From Eledone cirrhosa (taxonomy: Eukaryota), in assembly GCA_964016885.1 (NCBI GenBank), contig OZ024740.1, positions 90,520,001 to 90,584,000 on the forward strand: a stretch of 64,000 nucleotides of DNA, given 5' to 3'. How positions within the stretch are numbered: the stretch's first letter is position 1; each line of letters begins with the position of its first letter. A model generated the notes under the pieces. The model worked only from the letters and a program-made list of their open reading frames with translations. It had not been told where the DNA came from and did not search any database. A program made the position numbers and the translations under genes. This document shows positions 1-64,000 of this stretch, in pieces.

Positions 1-455
1 GACACCCCAGAGAACTAACCATATTCACTGAACCAGAACAATTCTCCCATCCCTTTCTCTTGACCATTATCTTTCACTTATCATAAAATTCTGTAAAAAG
101 GCTACAGAATGCATTTCCAAATAAGGGCACGAAAATTTAATGAAAACTTGTTCACCTGACAGCCATAATTTCATTGATAACCAACCAAAAAGAAGCCTTC
201 GTGAGCCTCTTTTTTCAAGTAAAAAGAAATTCAAACACTCATATATGAAAAAAAACAACCTGTGACAACCCCGCCCTCTTATTTGAAGAACTATTGTAAC
301 GCGAACTGGCGCAAAATTTATTATAATTATTGACAAACCAATCAAATTGCTTCTCGAAAAACCTGGCATTTCGAGCCACTTTTTCCATATAAAACAAGTA
401 ACATTCAGAGACCAGCCAGATGTGAGAAAAACCATAGACCCTCCATCTCAACTCA

Positions 456-493
456 TCGTTTGAAAAGCAGAAGAACTGCGAAACCAGTAAAGG
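456..493 (+). ncRNA. Degenerate minimal type-I hammerhead ribozyme (U3-A8 core variant)
   Basis: TTGAAAA core - GCAG aagaa CTGC (stem II) - GAAAC ca GTA; stem I is weak (tcgt/aagg). Followed by AATAAA and a TA tract, like a Penelope pLTR end. Confidence 0.4.
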
Positions 494-733
494 AACCAAA
501 TAAATATATATATTTTTTAAAAAAATAACACTCCAGTTGCATTTTCGATTTCATCTCGTTTTCTTTATATATATATATATATACAATATATATGTGTGTA
601 TAAATATATATAGAATGAAATTAATATTCCCACACGTACTAAGTACCCTCGGATATATATAGGGTGTCTATAATACATTTGTTGTTATTGTTAATAATTT
701 GAGATACCAGAACTATAAAATTGAGATGAGCGG

Positions 734-853
734 ATATTTTCTATTTAATTTTGGTTGTAATTCTTGGTTGTAAATCACAGAGGCAATAAACATTAAAAAA
801 ATAAATAAACAAAAGAATTAAAAGAATTACAACCAAAATTAAATAGAAAATAT
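734..853. repeat. 32-bp inverted repeat upstream of an HHR-ended element
   Basis: 734-765 ATATTTTCTATTTAATTTTGGTTGTAATTCTT is the reverse complement of 822-853. Confidence 0.8.
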
Positions 854-1087
854 GAGTGGAACAGCAACATCACAACTTACAATTAAGGACAAAATGAAAA
901 CACACACACACATAGAACAAACAACCAACCGGTAACATGTAAATAAACAAATAAATAAACGAATATAAACACACACAGACACCCGGATGTGGCGCATGCG
1001 CAGACTGAGCACACAATACACACACAGAAACGAAATGGCGTAGCACAGAACAAATGAGAGGCACAAAAACAAAGAAAATAATACCCA

Positions 1088-1130
1088 GTCACTGAAGAGG
1101 TCACATAATGTGTGACGAAAGAACTTTGAC
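1088..1130 (+). ncRNA. Minimal type-I hammerhead ribozyme
   Basis: GTCA-CTGAAGA-g-GTCACAT aat GTGTGAC-GAAA-G aa C-TT-TGAC: stem I GTCA/TGAC, 7-bp stem II, CUU cleavage triplet. Confidence 0.7.
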
Positions 1131-1262
1131 AATATATAAACAACTATCTGGTTGTGGAACCAACCAACCAACCAGAAATTTAATTTATAAATTCCTAAAT
1201 TTATGAATTTATTATAATAAATTGAAGTGAAATATCAGGTGCGTGTGTTTCTTATTGGCAAC

Positions 1263-1329
1263 ATGACCCTCCCAAAGTATAACAATATCGGTTTCAACAC
1301 ACGATTTCAGATAAAGCATCTTGCAAAAC
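1263..1329. repeat. Dispersed repeat fragment (second copy 14852-14919, with inverted piece at 14763-14785)
   Basis: ATGACCCTCCC(A)AAGTATAACAATAT...ACACACGATTTCA...GCAAAAC occurs at both loci next to (TA)n. Confidence 0.7.
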
Positions 1330-1344
1330 AAATTCAGAAACGAA

Positions 1345-1382
<38 letters not shown>

Positions 1383-1402
1383 ATGTATATAACATTAGTA
1401 TT

Positions 1403-1575
1403 GGTGCTTACTTAAATTTTCGGCACACAGGGGAGATAATTTGCCAGATAAGTTGGCTACCGAATATTTAAGTAAGCGCGATGTGGCTACTTTAAAACCA
1501 TAGCGTCTGATCTTCAAAATGCTTTTAAGTAAGCATACGGTGTATTGCAAAATACAAAACATATACATTCATATA
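1403..1575. repeat. Family F fragment with inverted 5' piece
   Basis: Shares CTTACTTAAATTTTCGGCA..CAGG..GAGATAA with 60238-60270, and CTTCAAAATG..TTTAA.TAAGCATACGGT.TATTGC with 11618-11680. GTGCTTACTTAAAT pairs with ATTTAAGTAAGCGC. Confidence 0.65.
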
Positions 1576-1579
1576 TGCA

Positions 1580-1644
<65 letters not shown>

Positions 1645-1660
1645 ATATATAGATATATAT

Positions 1661-1717
1661 AAATGTAAGTATGTATGTATACGTACATACATATATGTAT
1701 ACAGACGTACAGTAGCA

Positions 1718-1759
<42 letters not shown>

Positions 1760-2133
1760 TACGTACAGGTACACATACATATATGTACGTATCAGTTTAG
1801 CGGACGCTTATTATAGCGCCCGCTTTGTTCGTTTGTAAACAAACTGAACAACCTGAATTTATGCCGTACGGTGTTAAGGCAACCGCGTCACCTTTTTCTT
1901 CAACACTGGCAGAGGAACGATGTACTAGTTTCAAGCTTGTTAGCTATCATCAGCACCGTATACCCTTCTGCCAGATGGTTGAAATTTCGAAAGTATATAC
2001 TTTCCTTATGAAAATTAACGTCTGAGCATCCTAATTTGCATATCGAGTGAGTTCGGCCAGGCGTACCGAGAACTATAAGTTGTAATAAAATGAAAACGAA
2101 ATTTCATTTCTCACTCTTAGTACGGCACTTACT
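1661..2133 (-). mobile_element. Family C ~488-bp HHR repeat, inverted unit
   Basis: Reverse complement of the unit repeated at 2131-2857 and 4652-5831; contains the HHR at 1918-1958. Confidence 0.85.
1918..1958 (-). ncRNA. Minimal type-I hammerhead ribozyme (family C)
   Basis: Minus strand reads CGGTG-CTGATGA-tAGCT aaca AGCTt-GAAAC TA GTA-CATCG. Palindromic stem III ACTAGT, GUA site. Confidence 0.85.
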
Positions 2134-2220
2134 TGGTATGCAAATTAGGCTGCTCAGCCGTTAATTTTCATAAGGATAGTATATACTTTCTAACGTTCAA
2201 CCATCTGGCAGAAGGGTATA

Positions 2221-2261
2221 CGGTGCTGATGACAGCTAACAAGCTTGAAACTAGTACACCA
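2221..2261 (+). ncRNA. Minimal type-I hammerhead ribozyme (family C)
   Basis: GGTG-CTGATGA-cAGCT aaca AGCTt-GAAACTAGTA-CACC, with a perfect stem I. Confidence 0.85.
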
Positions 2262-2413
2262 TTCCTGTGTCAGTGTTGAACAAAAAGGTGACGTGGTTGC
2301 CTTAACACAGAACGGCATAAATTCAGGCTGTTCAGTTTGTTTACAAACGAACAAAGCGGGCGCTATAATAAGCGTCCGCTAAACTGATACGTACATATAT
2401 GTATGTGTACCTG

Positions 2414-2471
<58 letters not shown>

Positions 2472-2708
2472 TGCTACTGTAGGTCTGTATACATATACGT
2501 ATGTATGTATGTATACATACATACTTACATTTACGTAAGTGCCGTACTAAGAGTGAGAAATGAAATTTCGTTTTCATTTTATTACAACTTATCGTTCTCG
2601 GTACGCCTGGCCGAACTCACCCGATATGCAAATTAGGCTGCTCAGCCGTTAATTTTCTTAAGGAAAGTATATACTTTCGAACGTTCAACCATCTGGCAGA
2701 AGGGTATA

Positions 2709-2749
2709 CGGTGCTGATGATAGCTAACAAGCTTGAAACTAGTACATCG
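2709..2749 (+). ncRNA. Minimal type-I hammerhead ribozyme (family C)
   Basis: CGGTG-CTGATGA-TAGCTAACAAGCTT-GAAACTAGTA-CATCG. Confidence 0.85.
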
Positions 2750-2854
2750 TTCCTGTGTCAGTGTTGAACAAAATGTGACGTGGTTGCCTTAACACCGTAC
2801 GGCATAAATTCAGGCTGTTCAGTTTGTTTACAAACGAACAAAGCGGGCGCTATA

Positions 2855-4597
2855 ATATGAAAAGTGGTTTTAGATTGATGTGTGATATTGGGAAACATAT
2901 TTTATTTAGAGAGGGGGGGGAGAGAAAAGGATGAAAAGGGAAGGAGATGAGAGGGAGAGATGGGTGATAGAGAGAAAGAGATAGTTTTTATAACTGAGAG
3001 GAGATATATTTTATATAGAGGGGTTGAAAACCGTTGGAAGATACTGTATAAATTAAACATTTTGAAAATTAACGAAGGGAGGATATATGCGAGGAAAAAA
3101 TATATTATATTTAGGGAGGGGGGGGGGATTGGAAAGGATGAAAAAAAGGGGAGGAGATGAGAGTGAAGGTGGAAAGGGAGAGATGGGTGATAGAGAGAAA
3201 GAGATAGTTTTTATAACTGAGAAAAAGATATAATGTTTTAATATAGAGAGGTTGTGAACCGTTGGAAGATAATGTATAAATTAAAGGAATTTGAAAATTA
3301 ACGAAGGGAAATTATGTATGAAGATAGAGAGAAAAAAATAATAATTGTGGGTGAATATTCTAACGTCAAAAGGAGAAATGTAGGAATTTTAAAATTAGCA
3401 AAGAGAACAAGTTTATGTGTAGAAGGATTTGAGAAAAATAATGTGAAGTTAAAGTTTGTATATTGAATTCATATGTATTAATAATGAGTTCGTTGATGGG
3501 GAGAAAAAAATAATAATAAATTAAGGATGAAATTGAGATTAAAAAGATTTATGATAGAGAGAAAAAATAATAATGATTGCGGATGAATACTCAAAATGTC
3601 AAAAACAAATGTTATTGTTTTACGAGGAGATAGAATGAGGGTAATGAGTAAACGAGTATTATAGAGTGTATAATGCCCTTTAAAGTAAGGTAGATGGGTA
3701 TATTTTAAAGAATATATGAGTATATATTAAAAAAAATATATAATAATAAATTAAGGATGAAATTGAGATTAAAAAGATTTATGATAGAGAGAAAAAATAA
3801 TAATGATTGCGGATGAATATTCAAAATGTCAAAAACAAATGTTATTGTTTTACGAGAAGATAGAAATCCTTCTACACATAAACTTTTTCTCTTTGCTAAT
3901 TTTAAAATTCCTACATTTCTTCTTTTGACGTTAGAATATTCACCCACAATTATTATTTTTTTCTCTCTATCTTCATACATAATTTCCCTTCGTTAATTTT
4001 CAAATTCCTTTAATTTATACATTATCTTCCAACGGTTCCCAACCTCTCTATATTAAAACATTATATCTTTTTCTCAGTTATAAAAACTATCTCTTTCTCT
4101 CTATCACCCATCTCTCCCTTTCCACCTTCACTCTCATCTCCTCCCCTTTTTTTCATCCTTTCCAACCCCCCCCTCCCTAAATATAATATATTTTTTCCTC
4201 GCACATATCCTCCCTTCGTTAATTTTCAAAATTTTTAATTTATACAGTATCTTCCAACGGTTTTCAACCCCTCTATATGAAATATATCTCCTCTCAGTTA
4301 TAAAAACTATCTCTTTCTCTCTATCACCCATCTCTCCCTCTCATCTCCTTCCCTTTTCATCCTTTTCTCTCCCCCCCCTCTCTAAATAAAATATTTTTCC
4401 CAATATCACACATCAATCTAAAACCACTTTTCATATGTTGATTTAAAACTGCACTATCAACAAGTGTTTTTTTTAGCCTTCATATCATGTTCTCCTGTTT
4501 TATCTGATGAAAACACAAATATTATTGTTTGATGATGTTTGTTTTTGAAATGCGCATAATAAAATATATTGAACTCCTTTAACCATCTTTTGATCTC

Positions 4598-4600
<3 letters not shown>
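2855..4600 (+). mobile_element. Family D non-coding Penelope-type element with a large inverted segment
   Basis: ~575-bp inverted arms 2855-3430 / 3864-4436. The spacer holds a ~123-bp direct repeat (3511-3634, 3741-3863). The plus arm continues into an HHR, AATAAA and (TA)n. Confidence 0.75.
4498..4564 (+). ncRNA. Type-I hammerhead ribozyme (family D)
   Basis: TTTTAT-CTGATGA-long stem II (ACAAATATTATT/GATGATGTTTGT with G-U pairs)-GAAA-TGCGCA-TA-ATAAAA. Palindromic stem III ATGCGCAT, AUA site. Confidence 0.8.
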
Positions 4601-4655
<55 letters not shown>

Positions 4656-4888
4656 TGCTACTGTACGTCTGTATACATATATGTATGTACGTATACATAC
4701 ATACTTACATTTAAGTAAGTGACATACTAAGAGTGAGAAATGAAATTTCGTTTTCATTTTATTACAACTTATCGTTCTCGGTTCGCCTGGCGGAACTCAC
4801 TTGATATGCAAATAAGGCTGCTCAGCCGTTAATTTTCATAAGGAAAGTATATACTTTCGAACGTTCAACCATCTGGCAGAAGGGTATA

Positions 4889-4929
4889 CGGTGCTGATGA
4901 TAGCTAACAAGCTTGAAACTAGTACATCG
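4889..4929 (+). ncRNA. Minimal type-I hammerhead ribozyme (family C)
   Basis: CGGTG-CTGATGA-TAGCTAACAAGCTT-GAAACTAGTA-CATCG. Confidence 0.85.
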
Positions 4930-5087
4930 TTCCTGTGTCAGTGTTGAACAAAAAGGTGACGCGGTTGCTTTAACACCGTACGGCATAAATTCAGGCTGTT
5001 CAGTTTGTTTACATACGAGCAAAGCGGGCGCTATAATAAGCGTCCGCTAAACTGATACGTACATATATGTATGTGTACCTGTATGTT

Positions 5088-5132
<45 letters not shown>

Positions 5133-5376
5133 ATATGCATGCTACTGCAGGTCTGTATACATATATGTATGTATGTATGTATACATACATATTTACATTT
5201 ACGTAAGTGCCGTACTAAGAGTGAGAAATGAAATTTCGTTTTCATTTTATTACAACTTATCGTTCTCGGTACGCCTGGCCGAACTCACTTGATATGCAAA
5301 TTAGGCTGCTCAGCCGTAATTTTCATACGGAAAGTATATACTTTCGAACGTTCAACCTATCTGGCAGAAGGGTATA

Positions 5377-5417
5377 CGGTCCTGATGATAGCTAACAAGC
5401 TTGAAACTAGTACATCG
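5377..5417 (+). ncRNA. Minimal hammerhead ribozyme (family C, one stem I mismatch)
   Basis: CGGTC-CTGATGA-TAGCTAACAAGCTT-GAAACTAGTA-CATCG; a G>C change next to the core breaks the first stem I pair. Confidence 0.7.
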
Positions 5418-5585
5418 TTCCTGTGTCAGTGTTGAACAAAAAGGTGACGCGGTTGCCTTAACACCGTACGGCATACATTCAGGCTGTTCAGTTTGTTTAC
5501 AAACGAGCAAAGCGGGCGCTATAATAAGCGTCCGCTAAACTGATACGTACATATATGTATGTGTACCTGTATGTATATATGTGTG

Positions 5586-5704
<119 letters not shown>

Positions 5705-5838
5705 TATATATATGCATGCTACTGTACGTCAGTATACATATATGTATGTACGTATACATACATACTTACATTTAAGTAAGTGCCGTACTAAGAGTGAGAA
5801 ATGAAATTTCGTTTTCATTTTATTACAACTTATATATA

Positions 5839-5935
<97 letters not shown>

Positions 5936-5937
5936 TG

Positions 5938-5988
<51 letters not shown>

Positions 5989-5994
<6 letters not shown>

Positions 5995-6165
5995 ATATTA
6001 ATTAAATGTAAACTATATTTATAAAACCAGATTTATTATATTTTATATATTTCAAGGGTACCAAAAATGTTTGTACGCTATCATCAGATAAAATACAAAG
6101 TGTGTTCTATAAATGTTGACATAACCAACGATGATATACCTTAACGGTTCAAGTTATCCCTTGAC
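5989..6165 (-). mobile_element. Family E fragment with degenerate HHR (6039-6095)
   Basis: Similar to 19141-19290 (AAACTATATTTATAAAACCA..TCATCAGA.AAAATACAA). Minus strand TATTTTAT-CTGATGA...GAAA-TAT-ATAAAATA with a shortened stem III. TA tracts on both sides. Confidence 0.6.
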
Positions 6166-6566
6166 ATATATATATATATATACACTATAAAGTATGTCCA
6201 TAGAATCATTTGATAATATATATACACAATTTCCTCTCCCATCTAGCATAATTAACCACACAAAAATCAATTAGACCAGGCTACAAGATTAAAAGGCACC
6301 TATGAAGAAATATTAAATAAATAAACGACAGCAATCGCTTCACGGCCAACCGCCTTAGATTATTTACCCAACATTTCAACGCCACGTGGAAATCGCTTAA
6401 ATATATGGTCAACCATACACAATTAGGTATAAAATTAAAGTTAGAAATGTTTATATACATACCAGGATTATGTCCCTACCCTTGATATCATTCGCATTTC
6501 GAGATATTTTTCGCATTTATCATTCGCATTTTGATATATTTTTCGCATATATCGTTCGCATTTTGA

Positions 6567-6634
6567 GAACTGATAAAGAGAATAAATATATGCACATAGT
6601 AAAACAATCAGCACACAGAAACACGTATATATAC

Positions 6635-6732
<98 letters not shown>

Positions 6733-6807
6733 TTATGTATGTATATATATAAGTGTGTGTGCTGATTGTTTTACTATGTGCATATATTTATTCGCTTTAT
6801 CGGTTCC
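6567..6807. repeat. ~55-70 bp inverted repeat flanking a (TA)n tract
   Basis: GAACTGATAAAGAGAATAAATATATGCACATAGTAAAACAATCAGCACACA vs TGTGTGCTGATTGTTTTACTATGTGCATATATTTATTCGCTTTATCGGTTC. Confidence 0.8.
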
Positions 6808-7791
6808 CATTTGGTAAATCATGGTTTAGGAAATTTAAGATATTTCTTCTTACCGCCTAGTACTATATTACGGATTACAATCATGTGTTCAGACAATATA
6901 TATAATATAGGTAAGAGGATTTTATGCACGATTCTAATTCTTCTTTTGTAAATACATATTTGTTTAATGGTTTATGCATTATAAACTCTCTGTTATGTAA
7001 CGAATGTTGATTTATGCAATGCATTAAGCGAATATCTCAGGATATATTTCCTGTTTCCGGTATTTACTATTAACTCATTGAACATGATATCTTATTCAAA
7101 TTGTCTGGTATTAATTCCAGAATAATTTTATCATTCTTTCTTACTACAATTGTTATTGTTAAACAACGATTAACTGTGTTTAACTATTTTTGATAGAATA
7201 TATTTTATATTATATATTTATGTGCATATATAATCACGTGTATATTATGTGCCCAATGAGGTGTAACATATGAGGAAATCAAATATATTCTAACGAGTGC
7301 ATGGCTTAATACCTTGTAAATGCACTAACAATGGAATTGTAAGTGGAAATGCGTACTGGATAAAGGATTATATATCCTATGATGATTCTATGCTTCGTAA
7401 ACTTACGAACAATTCATTTACATTTATCCACTAGGAACGTAATTTATGATAGCGTAGGGCTATGTTAGATTTAACATAAAGCAAGTCATAAGTAAATATC
7501 GCTATATATTCTTCTAAGAAGCTTTCGTATCTCAAATGAAGAAAAACATTGCAACCACAGTTCATTGCTACAAATCTTAATTTCTAAAGTCACGTAAAAT
7601 ACCCATATAGACGTTAAAACTTGGACAATGTTGTCCCTATATAGCGATATAGTAAAAGGTAACGTCGGCAGACTTTAGAGTAATTGACTATTGTTATTCT
7701 TGTCTTCTGCGTTTGAAATGTCTACATTTAATACAATTTTCAACCTTATCAACGCTCCGACAACTTACATTCGAAATGCTATTCACAATCC

Positions 7792-7886
<95 letters not shown>

Positions 7887-10850
7887 TTGTGATCCAGAAT
7901 AAACCAGACGTACACATATGTGCAAAAACACAATGTCTTATTAGTATAGATACACAGATAGATAGGTAGATAGTTTGATCCCCCATAGTTCTCTGTTGGA
8001 TCCCGGTGTGGTTTAATACATTGAGGTCAATATTGCAGGTAATAATGTAATAGCATATTTAAATGAGACACTAATTCTTCCTAATTTCAGTCATTTTGGA
8101 TAGAAAGTAATTGTCTTCGATAAAACAATATTGCAGGAACCAGTAATCGTACGATTAAGCTCACTAAATACAGTATAACAACCATTTCACTTACTGATAA
8201 CAACAACTTCTATTAAATGTGATTTCATGAATACAACTTTAACTCTCATTTTTAACATAAAATTATGAGGAATATATAGAAGCAAGTCAATCCTATACTT
8301 CCCCAAACCAGCATTAAAACATCCGTTCAGCATTAGACTGAGATTCTATATCTTTTCATAAAAGCTTGTATATTGTAGCATAGCTAATTATTCATATCGC
8401 ATCATATGAGATGTTATATCCCAAATATTGCTGGGCCTTTGAGTACGTTTTAAATTAGATTGTATATACATAAGATTAGACATATATCTAAAAATAAAAG
8501 TAAGAAAACAGATATCGATTATTTTCACAAAATTTCAGTCAATATCAGAGTTAATACAAGGTACTAATGATATACACTATACCTATGCACATGATCTTAA
8601 AATTAACAAACATTATGTTCCCGAAATTTCAAATAAACATGCATCAACGAAAACTGATAATTAATCTAATACGAATGTGATATATACAAATATATTTAAA
8701 CAGCCTTGATTCTGCAGATGCTTTACGTAAATGAACATTACAAACACAATTATACTTCATTCATGCATTAAATTTTATTCATACATCGATTAAATATTTA
8801 AAAGGAAGTATTCCTCAAATCGTTAAAGAAAAGCAGCAAAAAAGTATAAATAAACAAATATTTTAATAAATGACGCTTTTAGTTCTCCGAAACTTACTTT
8901 ATTTCTTCACACATGTGAATTTCAAATTCATTTCATTTATACATTTCATATTACTATATTTATTATTCGTATCATATTGATATATTTATTATTCGTATCA
9001 TATTCGACCAAAACTACTAATTGCTATTTACTCAGTGAAGTGATAGCAGTTTGTAATGTAAATGCGTGTATAGCTCTAGGTAACTTCTAAAGAATTCTGT
9101 TGTTTGATGTTTGATATATGATGCTATATTTGACGTTTAATGACCATTTTCAATTATACGGTCATCGAAGCAGTTATATCTAAAAGTACTACAAGGGACT
9201 TATTTAGTTTACTTAAGTTTAATAAGATGACAATATTCTTTAATGTGCCCGTATTTATATTATAGAGAATGTCTTATATATTTTTGAATTTTTGTTTCGG
9301 AATTTACACTTCGGAATTTATGTTTTCTAGTATGGTTACTTATTCTCGTGAAAATCATTTAAAACTTATTATATATTTATGTGTAATTCAAACGTTTATG
9401 ACATTTTTTTTAGGAATATTTCAGTCATCATTATATTCATATATGTACCCGGTATGTTTAATTTCCTAAATAATAATTATTGATAAATAAGTTTAATTCT
9501 AGATTGTATATGAGAATAATGGCACTTAGTCATCCATAGAAGTTATGGACCAGAATCCATTATCAATCTGCTTTTCAGACTGGCGCTCCGATAAAAAATA
9601 TTGTGTTTGTTGTGATTTGTGAGAAGCCGGATATATATATATATATATAAGCATTCTTTGCCTATGTGGGCCTATGTGGGCATTTGAGTACATTGCTAAG
9701 GCTACATTTGTTCTTACATATACACGTATATTCATGTGCGCATTTACGTGTGTGTACGCGTCTATCCATCCATACGTATGTACGATGAACAGAAAGTGAA
9801 ATAAATGTGAAATGAAAGTGTGACAGTTTAGGAGTGAGGTGTGGAGTGTGACACGGTATGATGACGCAGTGTACGGTCATCCCATTAGTAGTGACAATTA
9901 TTTCTAGACTGACTGCGTCCACTAAGTAAATAAATAAAGATGATAAATGAATTATTTGATACTGAATGAAGAGGAAAACTATTGAATTGAATAATTATCA
10001 TTATTATATGAGTGATACGTTTTATATTATATAACATGTATATTGTTGAGTTGTATGTTAGTGAGTGTTTAAGGAAATTTGAATCATATATATGTACAAA
10101 ATATAATTATCATTAAAATTGTGTCGCTTGCATTCAAGCCTATTTTTCATGACGGATTGATCATGAATTAAATAGTATCAAGTTGACTTACGATCTAAAT
10201 GGCTTTTGCATTATGTTTTTCCCTAATATCAAATCCTCTGCACCATTGTATGTTTAAAGATGATGAAATAAGTGAATTCATATACTTGAAACTCTGCACT
10301 AATACGGATCGAATAAGATACGTATTAATGTTTAATTGCCAATTAATTACGATTTAAATATTTTTAAGGTGAATTAAAAGTCAAGGTGTATACCATCTAT
10401 AGCTGAGACACGCCAATAGGCGTAAAATATGATTATAATTTGAAAACGGTAAGGACAAATAATATGATCTTATATTTACACAAATATATTTTAATTGCAC
10501 AATGCAAATGAACTTATGTTAAGCTATCATACCATACGGTATACGGAAACAGAATTGGGTCAGAAATATTAAAGTCTGTTACTAGTGAAATATATGAAAG
10601 GAAATCGAAATATATTCAAATGAGTAATTTCAATGAAAATCAGTTTCCGTGCACTCTACACATTTAACGAATGTATAATGCCATAGACGAAATCCAGGGA
10701 AATAAACCCAGCTCTAATTCATTCTAACATTTTACATTTCAAAGTCCATCGGTTTATATTCACTTAAAATACATATATATATATGTCATATATTAGTGTT
10801 TGTATGTATACATACACACGCGTGCACACGCACACACACACACATATATA

Positions 10851-10973
<123 letters not shown>

Positions 10974-11084
10974 GTATGTACGTACACCTCGTGTATATAT
11001 ATATATATATGCATATGCATATATAGATATACACGAGGTGTACGTACACACATATATATACATACATATATATAGGAAAATGTG

Positions 11085-11263
11085 TAACGCCGACGGCAGA
11101 GCTCGAGCCGTTTCGTCGGCTATTTCTGGACAAAAATATGCGTCGAGACGCCTTGAGTTCTGCCGTCTGGGTTAAACTTTTACCTATTACCCACTCTACT
11201 AGCCTAAGTATTGAGTACTCTAGTGCTTTATGGTCGATCTGGTTCATTACCACACCACCTTCG

Positions 11264-11265
<2 letters not shown>
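11085..11265 (+). mobile_element. Family N 3' fragment with inverted HHR half
   Basis: An inverted CCGACGGCAGAGCTCGAGCCGTTTCG piece, then a 3' end matching 58015-58140 (ATTACCCACTCTACTA..AAGTATTGAGTACT..CCTTCGTTATATA). Confidence 0.75.
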
Positions 11266-11336
<71 letters not shown>

Positions 11337-11339
11337 GTT

Positions 11340-11676
11340 AGGATTGGTGCTCTGAAATAGCGATATATACATGAATGTATGTATAGTATATTTGGCAATA
11401 TACCGTACGCTGGACCGGCAATCGCTCTATATAATCAGCTCCTGACTGGAATTCAATAATAATCCAGCTTCTATAATCTCGGGCGAAAGCGGGGAGTAGG
11501 TTGTTCTGATGATCGCCAACAGCGTGAAAGAGACAATTTGTTAGCTTCTCGCTCTTCTTACGCCGAAGAAAAGAAGTAAGTGACATAGTCACTAATTTGA
11601 AACTGATAGCGTATTGTCTTCAAAATGGTTTTAATTAAGCATACGGTATATTGCCAAATATACTATACACACATTC

Positions 11677-11685
<9 letters not shown>
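11340..11685 (+). mobile_element. Family F element with HHR-like core (11500-11545) and inverted 5' piece
   Basis: CTGATGA-tCGC caaca GCGt-GAAA. 11363-11410 is inverted relative to 11638-11683. Homologous to 47815-48344 and 60236-60395. Confidence 0.65.
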
Positions 11686-11743
<58 letters not shown>

Positions 11744-11935
11744 TTAGTTAAGCAAAACAAGATCACACATTTCACAAGGAAGACATTATTAAAAGATTGT
11801 CAAAATAGTTTTAGTTTAATGTAAGGAATGAAAATGCAAATAATAATAATAATAATACTAATAATGTCCGTTTACAATTGTTTCACTACTCCATATAATG
11901 TTTCTGGATCAAATGATTATAGATCACTATTGGCA

Positions 11936-12138
11936 GGTGGTGGAATTGCAGGCGGAGGATTGGCAGTATTGGTAGAGGGTCGGACGCCATGCTTTGGATC
12001 ATAGAGTTACCTCCCTGTATGATCTGAGTTCAAATCCCGCCGAGGTTAACTTTGCCTTTCATTCTTCCGGGATTGATAAAATAAAGTACCAGTAATGCAG
12101 TGGGTAATTGCTGACCTTTTGCCAAATGTAGAAACAAT
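11936..12138 (+). mobile_element. tRNA-derived SINE (octopod-type)
   Basis: A-box-like TGGCAGTATTGG, B-box GAGTTCAAATCC, body GAGGTTAACTTTGCCTTTCAT..GATAAAATAAAGTACCAGT. Candidate TSD TATTGGCAG at 11928 and 12139. Confidence 0.8.
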
Positions 12139-12374
12139 TATTGGCAGATCTCACATATTGGCAGATGTCACATAATGCAGCCTCGACAGAAGAATATTAC
12201 TCGCATATGGCAGACAATAGATATACGCAGGACACCATAGTGAAATACCAATATATGGAACATTACATTCATGTAACCATCTTTTTTACCTTAATTTATA
12301 TTCCTTTTGAAGTTCCGATGAAGTAATCCAATTTTACCTAAGTTAATTATCTTCAACTGCACCAGATCAATAAT

Positions 12375-12424
12375 TATTTCTACTTTTGGCACAATGCCAC
12401 CAATTATCCCAGTGTATTACTGGT
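12375..12424 (-). mobile_element. 5'-truncated SINE 3' end with 19-bp TSD
   Basis: TTTCTACTTTTGGCACAATGCCACCAATTATCCCAGTGTATTACTGGT, flanked by ACTGCACCAGATCAATAAT at 12356-12374 and 12425-12443. Confidence 0.8.
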
Positions 12425-12752
12425 ACTGCACCAGATCAATAATGATCTATAATCATTTGATCCAGAAAAATTATATGGAATAGCGAAACAATTGTAAACG
12501 GAGATTATTAGTATTATTATTAGTATCCTTTACATCCCTTATCTTAAAATAAACTATGTTGACAATCTTTTAATATTGTCTTCCTTGTGAAATGTGTGTA
12601 TTGCTTTGTTTAACTAATGAATATTTCCAGTTCTGTGCACCTAAACTCTGCTTGAACCCAGCCACCTAGCTGCCTTCCAGTGCATATTGCACATTGAGCA
12701 CATGCCTTTACGTTTTGGCTTCTAACTAATTCACCAATCTCTCACACTTGAA

Positions 12753-12828
<76 letters not shown>

Positions 12829-12834
12829 GCGCGC

Positions 12835-12896
<62 letters not shown>

Positions 12897-12899
<3 letters not shown>

Positions 12900-13690
12900 A
12901 ATAGGCTCACTGCCTCTAATACCACCGTAAACCCCGGATCCAGCCAACAGAACCTGCACGCGGGACGCAACGGAACCCGGACAGGCCCAACTAGCACACC
13001 GTAACCCAACGACCCTCTGCTGATTGCAGAGGCTACCCAGCCAACCCCGAGTGATGGTAACCACGCGGTACATGTGGTGGGTCTTAAGTACTCATGTAAT
13101 TGTTGAGACCCATCACTAAATCCCCTTAGTAATGAATGCATGACGAAAAACGTTGTCTACAGGTGCAAGGTCACAACCCCCAACTCTGAGCACCACCACA
13201 TAGGATCCAGAGCGACGAGCTTCAAAGAACGGTGGTATAACCATCGTCATTCCTTTAACAGAATAGATAAGAGGAAATGTATGGCTCTTTCAGAATTGAT
13301 CTGCAAATTCAAACTTGAAAATACCCCGCACTCTCTGGTCTGGTCCGTGGTTAGAAAGGTTCCCCGAGACTGAGGCGGGTCTGTTATTTGCAACCTCTGT
13401 CTTAGTGAGGCACTCGAGATTCTTCATTGCGGAACCAAGCTATTAATCAGAAGGGCCGACTTATTCGGTGCCTGCAGACACCTAAGGTCGGGAACTTTCC
13501 TCGAGCTATATGGATAAATCACGGTTACGGCCATCCCACAGCTCCCCCCTGTAGGTCCCCTACAGCCCGTACCAATGACCAATGGACAACAACAACCACC
13601 CATAGTTTGTGGTCCCTATAGTGGATGGTCCACCGGATCCTCTACTGGTTAGGAGTCATCTAAACCACGTTTTATTGAACCTGATTTTAT
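12897..13690 (+). mobile_element. Penelope-like element 3' fragment, GIY-YIG endonuclease pseudogene (13095-13517)
   Basis: One frame reads [71 protein letters not shown]. Flanked by (TA)n. Confidence 0.9.
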
Positions 13691-13952
13691 ATATATATAT
13701 ATGTATATATATATCATGTGTATATATGTATATATTTTATATGTGTATATATGTGTATTTTATATATACGTTTGTATATATGTGTATATATTTTATATAT
13801 ATATGTGTATATGTATGTGTATTGTATATATATATATATATGTATGTATGTTTTATGTCTGTATATATTTTATGTATGTGTGTATTTTATGTATATATAT
13901 ATTTTTTATATTTTTTATGTATATATTTTATATATGTGTATGTTTCTGTGTG

Positions 13953-13984
<32 letters not shown>

Positions 13985-14402
13985 ATATATGTATATTTGT
14001 GCGTACATATATGCATACGTATATATATGTATATGCACACCTGTATGGATTTGTGTGTGTAGATGTGTGAGTGTATGAGGTGGTAGGTGTGAGTGTATGT
14101 AGAAGTCAACCAGCATAAACCTTTTATTTTAACATTTTCTAAACTATCTAAGTATTGGACTCGAACCATTATATTAAGTATTACCATCCCACATTTTGCA
14201 TGTTTGGATGTGTGTGTGTGAGTCTGTGGGGATGGGTGTGAGTGTAGTGCAAGCCAACCTACATAAGTCTTTTTATTTGTAACTTTTCTACTCCAACGAT
14301 ACATTTCAGTTGCACCACTCCACATACATTCCTCAATTTAAGAATGACCTGTAGTATCTATTTCATACTATTAATCTTAATTGAATATATATCTGACCAG
14401 GA

Positions 14403-14746
14403 ATGCTTTTTGTGAAAATCAGTCATATGAAACTATTGACATCTTGCCTGACGATTTGAACTTTACAAAACCACCTGCCTCTTTGAGGTCAAATACCAAC
14501 CCTACTACCATCTACAAACTGACCAATTAGAATCTAGACTATTCCTGCTGACAACATTAAATTATTTCTAACAAGCTCATATGTCCGAAGGCTCTGATAC
14601 CATCAACACTGTAAACACAGAGCTGGCATATCTAAGAGCTGAATAACTGCCTGATGAGGTCATAGTCATTCAATGACTAACATCGAAATATATATACAGT
14701 AAATAAAGGATTATGAGTTCATGCAATTGACTTATGTTTCCTCACT
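14403..14746 (+). mobile_element. Family H ~345-bp HHR element (second copy 33706-34050)
   Basis: Near-identical, co-terminal copy at 33706-34050; ends HHR-AATAAA-(TA)n. Confidence 0.85.
14646..14700 (+). ncRNA. Type-I hammerhead ribozyme (family H)
   Basis: ACTGC-CTGATGA-..TAGTCAT tca ATGACTA..c-GAAA-TATATA-TA-CAGT (one stem I base lost relative to the 33949 copy). Confidence 0.75.
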
Positions 14747-14929
14747 ATATATATATATATATATATTGTTATACTTGGGGAGGGTCATATTTGTGTAATA
14801 ATATTGCGAGAATTAATAACAGAACACACTCACTGTTTGATTGGTTGGTTTATGACCCTCCCCAAGTATAACAATATTTGTTTTCGACACACGATTTCAT
14901 ATCAAAAACCTCGCAAAACTATATATATA

Positions 14930-15103
14930 TCAAAAGCATGTATTGAGTTAGAAACTTAAAATAGTCTCATTACAGTCTCATACCAGACTCATTACTGGTT
15001 TGTATTTATTTTTCTTAATTTATTCTTAAATTGAGTCTAGAAAACCCTATTGTCTGTAGTTAGTATTTTTCTCACCTTAGCGATTTTGGTCTATTAAGAT
15101 TTG

Positions 15104-15171
<68 letters not shown>

Positions 15172-15645
15172 AGCGTTCCTTTTTGTTCAGTTAAAATCTT
15201 TTTGCTAGTGTTAATTTAGTAATTTTGCTAGTAATTTAATGAGACTATTTTGAAGTTATAATTCAATACATGCTTTTGATATATTCGGCTCCACTAATTC
15301 GTAGAACTATTTCAAATGTCGTGTAGACCCGGCTGCTATTTTCAGTGGTGTAAGAATGCGCGATACGCTAAGTTCGTGAACCATGTGCGTTATATATATA
15401 TACACACCTTTTCCAGTTTTCTATTTGATTTAGAAGTGAGGAGGATACTAATTTCTTCACCCACTGATGGGCCTGGAATTTGGTATATCTCTTCACAAAT
15501 AACATTGCGTCTGGATGATGGTAGTTACCACAATACTGGTTTGTATTTATTTTTCTTAATTTATTCTTAAATTGAGTCTAGCAAACCCTATTGTCTGTAG
15601 TTAGTATTTTTTTCACCTTAGCGATGTTGGTCCATTGAGATGTGA

Positions 15646-15650
<5 letters not shown>
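14930..15650. mobile_element. Family I fragments (related to 35009-35635), with degenerate HHR at 15458-15517
   Basis: Direct repeat 14993-15107 / 15534-15648; inverted piece 14930-14970 vs 15238-15283; CACCCA-CTGATGG..GTC-TGGATG. Confidence 0.6.
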
Positions 15651-15678
<28 letters not shown>

Positions 15679-15766
15679 ATAAAAAATTGAACAGGGACAG
15701 AACAGAGAGGCAGTACGAAAAATGTTTATTAGATTCACGCTCAGGAGAGTGGGGGGTAGGTGGAGG

Positions 15767-15798
15767 ACGACGTTTCGGGCATAAGCCCTTCTTCAGGT
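15767..15798 (-). ncRNA. Minimal hammerhead ribozyme (family J)
   Basis: Minus strand AC-CTGAAGA-aGGGC ttat GCCC-GAAACGTC-GT. Palindromic ACGT stem III, GUC site, short stem I. Confidence 0.75.
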
Positions 15799-16153
15799 AA
15801 GAGTTCAAAAGGTGTGTAGGGGAGTGGTGGAGAGACATATAGCGAAAGGAAACGGTGCGAATTAAAAATTAACAGGCAAAGAATCATATACGGAAAAAAA
15901 AGGGGTACGGTAACAACATCAAACAGAGGTAATGCGTGGAAGGAAAGACAAAGTGTGGGAAGGTGTGTAAAGTTCGGAGACAGGTCACGGCGGATTAGAT
16001 CGGGGTTGAGCCGGTTGTTAAGTGAGTTCCAAGGATGGAGGCCGTGTGAGCGTGTGTTTTGTATAATAAAAAATTGAACAGGGACAGAACAGAGAGGCAG
16101 TACGACAAATGTTTATTAGATTCACGCTCAGGAGAGTGGGGGGTAGGTGGAGG

Positions 16154-16185
16154 ACGACGTTTCGGGCATAAGCCCTTCTTCAGGT
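16154..16185 (-). ncRNA. Minimal hammerhead ribozyme (family J)
   Basis: Identical motif 387 bp from the first. Confidence 0.75.
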
Positions 16186-16466
16186 AAGAGTTCAAAAGGT
16201 GTGTAGGGGAGTGGTGGAGAGACATATAGCGAAAGGAAACGGTGCGAATGAAAAATTAACAGGCAAAGAATCATATACGGAAAAAAAAGGGGTACGGTAA
16301 CAAAATCAAACAGAGGTAATGCGTGGAAGGAAAGACAAAGTGTGGGAAGGTGTGTAAAGTTCGGAGACAGGTCACGGCGGATTAGATCGGGGTTGAGCCG
16401 GTTGTTAAGTGAGTTCCAAGGATGGAGGCCGTGTGAGCGTGTTTTATATAATAAAAAATTGAACAG

Positions 16467-16520
<54 letters not shown>

Positions 16521-16539
16521 TCGTTTTTCCGTTTTGTTC

Positions 16540-16576
<37 letters not shown>

Positions 16577-16619
16577 TGTGTGTGTGTGAGGGGGGGGGGG
16601 GCGTGTATGACAGGTAAGT

Positions 16620-19087
16620 ATGTTTTCAAGTAACGAGCGAGTTTGAAGTTAGAAATAGAAGGTTTCGGCATATTTTCGGGTAAAAACAAAGTTAGCCTGA
16701 TAGTGGGGTTTAGAACCCTCAAAGAGCGTGTTTTATGGACCTATCTCCGATTATCTACCAACCTTGCCATAAACCTAACCAAAACTTGCATTACATACAC
16801 TCACAATCTAATCACCCTAGATCTATCCTTAAAAACTTAGCATATAATATCTCACTCAGAATCTCTAATCTTTCATCAAATCATGATGTATTCGATAAAA
16901 TCGCGCCCTTTTATAATGAAGCTTTAGCTAGAAGTTGCTACAAGAACAAATTAGTCTATATACCTTGCACCAATAATATTTCAAACATACAACCTAATAT
17001 TACCAACAAACACCACATGAAAAAACCACACCTAAATGCCACTCATACTACACCTAATAAGACCAACCCAAAACTTAATTTCTCTACCTCTTCTCACATA
17101 AAAGATGACTTTCAAAAAAACATTCACCCTAATACTCTAACAAATCTCAACAACATAACATACAACATTCCTAGTAATCAAAGCAAAACACCAAAATCCA
17201 TTAATCTAACTAAACCTATATATAATAGAATCACTAATAGTAACTCTCTCAGTAAACCTACGGATACATCATATACATTTAAGAAACAATGTTGAAACCG
17301 TAATAGACGAGTTACTTGGTATAATGCTCCATTTTATCTACAGATTAAATACCATATCCCTAAAACATTCGTTGCTATCCTAGAGAAAATCTTCCCACCA
17401 AACTATAAATACGATCAAATTTTAGATAGATCTACTGTGACGTTTTCCTACTCCACTACCAAGAATATACGACATAATATAAGTGCTTACAACAAATATA
17501 AGTGTAAAATAAACCATAAATATACCACCAACACATCAAACCAACCATAATAATACGAAAAAAACCCAAAACAAAGCATATTGTTCTTCACCGTAAACTC
17601 CACACCAATTTTGACTAATAATCTCCAAAACAAACAGAACTCTACTAGCTCCACATCCCCTAAACTATCACCCACCAACAACCTGTCTAACAATAGAACT
17701 CTAATTACAACCCATTCTAAACCATACATTAATGAAAATAGTAACACTAATACAACTATAGATAACACAATTAACTCTCCTGATACAATATGTACGAATG
17801 GTTTTAACTGTAGAATCAAAAGAATTCCCCATTAAAGAGAAATCGATCGTCTTATTAATAGCATAGTCTATACATGTGTAATTAGTACTAAGGACTCCAC
17901 TCAATACTATATAAGAGCTACGTCTAACCAATCTAAAGTAATATTTAATACCCACAAACTTAGTTTTAAAAATGCCGCATTAGCTTATACAACCTCCTTG
18001 AGGCAATTAATAATTATAGAAAGAGGGATATTGATTACAACCCGACCTGGAGCGTGCTCAAAATGGCTATCTCTTATCAAAATAGCAGATATGAGTGTAG
18101 ATTATGCTTCCAAGAACTATTTGAAATCATGAAATCTAATGATATCATATTAAATAAGCGACAGGAGATAATTATATCATGCAATCATAGAATTAGACAA
18201 AACTTCAAATATTATAAACTTAATTAGTATATACCTCACTCTTATATTTTACAAATCATTATGATTAATTAAAAACTTTTTTTTTAATTTAGTTAACCTA
18301 ATGTCCCTCTTACAACTCACTTTACATAAAGTTATCTTTAACCTGACTACCTCTTTTAACCGCATCCCCTATTTATCACATTTAATAGCTAGGATTATTA
18401 AATATAATTAATATCTTTAATATTATGGATGTTTAGATAGATAAACTGCTTTTTATGAAATTTTATCTATTTCAGTTTTTCTATATATATTTTTAATTTT
18501 TTTAATTTGTTTTTTACTTCTTTATTTATCACATTCATAAGAATTAATATAATGTTAACTCAGTAAGTATACCTATCAATTAATTTAATTTCCTTTTATG
18601 TATCTAGTTTCCTTCAAATTTAAATAGGATTATAATTTCTAATTAACACTCTCATTCGACAAATTACTTTCCCTTCTCTTTTAACAGCAGTTTTTAATAA
18701 CATCAAATTCTTTGGGACTCTTTCACTATCTCCTTGATTTGACCAAATTTTAACCCCTAACTTTCTCTTCCCCATTGTATTATTTTCATTCAAAGCATAA
18801 ATTTACATTCCTCCCTCCTAGCAGCAAGTTCTGCTACTGTTATTCTATCAACTTGACCTCTCACTCTTTTCTATTGGTCAATTCAAAACCTGTTCCCAAA
18901 CAGACCTTTTATATTAATACTTTGTTTCTTTCAATAAACATGCTCCTCTGATAATTTGTAATATTTTATTACATACGCCTTTAACATGATATGTATACCA
19001 ACACACATATATATGCCAGAAATGATCGTAAAATAATGAATATTTCAATATAATAAACCTGTTCTTTTTTTAAAATTTAATTGTTTT

Positions 19088-19100
<13 letters not shown>
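16620..19100 (+). mobile_element. 5'-truncated Penelope-like element: RT thumb + GIY-YIG pseudogene (16735-~18215) and 3' UTR
   Basis: YQPCHKPNQNLHYIHSQSNHPRSILKN..RISNLSS..FYNEALARSCY; RRVTWYNAP..FPPNYKY..TFSYST; SIVYTCVI..YYI; WSVLK..CRLC..E..I..LNKRQE..SCNH. Stops and frameshifts present; microsatellites on both sides. Confidence 0.9.
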
Positions 19101-19146
<46 letters not shown>

Positions 19147-19184
19147 ATTAAATAAATGGAAAACTATATTTATAAAACCATATT

Positions 19185-19250
19185 TATTTCATTATATATA
19201 TTTCGGGGATATCATATTAACAATATGCTATGCCTTCATCAGACAAAATA
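19185..19250 (-). ncRNA. Type-I hammerhead ribozyme (family E, left arm)
   Basis: Reverse complement of 19406-19471. Confidence 0.75.
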
Positions 19251-19405
19251 CAATATAAACAGTTTTATAGATAAATATATTCGACATACCGTAATAAACA
19301 TCAACTTCATTTGAAGAGGTTTACTGCTAGCGTAAACCTCTTCAAATGAAGTTGATGTTTATTACGGTATGTCGAATATATTTATCTATAAAACTGTTTA
19401 TATTG

Positions 19406-19471
19406 TATTTTGTCTGATGAAGGCATAGCATATTGTTAATATGATATCCCCGAAATATATATAATGAAATA
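19406..19471 (+). ncRNA. Type-I hammerhead ribozyme (family E)
   Basis: TATTTTGT-CTGATGA-aGGcATAgCATATT gtt AATATGaTATcCCc-GAAA-TATATA-TA-ATGAAATA. Confidence 0.78.
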
Positions 19472-19869
19472 AATATGGTTTTATAAATATAGTTTTCCAT
19501 TTATTTAATATTGTAAATATACTCCAAATATTTGTCGAGTGCTTTTATATCAGTTATAAATATTTACTAGTTGTAACCCAACAATTTTAAATATAACTTT
19601 ACATATATATATATATATATATATATATCTTTTTTTTTAAAATAAAAACTGTGATAATTATTGCTATTTGCTGAACTCCTTTTGTAGAGTTTTTTCAGAA
19701 TGTATTTGACTGCTATTTCTTGTAAATAAACATTCACTTTCGTCCTGACGTCACTAGCCCCGTTTTTCCTCATGTGCTTTTTCATAATTACACATGATGG
19801 CAAACTAGCCAGTTTTACAATTCCCTTTTACGGATTATAATACTGTGAGAGCCCTGGTTTCTGCTGAGC

Positions 19870-19946
19870 TCTGCTGACGATTGAAATCCAACCGTGACCA
19901 TCTCCACAGAAAGTTTTCATGAAATAGTCTTTTAAGACTATACAGA
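19870..19946 (+). ncRNA. Type-I hammerhead ribozyme with long stem III (family K)
   Basis: TCTG-CTGACGA-tTGAAA..loop..TTTCAt-GAA-ATAGTCT tttta-type loop AGACTAT-A-CAGA; 7-8 bp stem III, AUA site. Confidence 0.82.
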
Positions 19947-20494
19947 ACATTTTATGTTATTCCAAATTGAACGATAAGTGTTTTAAACTTTATTTTATCT
20001 TGAGTTAAAGGTCTATTGTTTTTTCCCTGGATTTCACTAAATTCTGTGGATGAATGTATATCCTGATTCTCTTTTGAGATGAGTTTGAATTATTTTTCCT
20101 AAATCTTACGTTAACTACTTTTCCCATCTTGACGTTATAGTCGCATATATGTTATAGAATACTATTAGCTTCTCGCTAAAACAATCTCTATACCTCTCAT
20201 TTTTACTTATACTCGGATTCTTTTCCTAGTGTGCTTAAACTATCTGTGACTAATCCCGGTTTTTTTATAAAAACTCTGATAATTATTGCTATTTGCTGAA
20301 CTCCTTTTGTAGAGTTTTTTTCAGAATGTATTTGACTGCTATTTCTTGTAAATAAACATTCACTTTCATCCTGACGTCACTAGCCCTGTTTTTCCTCATG
20401 TGATTTTTCATAATTAGACATGATGGCGAACTAGCCAGTTTTAGAATTCCCTTTTTCGGATTATAATACTGTGAGAGCCCTAGTTTCTGTTGAG

Positions 20495-20573
20495 CTCTGC
20501 TGACGATTGAAATCCCACCGTGACCATCTCCACTGACAGTTTTCATGAAATAGTCTTTTAAGACAATACAGAG
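20495..20573 (+). ncRNA. Type-I hammerhead ribozyme (family K)
   Basis: CTCTG-CTGACGA...GAAATAGTCTTTTAAGACAATA-CAGAG; 5-bp stem I, one stem III mismatch. Confidence 0.78.
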
Positions 20574-20859
20574 AATTTGATGTTATTCCAAATTGAAGGA
20601 TAAGTGTTTTAAACTTTATTTTATCATGAGTTAAAGGTCTATTGATTTTTCCCTGGATTTCACTAAATTCTATGGATGAATTTATATCCTGATTCTCTTT
20701 TGAGATGTGTTTGAATTATTTTTCCTAAATCTTACGTTAACTACTTTTCCCATCTTGACGTTATAGTCGCATATATGTTATAGAATACTATTAGCTTCTC
20801 GCTAAACAATCTCTATACCTCTCATATATATATATACACACATATATTGGAAACTGTTT

Positions 20860-20996
20860 AACCCCGACGGCAGAGCTCAAGCCGTTTCGACGGCTATCTT
20901 TGGGTTAAAGATTTTCCTATTACCCACTCCACTACCCTAAGTATTGAGTACTCAGGTGCGTCATGGTCCATCTGGTTCCTACCACAATTCCTTCAA
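20860..20996 (+). mobile_element. Family N 3' fragment with inverted HHR half
   Basis: Inverted ACCCCGACGGCAGAGCTCAAGCCGTTTCGACGGCTA, then the 3' tail ATTACCCACTC..AAGTATTGAGTACT..TGGTTCCTACCACA.. running into (TA)n. Confidence 0.75.
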
Positions 20997-21070
<74 letters not shown>

Positions 21071-22399
21071 GTGTGTGTGTGTGGGGGGGCGTGTGGGCGT
21101 ACGTGTGTATGTATGTGTGTGTGTGGGCGTGTGTGGATGTGTGTGTATGCATGTGTGCGTGTAACCATTTCAAGACTGAATGACATATATAGAATTATAT
21201 AAAACTTTACACAGAAGATGATTTGCAGAAAATGCGAGAACATATTATTCACAAATGAGTGTAGACAGTTTAACAAAAAAAAACAAACGGTATATACCAG
21301 ACACTAAATATGTGTTTATACATCATTCTGTAATGACTACAGGACCATGTTTCATATTTGGAATGCTTACGTTGAATGTTTAGCTAGGATCATGAACGTG
21401 TATGATCTAATCATATGAATTAGCCGAAAACCAAATGGAGTTACGAAAATAAATCCATGTGCGTTTCAGCCAGTTCTTAGATTTGGTTCAGAGGTATAGT
21501 TTAAATTGCCTAAACTGCTCATTTATGATTGATATGTTATTATAATTGTTTCACATTATCACCACTGTATTATGTATTATTTGATATCTATAATTGCTCA
21601 CCTATGAATCAAGCTAAAGAATACAGAGCAATTAGTATGATCCATGCTATTGCAGGATTACATGATTAAATCAACTAGAAACAGCGGTGCAACAGACTGA
21701 TGCCACGAGAAATGGTAAAGAAGGAGAATATTAAAAAAGAAGGTATTATAATATATTCATTAGACATTACTTACTTGTAGGCTCCTATCAAAATCGTTGC
21801 GTGTCATATAAAAGCCGTCGTTTAAATTTCCTGTCTACTAATCATCTTCCACACACGAAAATTTAAAATACAAGGAAATATATATTCACAAATCATGCAT
21901 ATATGTGTGTGTGTGTGTGTGGTCTGAGTGTGTGTGTGTGTGAGAGTGTGTGTGTGCATGTGTGTGTGTGTGTTTGGGTGTGTGTTTGTGTGTGTGTGTG
22001 TTTATGTGATACAGTCATCTGCCATAAACGACGTTTGGTTTCTCAAAAGAAGATAAAAAGAAGCAGTTCCAAAGCATGTACCGGCTAGTGGATTCAAGAA
22101 AGAAAATGTCCCAACGTCATTCCGTTTGCGAACCTGTACGTGTAATTTCTACAATGAAGCATTTTTACACGGATGGTTACAATCACTGTATGTCAAATTT
22201 CCCATGTTTTCAGGAATGATAGCTAAAATGTTGCAATGAAGACGTCGACAATTTGCAGGAACGGGATTATTTGATAATTGTGAGTTCGATATAGATAATA
22301 ACTAGTCAAGGTGAGGAATGCTTTTTTCACCAAAGTTAACAAGCTTCATATGTCATTATTTTCCCCACACAATTCTATTTCTAGAAATATTTTCCGAGC

Positions 22400-24300
22400 T
22401 GTGAACATTCATAATTAGACGTTTTAAATAGTGTTTAGCTTGTCTCTATAGCGACGTTGTGGTTGATCTACTTATCTATGAATGCCTTCATGATAAATAC
22501 ATGACTTACTTGGGATTCTTTCTGTATTCATTCTCCAAACTTGGTCCCACCATGTCATCTGGAATTTGATCAGGAAAGTTTATATTCCGGAAATTTTGCA
22601 TTGTCACATTACCATTGCATGTTCACCATACATTTGATTTATGTTTGTGAAAGACAGACCAGACTTTTTCCTTTATAAATGAGTTATTTTCTTTTGTTTT
22701 AATTGACATGCAGTACGTTTTTCATAGTCCACCATAACATTTCACAAAAGCTGAACTTGCTTTTCGTAGTGTATTTCTGTTTCCCTGTCCAACTCTCTAT
22801 TACTATTTACATTCGATCCCAGGTATGTAAATCTCATGACAGTCTCCAGATTTTTGGCAGATATTTAAGTATATTGTCTGGACTTATTTAAAACATGATT
22901 TCAGAATTCCTTACGCTGATTGTCAGCCCGAAAGCTCTAGCTACTGAACTGCATGTCTTGTCAGGTGTGTTCAAGTAATGAACTGCCATCTTAAAAAAGA
23001 CAACCACATAACATTTGATATGCTATTCGAGTATTTAATTTGTATGTTTGCTGATGGTAAGTGCCTCCAGGAGATCAGTATTCCAATGAGACAGATTCAG
23101 TAATTCCAGAGAAAGAATATTAAATCATTACAGAGACGAATAAGGCAAAGACACCTTGTTTTGTATCATATTGCTCATCAAATGAGTGATTGTTCACCGT
23201 TAGAGTATGAAAGGATTCCATATCATTATGAAGGGATGTAATGATTTGAGTAACACCTACCTTTCTAAGAAACTTCCATAAGACCTCGCGTGACAATTAT
23301 TACATACAAATGATACCTTATCTTGTACCTGCTGCTGCATGCTGAATATCACATGTCTGACGTAAATCCACATTAACTTTCAGGGTAAATGTTAGGCACC
23401 ACGTTTATATTGATTCTATTCAGCATGACTTGCGCAATGATTTATGTCTGCAATGAGACCTAATGTTGTGCATCAGTGGTGGTCACATTCACAGGTATTA
23501 CTTTTTGGGTTTGTATGGATGAATATTTATTTCATCCTCAAGATGTTGCGTAAACGATCCTGAGTTCTGGACCTGTTCAAGAATTTCAGAAATATTTTGT
23601 ATTAGGCCATTGCTTTCAGACGTAAACATTTCTATTATTCAATCCTACCGAGCAGCTTTCCAATTTGTTTGATACTTAGTAGTAGTCTTTATCACTACTC
23701 GAGATGACATATTTGCAAACAAAAATCCATATTTGTCTTCTATGGGAGGTTTTCTATTACAGCAGCATCTGCTTCCCAATTGAGTCCCTTTTCACACGCT
23801 TGGCCTATCTATTTATTATATCCTGCCGAGCTGTGAAGAGAGTGCTATCAACTGATAGTGTGGTAGATCACAGATTCTTGCTTCGTCCAAACGCTTTCTG
23901 TAAATTTCGATAAAAGAGCCCATGGCATGCCTGTCAAATGATTTCTGAAAGGGTTTCACTTTTTTATTCCACCCTTTTTGCTTCATTCTGCAGCGCTGTG
24001 CTCGACTTGTGCTTTCTTACTACTTGGTAATGTTTTTTTTTTTTTTTTTTGAAAACCTATTTCCGATGTAGCCTGCACATTTCTTGAAATTCTACAATTA
24101 TGATTTAATCTCTCTCATCTAACCAGTCTTCGGTCTTTATTCTAGAGAAACCAAGAACATTCTTGAAAGACTATCTCAGCTGGTTCTATGATTCCTCAAT
24201 ATATTCCGTGATGTTTATACTCTGCAGATGTTCATCTAAAGCATTAGGCAAAATATTTATGTTGTACCAGTTTTGAGCTTAGCGAAACACAATATATTTG
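22400..24300 (-). mobile_element. Highly decayed RTE-clade LINE RT region
   Basis: Minus-strand motif remnants AQVMLNRIN, TKQGV, ARAFGLTIS, RFTYLGS, with many stops and frameshifts. Confidence 0.6.
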
Positions 24301-24841
24301 AGATTACTTTCTGGTTATGTTTAATTGAAGCTTTATCTTCATTCTCCTGTAACTCCGCACTAAAGTATAGTCTGATAACAAATTTGTCGAGGGAAAGACC
24401 CGAGTTAGTGTGAGAGCAATTGTATCGTACCTACACACCATGACATATTTAACTCTATGCTTTGGACCTGATCTAGAGTGCCTACACGCGTTTTATTGTC
24501 CAGTTGAAAGATAACAAAGACAATCCATTTTAATTGACGTAACCTATGTAATGTTTACCGAGACAATTTTGCCAGTTAAGATAGTCTCTAGCAACCTAAG
24601 CGAGCATTGAAATCTCACAGGATATGATCTTATTATGCCTAGGCACGCAGTCTTAAAGTTCACTAAGATCAGAGAAAAACATATTTTTGACAACCGCAGA
24701 AGAGTGCAAGGTTGGGGCGCAGCATCTATTCAAGGTAACAAGATGGTTATTATCGAATGAAAGTTTGAAATGCATCAGGCACTCATTTCTACAGATTGTG
24801 AATGATTGAATATTGTTCGTAATGCTAGTAATTTAATTAGT

Positions 24842-25207
24842 TTTTAGTGTTCTGCCAGACCCAGGATTATTTACTTCAGTAAATATCACCGGAATCTAAC
24901 TACGAAATGTTATATAGAAAAGGATAAGATATATTTACAAAACACCATATCGAATACAAGTCTTCATTTTATTATAACTCCGTTATAATTGTGGACACAA
25001 ATATCCTCGTAAATAGTGAGGTATAGTCCAAGCCCATGATTAACATGTTTATCTTCAGTGTTGTTGGTTCGAAGGAAAGGCGCCAAAGAGAGAAAGAGAT
25101 GGCTGTGTTGCCGCTATTTATAACCTCTTTCCGGAAGTTGCAAACGAGAGTTCTAGACTTTCGACGGGAAGTAACTCTATCTACCTCCCTGTCTAGAGAG
25201 CGCTCTA
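24842..25207 (-). repeat. 3' LTR of Gypsy element
   Basis: Direct repeat of 27342-27703, with roughly 6-7% differences counted by eye; preceded by the PPT. Confidence 0.9.
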
Positions 25208-25426
25208 AGACTCCCCTCTAAGACGAGACGTCGAATGACCAAATTAAATCATTGTAGCGAGAACATGAGGAGCAAAGCAAAAGGTACAAGAACATGAATG
25301 AATAAAACATGAAGAAAAATGTAACTGGAACAATAAATAATCAAAACAGTACAAGGGAGCAAGGAAAATAGTGCTCAAAAATAAGTTTAAAATTGTTCAA
25401 AGTCAGATAAGTAATGCTACTAGAGG

Positions 25427-27290
25427 TTAAACGAATATTGTTTTTGAGAGTTTCCGTGGCCATATTACTGTCCTGCCACTTCGTGTGACATATGGTTGTG
25501 TGGTATGTGGTCTTTCCGGTGGAGGTGAAGGTGTTTGTTTGGGAGTGTATGTGCGAGATATGTCTGGCAATGATGTGAGACTTTCAGAGAAAGCCTTCTT
25601 TGCTCTGTCAACGGATATTACCTCTTTTCGACCATTGACAGCCACTGTGAGGTGTTTTGGTGTGTGCGAATGTACACGAAAAGGTGCATTGTAGGGTGAC
25701 GTAAGAGGTCCCTGGACGGAATCATTCCGTATGAAAATGTGTGTCCACGTAGATATGTCCGATGGAACAGCAGCAGAAATAGATTGGTCACGAGGGTTCA
25801 TTGGTGGAAAATCCGAGAAATACGAACGAATCCTGGTGACATATGATGCTGGGTCAAGATTTGATGAATCCACTGGTGCTAACATTTGTCCAGGAATAGA
25901 CAATGTGGTACAATAAAGAAGTTCAGCCGAAGAAAAAAACCTAAATCTGTCTTAATGGCAGAACGACAACCAAGAAGCACAATTGCCAAACATTCGGTCC
26001 AACGTTGAGGATCATGAGTAGCGCGAAGTGCAGCATTCAACTGTCTATGAAACATCTCGACCATTCCATTGGAGGCTGGATGATAGCTGGTCGTATGAAT
26101 GTGATCAGCACCCAAGTGTCGTGATATTTCACGAAATAAGGAAGCTTCAAATTGGCGTCCACGATCCGTAGTTATTTTAGTAGCAACACCAATGCGAGCA
26201 ATCCAATTGGAAATGAAAGCTCGGGCAACGGACTCTGCTGTTATGTCCACTAAGGGTATGGCTGCAAGGCCACCGAGAGAAACGATCGATACAAGTCAAT
26301 ATGTATGTGAATCCACGACTGACGGACCATGGACCAACAATATCCATGTGTATATGACGGAAACGTGAGTCTGGCGGGCTGAATTTCCCAAGAGGTGCGC
26401 CGATATGCCGATGAATCTTATAGCGCTGACACTTCAAGCAAGAACTTGCTCAACCGGTGATTAAACGACGCATATTAGGCCAGAATAATCGAGCCGTAAT
26501 AAGCTTCACCGTGGCAGCTATGCCAGGATGTGACAAGGAATAAAGTGCATCAAAAACGGTACGCTGATGACAATCTGGAACAAGTGATCTGGGTGAGCCA
26601 GTAAAATCATCGCAGATATTTTTACCTTCAGAAGATGGAAGATGTAAATATTCCGGTTTGCAGCAGGAGAACTGGTCAGAGGAAATGTCCAGCGAATCCA
26701 AAATAGGTTGTTCAATTGCAATGGCAACTAAATCGATATGTGCAGGAGACGCAAGAGAACACATAACAAGTCGAGATAATGCGTCCGCGGATATGTTGGC
26801 AGCTCCAGCTATATGATGAATGTCACTAGTGTACTGGGAGATGAAATCCAAAAGTCTCTTTGTCTTTCGAGATAATCTGTCGGACTTGGTTTGAAGAGCG
26901 AATGTGAGTGGTTTATGGTCTGTGAATACCGTGAACTCCCGACCTTCAAGAAGATGGCGGAAGTGTCTCACAGCAAGATAATCTGCTAAAAGCTCTCTGT
27001 CAAAAGTACTGTAACGTTGCTCTGCTGGATTTAGTTGGCGTGAGAAAAACGACAGTGGTTGAACTTGGTGATCGATTACATTATGCAAAACTGCGCCAAC
27101 AACACGATCAGATGCATCAACAGATAAGGAAAGTCTCGTATTTGCAACATGATGGGCAAGGAAAGAAACTTTAGCTCACTCAACCTTGAGGGATTTAAAG
27201 GACTGCAATGCATCGGCAGAAAGTGAAATAGGAGCATTTTACTTTTTCGCAGCCTTTAACGACTGTGTCAAGGGAACAACATGTCCGCAG
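25427..27290 (-). pseudogene. pol: Gypsy pol remnant: connection/RNase H + integrase, frameshifted
   Basis: VDASDRVVGAVL, PLSFFSRQL..YSTFDRELLA, FTDHKPL (RNase H); SHPG..KCQRYK (Zn finger); HMDIVGP, TTDRGRQFE, YHPASNGMVE (DDE core); SPYNAPF (GPY/F). Confidence 0.93.
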
Positions 27291-27294
27291 TTTT

Positions 27295-27341
27295 TGACTC
27301 CATATCAGAAGGCTGCATGTTCAGATCACGTCGTGTCACCA
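27295..27341 (-). other. Extended primer-binding site: 47-nt complement of the tRNA-Trp 3' half including CCA
   Basis: Plus strand TGACTCCATATCAGAAGGCTGCATGTTCAGATCACGTCGTGTCACCA resembles the metazoan tRNA-Trp(CCA) 3' part (TGACTCCAGATCAGAAGG.TGCGTGTTC.AATCACGTCGGGGTCA-CCA, recalled consensus). Confidence 0.85.
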
Positions 27342-27703
27342 CGTTAGTGTTCTGCCCGACCTAGGATTATTTACTTGAGTAAATATCATCGGAATCTAGC
27401 TACTAAATTTTATACAGAAAATGATAAGATATATTTACAAAACACCATATCGAATACATGTCTTCATTTTATTATAACTCCGTTATAATTGTTGTACACA
27501 AATATCCTCGTACACATTTAGGTATAGTCCGAGCCCATGATTAACATGTTTATCTTCAGTGTTGTCGGTTCGAAGGAAAGGCGCCAAAGAGAGAAAGAGC
27601 TGGCTGTGTTGCCGCTATTTATAACCTCTTTCCGGAAGTTGCAAAAGAGAGTTCTAGACTTTCGACGGGAAGTAATTCTAACTACTTCCCTGAGAGCGTT
27701 ACA
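27342..27703 (-). repeat. 5' LTR of Gypsy element
   Basis: Starts TGTAACGCTCTC on the minus strand and is immediately followed by the TGG of the PBS. Confidence 0.9.
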
Positions 27704-28094
27704 GGTTCAAGGTATAGATACCGGGTTGTTCATAATACAGTATATAGAGAAGAAAACAATATGTTTTAGAAGCGTGGACAACGCTGTCTTTACACCTGTT
27801 GAGAAGCGCTAACGTTATGGTATCTCCCCTTTTTATGGCGAAATATTCTCTCACTAGAGTTTGTCCAGGTGTCTATAATTATAGAAGGCTGCTCTGTGCA
27901 TTTTGATTTACTCTCTTAATTAATGTGTGTTTTCTACTCCTTTCGTAGATCTTATGTGTTTCACTATAGTGGTTCGTTATCCGCTGTAATTGAAATTATA
28001 CCTCTTTGTATTTTGTTTTCTATATGTTGTGTGTATTATGAAGAGCGCGGTATCAATACCTTGGGCTCGTGAAATTGCAGGCGTTTGACGCGAG

Positions 28095-28134
<40 letters not shown>

Positions 28135-28137
<3 letters not shown>

Positions 28138-28695
28138 CAAGGTTTAGCAAATAGAGAAAAAGTTTTAAAATAAATTTTAAAAGGTTTACTGTACTTATTA
28201 TATTTACCCTTACCGCGCCGTTTCAAGTCTCAAAATAAATGGATAATCCATGCGGAACATCATTGAGAAGGAGGATTTCGTCAGAGGGTTCTTCTCACTC
28301 GGAGAATATAAAATTCCCGCGTTCAACTCACGAACTGGCGCCATGCAGAACTCTTCCCGGATGAGAGTGTATGATAAAGAAACAATATTTTCTAGTGCCG
28401 TGTGTAAAGCTAGAAGGCAAAGGCGGAAAGGTCAATGTCCTGCCACTAGAAATAGCAGCAGTTAAAACGACCAACATTTTATCTCGATCTTAGATTAATA
28501 ATAAAAAAAGTATGTTTTCCTACGTGCAAAAAATGCATGGTGTTCCGCATGGATTATCCATTTATTTTGAGACAACGCGCGGTAAGAGTAAATATAGTAA
28601 GTACAGTAAACCTTTTAAAATTTATTTTAAAACTTTATCTCTATTAGCTAAACCTTGATTATCTATGTTCTGGCTCGTTAATTTACGCATATAAA
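28135..28695. mobile_element. Family L element with ~125-bp inverted arms (28135-28263 / 28537-28660)
   Basis: Arms are slightly diverged reverse complements; adjacent to (TA)n; contains an HHR on the minus strand. Confidence 0.78.
28206..28289 (-). ncRNA. Type-I hammerhead ribozyme (family L)
   Basis: Minus strand ACCCT-CTGACGA-(long stem II including TCTCAA/TTGAGA)-GAAAC GGCGCG GTA-AGGGT. Perfect 5-bp stem I, near-palindromic stem III. Confidence 0.75.
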
Positions 28696-28785
28696 CACAT
28701 TGGCATACGGTTGGATAATACATGGATCCCTATATGAATTTTTGCACATAGGAAAACATACTTTATTATTATTATATATGTATAA

Positions 28786-28881
<96 letters not shown>

Positions 28882-28894
28882 TATATTTAATGTA

Positions 28895-30310
<1,416 letters not shown>

Positions 30311-31505
30311 TTAACGTATAATTTGCCATATAATATATTTCCCGTCATTTCCATATGTTATTTTAAATTGAATGCAGCTGAGACAGAGTAGTATGTCCAT
30401 TGCTAATTCTTATAATGAACAAGAAATAAAATAATTTTCATTTTGTTTTGCATATTTGAAGTGGTGCATATTTTATAATATAATATATTAATGAATCATA
30501 AAGTATGTATCCATTTTACATAAGTTATGTTTTGAAGATTAGTTTGTATTCATATATGCTTCAATGTAAATGAGTTGCATATATGTTTTTCCATAATAAA
30601 ATGTGATGTTTTTGCTTGATCTAATGTTGAAAGGATACACTTACGTAAAATAGCAAAACCCGTACTTGAATGAAATTGCCAATCATAGGGCGAGGTCCAT
30701 GTAACCATACAATTATTATTACCTACACGTTCACAGAAGGAAAAAAAATGATGTTCTACATTCGAAATTCATTTACTCTTGTTTTATATATATACAAAGT
30801 ATCCGGTGGGTGAGTTGTGAGGCAAACTTGTGACGTGGTCGACTGTTTATCAGAAGGTTAGAACTGATGAAAGAAATGTGTGCATCGCGTGCAAGGTTTC
30901 AATTTTTACGTCATGGTATTAAGACAAGAGCTAATATTTATGACGAACACTTCATCATTAGCTACAACTCAGCGTTGCATAGGCAACATTTCTAGATGTC
31001 CTTGATATAGGGTCTAGGTATTTTTGCAATCTTCCTGCTGATGTACTCCACAGAATGTTCTTTATGATTCCAACTGTAACTGGAGATTGTATTGTATTAT
31101 ATTTGTCTTTAAAAAGGAAAGACACTATAGTGTTATTGAAACACTCTCTTAAGTGACGTTGTGTGAGATTACCTTATCTTATCAGTCTGAGTCTATTATG
31201 ATATAGTTTCCTTCATTCAATATAGCATATATTCTAAAGGCCCCATCCAAGTGGCATGGATCTCATTGAAGAAAATTTAAGAAAGTTGATGTTTGTTGGT
31301 TTTTATAATTTTTAGTTTGGGTATACGTCATATGTATTTGTTAGGTTATGTCTGTTAAATATATTTCTAAATATATTGTTAGCGGAGTGGTATTAGTTTC
31401 AGACGCTAGTAATGCTGTGTCTACATTCACACACATACATACATAAACACATATACGCACACACACACGTACACACATACACCAACATACCCCCCCCCCC
31501 ACATC

Positions 31506-31548
<43 letters not shown>

Positions 31549-31550
<2 letters not shown>

Positions 31551-32065
31551 TAGCAGAATTACCCTGTGTTGTCCGGTTTGCTGCTGTTCCGTTTCAGATT
31601 AGTCAACAATAAATGTGAAAATACGTTTTTCTTTTCTAATAAGTAATTCAAAATATCTATATTTTATAAAAAACAAATTCAATATTGTAATTATAATAGA
31701 ATAAAGAAATGAAAATCTGACAAGATTGTGTAATATTTTGTTGGTGTCCAAATGATTAAGTTGTTGCACACTCACACACATACACTCTCACAACATATAC
31801 TAAGACAGACACACACAAATATACATTCACGCACACCCGTCTGCCATCAGTATATGTAGAAGTGTCTGTGGGTTTAATTGTATGTGTGTGAAGATATATG
31901 TATGCAACTTACTAAGTCTCTATATATATTTAGATGTGTGTGTATGTTTAATTCTCTGAGGACTAACGTGCGAACTCATACACATTCATATACGTGACGT
32001 CATATATGTGACGGCATCTTCTTGGTTTACTATAGTTCCCAATAGAAAGGTTATTTTAGATTATA
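31549..32065 (-). mobile_element. Non-autonomous Helitron-like element
   Basis: Plus strand ACTAG-CAGAATTACCCTGTGTTGTCCGG, i.e. a minus-strand degenerate hairpin followed by CTAG/T, next to (TA)n. The 5' boundary is uncertain. Confidence 0.5.
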
Positions 32066-32082
32066 TATTATATTGTTTTAAT

Positions 32083-32552
32083 CTACTATAGGCCAGGGAT
32101 TTGGGGAGGAGAAAGCCCATTAGATCGACCCCAGTGCATAACTAGTGCTATATTTTGTCAACCACGTAAGGGTGAAAAGCAAAGCTATCACCGGGAAAAT
32201 ATTAACTCAGAACGTAAATAATATAATATTAAAAAATATTTGTTTCTAAGTTTGGCTCAATGACTGCAATTATCCCATTGCATTACTTGTGTGTAATTTG
32301 ATCGAGCCCGTAAGGAGGAAAGGAAAGCTTATCTACGGTGGGATTTGAACTCAGATCGTAAAGCGCCGTACCTCTATACTGAAAGCATACCGTCTGACCC
32401 TCTATTGATACCGCCAATCCACTGCTCTGTATTAATGATAATAGTTTTACTTTAGGCATAAGCCCAGCAATTAACCAGTGCATTACTGGTACTTTATTTT
32501 ATCGACTCCGTAAGGATGAAAGGCAAAGTAAACCTCGGCGGGATATCGAACT
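32083..32552 (-). mobile_element. Cluster of three decayed tRNA-derived SINEs
   Basis: Repeated TCGACCCC..GGATGAAAGGCAAAG..GGGATTTGAACTCAG motifs. Confidence 0.75.
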
Positions 32553-33705
32553 TAACAATTCTTGCTTGCATAAATTGGCTTTTCTTGGCTTAGCTCACAT
32601 CCTGCGACATATACTGGCTATCTGAGTGCATCAGACTTGTAGGCCATTTAGTTAACATCTCTCAGGTAAAAAACATGATTAAAATGCGACATAATAATAA
32701 TAATATAACATTAATTCGCACATAAAAATCCACTCTCTTTATCTTCTCAATAAGATTCTCTCGGTTTCAGTGCGTTAATTTCTCTATAGCTTGTATTTGT
32801 TTCCTCCATGAACAACACATATTATTAATTATAATCAGCTCCTTTATCATCATTATCATAACCATATCTTTCTCAAAATCTTGTCGAACACTATTTACCA
32901 TTATCTCTTTATCTTTATTTGTATCTCTATTAAAGATGCTCTGATAAATGAAGCAAATCCTCGGGCAATTTTATTTGTTAATATTGCTTAAATATTGACA
33001 TTTTCGTTTCCTTGTTACATTGCACTGGGTCTGTACGATTTTGAATATATTTGTATAATGAAAAGTTCAAATATTTATTGTATCTTCATATGGTATTCGT
33101 TTGCGCTAAATACCAAGCATTTCCCCCACAATTAAGTGATACATATCATAGCATTTCTGTTTATTTTCCTATTTACTCTATACAGTATATTTACCGAATG
33201 AACGAATTAAAATAGACACACATCGTCGAACAGAGAATATGAATAATGATTGTCCTGGAATTCTCTATGCTATTTATTTAGGGTTATATCCACTTTATCT
33301 GAAAAGTCTATGGTTGTAAGACTTTCAAATGCTGGCACCTTAGATGCTTAATTCCATCTTACAAAGCAGTGAAACATATTCTAACTATAATATGTTAAAA
33401 ACAGTTCAAATTATATTTTAAAAAACTGTTCAGTTGTATTTACTTAACATATTACTTTTAAACTCGCTGTCCTGCATTACCAAATATAAACATTATTAAT
33501 TCAATTCTATTAGTTGATATATATCAATATTACTTTTTGAAAAATAAGGTATAATAGTTATTTTAACTTATATTCAATTGATTTGTATAATACATGCCAC
33601 AAGATAAAATTATTAAAGTCACACATACAAACGCACACACACACACTCTCTTTCACACACACACATACACGCAAAACACACACAAACTCACACACACATA
33701 TATAT

Positions 33706-34045
33706 ATGCTTTTTGTGAAAATCAGTCATATGGAACTATTGTCATCTTGCCTGACGGTTTGAACTTTACAACACCACCTGCCTCTTTGAGGTCAAATACC
33801 AACCCTACTACCATCTACAAACTGACCAATGAGAGTCAGGACTATTCCTGCTGACAACATTAAATTATCCCTAACATGTTCATGTGTCCCTAGGCTCTGA
33901 TACGATCAACACTATAAACACAGAGCTGGCATATCTAAGAACTGACTAACTGCCTGATGAGGTTATAGCTATTCAATGGCTATCATCGAAATATATATAG
34001 CAGTAAATAAAGGGTTATGAGTTCATGCAATTGACTTATGTTTCG

Positions 34046-34050
<5 letters not shown>
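33706..34050 (+). mobile_element. Family H ~345-bp HHR element
   Basis: Copy of 14403-14746, with TA on both sides. Confidence 0.85.
33949..34004 (+). ncRNA. Type-I hammerhead ribozyme (family H)
   Basis: ACTGC-CTGATGA-..ATAGCTAT tca ATGGCTAT..c-GAAA-TATATA-TA-GCAGT; perfect 5-bp stem I, AUA site, then AATAAA. Confidence 0.85.
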
Positions 34051-34084
<34 letters not shown>

Positions 34085-34085
<1 letters not shown>

Positions 34086-34282
34086 AAGAAAAATCAGAAT
34101 GCATGCAGTAGAAACCTGTTAAACAATTACTCACCAGAGCACTCGATACTTGGGATAGAAGAGTGCTGCAATATGAATGATTCCGACCCCGGCGGTTGGT
34201 GTCCTGCCGTTTCAACTACTTTTTCCGAGTTAACTATTGATGAAACGGCAGGATCTCAGCCGTCGGGATCCCGAATTCTTCA
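34085..34282. mobile_element. Diverged family N relative with inverted HHR halves
   Basis: GACCCCGGCGGTTGGTGTCCTGCCGTTTCA (inverted) and GAAACGGCAGGATCTCAGCCGTCGGGA (ACGGC/GCCGT stem III + GUC). Confidence 0.55.
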
Positions 34283-34292
34283 TATATATATA

Positions 34293-34378
34293 TCCACCAA
34301 CACCCCACTCTCCAGAGCGTGAAATTAATAAACATTCGTTGTACTGCCTCTCTATTTTGTTCCTGTTCAAATGTTTCC

Positions 34379-34383
<5 letters not shown>
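34293..34383 (+). repeat. Family J 3' fragment (downstream of the HHR cleavage site)
   Basis: Reverse complement of ~15676-15764; flanked by (TA)n. Confidence 0.8.
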
Positions 34384-34409
<26 letters not shown>

Positions 34410-34414
<5 letters not shown>

Positions 34415-34806
34415 TGAAGCTGACGGCCGTATCCTTGTAACAAACTTTCGCTCAACAGCCGGACCAAACGGCACCAAATTTGCAGCTTAGATGTAACTTT
34501 TTCAAGGAAGAAAGTGAGGGTATTTTTGTACTAAATTTGTACTAAATTTCGTTAAATGATTAAAGATATTTTATTATTTATTTAAATATTCACATCTTTA
34601 AAATGTTCAAATGTCAACATTTTCGGTTGCGATCGCTAATACAACATTCCTCTCTCTTTCTTAGTTAACGAAATAAATACAGTGCTTTTGTAGTTCTGTT
34701 TTCCAATGTATTGTTTGTTTGTGTATGTAAAAACATATATACGCGAATATATAATTATATATATATATATCGAACCCACGATATTATGATCGTAGGTCCA
34801 GCAGTC
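34410..34806 (+). mobile_element. Possible non-autonomous Helitron-like element
   Basis: Starts in (TA)n; subterminal hairpin ACCCACGA..TCGTAGGT followed by GCAGT (a degenerate CTAG/T). Confidence 0.3.
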
Positions 34807-34828
34807 TTAACATTAGGCCACGTGACTC

Positions 34829-34879
<51 letters not shown>

Positions 34880-34880
34880 T

Positions 34881-35665
<785 letters not shown>

Positions 35666-35823
35666 GTGTGTGTGTTAGGTAATTCAGGAGGAAAAGCAAA
35701 GGACAAATGAGTGCTCTATGTATAGAACAGAGTTATTTAATTATATTTATATATATGAAGAAAACCCATCGCGAGAACACCGAAATGCTGTCAATAACGG
35801 CGTTGTGAACAGTAAGAAGGAAA

Positions 35824-36290
35824 TAATTGTTTCTATTTTAAGCACAAACCAGCAAATGGCCCAGTACATTACTGGTATTTTATTTTATCGACCCTGTAAG
35901 GATGAAAGGCAAAGTTAACCTCAGCGGGATTTAACTCAGAATGGCAAAGGCCGTAACTCTATTCGTCAAAGAATGGCGTCCGACCCTCTACCGATACTGC
36001 CAATCACTGTAAGAAGGAAATCATCGTTTCTACTGTTGGCACTAGGCCAGCAAATTTACCAGTGTATTACTGGTACTTTATTTTATCGACCCCGTAATGA
36101 TGAAAAGCAAAGTTAACCTCGGCGTGATTTGAAATCATAATGGAAAAGGCCGTAACTCTTTGCGTCAAAGCATGCCGTCCAACCCTATACCGATACTGCC
36201 AATCCAACGCCTTTAGAAGAGCCATAACTCTATTCGTCAAAGCATGGCGTCCGACCCTCTACCGATACTGCCAATTCACTGTAAGAAGGA
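35824..36290 (-). mobile_element. Tandem tRNA-derived SINE copies
   Basis: Two full units (~35824-36010, ~36025-36212) and a partial head; B-box and A-box on the minus strand. Confidence 0.85.
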
Positions 36291-38344
36291 AATAATAAAA
36301 TGTGCAAGACAAGTTCACACACTAGTATTTGTTCTTGGAGGTATTTGGCGGTTTTAACGGCTGTTCTAGTGATGAGTTATATTTATATGAATTTCAATCA
36401 TTCTTGCTTCGCCTTGATTAGGCACAATACTTTTTATATATAATGGGATGCAAAACCCTATTAAATATGTGTTACATGAAATACAAAAGATCACTCTACA
36501 TGTTAAACTATTCAGTATGAAACATTATTTTCGGAACCTACTTTCTGAAGATTGCTACAAAGCGTGTTGTATTTTGAACCAAATATAATTCCTTTGAACT
36601 TGAGTAATTATATGTCTAATCTTTTCTAGAAATATAACAAGATCAAGTTTAGTTAATATTACTGCATTCAAAATTTGTATACATTTGGCATGGTACACAA
36701 CTACTATTCTGAATACAAATAAGAGATAATTTGTGCACATGTGGATAGATGTCATGCCATATATATATTAACTGGTGTTTGACGAGTATATTTGATTTGC
36801 AATCAATTGTCGCTGAATTGTAAACACTTATGCCACATTGAATAAGTAATCGAAGTGTTGTTCGGTAATTTAAAGTGTTTTGTCAATTCTGGAATATATT
36901 GGCTTGAAAGAGTAATTTGATAAACATGATGTAATTGTAAAATACATCAAACACATTAAACATATGCATTTACATCTACTCCTGTTTATAGATAATACTA
37001 TATATATGTTATATTAAATAATGCACTATTATTGCTGATACACATTGATTTATTATTTATATTTATATATATTTATATATAATATTCGTTCATTATGCAA
37101 ACTACTTTGTAATTTCTCCTTTTCTATTTTGCTGGCATTTTCATATTGTTTATTATAAAACCAAACAAGTATATTGATGAAACAAATGATTATTGAATTA
37201 GAACAACATAGTTATAATCATAAATTAATGATACATTACATTTCATGCATGATATTCTCTTCCATCTTGCATTTCGTAGAATACAAAAAAACGTCTGCTG
37301 AGAATTGAATTATACTTTTAGTTTTATATGTTCGATTTATTAACCTTTCGATTTCTAATCTAGAAAAAATCGTTGAAAGAAATATCAAATATTTGTTATA
37401 AAACAGTTTATGTTTAACTATACATTTTAGAGGAAAGTTACTATATATAACTGAAACTTTCTTTGAGATTACGTGTAAGACAGATCTTCTAAATTTGCGA
37501 TCATCTGTGGTATTAATAGTTTCCTGATTAATTTCTTGGAAAATGTTACATATGCCTACGTGAAAATTAATTCAATATCGAAAGGAAATTGGATTTAATA
37601 AGATAACATTAGAAAGAATGTTCAAATTTAGAAGGTTCTTAGACATAACTGTTATTATATATTGTCTAGTCAATTTAATTTGAAGTGAGTCGAAATTCAT
37701 AAGTGTAACTGTGGAAGTCTCTATGAAGACATCAGCTGTCGACAATCAGTGAAGTGTTGCATGAATACATTTTAGCTGTTCGTGTCTTATTAATACATTC
37801 TTGATGAGTAAACAACGTAAATCAATTCAGATATTACAGAGATGTTTCGTAGTATATGTAACTTTCGAAAATTGTTTTCTGTGAAATTCTACACTTGTCG
37901 ATTATCACAAGTTGAGTGTGAATAATACACTTCCATACAAAACAATTCTTAAAGAAGGTCGTCATTTCAATTTCAGAGATATAGATCAATATACTACACG
38001 TGTCAGTGTGCGATAATATTATGTGCAGCATAGAACAATATTTCTCCATATATAATTCAACTTTGCATAAATCATAGAATCCATCTGCCAAAACACGCCA
38101 GCATGTAGTTCTTAATAAATTGAACGAACATATGTACTTTGCATTTTCAGCTAAGTCTCCTTAAAATTCATAACCTACTTAGTAAAGACTAAACTTTATA
38201 TCTTGCCAAACAGATACGCCTGGACGATAACAATAATATGTGTGTTTTTCTCTATATTTCTGTGCATGTCGGTGTGTGTGCACGAGCCGTATGTGTGTGA
38301 GTGTGCTCGCGCGCGTATGAATATATTTACAGATAGATAAATAA

Positions 38345-39330
38345 AACCCCTATTATTTTCCTGCATCCTGCATTGAAACTTTAATCGGAACCATGTGTAA
38401 TCGTATTCCTTCGATCATAACCCAAGTTTCATGACAACCGTTAATGATTGGTACGTATACCGCATAGAAATATAGCGAATTTGGAATTTAAACCTACTTC
38501 CCTTCATCTGATTATTGAATGCCGAAACTGGCACATGGCTGCACCAGCTCCTACAATGTTTGCACTTGGTTCAGCATCCTGCCTTCCGCCATTCCCATTT
38601 AGAGAGTACTGCACAGGCCTGTTTGAGGGAACAAGTGTCTCAGGTTTCACATCACTGACTTTCATTCCAGCAATGCAGCACTCTGCATCAAACCTGTCTA
38701 GCGGGAGTCGGAGGTCCCTATCCGTCGTGTTACGTAACAACATGTCGACTGCAAATTTCATTCAGGCCGATTGATTTTACACCCGCCAGTCGTGGTATCA
38801 CTTCCAGCCCGGTAGCGCATCTGAATCCTGTTCATGAAAATAATGGACGTGAGAGGTAAAAGTATGCACCCTTAGCGGAGTCCGAATCCCATGTTAAGTC
38901 CACAGGAACGCTGTCACATCCCTTCTTGAGATGTACAAAACAAGAATATACTTTAAGGCAACATTGCCACCGTATACCGAAGACCTGCCGCAATGTGAAT
39001 ATTTGGTCGTCTGTGCTGCCGGGAGAACACGTCACTGTTCATAAACTAGCTTGGACTCGTCAATCTTCCTGAATCTCTTCGACATACACTTAGCTTAGAC
39101 TATACCGGGGAGGCTTAACATGTTGATCCCTCTGTAATCACCCCTGACAGGCATAAGCTTGCCAAAGAATATTTCTCTATTTAAAAACTTTAACATCTCG
39201 GACCAGATTTCATGTTCCCCAGGGGCCTTCTAATAGGTATGTTCTTTAACTGCTCTTGTTACCTCAGCCTCTGAGAGATTAGTCACTGCTCCCAGATGCA
39301 CCTCATGTACATCAGATGAACACGAGTGAC
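38345..39330 (-). mobile_element. Decayed RTE-clade LINE RT fragment
   Basis: KAPGEHEI..EMLK; DYRGINMLSLPG; STDDQIFTLRQV..YSCFVHLKKGCDSVP; FAVDMLL..LDRFDAECCIAGMKVS. Confidence 0.8.
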
Positions 39331-41192
39331 AATAGGTCCGAATCGAATATAGACTATTTTATCTCTTCTACCTCTTTTGGAACAAAGGGGCGTCGTGAGT
39401 CGTTCAGAAAAGGGACATGATGTTACGAGGCTTTTTGCTTGCAAATGAACCGAATATTTATAATATTATTATTAGCTACTTACGAATACATTTAGTTATC
39501 CGACATGATCGAAATTATATTCATATATGTACAACGTGTTAAAAGTTATTTGTAAAAAGTTTGAATTTCCCAATTTGATTTGCAACAGAGATGCGTAGCG
39601 GATGATGTTATTTTCAACTTGGCTTGACGTACATACGTATATATTTCCAGGAAATGATTTTCATAACATAATATCATTTAACTGTTGGATAGAAAATTCA
39701 GGAGAAAATAAAAGACTAATGCAGTCTGAATTATAATTTATGAAACCATTTATTTATGATAAAACTACTTACACGATGATTAGTCCTCTTTATTTTCCAA
39801 GATAGATATAGTTTTGCTCATGTTATATTGTTCTTGGATGCTATAAACAGCACTATTTCCATGGGATATCAATTGAATCCATTTAATTACGTAAACACAA
39901 TTGCACGGTTTGTAGCTATATATAATCACGACGTAAGAAAAAAAGACTGCATGAAATTAAACTACACATTTTACCGTCGGAATGTTTAAAGCAATATATA
40001 TTAATGAATGGATAACATAAAAAACTAACGGCTATCAATGTGTGTGGCGTTAGCACAAACATTGCTGAAATATGCCATAATACAGTGGAGAGGTACAGGT
40101 GTGTTGGTGCACCATTGTGTTTGTGTGAATGTATGTGCCACTCTTCTTGTGTGCCACGTTATTTTCTGTATAACATACAATGACATATAGTAATGCATAA
40201 ATATTCTTTTCATATTAAAACCATAACAAATCCAAGTGAACTACATCACCTCAGAATGTGTAACATATTTTACCGAGATGTTTCAAGCTCAGAACATGTG
40301 TCTATATATATTAATAGTTGCCCTTACAATTTACATTTATGAACTATGCAGTGTGTTTCCATCCAGCGGATGTTTCAGTAGCTGATCGTGGCAAAATATA
40401 TTGAATTACATCGAAGTTTAAATTATGTGATCAAACGGGCAAGGTTTTGTCAAGGACATATATTATTTAATCAAACAGGTCAGCAATGTAAAGGACTTAT
40501 ATTTGTTATTGATTGCAAAGGACTTTTAAAAGTGCAGCTCTTCCAGCATTCCAGCAAGATAACTATATGTACGTCTACCTATTTTAGAGACATTGTTTCT
40601 GGCTACTGGTTCCTCCCCAGGCTTGTAAAACCTCTCCTTTTCACTTTCCCTGAACACATAGCTAGTTCACAAGAAATAATAGAGCTAAACAACCTTCAAC
40701 AGAATAGATAACTATTTCGGTTAGACGTAGTTTGCCTCAAAACCTCTGTACCCTGTTCTTCGACTTAATGACGAACAATATTATCGCCTCTAACAATCGC
40801 AATTGCTTTGGCTCACTTCACCCAACATCCGCGAACTGTGCAACAGCTTTTAAACAGTATTAGGGTTCTGCATACGAAAAAAAAATTCCTGGTCTTCCGA
40901 TGCGATCCACTCTTTCAGGCCTACTGCCCATCACGTAAATTTATCAGCACTCACCACCAACTGATTGGATCAGAAGGTTTATTGGTGAAAGATCCCAATA
41001 CACCGACGAAGAGAATTTTAAGACCCGAAATATTAGCACACAAAAACAGCAACAAAAAAAAAGCAAAGTTTGCTATGCAGATGACTCTGTGGATAGCTGT
41101 GGTTATTACCAGGTACAGTATTCCTTGCTTCATCTCATCATACTTTCCATTTTGCATTGTCTTAGCATTCTTACATGTACCACCTTCCACGT

Positions 41193-41229
<37 letters not shown>

Positions 41230-42439
41230 ATGTGTATCTGTGTATGTGTCTATGTGAGTGTGTGTGCGTGTGTGTGTGTATGTGTGTGTGCGTGTGTGTG
41301 TATGTGTATGTGTGTGTGTGTTTGTGAGTGTGTGTTAGAATGTATTTACTTTTCATAATAGGCATAGGCAATACATTAATTAAATTTACTGCATTCTCAG
41401 ATGATATCTTATTTCCTTATAATGATATGGTTATTGTTCTATTTGTTTTTAAGTTTGTATTTTATATTCAACACATATTGCCTAATTTACGTAAACTATT
41501 TGTTTATTTCCTCAAGTTTAATATTCTTCGATATTTAAACATACTTTTTTTTATATTTATCCTTTATATAATTGCCTAACTACATCCGTTTCTGGAGATA
41601 AATTCAATTAAATAATGACTATATTTGTGTTTTTTTATTTATTTTGTTGTTGTTCATATGGGCTTAATTAATATTGTACCTACACGTTCAACAGAAACGT
41701 TATCTCATATTGAGATTATGGCTAATAAGTTGAGGAGGAATTTTAAAAATTAAGTGGATATATTATGATTTAAATGTTTCTGAATTTCAACCACGTTTAA
41801 ATCATTTGAATGTTTCCTATTCTGGAAGCTTGTTATAAATCCTCGACAGGCAAATACGTATGCTATCAAGGCGTTAAAAAAGGCGAAATGTGATTATTCT
41901 CTCGAGGGAATACATCCTTACTATTCCCTATTAACACACATCACATCTTATAAACATACACAACTTATAAACACATACGCGCACACACACATACACACAC
42001 ACACACACACGCACACACATATATATATATATATATATAAATATATGGCAGTTCGGAGGCGTCCGTGGTGAAAAGTACACTTTTCATCAGATAGCTTGAA
42101 TTACACACTACATCACTTTCCCTGATAATTATATTATTTACCGGGGAGGCGTAAAATGATATCCATTTCTAATTGGAGCAATCACTACTCTCTACATCTA
42201 TGAACATTTGGATTACCCCCCCCCCCCCCCCCCCCCATTGCTACGGCTTCGATGACTTCCTAGCGTTCAAATCTACTAGGTACAAACGAGTCGACCTGAG
42301 ATTTCCTGGAGTTTATTATCACGGGCTGAATAATATCCTCCTCACCAATTTTGCCATATTCAAGATCATAAAATGCTCTAGCGAGTCAAACCTTCGATAG
42401 ATTAGTCATCGCTCCCAGATGTATCTCGTCCTCATCGGA

Positions 42440-43560
42440 ATATGCGCCTGTGATCTTGTTTAAGCGATCAGCATAGCATTCTTTCTGCACCGTGGGAATG
42501 CATATTTGAATTGGATCTAAGGAATGGGAGACAATAACAACATCAATTATTAATCATTGTCCCTGATTGAATGTGTCTGTGCTGGAAGAAGGTGTTCATA
42601 ATAGAGAATTTACTGCTAGAAGAAGAGTCTAAGAAGGCTTCTCTAATCATTCATTTTCATGTCAGTTGATCGGTGCCAACATTTTAATTGTATTCTCCCT
42701 TTAGGATATATGACTCAGGCTTAAATTCATTTGCAGCTGCAGTGCCTTCATGGTGAGATTTCAGTGTTCACACTCCTTGTTTAGTGCGTAAATTTGCACC
42801 ACTCGCAGAAAACTATATCTCACTCTTAGATTCAAGAAACCAATCCTCCCTCCTGATATGATCCAGTCCATTACTCATTCTGACGGCCGGGATTTATGCG
42901 CATTCTCACTCACACTTGTGCAGTCATTTCTCTCGGACACCTGGATATTTGAGTTTCCAACGTCCAGAACCCCAGAACATTGTTGAGGAAAGCCCGATTA
43001 AATCTAGCCGGTATCATCTCGACTCCTCCAACCTGTGTGCGTCCATCTATTGTTGACAATAACTTTAAAGTGCCCAGTTTCCCCGCACGGCTGGCAACAC
43101 GGATTATGCCATCAGTGAACACCCGTAGCACCTAGGACATATTTAGAACATTACTGCAGCCTTTCTGGTTTTATCTGGTGGAACATTTCTAGGCTGATCC
43201 CTCCTGGTCTTTATTACGTTCAGGAGATTATAGCTTCCATCAAATATGATGCATGATAGGACCCACCAGATATCTAATCCCTGCAATTATCTTTATCGAT
43301 GTCCTTATAGCAATGCAATAACGAACCACTAAGAATTGGTTCGTTTAACAGTTGATCACAAAGTATTACTTCACCTTTAAAGAACACTGGAATTCCCCCA
43401 AACTGCTTGATTCTTGCATGAAAACTTTCAGAGCTGTTGTCCCGTATGGTTTTGTGTCCAGCTATATCTTTTTCCAATTTCATGCTGACACACCTTTTTT
43501 TGATTTCATGCGGACATGCTGTCAACGTTTTTGTTTTTCTATTGCTGCCACCATCCCAGG
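42440..43560 (-). mobile_element. Very decayed LINE (probably RTE) fragments
   Basis: GC-richer block with faint endonuclease-like (IQICIPT) and C-terminal (RRDQPR) remnants. Confidence 0.3.
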
Positions 43561-43689
43561 AAGAAAACAAAACTTGGCTCACGTTTTCTCAACTGCTATA
43601 CATTTTCTTCCGGAAATAAATATTTTCAAGTTAAATGAAGCAGCTTTTGCTACGAAAGCGGTTTTTATTTTATTTTATTTATTTTATTT

Positions 43690-43925
43690 TTTGTTGTTAT
43701 TGTGATATTGCTGATACAGTTGTTTTTATTGCCGCTGTTGCTACTGTTGCTTCTGCTTTTGTTACCTTTGTTGTTATCGTTCTTCTTGTTGCAGTAGTTG
43801 TCATTTTTGTCGCTGTTCTTTTTATTGTCTTTGCTGTTATTGTTGTTGTTTTTAATGCCGACATTGCTGATGCTGTTCATTTAGTTGCTGTTGAAGTTGT
43901 TCTCGTTGGCAACATTGGCTTTGAG
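43690..43925. repeat. Degenerate (GTT/GCT)n trinucleotide low-complexity tract
   Basis: 3-bp periodicity giving V/A-rich and N-rich pseudo-ORFs. Confidence 0.8.
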
Positions 43926-44302
43926 GGTGATAAATAAAGAAGTGGCGATGACAGTGTTGGTGGGAGTGACATTGGTCCAATTACTCTTTAGTGCAGTCCA
44001 AATTGTTACCATGGCACCTGCTTTCCCGAGAAAATGTTGCCGCAACAGCTGGATATACTGAAAGAGGAATATTCTTCATTAAATAATTGTCAATTTAAAT
44101 TTTAGATATAGGCCAACATATTATATGGTATCCCTTTTTTGAAGGCTATGACCGATGAAGTATAACATAAAAGAAAATAATGAAATCACCAATTTAAATC
44201 GGTAGAAACAAATAAACTTACGGGAGCGAACTGCAATTCATTTCTACAAACAAACGAATAATCTAACAATATTAATAATAATTATTGTTATTATTATTCA
44301 GC

Positions 44303-44560
44303 TTAGGGCGATGAATTGGCTGTATCAGTAGAGCTTCGAGAAACATGCTTTGCGACATATAGTTGCGGTCCTTTGAGTTCTGAGTTCAAAGCACCCCCCT
44401 CCCCAAGATTAGTTTTGCCTTTCATCCTGACGGGGTTAATAAAATAAAGTATCAGTCATCCTTACGGGGTTAATAAAATAAAGTATCAGTCATCCTTACG
44501 GGGTTAATAAAATAAAATAAAGTATTCAGCTTCCTATCCCCATCAAATCGTTGGCAATTA
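44303..44560 (+). mobile_element. tRNA-derived SINE with internal 34-bp triplication
   Basis: GGCGATGAATTGGC..CTGAGTTCAAA..TTTGCCTTTCATCC; TCATCCTTACGGGGTTAATAAAATAAAGTATCAG x3. Confidence 0.75.
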
Positions 44561-46280
44561 TTATATACAGTTTTATTATCCATAACGGGAATAGCAACTA
44601 TTTCTAAATATAGCAACTATTCTAAATATAACAACTATTTCTAAATATAGTGTATATACAAAATATAATAAGCTAAGACAAACAAAATGTATGTATGTAT
44701 AACGTACGTACGTTCTCTGTTTCAATAAATACCCGATCATCAGTTAAATTTCAAGTGAAAAAGAAAGAATGAAGCAATATTACTTAAAGCCAATACAGCT
44801 ACAGATTTGGATGTAAGCTATGAGTTGCCGAGTACACTGATCGTTAAACATTTTCAAATAAACTGTGCCAGCGAATGTTGATTTCATCAAATATATATGT
44901 TGTGTATAATACGTTTGCAAACATTACTGCATCAGCCTACTAATCTAATTGTTACGGCTATAACATTGCATACAATCGTTTTATTCAAGGTCACACTACA
45001 CCTTATAATTAGACTCAACCAGTTTCCTTTTCATTTGTATCAGGTTTATAATCAATAGTATGAGATCAGAGATCATTTCATTCTCCAGTAGTCTGTGTTA
45101 AATAGTTGGCTATACGTTTATTATTATTATTATTATTTCAGCGTAGCGTCTTTGGCGTATATTTGGTTTCACATCATTTATTATCATCGCACACATTCTT
45201 TTGAGACTATTATTGTTATCAACACACACCTTCATTTGAAAGAGTATTTTGACTCATCTTCCCTTTGATATTTTGTAACAATAGACGAATGGATGGATGG
45301 CTACAGTGTTGATATCATTGTTAAAATTAATGGCACTATTTTGCCTTTCATTACTTGGTTCTTTCAAACTTCAAATTTAATGCTGTCACATCAAAGGAAA
45401 GTTACTGTTTAAAGAACCTAAGCTGTAGCGTTCCATACCTCGTTTCATATTCCCTATTCGTCGTTATTGTTAACAGTTTATGTTTCTAGTTTGTGTATGT
45501 TGTCTACTGTCGTGTATAACATGAATGGAAAAGTTTTCTACACGGCCAGTGATTTGGGATTTATATTACATTTACACAATTATAATTTGAAATTCTTTTT
45601 TAAAACGAAATATTTTCCACCTCATACAATTTCACATTTTTTAAAATATGTATGATAGAAAGAAAAAGGAAAACAATATGTAGGTTTTGCCATGGAACGT
45701 GTATTAAAAGTTATTAAATGGGAAAGATTTACAAGTTGATGAATAACATATGGATAGATAATTAGCACATTTAATGTATCGTATATATCCCATTCTGTCA
45801 TCCAATGGGATTAATTGCCAGATCATATTCCCTGCATATCAGGACTATAAGCGTATCACATTCGCCTAGGGTTATTTCTGAAAATATCCATCGCATATCA
45901 TCTCTGTATACATGGGCCATGCATTTCTCATCATGTGCAAGTAATTCTGTATTTGATCACACAAGTCTGGCAAGTGCCTTTTATCGCAGCTTCTGCTTGA
46001 TAATATGTGGATGACATATTGAAATCGGATACAGGAAATTTATTCCGTAAGTGTTTTGTAGATTCAATAGAATACACCTGGTTAAATTGACTTGGCGGGC
46101 ATGTATATATATTTAAGTACTTATGTAAATACGAAGAGAGATTTCTACATTTGTATGTTTTAGTTTATTACATACATTCTTTTATGCACATTTCAAATAC
46201 TTTAAAGAACTATTATGGAAAGTTAACACGTTATCATAGGGCAGAACATAATAATGTATCAGACAATGTATAATTATGAT

Positions 46281-46880
46281 TTCTGATTTAGCCGGAAGGC
46301 CAGCAATTTTGGGGATGGGCCAAGTGCGTGACTGGTAATTTATATTATCGTCCCCATAAAAATGAAAACCAAAGCTAATCTTAGTGGTATTTGAAATCAG
46401 AGCATAAAGAGATATAACTGTATGCCACGAAGCTTGGTGTCGAAGACTTTACCGATAATTGTTTCTACATTTGGCACAAGGCCAGCAATTACTCCAGTAT
46501 ATTACTAGTACTTTATTGTATCGACCCCGTAAGGATGAAAGGCAAAGTTAACGTCGGCGGGATTTGAACTCAGAATGGCAAGTGCCGTAACACTATGCGT
46601 CAAAGCATGGCGTCCGACCCTCTACCGATGCTGCCAATCCACCATCCTTAAATAATGTATAATAATGGTTTATGTCATAGTCACAAGGCCAACAATTTTA
46701 GGGGAGGGTAATGTCGAGTATGTCGACTTCACTGCGTTAGTGGTGGTTTATTGTATCTAAAAGGGAAGGACGAGAGGTAAAGCTAACCTCAGAGAAATTT
46801 GAACTCAGCGAGTAAAGCGTCTTAACTCCTTGGTGAAATGCATGTGCCTGGTGCTCTACCGATTCTACAAATCATCTGAC
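46281..46880 (-). mobile_element. Cluster of three tRNA-derived SINEs
   Basis: The best copy, 46457-46648, matches 59627-59818. Confidence 0.85.
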
Positions 46881-47814
46881 CTAAATTATTGTATAATAAT
46901 GATAATGTGCATATGATATGCTGACTATGTGTCTTGAGTTGTTTTTTGCCAGACATTTGATCAGCATATGGTATTTTGTGGTAGTTTCATTAAATTTCAT
47001 TCTCTATTGTAGTGGGAGTATTTCAAATGTAGTAGTTCTTAGTCCTAGATATATAAGAAGGCAAGTCATTGTGACCTTATCTTATTTTATAGGTTCATTT
47101 ATCGTCATGCTATATCGAAGTTCAGTATCTCCTTCTTTTCGTATTTACTTTAATGCCAATAATCCATGGAATAACAGTCTGGCTGATACCAGTCCTTACT
47201 TAGCTGGATACAACAGACGCGGAATGGTTTAACTTGATTACAACATTTATTTATGATTGCGGAATAGTAAGCACTGCAATTCAACTAACATAGATTGACA
47301 AATTGTATGGTACCGACTGGACTGGATCCAATCAAATAGCTGGCATATATATATATATATATATACATATATGGATCAACTAAGCACTCTTGCTATATTA
47401 ACACATTTTGATCTGCTTATCTTTAACAACTATGCCTGTAAATAACATTATTTTTTCTTTCTCATTGCCTTATTATGCTCCAAATTACGCCCCTTTTTAT
47501 TTTTTTTTTTTCACTTCATAAACCTTGTTTGTAAATAACATTATTCTTTCTGCACCATTTTTTAAACATGTCCAACACCACCATTCTACACCCATAAAAA
47601 TGCTGAAACCGGTAATAGACAATTATTAAATATATAAATAAATAGATAAATGCCATTGTTAATTAATAAATAAATCAACTAATACCTTAACACTTCACAC
47701 AAAGTAAAATATTTCGTTTTAATAATGGTCTAACCCATAACAAAGAGAGAAAATATAAAAAGGGAAACAAACATATTTTTATTCCTAATAATCGTCTTTT
47801 TTCCCCCTGTTTTC

Positions 47815-48342
47815 ATATATATATATGAATGTATATATAGTGTATTTTGCAATACACTGTATGCTTAATTAAAAGCATTTCGAAGACATTATGATATTGT
47901 TTTATAATAGTGACAGACTCACTTACCTTAATTTACAGCAAACAGGGGAGATAAAGCTGACATGACCTTGTTTCGCATTTATGGATGCTTATCACAGCCA
48001 ACTATTCCTCCTGTTTGCTGAAATCATGGATGTTTGATTCTTATAGAATTCTAGTAAATAATCAGGAACTGATTATACAGAGCGGTTGCCGGACAAGCAG
48101 AAATTGGAAATTAGAATTGCTGCTCTGAAATAGCTGTATATATATATGAATGTATATATAGTTTATTTTGCAATACACTGTATGCTTAATTAAAAGCATT
48201 TCGAAGACGTTATGCTATTGCTTTAGAGTAGTGACAGACTCACTTACTTTAATATTCAGCAAACAGGGGGAGATAAAGTTGACAAAGCCTTGTTTATTGA
48301 TGCTTATCAAAGCCAACTACTCCTCCTGTTTGCTGAAATCAT

Positions 48343-48344
<2 letters not shown>
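47815..48344 (-). mobile_element. Family F ~321-bp tandem repeat (1.6 units) with HHR motifs at 47956-48002 and 48278-48317
   Basis: Minus strand GTTGGCT-GTGATAA-GCAT ccataa ATGC-GAAAC aag GTC-ATGTCAGC. The second copy has a TTGATAA core but a stem II deletion. Long flanking stem CAGCAAACAGG/CCTGTTTGCTG. Confidence 0.72.
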
Positions 48345-48423
<79 letters not shown>

Positions 48424-51400
48424 TATATATATGTCTGTGTGTGTGTGTAGAAAGAGAGAGAGAGAGATTAGGTCATTACTCACAATATGTTTATGCCGAA
48501 ATCACCAATATGACGTCTTACAGAAGCAACGATTGTCTAACTCGACTCTGTTAAGGGTCTTTGAAAGAAAATGATAGCAAAATGTACAAGCTATAAAATC
48601 ATAACCGCCATGGAGTGTAGAGAAAGCGTATCTCAGAATACCGTTGTTTGAGCAAGGTACCTAATAGTGTTGAATATATTTTACAAGAGATCACATACAA
48701 AGAGAAAAGATAGTTATTAATAAAATGACGAATAATTAAATTAGTAGTCTTAAGAATTCGAAAAGTAATTGAAATTTAGAAGCGGAAACAATTGAATAAA
48801 ATAAGTTTAAATACGTAACCTCACGGCAATTGTCGAACGTTTGTATTTTAGACAACACTGCGCGTATAAGTATATTTGACGTTCTATTATATATTTAATC
48901 TAGAAAGGTTGGTACTATAGTAGGACCTAAAGTGCAGATGTAACTCCAGCATTTTGTTCAATGACGATTAACACACTCTTTAAATATAAAGAATAATCTC
49001 GACGAAAAAGCAAAAGCAACAGTGTAGTCTACATTTTTTATATTCATTTTGTGAGAATATAATTGCTTCTTTTCAAATTTCAATGCCTTTACCTTCAAAC
49101 TCATCTACTGAAAGACCATGCAAAAAATTATATCACACCAGAATATTCCTGAGAAGGTTGATGGTCTAAATATTTTGACAAACCAATCTTGACTTCGTAT
49201 TGAAAGTGAACTAACGGAGATATTGGTAGAGCACGGTGATTTTGATAACATGTAATAAAAACGTTCTGCATTATTAATGATGATTCAAACATGTCTTTGG
49301 AATGTCCTACTCGAAATTATTCGTATGCTTATTTCAAAATAACCACACATCAAATTATATATATATGTAATTGTTATGTATAATAAATGCAACAATTTAA
49401 CGATTTAACTAACAGTGGTACGATTTCATTAATGTTAATAAAAATATCGTTATTATCCCCCACTTTATTTGATAGGAGGATTGAAACAGAAAACATTAAA
49501 ATAGCACTCATTGTTTATTAATATGATGCAGGCGCATATCCTGATGGAAAATTTTGCAATTTTTAATTCCACAATTCCACAATTTTTAAATCAAGTGAAA
49601 ATTCCCATTTCCGGTTGTATTACTGCTTGGAATGTAATTTGCTTTGCTATAACATATCCCAGTTTAATAGAGATTGCTTGAGTAAATTAAAGAAATAACG
49701 GGATATAATTTGGCATGGGTTAATCATCTATATAATCTAAATTCATGAAAACGTAGTGTTGTATAATAAATAATTTTATCCATATTAAATAGTGAATTCG
49801 TATTATGGAATTTTATTTTGTTTTTCACGGTGATAGCTTTTCTACTTCTTCGCCCACCTACTCCTGCGAGGATCGTGGGGACAGAATACTGAAACACTAC
49901 TTCCAGTGGGTCCTGTCTCCAATTGAATCAACTGAATTTCCAAGCGAGAGCAGCGGATCTCGAGGCTGTTTTCCAACAACCTTCTTTAGAATCTATCCTT
50001 AGGTGACCCTTCTGTTGGTGTTGCTCGTAATATCATTATCAATGATCATGAATCATGGGTAGTGTCCGAAAGGATATAATCGCGAATATAAGCGGCCGAA
50101 ACAGTATTCCTTCGCAGGGTCTTTTGTGTAACGTTATTCGATAGGAGTAGATCGGAGAACAAAGAGTAGCTTCAGGCAGCGCTGATGATGAAGTTGTGCG
50201 TTCGTACACATCTGGAACTAATTGCTCATAATTTTCTTTCAGTACGCTTGGCATCACGTTCGAATTTGTTCGTACGTTTTAAAGATTATACATGCTTTGG
50301 GAATTTGGCTCCCTCTATGTTCTAAAATCATAAGTCAGAAACTATATCATCATTTAGGTAGAAATTCGATCCAATAAATGTATTTACCCGTCAGATCTTA
50401 CTTGACATCAATACTCTTCTGAGTGTTATTTCTAAGCAGTAGGTACCTATTTTTAGTATAATTTTGAAAGTCAATAATAACGCACTATTGATCAGAATCG
50501 ATAAATGGACGCTTTACGTGAGTGACACGCTTTACGCTGACGATGCAGCGAAATATAGATAGATTAAGGTACATTTGTGAAAGACAACCGTATCAGTTCA
50601 GTATAAGCGGTTGTGTCTATGTGTGCAGTGTGCTTTGGTTTCGATACCTGAACTGTTTTGTTTTTTAAGAAAAATGTTAAACCCACCATAAGGGAAAAAC
50701 AAGGAAAATATAAATTTCTGATAGTGACGAAAATGACACTCCTCAGAAGCAAAACTGGAATCCATTTAATATGAAATAAAAGTTCCGTTAAAATCATTAT
50801 CTGGTGAAGTAATTTTCATCATGGTTGGAATTGATTCAACGTGCGCAAGTAAAGGCTACTGTAAATTGCGCAATTATGTGATGATTGTTAGCTTACGCCA
50901 AATAGTAAGGTATATAGAGAGGAATTATACTAAAAAATAATGCGAAGGTAGCGAAGCACAAAGTGAAGGTGACAGATATCATAAAACTTACACAATGTTC
51001 TGTTTATTTAACGAAAATAGCTTTAGAACTGATCAATGTCATTCAAGGTAAACCAACATTGAACATACTATTGGCAATGAAATCTTCCAGTCTTTGCATG
51101 AAGACCGATATCAACATATAAATAGAGAATGTGGGGAATTTACTCTGAAAGATGCAGAAAATAAAACTGAGAAATACAGGTATCTTGTTTTTCAAGAGAA
51201 ATATGATAACATATATCTCTACAGTCTACTATTGAAATTATTGATGCAATTTCCTTATTTGCCACCTTTTTCAGCAGCTGCAGAAAGCATTTCGTCCCTT
51301 CTTAACAACATAAAAACAAAATATAGCAATGATTTAAAAAAAAACATCCTTTTTAAATGACTTGGTATGATCAAAGTATCTGCTGCAGTATGTTGGCTGC

Positions 51401-51534
51401 ATTAAGTGGCATCCGAGATAGCATCTTTGTCACAAACTGCAAAAATCTGCCGCAGCAAGAAAAAGTGTGTAGGAGAACATTTCTTTTGAATTAATATACA
51501 ATTTTCGTTTTTAAAATCTGTTTGGTTTGGTCAT

Positions 51535-51945
51535 CATGATGGTGATCATCACTATTTACCGTCAATTCTGCCACACTCATATGTGGTAGAGGATTTGTCA
51601 TGTTGTAGGTAGTGTCAGATAAGATGACCGTGTTTTGCTCATACAGAACTGTTTATGGCTTGCCGTCTACAACTGGAAGCCTTCCTAACACCAACCACAT
51701 CGCTGTGTGGACTGGGCACTGTTATCGTGTAACCAAGACGAACGCTTTATAGTGTGGAATGGGCACCTTTTATCGTGGTACCGACATGAACACGTTATTG
51801 TGTGAACTAGGCGCTATTTTTCGTGGTACCAAAACGACTAATTTACATTGTGAACTGGGGGATGTGATATGGGAGGTGTGTGCATGGAGCATTATGATTT
51901 GTGAGGTTGCTCTAGGGTCGGGCGTATGGAAGGGGATAACTGGAT
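51535..51945. repeat. Interspersed repeat (SINE/LINE-tail-like) with internal ~47-bp tandem units
   Basis: CTGGAAGCCTTCCTAACACCAACCAC, followed by 3-4 units of TGTG.A.TGGGCAC.TTT.TCGTGGTACC. Confidence 0.5.
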
Positions 51946-51999
51946 ATGATACACTATTTGTATATGTTAGTAAATTTTAAACACAGTTTTGGTACTGCT

Positions 52000-52105
52000 G
52001 AGAACAATGTTCGGCGGCCCTGGCTCAAAGTAGAGACTCAACATTTTAGATTTAATAGATCACAACTTCAATACTACGGTTATGTAGCTAGAATGCATCG
52101 TATGA
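52000..52105 (+). mobile_element. RTE LINE C-terminal fragment
   Basis: LKVETQHFRFNRSQLQYYGYVARM resembles the RTE consensus L.VE.....ERSQLRW.GHV.RM. Confidence 0.5.
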
Positions 52106-52691
52106 CATATTTTACGGACATCATAGTGTAATAACACTAATTGTATTCAGAATTCGGTAATTCTTTCGACCGAACATTCTTCCATTTTTCTTTAAATAAA
52201 TAACATGATACTAATTCAAATTAAAATGTTTCTCTTTAATTATGTTTTACATATACGCTGTTCTTCATTTTTAAAAGAAAAACACGAGAGACCATCAATT
52301 TGATTCGGGATTAGTTGGATATGTAAGGATGCACATCGATTAAAGTAATTTTAATATGGCGATTAGCCTACCTACTACTATATGCCAAACATTCATGGAC
52401 ATTTCATTGGAATCAATTTAAAATTAAATATTTAAATCAACAAAATCTTTGGGATTGAGCTCCGTGATTAGTTTCTTTTATCCACGCACTAGTGGAATCA
52501 ATGTCTTTGACAAAGTGATCAGTTGGATATAATTGAAGGAAGACACTCACTGAAATTCTGGATAAAGTGTTTTGCACTCATCAGAAATTCCGGATTCAAA
52601 TGCTTGTTTCCATGATTCATTCTATTATTATTCCGTCTATTTGAGCTATAAGGATGATAACTGTGCACAAGCCAATATTATCGGAGATATT

Positions 52692-52800
52692 ATCTCTCAA
52701 TTCGTAGAAGTAGCGGCTCTACATAGTGCGAATTTCTGATCTCTGATCTAGGCACTCTATCACGTAACGCTTCTCCAAAGACATTTCGGAGGAACCACAA
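52692..52800 (-). mobile_element. RTE LINE C-terminal fragment
   Basis: FLRNVFGEALRDRVPRSEIRNSHYVEPLLLRIER. Confidence 0.65.
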
Positions 52801-53768
52801 TCGAAATAAACACAAAAGACGATGATGTTTAATGCGGACATATGTTAGTTTAACGCTGATTATAGGAGTAGTCGTCCATAAATATTTAAGACGCTTGCCT
52901 TTCATCTAAATATATGAGATATTAAAAGAAAAATAGAAAGATAGAGAATCAAAAGATGAGACTTTTCAATTATACGATTCCTCGATTGTGTATAAAATTA
53001 TGTTGAGCATCTTCTTACCTCATGTATGCGAAAGCGTATGCAATTATGTTTCACGTGAGCCTTGTAAGAGTTTCATTTATTTTACAAAAAATTAACATTA
53101 AAATGTACCCTAACGTACAAATTATACTTATTTTGTATTATTTGGCTTGACAAAATGTCTATAGAACAAGATATAAATCGTAAATAATATAAATACCTTA
53201 ATATAAAACATGTTAACAGTGCACGCTGTATATAATAAGCGATAACATATATTTCATTGTTACATAGATCAAAAGATCAGATTTGTTTAAATGAAAACAA
53301 CTGAACCATGAATGAGAAGAAAATGGAAATAATGTAAATGTCGAAAAACAATTTCAAATGTAAAAATGAAAGTTTTTTACTTATTGTTTTAAATTTCTAA
53401 ATTCGGAATTATTGATGCCGTTTTATATAGCATTTCAAAATCTCGATTCGAAATAAAGATAAAATTTACAATGAAATTTAAATCAGATGAGATGATAACA
53501 TTAAATTCTTTTCTAATTTGCTAGGAAAACACTTGCTTATTGTTCTGCTACAATTCGTATTTAGGTGAGAGGTATAGAAAAAGAGAAGCAACAAGAGGAA
53601 ATATATTCAAATACTCAAATATTACACATCAATTCACAGAAAGAAAACTATGCATTGAAACATAAAAACACACCCAATCTCTCACATACGCACTGACAAA
53701 TACACATACACACATACACACACACACGCACCCAAACACACACACGCACACACTCACACACACATACT

Positions 53769-53799
<31 letters not shown>

Positions 53800-53800
53800 G

Positions 53801-53875
<75 letters not shown>

Positions 53876-54591
53876 GTACATTTATATTATAGTTTGGCAT
53901 TCAGATTTAAATTTAATTCATATGGAAATCAATATATTCAAAATATTACTTGGACATTTTCATCTTTAAATCTTATCTCTCTTATGTTGCATTATCTGGA
54001 GTGAGATATTCATGTTAATGATTTATAACTCGGAAGGTCTAGTGAATATATCTTTCTTAAGAAGAAAAAATTTACGTAAAGAAAGAAGAGAATAAATGAA
54101 ATAATCGATATAGCTGATAAGATTATATGACATTAACGTAACAAAACCCTTTTAAAGATTGAAAGATTGATAAATGATAAGCAATCAATGACAGTAAACT
54201 TTGGAGGAGGGAAATGAAGTGGAAAACAATTGCCCAGCTGAAAATTTTGAAAAAAAGATGCAAGTATGACGAGTTTAAATTTTTATACTTTGACACATTT
54301 GATTGCGCTGTTATTTGTTTGAAATACGCTTGGATATAACGGTTAAAAATACTTGTCCATACATCATTTGCACAGTCTCCATCTACACCTTTCTCCTTTT
54401 CTCACTCTACCCCTCTCTAAATCACTTTCTTGCAATACGCACAGACTAACACTTACATAGACATACACACAGGGAGACTGCTTATGCAAGCACATTCGAT
54501 AAAATAGATGACATTCATTTGACTCTGTTCATATGAATCAAGATGCGAATGTAAAGCAGTTTGAAAATGATGCACATTTTAATATATATAT

Positions 54592-54622
<31 letters not shown>

Positions 54623-55705
54623 GGAAGGGGAGCGAGAGAGAAAAATAGAAAGAGAGAGGAAATCACAGGAGAGTGTGCCTTATTATACATATCTTAGCTT
54701 ATATTCTCTTCACGCTAGTGGTTAGAATCCTGTAATGAAGGCACACTCTCCTATGTTTTACCTCTCTATACTGTATTTTAAAGTGCCCAGGAAAACTATA
54801 TATATATATATAAAGACAGCAATATGTTTTAAATTCAACTTATTATATTTGTTACGTAGCAGTTGTTATACGAATTTCACTGGTTTCTGTTACGTAATTG
54901 TGAAAATATTGATACTATTTCGTCAGCATGTCTCAAGTGTTTAGATATTAAAGTTGATACTGATCCAACCGCACACATGCACGCACAAATATATACACAC
55001 AAACACACACATATATACAAGAATATACATACCTATACGTTTCTTACCCATTTAGTAACGGATCCATGAGGAATAATCTATTCTTCCAATGTAAAGTGAC
55101 CTCATAAAAGACTGCTTGTATATGCATCAGGGCAATCTAAACCAGGTATTAGGACCTGTGGTACAATTATTTATCTCAGTATGTGACACATTGTAACTAA
55201 TCCATCATTGCACTACCCTACACAACTATATGCAACAGAAAAATTTGACCATGTGCCATGCCCATATATATTTAATCCTACTAAAACTAGCATACATACA
55301 TGCTGGGTTATTCTAAACATGGAAATAGAATAATATAACACGCTATCTAAGACTAAAATCAAGGATAATAATTAGTATACAAACCGAGACCACATAGGCA
55401 CCATTGATAGTATTACATGTTCGTAATATTAAATCATACATGACTTAGAATCTAAAAGCAGTAATTAGTCTAGATATCTATTGCGAAAGTGCAACCTAGA
55501 TTCCCAGTTTCTCACTCTATAATTTAACACCTGCTCACATATATTCATACCTATTATTTTCCATTCCTTTAATCAAATCTAATATTTGTGTCATTTAACA
55601 TGTTGATATTATTATATGTATGTTGTATGGATAGGCACACACACACACACACAGACACACACACACTCACTCACACGCGCTCACAACCGTGCATATATAT
55701 ATATA

Positions 55706-55756
<51 letters not shown>

Positions 55757-55873
55757 TTTATTAAAATAACAGATTAATAATAAATATTTGCTCTACGGTT
55801 GTTATATATTTGATATATATTTATCCTTATCGAGCCCTCTTTGGATTTTAGTCTTCAAATTTATTATTATTAC

Positions 55874-55958
<85 letters not shown>

Positions 55959-55968
55959 AACCAGTAAG

Positions 55969-56062
55969 ACCCCGACAGCTGAGCTCAAGCCGTTTCGACG
56001 GCTAATTCTGGACTAAATGAAAATTTATTCTGGTATTTAAATAGCCGATCTTCTCAAGGGGT
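55969..56062 (-). ncRNA. Type-I hammerhead ribozyme, U3-A8 core (family N)
   Basis: Reverse complement of 57953-58046. Confidence 0.8.
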
Positions 56063-57269
56063 AATTCCATATATGGTCAAAGTGATTGTCAACAATCAGT
56101 AGTAATTCTGTGGTTGCAAATTAGTAGGGGAGATGGTGGCTAAACCTGCCAGTAGGAGAAAGAGGGGAGGGGGTGGAGTAGACCCAATCAAGCGTTGGTA
56201 GTGCCAGCTACAGCTGGGCATGAGGTCAAAGAAGATACAGGGGAGGGGGAGGAAGTCGGAACGGTAGGTAGAACAATGGGGGGTAGAAATATATAGGAAG
56301 GAAAAATACTGAGAGTGAAGAAAAGCAAATAAGTGTAAAGAAAAAAGTAAAGTAAATTAAATTCTACGACCTAGGTCTCAGGCTATTGTTAGGCTAGAAT
56401 AAAATAAATAAAGAAAGAAAGAAGTAAAGAAAGAAATAAAAAAAGAAATAACGAAATAAGTAAAAGAACTAGGTGGGACGAAATAGGCATGGACCCTTTT
56501 AAGAGGTATAAGTACGTAAATGATACGGTGACGGGTCAACAAAAGGGGCCAAAATACTAAAGAGACTACCACGAAATAAACAATAAAGTTTTCCATCCCG
56601 GGCCAGCAACGACCCAGTGCAGCAAAGTGAACTTGTACGAGATAATAATTCTGAGTCCCGAGAAAAATATATACTAATGCTAACTCTAAAAGATCTAAAA
56701 CAAGCTACATGAAAGTTCGTACGAAATAAAGGTAGAATACGGAGAAATAAATTCAGAATCCACCCCGCCCAGAAGAAAGGCGAAGCAAGAAATACTGAAA
56801 CGAAAAAATAAGGCATAAGTGCCACTAAGAAATATAGAGGGCACAGAGAATAGTGGGAGCGGTCGGAAAAAGGGGGCAAGTATCCGGGGTCTAAGCCAAC
56901 TGCTATAAAGGGCGGAGTCCGCCAAATCTATCATATACTAGGGGAGGGGGTGGTGGGGGTACTAAGGCTACATGGGGCCAAAGGGCAGCCTCGGGTGGGC
57001 GAGAAAAGACGCCGACAAAGGAGAAGAGCTGGGGTAGAAGGACTAAGGAGAGAGGGGGGAAGGAAATAAAGGAAGCGATAAAAGAATACAAAGAAGATCT
57101 TACGTCTTCCTTGGCAAGCAGGGGTTACCCATTGCAAAATCGGCAAGTGGGGTGTTATAGCCCTAGTCTACCCCCCCGGGTCATTATGGGGTTTGAGGGC
57201 GAGGTGGACCATAACGCACCAAAGTACTCAATACTTGAGGTAGTAGAGTGGGTAATAAGAACCAGTAAG

Positions 57270-57357
57270 ACCCCGACAGCTGAGCTCAAGCCGTTTCGAC
57301 GGCTAATTCTGGACTAAATGAAAATGTATCCTGGTATTTAAATAGCCGATCTTCTCA
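57270..57357 (-). ncRNA. 5'-truncated hammerhead ribozyme (family N)
   Basis: Same motif, but cut inside the core by the inversion junction; the 5' strand of stem I is absent. Confidence 0.6.
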
Positions 57358-57952
57358 GAATTATTATCTCGTACAAGTTCACTTTGCTGCACTGGGTCGT
57401 TGCTGGCCCGGGATGGAAACCTTTATTGTTTATTTCGTGGTAGTCTCTTTAGTATTTTGGCCCCTTTTGTTGACCCGTCACCGTATCATTTACGTGCTTA
57501 TACCTCTTAAAAGGGTCCTTGCCTATTTCGTCCCACCTAGTTCTTTTACTTATTTCGTTATTTCTTTTTTTATTTCTTTCTTTACTTCTTTCTTTCTTTC
57601 TTTATTTTATTCTAGCCTAACAATAGCCTGAGACCTAGGTCGTAGAATTTAATTTACTTTACTTTTTTCTTTACACTTATTTGCTTTTCTTCACTCTCAG
57701 TATTTTTTCCTTCCTATATATTTCTACCACCCATTGTTCTACCTACCGTTCCGACTTCCTCCCCCTCCCCCTCCCCTGTATCTTCTTTGACCTCATGCCC
57801 AGCTGTAGCTGGCACTACCAACGCTTGATTGGGTCTACTCCACCCCCCCCATATTTCTCCTACTGGCAGGTTTAGCCACCATCTCCCCTACTAATTTGCA
57901 ACCACAGAATTACTACTGATTTTTGACAATCACTTTGACCATATATGGAATT

Positions 57953-58046
57953 ACCCCTTGAGAAGATCGGCTATTTAAATACCAGGATAAATTTTCATTT
58001 AGTCCAGAATTAGCCGTCGAAACGGCTTGAGCTCAGCTGTCGGGGT
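57953..58046 (+). ncRNA. Type-I hammerhead ribozyme, U3-A8 core (family N)
   Basis: ACCCC-TTGAGAA-GAtCGGCTA..loop..TAGCCGTC-GAA-ACGGCT tgagctc AGCTGT-C-GGGGT; all three stems form, GUC site. Confidence 0.82.
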
Positions 58047-58138
58047 CTTACTGGTTCTTATTACCCACTCTACTACCTCAAGTATTGAGTACTTTGGTGC
58101 GTTATGGTCCACCTGGTTCCTTACCACATTTCCTTCGT

Positions 58139-58176
<38 letters not shown>

Positions 58177-59044
58177 GGTGAGTGTGAGTGTGTGTGTGTG
58201 TGTGTATGTGTGTGTGTGTGTGTGTGTATGTGTGTGTGTGTATGTGTGTATGTGTGTGTGTGTGTTTGTGCGTGTGTTTGTTTACATATATCCTTATATG
58301 TTCGCACTTATCGTGCATTACAATGTATTCAAATATATCCATGTTTAATTTCAATTTGGTACATGGTAGATATCAAGACAGATGAATACCATTTGGACGA
58401 AGAGAAGTATTTGATCTACTATGAGGTCAAATAAATATCATATATCTTGTACGATCACCAGTGAGTTGACATATTTGTAGATCTTGTTATTGATAATATT
58501 GCAATTGGTTTTGTCGTTATTGTTTCTACTTTGAACTACAATTACAATCCACCACATAACCGGAATGTCTTAATACCACACTTACTCTCTCACAATAGAT
58601 TACACCATACAGCTCCCTAAGAGCATTCTGAAATTTATCCCAGTCCAGATACTAGATTTAGCGACATTTTATTTAATCCCTGCACTAATATAATAAGCCA
58701 CCTGGGAGACCCTCACGATTCATCCATCCATTTTACCAGGAAAAGGTAGAAATGGAGTGAAACGATCATAGGATAGTTAGAGTTAACAAATGATTTAAGT
58801 GGAAATATCCGACGTAATGCTCTACAGAAATTCCCTAGAGGCCGTTAAAAATAATCCTATGTTCCATGGTCTTCAAGTGACAACATCTAAAATTACTCGT
58901 CCTGAACATATCGCATTATGAATAAATACATAATGGCTATATTTAAATATAAGAGTAGGAAATAGTGTCATGGGGGTTTAGCTGGTCCGATGCTGCCTCA
59001 CCGGACGTGTGGGATTCCAGTTGAATAAGAAGTGGATCAAACAG

Positions 59045-59390
59045 GATCTAAACAATTCTGTCTCGGAATTTAGGTATGTTTCCAGTGAGTATAAACCCTG
59101 ATATAAATTTCTGATGAAGTAGAACGGACATCTCTGTCTTCCATTTGTGTATGGAATGGAACATTTCGAGCATTTTCCATATAATAACGCGTGATACTAA
59201 TTTCCCTTTTAGTTGGCAGGTACACTTTGCCAGCACTTTGGTGTTTCTCATGTTGTAACGCATAAATATAGGGTAGAGAAGTGCTTGTAGAAAATTTGCT
59301 TAAATTGATCTTGGACAATACCTGCATATTTTTCTTTGTGGGATTTTAAAGTGTGGGTGGGTGTCTATTTGTCATATATATAAACTATTC
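59045..59390 (-). pseudogene. Decayed Penelope-like GIY-YIG endonuclease fragment
   Basis: KYAGIVQDQFKQIFYKH..WKML..PYTNGRQRC..LNSETEL, spread across frames. Confidence 0.6.
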
Positions 59391-59626
59391 CTTGAATCCA
59401 TTCTCTCGAACGGCCTTGTTAGTTCCGCGCTGCTTTCCCATTTATTCCTCTACTTGATGATGAGTTCGATATTCTATGGATAATGTTGAACAGCTGGTTT
59501 GTTTAATTAGTAAATTAAGGCAGTCAATACTTAACAGTAAGCTTTAGTCTGTTAAATACATCTACGCACGCAAAAAACATATCTATATATACAAACATAA
59601 TGTACGTATATATATATATATATACA

Positions 59627-59818
59627 TAATTGTTTCTACGTTAGGCACAAGGCCAGCAATTACCCAGTGTATTACTGGTACTTTATTTTATCGACGCCGT
59701 AAGGATGAAAGGCTAAGTTAACCTCGGCGGGATTTGAACTCAGAATGGCAAGGGCCGTAACTCTATGCGCCAAAGCATGGCATCCGACACTCTACCAATA
59801 CTGCCAATTCACCACCTT
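59627..59818 (-). mobile_element. Full-length tRNA-derived SINE
   Basis: Minus strand GGTGGTGAATTGGCAGTATTGG (A-box), GAGTTCAAATCC (B-box), conserved body and 3' tail. Confidence 0.88.
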
Positions 59819-60102
59819 ATATACGTATGTATGTATATGTGTTTGTGTGTAAGTATATTTATCAGGCTAACGCTTACTAATGAGTATTGACTGTCTTGAT
59901 TTACTAATTAATTGATTTAATTATGATAATTTCTTTTCTTGGTCAAATGAAACTGCGATATAAGGATCTTTCACATGTAACACACATACACACACACCTA
60001 CATATATGTATGTTGTCTTAAGTATTTTTGCTTGGAATGTTTACTTTTATTATAATATATGTATCCGTTTACCTAAATAACAATTTTCTCAATGATATTC
60101 TG

Positions 60103-60195
60103 CAAAATATAGTTTTAGTCTGTATAAGCATGAACAAAATATAGTTTTAGTCTGTATAAGCATGAACAAAATATAGTTTTAGTATGTATAAGCAT
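60103..60195. repeat. 32-bp minisatellite x3
   Basis: CAAAATATAGTTTTAGTCTGTATAAGCATGAA repeated. Confidence 0.9.
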
Positions 60196-60235
60196 TTGAA
60201 GACCATTCGCTATTTCTTTAAAGTATTGACATTGT

Positions 60236-60395
60236 CGCTTACTTAAATTTTCGGCAGACAGGAGGAGATAAGTTGACAGCTCTGTTTCGTACTTTTTTGG
60301 TACTTATCAAAACTCACTACTCTCCCTCTCTGCCGAAAATTGTGTGTGTTGGATTCTCATAGATTTCCAGTGACAATCAGAAACAAATTTTACAG
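60236..60395 (-). mobile_element. Family F fragment with degenerate U3-A8 HHR (60272-60317), abutting the truncated Penelope RT
   Basis: Minus strand TTGATAA-GTAC caaaaaa GTAC-GAAAC; flanking stem AATTTTCGGCAGA/TCTGCCGAAAATT. Confidence 0.65.
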
Positions 60396-60396
60396 A

Positions 60397-62915
60397 GATA
60401 AATTTGAGTCCCTTTATCACGACTTCTTTTTTGATGCGTTGTGGGGGTTCATTGTGGAAATTATCCAGCCAGAATTGGATAGCTTCTATTCCTAGGTTGT
60501 GGGGGATGTTGGAGTATAGGTTGACTACATCGAACGTCACTAGTAGGGTTTGTTCAGAAAGTGGCATATTAGGGAGGTGATTGTGCATATCTAGGTCGTC
60601 CCTTATATAGCTTTTGATGTGTTTGAGGAAGGGTTTGAGAAGGGTATCAATGAAGTTGCTAAGGCGGTAGGTTTCGCAAGCGGGGCCTGCTATTATAGGT
60701 CTTAATTTGAGATCATTGGGTGAGGGGACATTGATGACTATGTCTGTAGCTTCCTTGCATGCCTTACTTATTGATTCGCTTTTATATACTTTAGGGATAC
60801 CGTAGAAAAGGCTGGATTTACTTGTGGAGTATGTGATGAAGCTGAATTCCATGTTAGTGAGTCCTTCTTTGTATTGGTTGATTAGAGTTTTTAGGTTTCT
60901 CATAATTTTCTGTTGATTGTAGTGTTCAGCCTCTTCGTAGTATGCTTCGTTTTCCAAAGTGGAGAGCGCTAGGTTGATATAGAATTATGTCTCCATTAGA
61001 ACTAATGTACTTCCTTTATCAGCCTCTTTAATTGTAATGGTTCTGTCGGTTTTTAATCTAATTAATTCTTCCCATTCTTTCTTGCTGAGGTTTGGCTTGT
61101 ATTTTTGTCTGTGCAAGTGTTGGTAAGGGAAGTTTGTGATGTGTTCACAGAATTCGTCCATGATTTTATTTCTACCTTTTGGAGGGGTGTAATTGCTTCT
61201 ATTTCTGGCTAATGATTCATCCTCATTGTACTGGTCGAATAGTTGTTCACTAAGTCGTAACTATCTACAGAAGTCTGTGATGTCTTCCTTCATTTCATAG
61301 TAGTTAGGACGTAGTGGGGTCGGTGTGAATTTAAGACCTTTGGAGAGTAAGTTGATAAGGTTGGGTGTTGGTTCTGCACTAGTAAGATGATCATTTTTAT
61401 TACTATCGGTTTCTCCTCCCTGTTTTGTGTTATTTTGTTTGCCTGTATCTGTGTGCTGTGTCTAAAAAATGGTTGGGGTAGAGGGGTTGTCTGCTGATGT
61501 TAAGTGGTCACCTGTGTTTGTTATATTCCTTGTTGTTGTAAAATGTGGTTCGGGTTGGTGGTTGTAGATTGAATGGGGTGTTCCTGTACTGCGAGTATGG
61601 GTGTGTGTTTCTATGTGCCATGTTGTATTGTGGTGCTTTAAGTGGCCTACGTTGTTGGTTGTATCGTGTGGTGTGGGTTTGTTGTGTATTGTGATGGCGA
61701 GAGTTGAGAAAATGGTAATTACCTTGCTGTCCCCTTGAAGCGGGGAAGTTGTTACATCTATCATGGTGGTGGTATCTTTTCCCTATGTTTGACGATGAGG
61801 CATCCGCGTAGTAGTTGAGTGATTTGGTATGGTGTCTCCTTGAGGGGGGAGAGTTGTAAATGTCATTCTGGGGGAGATGATTTCTTGGGTTTTTGTTCCT
61901 TCTTATGGTAGCGAGGTTGGGAAGTTCATCGGTGTGGTGCTTCCTTCTTCATTTGTTAGAGGCTTGGGGGTTTGAGAAGTTGTTGTGCGGTTCAGTTATG
62001 GGTTTTCCTATTTTTATGAACGGATTATTGGAGGTGTAATCCGTTTGAAAAGTCGATTCAAAGCGGCACTTTTTCCCAGCGTTGAAGCGATTTCAGTTAT
62101 TCTCTGTTGCAGTCCCCTTTCCATAATTTGGAGATCTTCTCTACCTTGGGGCCTTCAGTTTTGTTGTTGATTACCAGAAGGATCTCTTCATCGATGGTTT
62201 TGATTTTCTCCTCATTTGTCTGGGCCCTCAGTTTAAAATGTTCTATTTCTGTCTTCATTTTTTCCAATGCCATTCTTTCCCTAAGATGTCTTTGAGGTTC
62301 GGGTTCATTTGGAATGGACTTTATTTGTAGTTTACGGGGGAGAGTTAGAGGGGTTGAGTTAAGCCATTTTTCATATATCTCTGCTTTGTTGTGATTTTGT
62401 ATCATCTTCCAGAATGAGAACTTTCTGTCTCTGAGGGATTTGTTCCATTTTGGAATTCTTCGAATTTTCATTTTGTATGAATCAATCTCACATGGTTCTT
62501 CGTTAGTTTTTCCTGGGTTGGTAGTAGTGAACATAGTTTGGATAGTATCGCAAAGGTTTTGGAGTTTGTCGCCGATTTCGGAGGGTTTGTATCCGGTGGC
62601 GGTTTCCTTATTTGTGGAGTCAAGTTTGTCGACCAGCAAAGATAGGTTGGTGTTGATTTTCTTGAGTTCCTGTAGGATCTCTTCATTTGAGTTGATGAGG
62701 GTTGTATCCGTTTTTGTTGGCATTTTCTGTATCTCGTGTGAGGATATGATAGTTAAAAGAATAGAGGTGTAACACACAAGTTATTATATATTTGTAAACT
62801 GAATAGAAAATCGTGACAAATTGTTCACGGTTGAAAAATGATTTAATTAGGAATAAAAGAGTATTAGTAATTGTATGGGTTAGTATTCAGTTGTGGTTTT
62901 AATAAATTGTTGTGG
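60397..62915 (-). mobile_element. Penelope-like element 5' part: N-terminal coiled-coil region (62097-62777) and RT N-half, 3'-truncated
   Basis: LLSKGLKFTPTP, NLSKKE..L..L..ITIKEADKG, FYGIPKVYK, LRPIIAGP, SYIRD, LVTFDVVNLYSNIPH. Stops are present; the element starts at (TA)n. Confidence 0.9.
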
Positions 62916-63011
<96 letters not shown>

Positions 63012-63014
<3 letters not shown>

Positions 63015-63945
63015 TTATATAATTATATATTCGTGTACAGATATTTGTGCATACACAAAAACAATATATAAACAAACGTATTTATTTCACGAAAGCACAG
63101 ACGGCTTATCGTCATTGTTATTGCCAATATGCCACCCAAAATGTCCCACTACCTTTGGCAGAAGGCCAGAAATTACAAGTCCGCGGTTCGGAAACCACAT
63201 GCATCACTGACGAGTTTACTCTTTACTCTACCAGTTAGTCTTAGTGTACTTTGTCCAGCGTTTAGGTCATGCCTCGAAGGAAGATATACTCCATTGACCG
63301 AAATACTGCGAAAGCAGCAAAAAAGAGAACAAGGCGAACAAACGAATCCTCAGTGGAATCTGCTATTTGCCGGTCGCAAGATGATGAACGTACTGCCGCC
63401 AGAAGAGCACTTGAAACAGACAACCAACGAACCATTCGCCGAACCGTGTCAGCTTTGTGATGTCTATCAAAATATCCCAGGGTCAGACCCTAGTGTTGCT
63501 TGTCTTCTTTTGGAAGAGTCAAGTTTTACACACGCGCAACTATACGTTGGCTTCTCAAGAAAGGGATGCAAGTCAAATATCCTTGCATATGTCCGACACG
63601 GAAGAACAAGAAACATTGTGTACAAGGAGGTGCTACAATCATTGTTTGGGTAGACGAGGCAGAAGGGGATATACACGATTGGCTGAAGAAGGACGAGATT
63701 GTGGAAGTAGTACGACCAACGGCTGGTATCACACCAACAGCAGCAAAAACCAACAACACAACTGAGAGGGAACGCAATTACATGCTTTTGAAAAATATTA
63801 ATGGAAAATGATTTGCCTAAGCACAAAATGTAGACACCGTTGCCAGGCCGAGGTATTCCGTACTTCTCTGTACTGTTTCAGAAAGGAGGTATAAACATGC
63901 TAATCTATGTTTAGAAGCCTGAGCAACGTTGGGCCATTCTTCTAG
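63012..63945 (+). mobile_element. Internally deleted Helitron
   Basis: MPRRK..R-rich N-terminus (63269) fused to a PIF1 helicase C-terminus (MSIKISQGQTL; FTHAQLYVGFSR; TRNIVYKEVL); 3' hairpin GCCTGAGCAACGTTGGGC then CTAG/T at 63942-63945. Confidence 0.85.
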
Positions 63946-64000
63946 TATATATATATAGCTGGATGTGTAAATAAATTTCTTATGTATTTATATATGCATA

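What the first reader, a model, noticed from the sequence alone, without database searches (positions are those of the whole stretch)
15676..16470. Near-perfect 387-bp dimer with ultra-minimal GAAACGUC hammerheads: a young non-LTR retrozyme candidate
Seen: 2.06 units with only a handful of differences, non-coding, inside (TA)n. The HHR has no stem III loop (ACGU palindrome), so a monomer cannot fold. Established: such HHRs act as dimers in tandem repeats of roughly this size. Inference: a transcript of this locus could self-excise a 387-nt monomer.
Basis: partly seen in the sequence, partly recalled or inferred. Interest (0 to 1): 0.75.

Follow-up and report, generated by a model that had tools for sequence, protein, structure and literature searches.

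The report
Penelope-element offshoot with hammerhead ribozymes
This 387-base double repeat is a short piece of a Penelope-type jumping gene, copied into a TA-repeat, that carries the gene's own tiny self-cutting RNA motif, which likely does cut in living cells; it looks like a ribozyme repeat ("retrozyme") at birth but shows no sign of having spread.

Summary
Window 15675-16471 is 2.06 tandem units of 387 bp inside (TA)n, with a minimal hammerhead on the minus strand of each full unit.

It is not a retrozyme family of its own. Each unit is 98-99% identical to two adjoining parts of a ~4.7-kb Penelope-like element (PLE: RT plus GIY-YIG) that is abundant in this genome:
- the last 208 nt of its pseudo-LTR, which holds the hammerhead;
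- the first 190 nt of its body.

The array ends at the PLE's fixed 3' end, as 76 of 80 sampled copies do.

Seventeen such mini-arrays were mapped. Each locus has its own body|pLTR junction. The window's junction occurs nowhere else. One other junction was amplified only locally, into an ~87-kb satellite.

The hammerhead matches the published PLE "min-HHR" type. Rfam does not detect it. Of 49 short copies read, 19 begin exactly at the predicted cut, so cleavage in vivo is inferred.

No RNA data could be obtained. The 387-nt RNA is predicted to be no more structured than shuffled sequence.

Verdict: a PLE by-product that is retrozyme-like in build, and a new member of a known kind. The scan noted other retrozyme families in this genome, on other DNA.

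The parts
15650..15674 (.). (AT)n target microsatellite next to the element's 3' end
   Evidence: TRF. In 76 of 80 sampled family copies, (TA)n follows directly after the same 3' end.
15675..15882 (-). 3'-terminal copy of the last 208 nt of the PLE pseudo-LTR (a208..a1). It ends at the family's fixed 3' end ...TTATTATA.
   Evidence: BLAST to the parent element in L051: 97.6% over 208 nt.
15769..15796 (-). Minimal hammerhead, copy 2. The predicted cut lies between 15769 and 15768 on the minus strand (GUC|GUCCUCC).
   Evidence: The motif's features match the min-HHR description read.
15872..16061 (-). First 190 nt of the PLE body (b1..b190), second copy. It starts with an AC-rich stretch just past the presumed reverse-transcription start.
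   Evidence: BLAST: 99% over 398 nt spanning a208..a1 plus b1..b190.
15872..15882 (-). Body|pLTR junction: 11-nt imperfect microhomology (TCTTTGCCTGT against TCTTTATTTGT in the parent). The same junction recurs at 16259-16269.
   Evidence: The junction 24-mer occurs only at these two places in the genome.
16062..16269 (-). Last 208 nt of the pseudo-LTR, internal copy
   Evidence: 98.6% over 208 nt.
16156..16183 (-). Minimal hammerhead, copy 1. The predicted cut lies between 16156 and 16155.
16259..16446 (-). First 190 nt of the PLE body, first copy (carries a 2-nt deletion)
16447..16471 (-). 5' partial unit: the last 24-25 nt of the pseudo-LTR (a25..a1). The array therefore begins and ends with the same 24-25 nt.
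   Evidence: 100% over 25 nt. Also.
16472..16514 (.). (AT)n target microsatellite next to the array's 5' end
   Evidence: TRF.

Best explanation
This is a 2.06-unit tandem copy of a 387-base piece of a Penelope-like retrotransposon, lying in a (TA)n microsatellite. Each unit joins the last 208 bases of the element's terminal repeat, with its minimal hammerhead, to the first 190 bases of its body. It was most likely written there by that element's reverse transcriptase as a by-product, and it is not an independent retrozyme family.

Shown:
- The identity to the parent element.
- The shared fixed 3' end and the (TA)n target.
- A junction that is unique in the genome.

Inferred from the anole PLE work:
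- Reverse transcription starts at the pseudo-LTR end (a1), 94 nt past the hammerhead cut.
- The 190 body bases that follow are the part of the RNA the enzyme holds.
- Each unit is therefore roughly a minimal template.

Inferred from the copies:
- The template already carried the body|pLTR junction. It was either a small RNA circle or one short RNA re-entered end to end.
- The second unit could instead have arisen later, by unequal exchange between the 25-nt terminal repeats.

The hammerhead is the PLE's own. It is likely active in cells, because many family copies start exactly at its predicted cut. It probably needs a partner motif or the PLE protein to cut.

A transcript across this locus would be cut 387 nt apart. 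The released RNA would keep the start site and the presumed binding region. The locus is therefore built like a retrozyme at birth, but nothing shows that it has been copied on.
For: Parent element (L051 4421-9694):
- It has 569-nt terminal direct repeats and a 4705-nt unit.
- It has an 815-codon open frame with a weak RVT_1 match (E 4e-4) and a weak GIY-YIG match (E 0.0096). The residues PADKG, YIDD and YVGQT can be read in it.
- 570 homologues at E<=0.001 were found. All 120 listed carry one or both of PF28514 and PF26215, most also RVT_1 and some GIY-YIG.
- There is one hammerhead in each repeat.

Relation of the window to the parent:
- The window units match a208..a1 plus b1..b190 at 97.6-99%.

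Family size and ends:
- The exact hammerhead 28-mer occurs 2231 times in the genome. A 3' probe occurs 1815 times.
- 76 of 80 sampled copies have (TA)n directly after a1.
- Searches for 3' ends elsewhere found 2 matches upstream and 0 downstream.

Junctions:
- 17 mini-array loci were mapped, and each has its own junction.
- The junction is the same within a locus: window 2 of 2, L048 2 of 2, both inverted arms of L004, and the C8 array.
- The window junction 24-mer occurs only in the window.
- The C8 junction occurs 209 times, all on one strand. The 100 listed places lie in one ~87-kb array.
- None of the 17 array 5' ends lies at the full-length start a569.

Hammerhead cleavage:
- 49 loci flanked by TATATA, with 5' ends in a88-a100, were read. 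19 start at the predicted G after GUC; 3.8 per position would be expected (p = 1.3e-9).
- In the sample chosen by the 3' probe, 18 5' ends lie in a46-a94 against 4 in a95-a166.

Literature read:
- Features of the min-HHR, and its low activity in vitro (PMC4209133).
- In the anole PLE, reverse transcription starts internally in an AC-rich stem-loop 85-92 nt past the hammerhead cut. The RNA needs about 172 nt past the start codon. The hammerhead is protein-assisted. AT-rich DNA is cut (PMC11167929).
Against: - Transcription, cleavage and circles at this locus are all untested.
- Rfam's hammerhead models give no match at E<=10.
- Helix I has only 2 base pairs.
- In a two-copy cofold, an inactive register (the ACGUCGU palindrome, -23.3 kcal/mol) beats a partial model of the active dimer, which held the helix II hairpins and the intermolecular ACGU helix only (-18.9).
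- The hammerhead columns vary less than the flanks (7 of 28 against 86 of 204 columns with a variant), but not significantly (p = 0.10).
- The 5'-end spike is uneven: 1 of 10 loci on contig C1 against 18 of 39 on C2-C9. There is also a second mode at +5/+6 (a88-a89, 14 loci) that the cut does not explain.
- The tally was made by eye on 100 of 170 listed matches.
- 0 of 6 full-length parent copies sampled has an unbroken reading frame, so a currently active partner is not shown.
- How the junction forms is not resolved.
Confidence: 0.8

Rival explanations
1. One reading: an independent young non-LTR retrozyme. Its 387-nt unit would be cut out by the two hammerheads, circularised, and copied back into the genome by a borrowed reverse transcriptase.
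For: - Tandem units of retrozyme size, with one intact hammerhead each.
- GC content is 46%.
- The unit keeps the family's 3' end and the 190 nt past it.
- The family hammerhead is likely active.
- Retrozymes are proposed to derive from PLE pseudo-LTRs (preprint 10.64898/2026.07.22.740005; Results and Discussion read).
Against: - The junction 24-mer occurs nowhere else in 3.0 Gb.
- Every other mini-array has a different junction.
- The one amplified junction stayed at a single locus.
- The circular MFE is -38.3 kcal/mol, z = +0.22 against shuffles. Published metazoan retrozyme RNAs are described as highly self-paired (PMC7229834, passages read).
- There are no RNA data.
Confidence: 0.12
2. A full-length Penelope-like insertion that later lost about 4.3 kb by a deletion in the DNA, and then duplicated locally.
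For: - Single-junction arrays have the form [pLTR piece][body start]|[pLTR end], as an internally deleted element would.
- DNA-level amplification does occur in this family: the C8 satellite has a 9-unit higher-order period.
- The step from 1.06 to 2.06 units could be one unequal exchange between the 25-nt terminal repeats.
Against: - None of the 17 array 5' ends lies at a569, where 5 of 6 full-length copies start.
- The pLTR-side breakpoints (a176-a359) overlap a cluster of solo-copy 5' ends (a167-a297). This points to RNA ends rather than random DNA breaks.
- The two inverted arms of L004 carry the same junction, which a deletion after insertion would have to make twice.
Confidence: 0.06
3. 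An ordinary satellite or a chance motif, with no ribozyme.
For: Rfam finds no hammerhead. Helix I is almost absent.
Against: - 0.01 motif matches are expected by chance.
- The motif sits in the pseudo-LTR of an RT/GIY-YIG element, where min-HHRs are described.
- Copies start at its predicted cut.
Confidence: 0.02

Closest known systems
Minimal hammerheads (min-HHR) of Penelope-like elements (Cervera & de la Pena 2014, PMC4209133; parts 1-2 of 4 read)
   Same: - Located in both pseudo-LTRs.
- Core boxes present.
- An unpaired base lies between A9 and 10.1.
- Helix II is closed by G10.1-C11.1.
- No helix III loop; positions 15.2-16.2 form the palindrome ACGU, so the motif would act as a dimer.
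- Helix I is as short as in the Drosophila virilis variant (2 bp).
   Different: - Helix II here is 4 bp, not the 6-8 bp described for most min-HHRs.
- The paper reports low activity in vitro and had no in vivo evidence. Here, copy ends point to cutting in cells.
Metazoan non-LTR retrozymes (Cervera & de la Pena 2020, PMC7229834, passages read; Li, Clavereau & Pollet 2026 preprint 10.64898/2026.07.22.740005, abstract, Results part 1 and Discussion read)
   Same: - Non-coding tandem units of 150-450 bp with one type I hammerhead each.
- GC content below 50%.
- They co-occur with PLEs and are related to the pseudo-LTR.
   Different: - This unit is not a family: its junction is private to the locus.
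- It includes 190 nt of the element's body, not only pseudo-LTR.
- Its RNA is not predicted to be self-paired.
- The preprint proposes local DNA amplification after insertion. Here the arrays look made at insertion.
Poseidon PLE of Anolis carolinensis, PAc (Frangieh et al. 2024, PMC11167929; main text read)
   Same: - Reverse transcription starts inside the RNA, next to an AC-rich stretch, about 90 nt past the hammerhead cut (94 nt here).
- RNA past the start site is needed.
- The target is AT-rich.
- Two-strand (two-armed) insertions occur (L004).
- The hammerhead is weak on its own.
   Different: - No 30-40-bp 'tail' was found here.
- In PAc, no RNA-seq reads began or ended at the cut. Here many DNA copies do.
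- In this element the ORF starts about 0.4-0.8 kb past the pseudo-LTR, not inside the hammerhead.
Non-autonomous Chlamys PLE derivatives such as MRC1 (Craig et al. 2021, PMC8557442; passages read)
   Same: Short derivatives that share the 3' end with an autonomous PLE and give pseudo-LTRs and multicopy head-to-tail insertions.
   Different: - Those are established families with many copies, and they lack canonical hammerheads.
- This locus is a one-off and carries a hammerhead.
Newt satellite 2 and other dimer-dependent hammerhead satellites (named in PMC7229834 and PMC4209133; details recalled)
   Same: Units of about 330 bp whose hammerhead needs a second copy to form helix III.
   Different: Those have a short helix III hairpin and a normal helix I, and they are abundant, transcribed families.

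Membership tests
Hammerhead ribozyme, PLE minimal type (min-HHR) | Catalytic boxes CUGANGA and GAAA, A15.1-U16.1, and a cleavage triplet GUH | tested here: met
   CUGAAGA ... GAAA-C-G-U-C is present twice on the minus strand.
Hammerhead ribozyme, PLE minimal type (min-HHR) | An extra base between A9 and 10.1; a G10.1-C11.1 pair; palindromic 15.2-16.2 with no loop 3 (list read in PMC4209133) | tested here: met
   The sequence reads A, then GGGC/GCCC, then ACGU.
Hammerhead ribozyme, PLE minimal type (min-HHR) | Helix I (4-5 bp in most min-HHRs, 2 bp in D. virilis) | tested here: inconclusive
   Only G-C and U-A can pair. Both flanks are pyrimidine-rich.
Hammerhead ribozyme, PLE minimal type (min-HHR) | Self-cleavage at the predicted site | tested here: met
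   The evidence is indirect only. 19 of 49 short genomic copies start at the base after GUC. No RNA or bench assay was done. The fold favours an inactive register.
Hammerhead ribozyme (Rfam models) | A match to an Rfam hammerhead covariance model | tested here: not met
   No hammerhead family is among the 25 matches at E<=10 in 15500-16700.
Penelope-like element (the parent family) | One ORF with a reverse transcriptase and a GIY-YIG endonuclease | tested here: met
   RVT_1 at E 4e-4 and GIY-YIG at E 0.0096, both below Pfam's cut-offs. 570 homologues were found, many with RVT_1 and GIY-YIG. A C-x4-C-x2-C linker is read. The clade was not tested by a tree.
Penelope-like element (the parent family) | Pseudo-LTRs holding a hammerhead; 5' truncation; a fixed 3' end; an AT-rich target | tested here: met
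Penelope-like element (the parent family) | A 30-40-bp 'tail' extension at one end | tested here: not met
   2 matches for earlier 3' ends and 0 for later ones.
Metazoan non-LTR retrozyme | Non-coding tandem units of about 150-450 bp, each with a type I hammerhead; low GC | tested here: met
Metazoan non-LTR retrozyme | A family of copies of the same unit at many loci (non-autonomous mobility) | tested here: not met
   The junction is unique. The other arrays all have other junctions. The C8 junction stays at one locus.
Metazoan non-LTR retrozyme | Expressed as linear and circular RNA of unit length | not testable with these tools
Metazoan non-LTR retrozyme | Highly self-paired RNA | tested here: not met
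   Circular MFE is -38.3 kcal/mol for 387 nt, z = +0.22 against 100 shuffles.

The most novel reading that the evidence does not exclude
Retrozymes are born at the moment of insertion. The Penelope reverse transcriptase repeatedly goes more than once round a closed ~300-700-nt template cut out of its own RNA, giving a fresh tandem array with a private junction at each locus. The two ends of that template lie at similar distances on either side of the reverse-transcription start (r = 0.87 over 16 loci). This would be the footprint of an enzyme-protected RNA fragment that is circularised or re-entered end to end. The element's minimal hammerhead cuts in vivo and sets one class of RNA 5' ends.
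Probability: 0.35. Interest if true: 0.7.

Novelty: new member of a known kind. Interest (0 to 1): 0.5.

Why it matters
The locus links three things that the papers read here treat separately: an autonomous Penelope-like element, its minimal hammerhead, and a retrozyme-like tandem array. It does so at near-identity and base by base.

- **A testable origin for retrozymes.** The unit is the stretch around the reverse-transcription start, close to the minimal template defined at the bench for the anole element. The arrays look made by the enzyme, not by later DNA slippage.
- **Evidence that the hammerhead works.** Copy ends give genomic evidence that a minimal PLE hammerhead, weak in vitro, cuts in cells.

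For the window itself the result is sobering. The repeat is a one-off by-product, not a new replicating RNA.

Tried and rejected
- **Rfam scan**: only microsatellite-driven miRNA look-alikes, and no hammerhead.
- **Chance motif:** rejected.
- **A single deletion-derivative family that spreads:** I assumed this first and then rejected it. The junctions differ at every locus and the window junction is unique.
- **Base pairing between pLTR and body as the cause of the symmetric junctions:** the MFE of a420..b420 has no a(y)-b(x) helix with x near y. It shows only a1-a19 with b204-b224, and a412-a416 with b321-b325.
- **Kinship with the 311-nt retrozyme family noted earlier in this genome:** no BLAST similarity, and a different hammerhead.
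- **The PLE 'tail':** not found.
- **Purifying selection on the hammerhead, read from copy variation:** a trend only, p = 0.10.
- **Stable dimeric hammerhead fold:** not favoured thermodynamically.
- **Intact parent ORF:** 0 of 6 copies.

Full report
**1. The observation**

Tandem Repeats Finder reports one array at 15673-16471: period 387, 2.1 copies, 98% matches. It lies between (AT)n runs at 15650-15678 and 16471-16514.

On the minus strand each full unit reads CUGAAGA-A-GGGC-UUAU-GCCC-GAAA-C-G-U-C, followed by GUCCUCC. The pattern CTGANGA-N8-24-GAAACGTC matches twice, at 15769-15796 and 16156-16183. From 100 shuffles, 0.01 matches are expected.

Both flanks of the motif are pyrimidine-rich and cannot pair.

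Rfam's covariance models do not see the motif. None of the 25 matches at E<=10 in 15500-16700 is a hammerhead; all the better ones are microsatellite artefacts.

**2. What the unit is**

I took the reverse complement of 15700-16086 as the query. A search of the window's own genome (3.0 Gb; the window is C1:90520001-90584000) gave 1092 candidates.

Most hits covered only query positions 205-387 plus 1-215, and they had conserved flanks on both sides. Six 9.9-kb stretches showed a larger element. In L051 it spans 4421-9694, with 569-nt terminal direct repeats (4421-4989 and about 9126-9694) and a 4705-nt unit. Within a copy the two repeats are 98.6-99.5% identical, in 6 of 6 copies.

The longest frame is 815 codons, stop to stop.
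- It has a weak RVT_1 match (E 4e-4; 20.6 bits against a cut-off of 29.6).
- It has a weak GIY-YIG match (E 0.0096).
- The residues KPADKGG, YIDD, and a C-x4-C-x2-C motif before VYGL...YVGQT can be read in the translation.
- 570 proteins match at E<=0.001. All 120 listed carry PF28514 and/or PF26215, most also PF00078, and some PF01541.

With a hammerhead in each terminal repeat, this is a Penelope-like element (PLE) with a C-terminal endonuclease. Craig et al. describe the extra cysteine motif for the Neptune and Nematis clades (PMC8557442, passages read). I did not test the clade by a tree.

None of the 6 sampled copies has an unbroken frame.

**3. Coordinates used below**

- a(n) is the n-th base counted back from the 3' end of the pseudo-LTR (pLTR). 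a1 is the last A of ...TTATTATA.
- b(n) is the n-th base of the body after the pLTR.
- The hammerhead 28-mer is a122-a95. The predicted cut is a95|a94.

Read 5' to 3' on the minus strand, the window array is:

[a25..a1][b1..b190] | [a208..a1][b1..b190] | [a208..a1]

It is 97.6-99% identical to L051. Each '|' is a join of body to pLTR through an imperfect 11-nt microhomology.

So the unit is the last 208 nt of the pLTR plus the first 190 nt of the body. The 4318 nt between them are missing. The region is untranslated in the parent.

**4. It was inserted like any other copy of the family**

The exact hammerhead 28-mer occurs 2231 times in the genome. A 28-mer at a42-a15 occurs 1815 times.

I fetched 80 of the first 84 listed places of that probe on contig C1. 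I left out the window's two places and L051's two. In 76 of the 80, (TA)n or (AT)n follows directly after a1.

Patterns for 3' ends up to 16 nt earlier found 2 matches genome-wide. Patterns for 3' ends up to about 30 nt later found none. The family therefore has one fixed 3' end and targets (TA)n. The published 30-40-bp 'tail' was not seen.

The window array ends at a1 (base 15675) against (AT)n, like the rest of the family.

**5. It is not a family of its own**

The 24-mer across the window's junction, searched with up to one mismatch, occurs only at the window's two units.

Sixteen other loci carry mini-arrays of the same build. Each locus has its own junction:
- the body side runs from b136 to b378;
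- the pLTR side runs from a176 to a359;
- the units are 312-737 nt long.

Within a locus the junction is constant:
- window, 2 of 2;
- L048, 2 of 2;
- both inverted arms of L004;
- all units seen in the C8 array.

The C8 junction occurs 209 times, all on one strand. The 100 listed places lie between C8:31392771 and 31434153. Together with the units found, up to 31480141, this is one satellite of about 87 kb made of 416-nt units, with a 9-unit higher-order period. One mini-unit was therefore amplified locally. Neither of the two junctions tested is dispersed.

None of the 17 array 5' ends lies at a569, where 5 of 6 full-length copies begin. This argues against later deletion inside full-length insertions.

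**6. How the arrays most likely arise (inference)**

Frangieh et al. studied the anole PLE (PMC11167929, main text read). They show that:
- reverse transcription starts inside the RNA, in an AC-rich stem-loop 85-92 nt past the hammerhead cut;
- the RNA must extend to about 172 nt past the start codon;
- both DNA strands are cut and extended;
- AT-rich DNA is preferred;
- the hammerhead cuts only with protein present, and is not needed for insertion in vitro.

In the element here:
- the fixed 3' end lies 94 nt past the predicted cut;
- b1-b20 is CAAAACACACGCUCACACGG, which is AC-rich;
- every array keeps at least 136 nt of body.

I therefore read a1 as the start of reverse transcription, and b1 to about b190 as the part the enzyme holds.

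The pLTR-side breakpoints (a176-a359) overlap a cluster of 5' ends of solo copies: 10 ends in a167-a297, against 4 in a95-a166. In two arrays the 5' end of the array nearly equals the junction: L029 at a197 and a197, and L003 at a218 and a223. This suggests the pLTR-side breakpoint is an RNA 5' end and the body-side breakpoint an RNA 3' end.

The junction is constant within a locus, including in two arms made from opposite strands. The template therefore already carried the junction. It was either a small circle or one short RNA re-entered end to end. I cannot tell which.

For the window, the second unit could also have come later, from unequal exchange between the 25-nt terminal repeats of a 1.06-unit insertion such as L028.

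**7. Is the hammerhead real and active?**

The motif has the features that Cervera and de la Pena list for PLE min-HHRs (PMC4209133):
- it lies in both pLTRs;
- there is a base between A9 and 10.1;
- there is a G10.1-C11.1 pair;
- positions 15.2-16.2 are palindromic;
- helix I is 2 bp, as in their Drosophila virilis variant.

They found low activity in vitro.

Reverse transcripts run to the 5' end of their template, so copy ends can show cut RNA. A pattern of TATATA, 0-12 bases, then a88-a74 gave 170 matches. The 100 listed collapse to 49 loci, which I read by eye:

| 5' end | loci |
|---|---|
| a94 | 19 (9 clean, 7 with an extra T, 3 with an extra G) |
| a95 | 4 |
| a96 | 1 |
| a98-a101 | 2 |
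| a92/93 | 5 |
| a91 | 2 |
| a90 | 2 |
| a89 | 7 |
| a88 | 7 |

Nineteen at one of 13 positions gives a binomial p of 1.3e-9.

In the sample chosen only by the 3' probe, 18 5' ends lie in a46-a94 and 4 in a95-a166 (p = 9e-5). There the mode is a88 (4 loci), and a94 has 1. The array L016 also begins at a94.

Against this reading:
- the spike is uneven between contigs (1 of 10 loci on C1, 18 of 39 on C2-C9);
- the a88-a89 mode is unexplained;
- hammerhead columns are not significantly less variable than the flanks (7 of 28 against 86 of 204 columns with a variant, p = 0.10);
- however, the only hammerhead column with five or more variant copies is N7, the one free core position;
- in a cofold of two 72-nt segments, the seven-base palindrome ACGUCGU pairs in a register that buries the cut site (-23.3 kcal/mol), whereas a partial model of the active dimer, holding the two helix II hairpins and the ACGU helix III only, scores -18.9 kcal/mol.

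I conclude that cutting in cells is likely, probably helped by protein or by a second copy. It has not been shown for this locus.

**8. Would the 387-nt RNA behave as a retrozyme?**

It would keep the start site and the presumed binding region. But it is 67% pyrimidine, and its circular MFE (-38.3 kcal/mol) is no lower than that of dinucleotide shuffles (mean -39.4, z = +0.22). Metazoan retrozyme RNAs are described as highly self-paired (PMC7229834, passages read).

**9. Comparison with what is known**

That animal retrozymes derive from PLE pLTRs is proposed in Cervera and de la Pena 2020. It is argued from co-occurrence and pLTR phylogeny in the 2026 preprint by Li, Clavereau and Pollet. That preprint pictures local DNA amplification of a terminal sequence after insertion.

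Three points were not found in the parts of the five papers I read:
- units that include the body's first ~190 nt;
- junctions that are private to each locus;
- copy ends at the hammerhead cut of an autonomous endonuclease-bearing PLE.

My three literature searches do not amount to proof that these are absent from print. I did not open the supplements of the papers.

Earlier notes of this scan describe other hammerhead retrozyme families in this genome (310/311-, 422- and 467-nt units, often two-armed, in (TA)n). None covers this family. The 311-nt family, fetched at the place one note gives, shares no sequence with it.

**10. Verdict**

The locus is a by-product of a Penelope-like element that is built like a newborn retrozyme. 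It is a new member of a known kind and of moderate interest. Its main value is as one of a set of loci that could show how retrozymes begin.

Noticed in passing
16 mini-array loci: window; L003, L004, L006, L009, L016, L027, L028, L029, L034, L040, L041, L044, L048, L049, L116: The two sides of the body|pLTR junction track each other. The distance into the body (x, 136-378) and the distance back into the pLTR (y, 176-359) correlate: Pearson r = 0.87, p = 1e-5; mean y-x = 14. The junction therefore sits roughly opposite the reverse-transcription start. No pairing between the two regions explains it. L030, mapped later, was not included.
   Followed up: partly
Array 5' ends: window 16471, L028, L004 right arm, L027, L044, L049: 6 of 17 array 5' ends fall in a25-a52, just after the copy has passed the start site again. 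About 1.2 would be expected (p = 8e-4). The cause is unknown.
   Followed up: partly
G000 C8:31392771-31480141 (L006-L026 cover part of it): One mini-unit (416 nt, its own junction) has grown into an ~87-kb satellite of about 209 units on one strand, with a 3743-bp (9-unit) higher-order period.
   Followed up: partly
window 1700-5625: A second, unrelated hammerhead-like repeat, CTGATGA[T/C]AGCTAACAAGCTTGAAAC, at 1928 (-) and at 2226, 2714, 4894 and 5382 (+). It has a 488-bp period and inverted arms, and is interrupted at about 2855-4436 by another inverted-repeat insert. Its helix II (AGCT/AGCT) covaries with that of the 311-nt family in L139 (TTCT/AGAA); the loop AACA is the same in both.
   Followed up: partly
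window 34293-34384 (+): A diverged (85%) solo copy of a related PLE 3' end, lying in (TA)n. It starts at about a88-a89, the same secondary 5'-end mode seen genome-wide.
   Followed up: partly
49 loci: There is a second pile-up of 5' ends 5-6 nt past the predicted cut (a88 and a89, 7 loci each). Of the 19 copies that start at the cut, 10 carry one extra non-matching base (7 T, 3 G).
   Followed up: no
L051 4340-4420 and 9738-9830: The full-length PLE in L051 sits in a (TA)n that is itself the centre of an inverted repeat: ...TGGTGTGCAGCGTCAGT... occurs on both sides in opposite senses. The target may be the loop of a palindromic element.
   Followed up: no
L051-L056: All 6 sampled full-length parent copies have frameshifted ORFs, broken at different places. 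In L051, the 815-codon frame has no ATG ahead of the RT domain.
   Followed up: partly
L051 a1-a19 with b204-b224: In the predicted fold of a420..b420, the last 19 nt of the pLTR pair with b204-b224, enclosing b1-b203. Several junctions fall at b206-b222. The window unit stops at b190 and lacks this stem.
   Followed up: no

Follow-up and report, generated by a model that had tools for sequence, protein, structure and literature searches.

A 626-bp tandem repeat of Eledone cirrhosa belongs to a dispersed, protein-free family that is probably a metazoan non-LTR retrozyme with predicted type I hammerheads

Is a short tandem array that carries hammerhead motifs and lies between two TA tracts a retrozyme whose RNA could cleave as a monomer, a part of a Penelope-like element (PLE), or an ordinary satellite? 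The question arises at positions 19630-20825 of the window, the whole stretch of 64,000 nucleotides analyzed here (Eledone cirrhosa, assembly GCA_964016885.1, contig OZ024740.1, positions 90,520,001 to 90,584,000 of the forward strand). A preliminary description made from the sequence had reported 1.9 units of a 626-bp repeat between TA tracts, and this is what the array contains: it is flanked by (TA)n, its period is 626 (1196/626 = 1.9 units), and the two units are 94.5% identical in a pairwise alignment (550 of 582 columns). TRF missed the repeat because its period limit was 500. All six reading frames are broken by stops, indicating that the array is non-coding, and its hammerhead cores begin at 19874 and 20500. 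The features of the locus are collected in Table 1.

Table 1. Positions of the array and its parts within the window.
Feature	Position	Strand	Basis or remark
(TA)n tract, likely insertion target	19603..19628	.	TRF row and sequence
Unit 1, 626 bp, non-coding; 5' end is the truncation point, at a T-run	19630..20255	+	alignment, six-frame stops; family 5' ends variable
Presumed CRE-like octamer TGACGTCA	19746..19753; second copy at 20372	+	position
Type I hammerhead, copy 1 (predicted)	19868..19948	+	motif scan; family alignment, pair counts
Copy 1, stem I	19868-19873/19943-19948	+	one mismatch, private, at 19947
Copy 1, CUGACGA	19874-19880	+	
Copy 1, stem II	19881-19886/19915-19920	+	U·U at base
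Copy 1, GAAA	19921-19924	+	
Copy 1, stem III	19924-19930/19935-19941	+	predicted cut after 19942
Predicted cut-to-cut monomer, 626 nt (would be a linear or circular RNA)	19943..20568	+	inferred from two cut sites
Unit 2, finishing at the family's fixed 3' end (putative RT start point)	20256..20825	+	3' end at unit position 562-573 in 35 of 37 arrays
Type I hammerhead, copy 2 (predicted)	20494..20574	+	core intact, stem I 5 bp, predicted cut after 20568
Stem-loop that immediately precedes the fixed 3' end, a candidate signal for a borrowed RT	20779..20817	+	consensus fold
Short (TA)n tract, 3' side	20824..20837	.	sequence

In each unit CUGANGA, GAAA and a UA cut site follow one another as in a type I hammerhead, and a motif scan finds the full core in both, with predicted cuts 626 nt apart on the plus strand. 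Rfam reports no hammerhead at the gathering score in the whole window, and none up to E 5 at two loci, so the identification of the hammerhead rests on motif anatomy and conservation. In copy 1 the ATAGTCT/AGACTAT helix is a perfect 7 bp, comprising six pairs and the core A15.1-U16.1 pair; the stable 7-bp stem III of the preliminary description is thus exact for this copy, whereas a private T>A change leaves copy 2 mismatched at 20565. Copy 2 has also lost the outer pair of stem I (20574), and both copies have a U·U at 10.1-11.1, the base of stem II. What had been called a large loop II is better described as a conserved 28-nt insert in which a weak extension (a C-G pair plus a 3-bp hairpin) is predicted to be possible. 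Across the family, stem III consists of six pairs closed by a non-palindromic loop of variable length (2-6 nt); over 42 haplotypes, 95.9% of its cells are paired, against 94.8% in stem I. A minimal dimeric PLE hammerhead, in which helix III is absent or a palindromic 1-2 bp, is ruled out by this architecture, as had been proposed from the letters. The octamer TGACGTCA, which we take to be CRE-like and a candidate internal promoter element, lies in a region that is 92% conserved across representatives, roughly the unit average. A TATA-like box 30 nt before stem I was dropped as a candidate, being not conserved across subfamilies.

A search of the 3.0-Gb genome yielded 3,003 first-look candidates on many contigs, 37 of which, arrays chosen for their length, were scored. 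Exact patterns, whose counts are lower bounds, matched stem III plus the cut site at least 1,928 times, internal unit-unit junctions at least 456 times, and the 3' end followed by (TA)n at least 5,239 times (a few of these 3' ends being internal junctions of one subfamily), against 0 for each reversed pattern. With 1,928 exact matches versus none, the hammerhead motif is not a chance occurrence. The subfamilies are 76-100% identical and share both layout and unit length (626-640 bp), and related copies are present in contig runs (n = 4) of other samples. Units of the youngest subfamily on different chromosomes show 0 differences over ~515 nt. Genome copy structure, which the preliminary description had named as a check, is that of a family dispersed over many contigs, with one fixed 3' end and random 5' ends. 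The window locus is an older, ordinary and partly decayed copy of this family, because its two units differ from the subfamily majority by 14 and 12 changes over ~515 sites, nearly all of them private and three of them in hammerhead stems. Pairs of copies in opposite orientation lie close together at loci L190, L163/L164, L045 and L062, an arrangement typical of PLE insertions.

The hammerhead has been retained as these subfamilies diverged. Among 11 representatives (79-93% alike) no change occurs at any of the 12 core positions while N7 varies; of 79 distinct haplotypes, 71 retain CUGANGA (N = U 34, G 20, C 17), and the core is intact in 101 of 106 hammerhead regions from the 37 arrays; this core conservation is partly built in, since CUGA or GAAA/UA was fixed in the search patterns by which older subfamilies were retrieved, leaving only G8 and A9 unconstrained by all of them. 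At the second pair position of stem II, 22 of 42 haplotypes have C-G, 11 have U-A and 3 have U-G, a covariation whose score relatedness alone may raise. The first pair (10.1-11.1) is non-standard in 33 of these haplotypes and paired in 9, and became A-U in the youngest subfamily. Retention of the core and stems across ~20% divergence, while N7 and stem II vary, suggests that the hammerhead is under selection.

We compared predicted folds of the window's copies with those of young ones. In contexts of 88-125 nt, adopting the hammerhead fold is predicted to cost 0.6-0.7 kcal/mol in young copies, 3.3-9.0 kcal/mol in copy 1 and 2.3-4.3 kcal/mol in copy 2, and weaker hammerheads are predicted for the array than for young family members. 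When 100 nt of upstream sequence is included, the cost is at least 3.2 kcal/mol in all five copies tested. Folded as a circle, the unit gives z = -1.4 for the window copy and z = -3.7 for a young copy (40 shuffles each). Cleavage as a monomer is plausible for the family, because metazoan motifs usually have a helix III of only 1-2 bp and a fungal motif with a long helix III cleaves as a single ribozyme, at 1.97 per min in 10 mM Mg (PMC4209133). It appears less sure for the window's two copies, for which private stem mutations and the higher folding penalty weaken the prediction. An axolotl motif that also has U·U at 10.1-11.1 was, as a monomer, only 22% cleaved in an hour (PMC7229834).

The ends of the copies indicate how the family was copied. 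Of the 37 arrays, 35 end at one point, ~265 nt beyond the cut site, whereas their 5' ends range from position 2 to position 588. We took a census of insertions from 59 of the first 60 listed 3' ends (one omitted; upstream side not separately extracted): 44 fall short of the full 3' tail (median 61 nt) and 15 extend across the cut site; 8 insertions are longer than one unit, and two cut sites are present in 2. Given these 2 of 59, loci able in principle to release a monomer make up a few per cent of insertions. About one third of the unselected insertions (L253-L312) are stubs of 55-65 nt that break off in TA-rich sequence immediately upstream of the terminal stem-loop. This stem-loop has a consensus fold of -5.1 kcal/mol over 10 subfamily representatives (column-shuffle p 0.007), and of 59 windows taken elsewhere along the unit for comparison, 2 give a more stable fold. 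Insertions have (TA)n on both flanks, in which a target-site duplication is unreadable. A fixed 3' end with random 5' truncation is the mark of target-primed reverse transcription from plus-strand RNA. The combination of a fixed internal end with a (TA)n target is the mark of internally started reverse transcription of the Penelope type, carried out presumably by an enzyme of that kind. The features of PLE-mobilized sequences are all present: a fixed internal 3' end, a variable 5' end, partial tandems and a microsatellite target.

Arrays also grow after insertion. Four of them (L043, L049, L050 and L196) have a two-unit periodicity with unrelated end units, and in two of the four (L050 and L196), too few to weigh, the catalytic core is mutated in every second unit. 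We read such arrays as local duplication after insertion, the alternative being a dimer RNA cut only at its intact copies. The periodicity was rejected as proof of dimer circles, since the end units break the period. Because of this later growth, neither the length nor the homogeneity of an array is proof of rolling-circle copying.

Taken as a whole, these observations are best explained, we believe with good confidence, if the array is one decayed insertion of a dispersed, protein-free family of 626-640 bp units with a predicted type I hammerhead, a metazoan non-LTR retrozyme likely copied into (TA)n by a borrowed Penelope-like RT/endonuclease. In the mechanism that we propose, an array with two hammerheads would be transcribed on the plus strand, and the hammerheads, judging from their conservation, would cut the transcript and release unit-length RNA, probably each acting alone, given a stem III of six pairs with an ordinary loop. 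The RNA ends would then be re-joined into a circle, a step that we regard as somewhat probable. A Neptune- or Hydra-type protein, our candidate for the enzyme behind the end geometry seen in the copies, would nick (TA)n and start the cDNA at the fixed internal point, just beyond the stem-loop, where the RNA reads TATA. Random stopping would leave what the copy structure displays, mostly 60-nt stubs and sometimes more than one unit, and some of the resulting arrays would later be enlarged by local duplication, as is seen in the genome.

The template may have been circular or linear. A cut linear RNA should leave an excess of full-length copies starting at the cut site, where the 5' ends of such templates lie; we looked for this pile-up and did not find it, as 13 copies start there and 13 start at a control TATA site, with 1,928 intact cut sites in the genome. 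Copies thus run through the cut site. Furthermore, 10 of 31 multi-unit arrays carry one allele in all of their near-full units that is absent from the other sampled arrays, indicating a single-unit bottleneck. A conserved ribozyme together with seamless read-through would be explained most simply by a re-joined circular template, an account toward which we lean with modest confidence, and such a route has been proposed before (PMC7229834, PMC4209133). The same family and the same borrowed enzyme could instead use an uncut linear read-through transcript of a tandem array, with no circle, the hammerhead acting late, weakly or for another purpose. There is precedent for this in the lizard PLE PAc, for which hammerhead mutations were without effect on in vitro insertion and uncut RNA was the main template (PMC11167929), and in frog retrozymes, of which only 1 of 9 dimers was cleaved in vitro (bioRxiv 10.64898/2026.07.22.740005). 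Upstream sequence is also predicted to misfold the hammerhead, and later duplication can yield long arrays. However, an uncut linear template leaves the conservation of core and stems across 20% divergence unexplained, and a lineage that had no route for regaining whole units would tend to shrink, given how few insertions hold two cut sites. We therefore consider this alternative unlikely.

The preliminary description had allowed that the repeat might be simply a tandem pLTR always attached to PLE ORFs. Continuation into a PLE ORF is seen in 0 of 37, 0 of 20 and 0 of 59 sampled insertions; PLE pieces on the same strand do lie upstream of 3 of the 59, separated from them by TA-rich spacers or by kilobases. 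A family profile, run against 80 + 22 PLE-bearing loci (102, from about six families, of the larger number of PLE families that the genome contains), met only nested stubs or the known array. No homology to the retrozyme family was found in 30 GIY-YIG loci or in the 22 Hydra-like or long-frame loci. An apparent likeness of its 3' tail to PLEs vanished against shuffles (1 of 60 tests at p < 0.05, four PLE families), and a hairpin common to the retrozyme and a coding family was sought by eye in the 3' ends and not seen.

Young PLEs with open frames and the same (TA)n target do exist in this genome: a 784-aa RT + GIY-YIG family, which from its motifs is presumably Neptune-like, and a 1,276-aa family that on the same footing is presumably Hydra-like. 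The young Neptune-like family has no homology to the retrozyme, and no hammerhead was found in its unit. A broken copy of it lies at 60307-62780 (minus strand) of the window; its unit is 4,734 bp long, with a 455-aa upstream frame and the 784-aa frame. Loci L323-L330 hold a Hydra-like family with open frames of up to 1,282 aa and a minimal hammerhead ~190-220 nt before the (TA)n end. It is with these observations that one must weigh the idea that the unit is the pLTR of an ORF-bearing PLE, its arrays being truncated or deleted remnants. Autonomous PLEs of the genome do end in the same manner, ~190-220 nt past a hammerhead at (TA)n, the insertions inspected are a small share of more than 5,000, and retrozymes have been reported to derive from pLTRs (bioRxiv 10.64898/2026.07.22.740005). 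Yet head-to-tail unit joins without an ORF occur in every subfamily, from 76% to 100% identity, none of the 59 unselected ends leads into an ORF, the sampled PLE families lack homology to the unit, and the PLE hammerheads in the inspected loci have stems III that are 1-3 bp or palindromic, all of which makes this origin for the arrays improbable. Highly improbable, too, is a plain satellite or minisatellite that DNA recombination has spread and in which the hammerhead is a dead passenger: local duplication of two-unit blocks occurs, but end polarity already largely refutes such an origin, with thousands of separate insertions that share one fixed end, differ at random in the other and lie between (TA)n tracts, most of them shorter than one unit, and with a core that is conserved while N7 is free.

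The window contains other repeats. Just upstream of the array, a near-perfect 190-bp inverted repeat (19135-19521) carries a short-stem-III hammerhead on each arm (cores at 19414, plus strand, and 19242, minus strand) and is a separate PLE-type insertion. Beyond the 3' TA tract, a different repeat (20848-20990), with similar pieces near 10790-11340 and 56900-58300, has an 11-nt word in common with the 5' strand of the retrozyme's stem I. A 488-bp repeat family with minimal hammerheads, partly in back-to-back arrays, occupies 1721-5830 (cores at 2226, 2714 and 4894 on the plus strand and 1953 on the minus strand), and a 387-bp tandem of 2.1 units, 98% alike and between TA tracts, spans 15673-17295, followed by a PLE-like frame fragment (16714-17295). 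Type I hammerhead motifs of other families lie at 4504 (+), 6087 (-), 28284 (-) and 33954 (+), in several of which stem II carries a long insert and stem III is short and palindromic. Frame fragments at 25427-27175 and 63072-63653, both on the minus strand, are presumably LTR-retrotransposon RNase H/integrase-like and Helitron helicase-like, respectively.

Set beside known systems, the family appears, on the features that can be tested here, to be a metazoan non-LTR retrozyme rather than a new class. The preliminary description's view of a retrozyme-like unit is supported by its non-coding tandem type I hammerheads and by dispersed copies ranging from monomers to multimers; its suggestion of a larger class falls away, because 626 nt lies within the 51-972 bp of known non-LTR retrozyme units, which average 650 bp in ray-finned fish (Li, Clavereau and Pollet 2026, bioRxiv 10.64898/2026.07.22.740005), and because monomer cleavage has been shown for coral and mussel retrozymes (PMC7229834). 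As in the metazoan non-LTR retrozymes of these two reports, copies are low-GC tandems with one type I hammerhead per unit, found beside autonomous PLEs and lacking LTR features; here units join head to tail and all six frames are interrupted by stops, as expected of an element with no LTR, PBS or PPT layout. The unit is, however, larger than the 170-400 nt circles of the metazoan retrozymes described in 2020 (Cervera and de la Peña, PMC7229834), its stem III has six pairs where their motifs usually have 1-2, and its stem II carries the 28-nt insert and a first pair that is mostly mismatched. A fixed internal 3' end and (TA)n targeting are not among the features that those two accounts give for metazoan retrozymes. 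For the latter, expression and circles have been shown, whereas for the present family both are predictions from DNA sequence. Our search of the octopus and cephalopod literature on hammerheads and retrozymes, which left the supplements of PMC7229834 and of the 2026 preprint outside its scope, returned no description of the present family.

The insertion geometry has its closest parallels among PLEs. In the lizard element PAc, reverse transcription starts inside the RNA at a stem-loop past the hammerhead, and PAc/Poseidon elements share with the present family a fixed end downstream of the hammerhead at a stem-loop, AT-rich targets and partial tandems (Frangieh et al. 2024, PMC11167929). The present family differs from PAc in having no ORF and in ending ~265 nt past the cut, as against ~85-92 nt; a further difference is that the PAc hammerhead needed protein to cut (PMC11167929). 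Neptune, Naiad and Hydra PLEs are reported to target (TA)n (Craig et al. 2021, PMC8557442) and, together with non-autonomous Chlamys elements such as MRC1, resemble the family in this targeting, in 5' truncation and in head-to-tail multicopy non-autonomous forms. At their 3' ends, MRC1-type elements are generally similar to their autonomous partner (PMC8557442), whereas no such partner was found for the present family in the 102 PLE-bearing loci. The hammerhead itself is like the large-helix-III type I hammerheads of fungal and protist PLEs in its long helix III and in having no recognized loop 1-loop 2 motif (Cervera and de la Peña 2014, PMC4209133); the likeness is one of described architecture, and those hammerheads belong to ORF-bearing, telomere-type PLEs outside animals.

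Animal retrozymes make circular RNAs, but the passage from circle to new genomic tandem is a proposal in the accounts available (PMC7229834; bioRxiv 10.64898/2026.07.22.740005). The family described here exhibits the DNA footprints that this proposal predicts, namely a start at a fixed internal point, copying that continues through a conserved cut site, and copies longer than one unit. With intact young copies and intact candidate enzymes in one genome, the question of circle versus linear template is open to a small in vitro system. A bolder reading, which we put forward tentatively and with some doubt, is that the family may be a viroid-like lineage: a self-cutting monomer circle of 626-640 nt with no living coding homologue and an unusual hammerhead of long stem III and extended stem II, which would have evolved as a free unit over a sequence divergence of at least 20%, recruiting PLE RT by structure alone and being copied round and round. 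If that reading is true, the family's dated copies, in their thousands, would document directly in a genome the route from circle to tandem that has been proposed for animal retrozymes.

Follow-up and report, generated by a model that had tools for sequence, protein, structure and literature searches.

The window, a 64,000-nucleotide stretch of the Eledone cirrhosa genome (contig OZ024740.1, positions 90,520,001 to 90,584,000), contains on its minus strand a deleted Gypsy-type element bounded by two LTRs (27703-27343 and 25207-24843). Its features, in window coordinates, are as follows.

27704..27707, minus strand: left target-site duplication (TSD), AACC, with three of four bases equal to the right copy
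27343..27703, minus strand: 5′ LTR, 361 bp, with boundaries set from five intact-length family copies
27325..27341, minus strand: primer-binding site (PBS), canonical part, the complement of tRNA-Trp 76-59 including CCA, with the C-run one base short
27295..27324, minus strand: over-extension, the complement of tRNA-Trp 58-29 (T-arm, variable loop and anticodon arm), 27/30 matching
27324, plus strand: A58 to G, a likely misincorporation at the putative m1A58; the base is A in 27/27 gene-type loci and altered in 8/39 other one-off fossils
27303, plus strand: G37 to T, a likely misincorporation at the putative m1G37; genome-wide, 3/3 non-G37 anticodon arms are LTR-adjacent fossils
27293..27294, minus strand: two unassigned A's where the deletion is joined (as many as 5 nt under other alignments), with less than 3 nt of microhomology
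25427..27292, minus strand: pol remnant (end of the RT thumb/connection, RNase H, integrase) with stops and frameshifts
25211..25219, minus strand: polypurine tract
24843..25207, minus strand: 3′ LTR, 365 bp, K2P 7.6% from the 5′ LTR
24839..24842, minus strand: right TSD, AACT

The two LTRs are 93% alike (K2P 7.6%) and the 4-bp TSD carries a single mismatch (AACC/AACT), which together with the polypurine tract points to a single, old, integrase-mediated insertion. RNase H and integrase domains remain (Pfam PF17917, PF17919, PF17921 and PF00665). Compared with three intact-length copies, the element has lost ~1.9–2.2 kb comprising gag, protease and the RT catalytic core, and pol resumes just 3′ of the RT-thumb motif FYRRFIP, which is found in all 20 family copies examined. 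The first-pass annotation had the tRNA-like segment joined directly to pol, with gag, protease and RT gone; the loss of about 2 kb and the resumption of pol after the RT thumb hold, and two unassigned A's stand between the tRNA segment and pol. Four public sequencing runs mapped to the window gave zero depth over 27277-27334, which is evidence neither for nor against the junction.

A spacer of 1 nt separates the 5′ LTR from the tRNA complement (27341-27295). Compared with tRNA genes of the same genome and ARAGORN models, plus-strand positions 27295-27341 read as tRNA-Trp(CCA) positions 29-76 with the CCA tail included, in agreement with the earlier description of a 47-nt complement reaching from CCA to the anticodon arm after the 5′ LTR. 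These 47 nt represent 48 tRNA positions, the G67-G70 run being one base short with one further substitution. In the part lying beyond the canonical 18 nt, 27/30 bases agree with the tRNA (p about 1e-11, binomial), so the extended match is significant, as the first reading required. The three mismatches in the over-extension are A58 to G at 27324, G51 to A at 27317, which is a CpG site, and G37 to T at 27303. The copy lies antisense to the tRNA, the orientation expected from plus-strand copying of a primer tRNA.

We searched for tRNA-Trp genes with an anticodon-arm pattern, which gave 74 exact matches, most of them in tRNA-Trp gene arrays. Thirty pattern loci were retrieved, 27 of them gene-type, and ARAGORN called tRNA-Trp in 27/30. 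Over the window ARAGORN called no tRNA: the 5′ half and A box needed for a full cloverleaf are absent and the match ends at position 29, and on these grounds we rejected a tRNA gene or pseudogene as the identity of 27295-27341. An Rfam scan of 26800-27800 returned a single match, to snoU54, which we regard as chance (E = 2.5). We also discarded as unsupported the idea that the CA at tRNA position 29 served as an integrase att end; L078 has no TSD, and LTR starts did not resolve at L067, L068 and L063.

The parent family was assigned as CsRn1-like by clade features (PBS, Gag motif, domain order and TSD) rather than by an RT tree. As described in the available text of the reports on PwRn1 and AgCRs (PMC2582038) and GyRex2 (PMC3587641), this clade combines a tRNA-Trp PBS, a CX2HX9CX3C Gag motif, the order PR-RT-RH-IN and a 4-bp TSD. 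The family shares all of these: it has a tRNA-Trp PBS, the domain order PR-RT-RNase H-integrase and 4-bp TSDs, detected in five copies (three perfect, two with one mismatch), and the CX2HX9CX3C (CHCC) motif is present in 13/20 of loci L080-L099, in one with H to Y; in the window copy gag is deleted. Intact-length relatives encode a DTG protease and an RT (PF00078), and the LTRs end in AA, as in GyRex2 (PMC3587641). Unlike the elements of those reports, the window copy lacks gag-RT and carries a 48-nt primer site; the available text mentions none such (PMC2582038, PMC3587641).

The primer-site match is 9-19 nt long in 26 of 28 LTR-PBS junctions of the family, as had been expected of intact copies. 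The two long exceptions are the window copy (48) and L105/L064 (41), the latter also a deleted two-LTR copy. The window junction is unique in the genome with up to two mismatches allowed, and was again single in a search in which the best 40 of 413 candidates were scored. The family is thus not the source of the long site, nor did the site spread, and the window copy appears to have decayed where it inserted, leaving no daughter copies. Its C-run is one base short, as in 18 of 27 other family junctions.

Further variation was seen at these junctions. One subfamily (L080, L091, L096, L106 and L108) has, just after the 5′ LTR, an 11-nt PBS, a short motif complementary to the T-loop and ~25-nt tandem repeats resembling that motif; L096, the closest intact copy to the window element, belongs to it. 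L100 and L115 have a perfect 18-19-nt PBS followed immediately by a deletion junction, the usual family site being 15 nt, and are likely products of mis-transfer of normal strong-stop DNA.

A pattern-based census gave 48 further loci with similar tRNA copies: 45 pattern matches (both arms of one fold-back being taken as a single locus) together with L061, L031, L173 and L179. After removal of seven loci of one family (family Z, below) and two sharing one junction, 39 one-offs remained. A58 is altered in 8/39 of these (3 C, 3 T, 2 G) compared with 4/265 at other A positions, a contrast that is inflated, since position 58 was left free in two of the patterns while 0-1 mismatch was the most allowed elsewhere among the matches used. 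In the unbiased subset, from a pattern with 57-66 all free, A58 is altered in 4/15 compared with 0/30 at A59/A62 (p = 0.009). G37 is altered in 3/8 other one-off fossils that extend past 37, against 10/298 non-CpG G's. Only three non-G37 anticodon arms occur in 3.0 Gb, those of the window and of two other LTR-adjacent, CCA-ended fragments. Such fragments account for 3/3 non-G37 arms and five among the 74 G37 matches (p = 0.0008, taking 38/74 G37 matches, from one tRNA array region, as genes by assumption).

A halt of plus-strand synthesis at m1A58 has been shown mainly in retroviruses. A58 and G37 are usual methylation sites of tRNA. In the fossils, the changes at these positions are likely misincorporations, and together with the clustered end points they would fit a mature, modified tRNA as template. 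That substitutions at these two positions occur in none of the 27 gene-type loci and recur in independent fossils strengthens the case for read-through of such a tRNA. For the host tRNA-Trp, m1G37, Cm34 and m2,2G26 were assumed from general eukaryotic patterns; in the available text of two sources, m1G37, Nm34 and m2,2G26 are general eukaryotic tRNA modifications (PMC4033218, PMC11417395).

The end points of the 39 one-offs are bimodal, with 14 at 35-38, none at 30-34 and eight at 25-29, so that they cluster at 35-36 and at 25-29; the other 17 end at 39-45, close to the pattern limits. Landing sites could be named for a minority, the partner sequence being unclassified in most one-offs; those named are of the kinds expected for an overrun strand. 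L162 shows mis-transfer into RT with 5 nt of microhomology, and in L031 the tRNA copy runs into gag with a second LTR downstream. Five mini-elements (L065, L211, L216, L221 and L225) consist of an LTR, a 35-41-nt tRNA copy and a second copy of the final 7-22 nt of U5; microhomology at the join is 1-4 nt. In the fold-backs L062 and L072/L073, an LTR and an overrun tRNA copy are followed by an inverted copy leading to inverted LTRs; the turn of L073 lies in the anticodon stem, and the same A58 scar is present on both arms, as expected if one arm was copied from the other. One model of SINE origin combines strong-stop DNA with the primer tRNA; no full-length tRNA-CCA-LTR product was found among the 48 loci.

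We favour, with a probability of roughly 80%, one faulty cycle of reverse transcription, with overrun of the primer followed by transfer of the plus strand to a wrong place in pol. Plus-strand strong-stop synthesis would have run on beyond m1A58 and then m1G37, with a wrong base put in at each, until it stalled at G26 or immediately before it; the copy accordingly stops at 29, or at 27 should the two A's represent a miscopied GA. The over-long 3′ end would no longer have fitted the PBS and would have resumed on minus-strand DNA inside pol, apparently landing by way of untemplated A's rather than real homology. With both LTRs complete, integrase could have inserted the product in the germ line, where it would have decayed in place without daughter copies. 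The first-pass annotation had likewise proposed read-through and aberrant transfer in one event. Its first part is supported by the short primer sites of the family and by the A58 and G37 changes; that the deletion arose in the same event we infer from the coincidence of the tRNA end with the deletion breakpoint. The microhomology between tRNA and pol that it had predicted was not seen: the window junction has 0-2 nt and none of 3 nt or more, and 5 nt occur in the sister event L162.

Several observations count against the one-step reading. The C-run is short, as in the family, whereas a pure tRNA copy should give four C's; one faulty round would then need later slippage or heteroduplex repair. 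The lack of microhomology of 3 nt or more, the TSD mismatch and the absence of private LTR variants also weigh against it. The last of these is uninformative, since the window LTRs share 0 columns of private variants and so do those of two of five intact copies. The TSD mismatch and the lack of a private variant common to both LTRs would also fit a recombinant of two copies from one subfamily, which is possible.

The most serious alternative, which we consider improbable, is a two-step history in which a full-length element with a long PBS came first and an unrelated later deletion of gag-RT happened to end near the tRNA copy. Otherwise complete long-PBS families exist in the genome (families X, Y and Z, below), the window junction lacks microhomology and the copy is old (LTR K2P 7.6%), all of which suit such a history. 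It is opposed by the lack of any long-PBS precursor among the 28 family junctions or 20 longer copies. The breakpoint, moreover, lies 2-5 nt from the tRNA end, in the 25-29 cluster shared by 8/39 unrelated events, and a random deletion would have no reason to stop there.

A DNA source for the tRNA segment, whether a tRNA-Trp gene that underwent recombination or gene conversion with the PBS or an inserted LINE-made tRNA retrocopy, is largely refuted and very unlikely. Donors exist, in the form of the 74 exact anticodon-arm matches, most in gene arrays, and a PBS homology of 15-18 nt could guide an exchange. The genes, unlike the fossils, all have A58 (27/27 gene-type loci) and none is non-G37. 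In none of the 48 fossil loci does the tRNA sequence go beyond position 25 to include the 5′ half or the flank of a gene, and in 39/48 the upstream sequence is common to another PBS-bearing locus, which argues against random insertions. Least credible of all is that the long match is a family trait or chance resemblance: L096 does have a short T-loop-like motif after its 11-nt PBS and other families do have fixed 32-40-nt sites, but the short junctions of 26/28 family copies and the 27/30 match beyond 18 nt refute it.

Fixed long primer sites were found with a looser pattern, which gave 740 matches, tRNA genes included; 56 loci were newly fetched among the matches listed, and of these at least 31 belong to family X and at least 15 to family Y. 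Family X (L195, L196 and L198; e.g. G000:C1:236.62 Mb) is a ~2-kb element, with a pol match in none of six longer loci tested. Three copies have identical LTR pairs and perfect 4-bp TSDs. Its primer site of 32 nt is followed by a duplicated U5 end and a degenerate PBS, position 58 is changed from A to T in 30/31 copies, and the family X pattern has 146 matches in the genome, including tandem arrays on C14. Family Y (L188-L193) encodes a CHCC Gag and pol, and its 32-nt site corresponds to the U47 isodecoder, with A58 unchanged. Family Z (L200-L203 among its copies) also encodes a CHCC Gag and pol and has 39-40 nt of primer complementarity; it is split into three copies with A58/C47 and four with T58 and either U47 or another base. 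In families Z and X, positions 58 and 47 co-vary, as scars and isodecoders would.

Judged by their sequences, the three families resemble products of overrun that kept their mobility. A broader proposal, which we put forward tentatively and think rather less probable than its converse, is that overrunning m1A58 is routine in the tRNA-Trp-primed CsRn1-like elements of this genome. Its products would then form a germline record of the host tRNA modification map (A58, G37 and stops before 34 and 26), and some would have founded families whose 32-40-nt sites act as extreme over-extension sequences, with which overrun strands could still complete a correct transfer and be copied anew from tRNA. If true, re-copying of long sites from tRNA would lead positions 58 and 47 to vary within X and Z like scars and isodecoders.

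Viral contigs searched with the pattern gave no matches, and a metagenome search gave five (L232-L236). The contig of L233, from another source, repeats the arrangement of the fossils, having a 49-nt tRNA copy with G37 changed to T, followed by a gag-protease frame. L234 is a full tRNA, and L236 stops at the contig edge. L232 and L235 were seen to have a 50-nt tRNA-Trp complement ending at 27 upstream of long frames, L235 with A58 changed to G; of the two frames, one encodes a PHD finger and the other has no Pfam match.

The closest known parallel is in HIV-1. Hardy et al. 2025 describe, in the text available to us, 44 defective proviruses that have 7-54 nt of tRNA-Lys3 inserted at the junction of the deletion (PMC12657518), and the mechanism of overrun and mis-transfer is itself already published there. 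Taken alone, the window locus is a dead copy illustrating a known replication error. It resembles the HIV-1 products of delayed second-strand transfer in that LTR, PBS and primer-tRNA sequence beyond 18 nt define the deletion junction (PMC12657518), and likewise its LTRs are intact and the PBS of its parent family is short. Microhomology is not listed as a defining feature in the corresponding text (PMC12657518). Unlike the HIV-1 cases, the window element is an old, germline-fixed Gypsy retrotransposon primed by tRNA-Trp, and some products in this genome appear to have founded mobile families. Position 58 is altered in 5/44 of the HIV-1 tRNA-insert proviruses; the text of that study takes these changes as mutations rather than misincorporation and reports no G37 change (PMC12657518).

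According to the available text of two studies, m1A58 is where plus-strand strong-stop synthesis normally ends, minor stops occurring at later modified bases that include position 37, and in lentiviruses and spumaviruses extra complementarity after the PBS makes passage of RT beyond m1A58 tolerable (PMC13191261, PMC8599865). That over-extension runs to about position 54-55 (PMC13191261, PMC8599865). The window copy goes on to position 29, and in families X, Y and Z the complementarity is fixed as far as position 45 or 37. Read-through of m1A leaves a sequence-dependent misincorporation signature in RNA-seq, described in the accessible part of the source as an in vitro sequencing signal (PMC4787781); here a natural RT appears to have left a signature of this kind fixed in the DNA of the genome.

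In the main text of the open-access literature we found no germline LTR-retrotransposon fossils of primer overrun and no modification scars in genomic copies, nor any 32-40-nt fixed primer sites in LTR retrotransposons or a young family with an A58 scar fixed. What stands out is the recurrence of the error, the position-specific scars and the families apparently founded by overrun products. One genome would hold at least 40 independent, inherited failures of the m1A58 stop, with position-specific scars and clustered ends. From such fossils one can gather in vivo statistics on the primer positions at which a retrotransposon RT stalls; possibly, they also allow tRNA modifications to be read when old DNA is available but no RNA. 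Family X, a young and non-coding family in which the A58 scar is fixed (identical LTR pairs; 146 matches to its pattern), suggests that replication errors can seed new families.

Other repeats were noted in the window. A near-perfect palindrome lies at 19135-19521, with 190-nt arms that are 99% complementary and a 7-nt loop. Inverted repeats of ~125 nt (28135-28265 and 28540-28665) flank a ~280-nt core in a MITE-like arrangement, local tandem duplications occupy 15000-16361 and 19690-20615 (repeats of 300 nt, at 99% and 94%, and of 138 nt, at 94%), and SINE-like repeat copies are present at 32131-32562 and 35831-36276.
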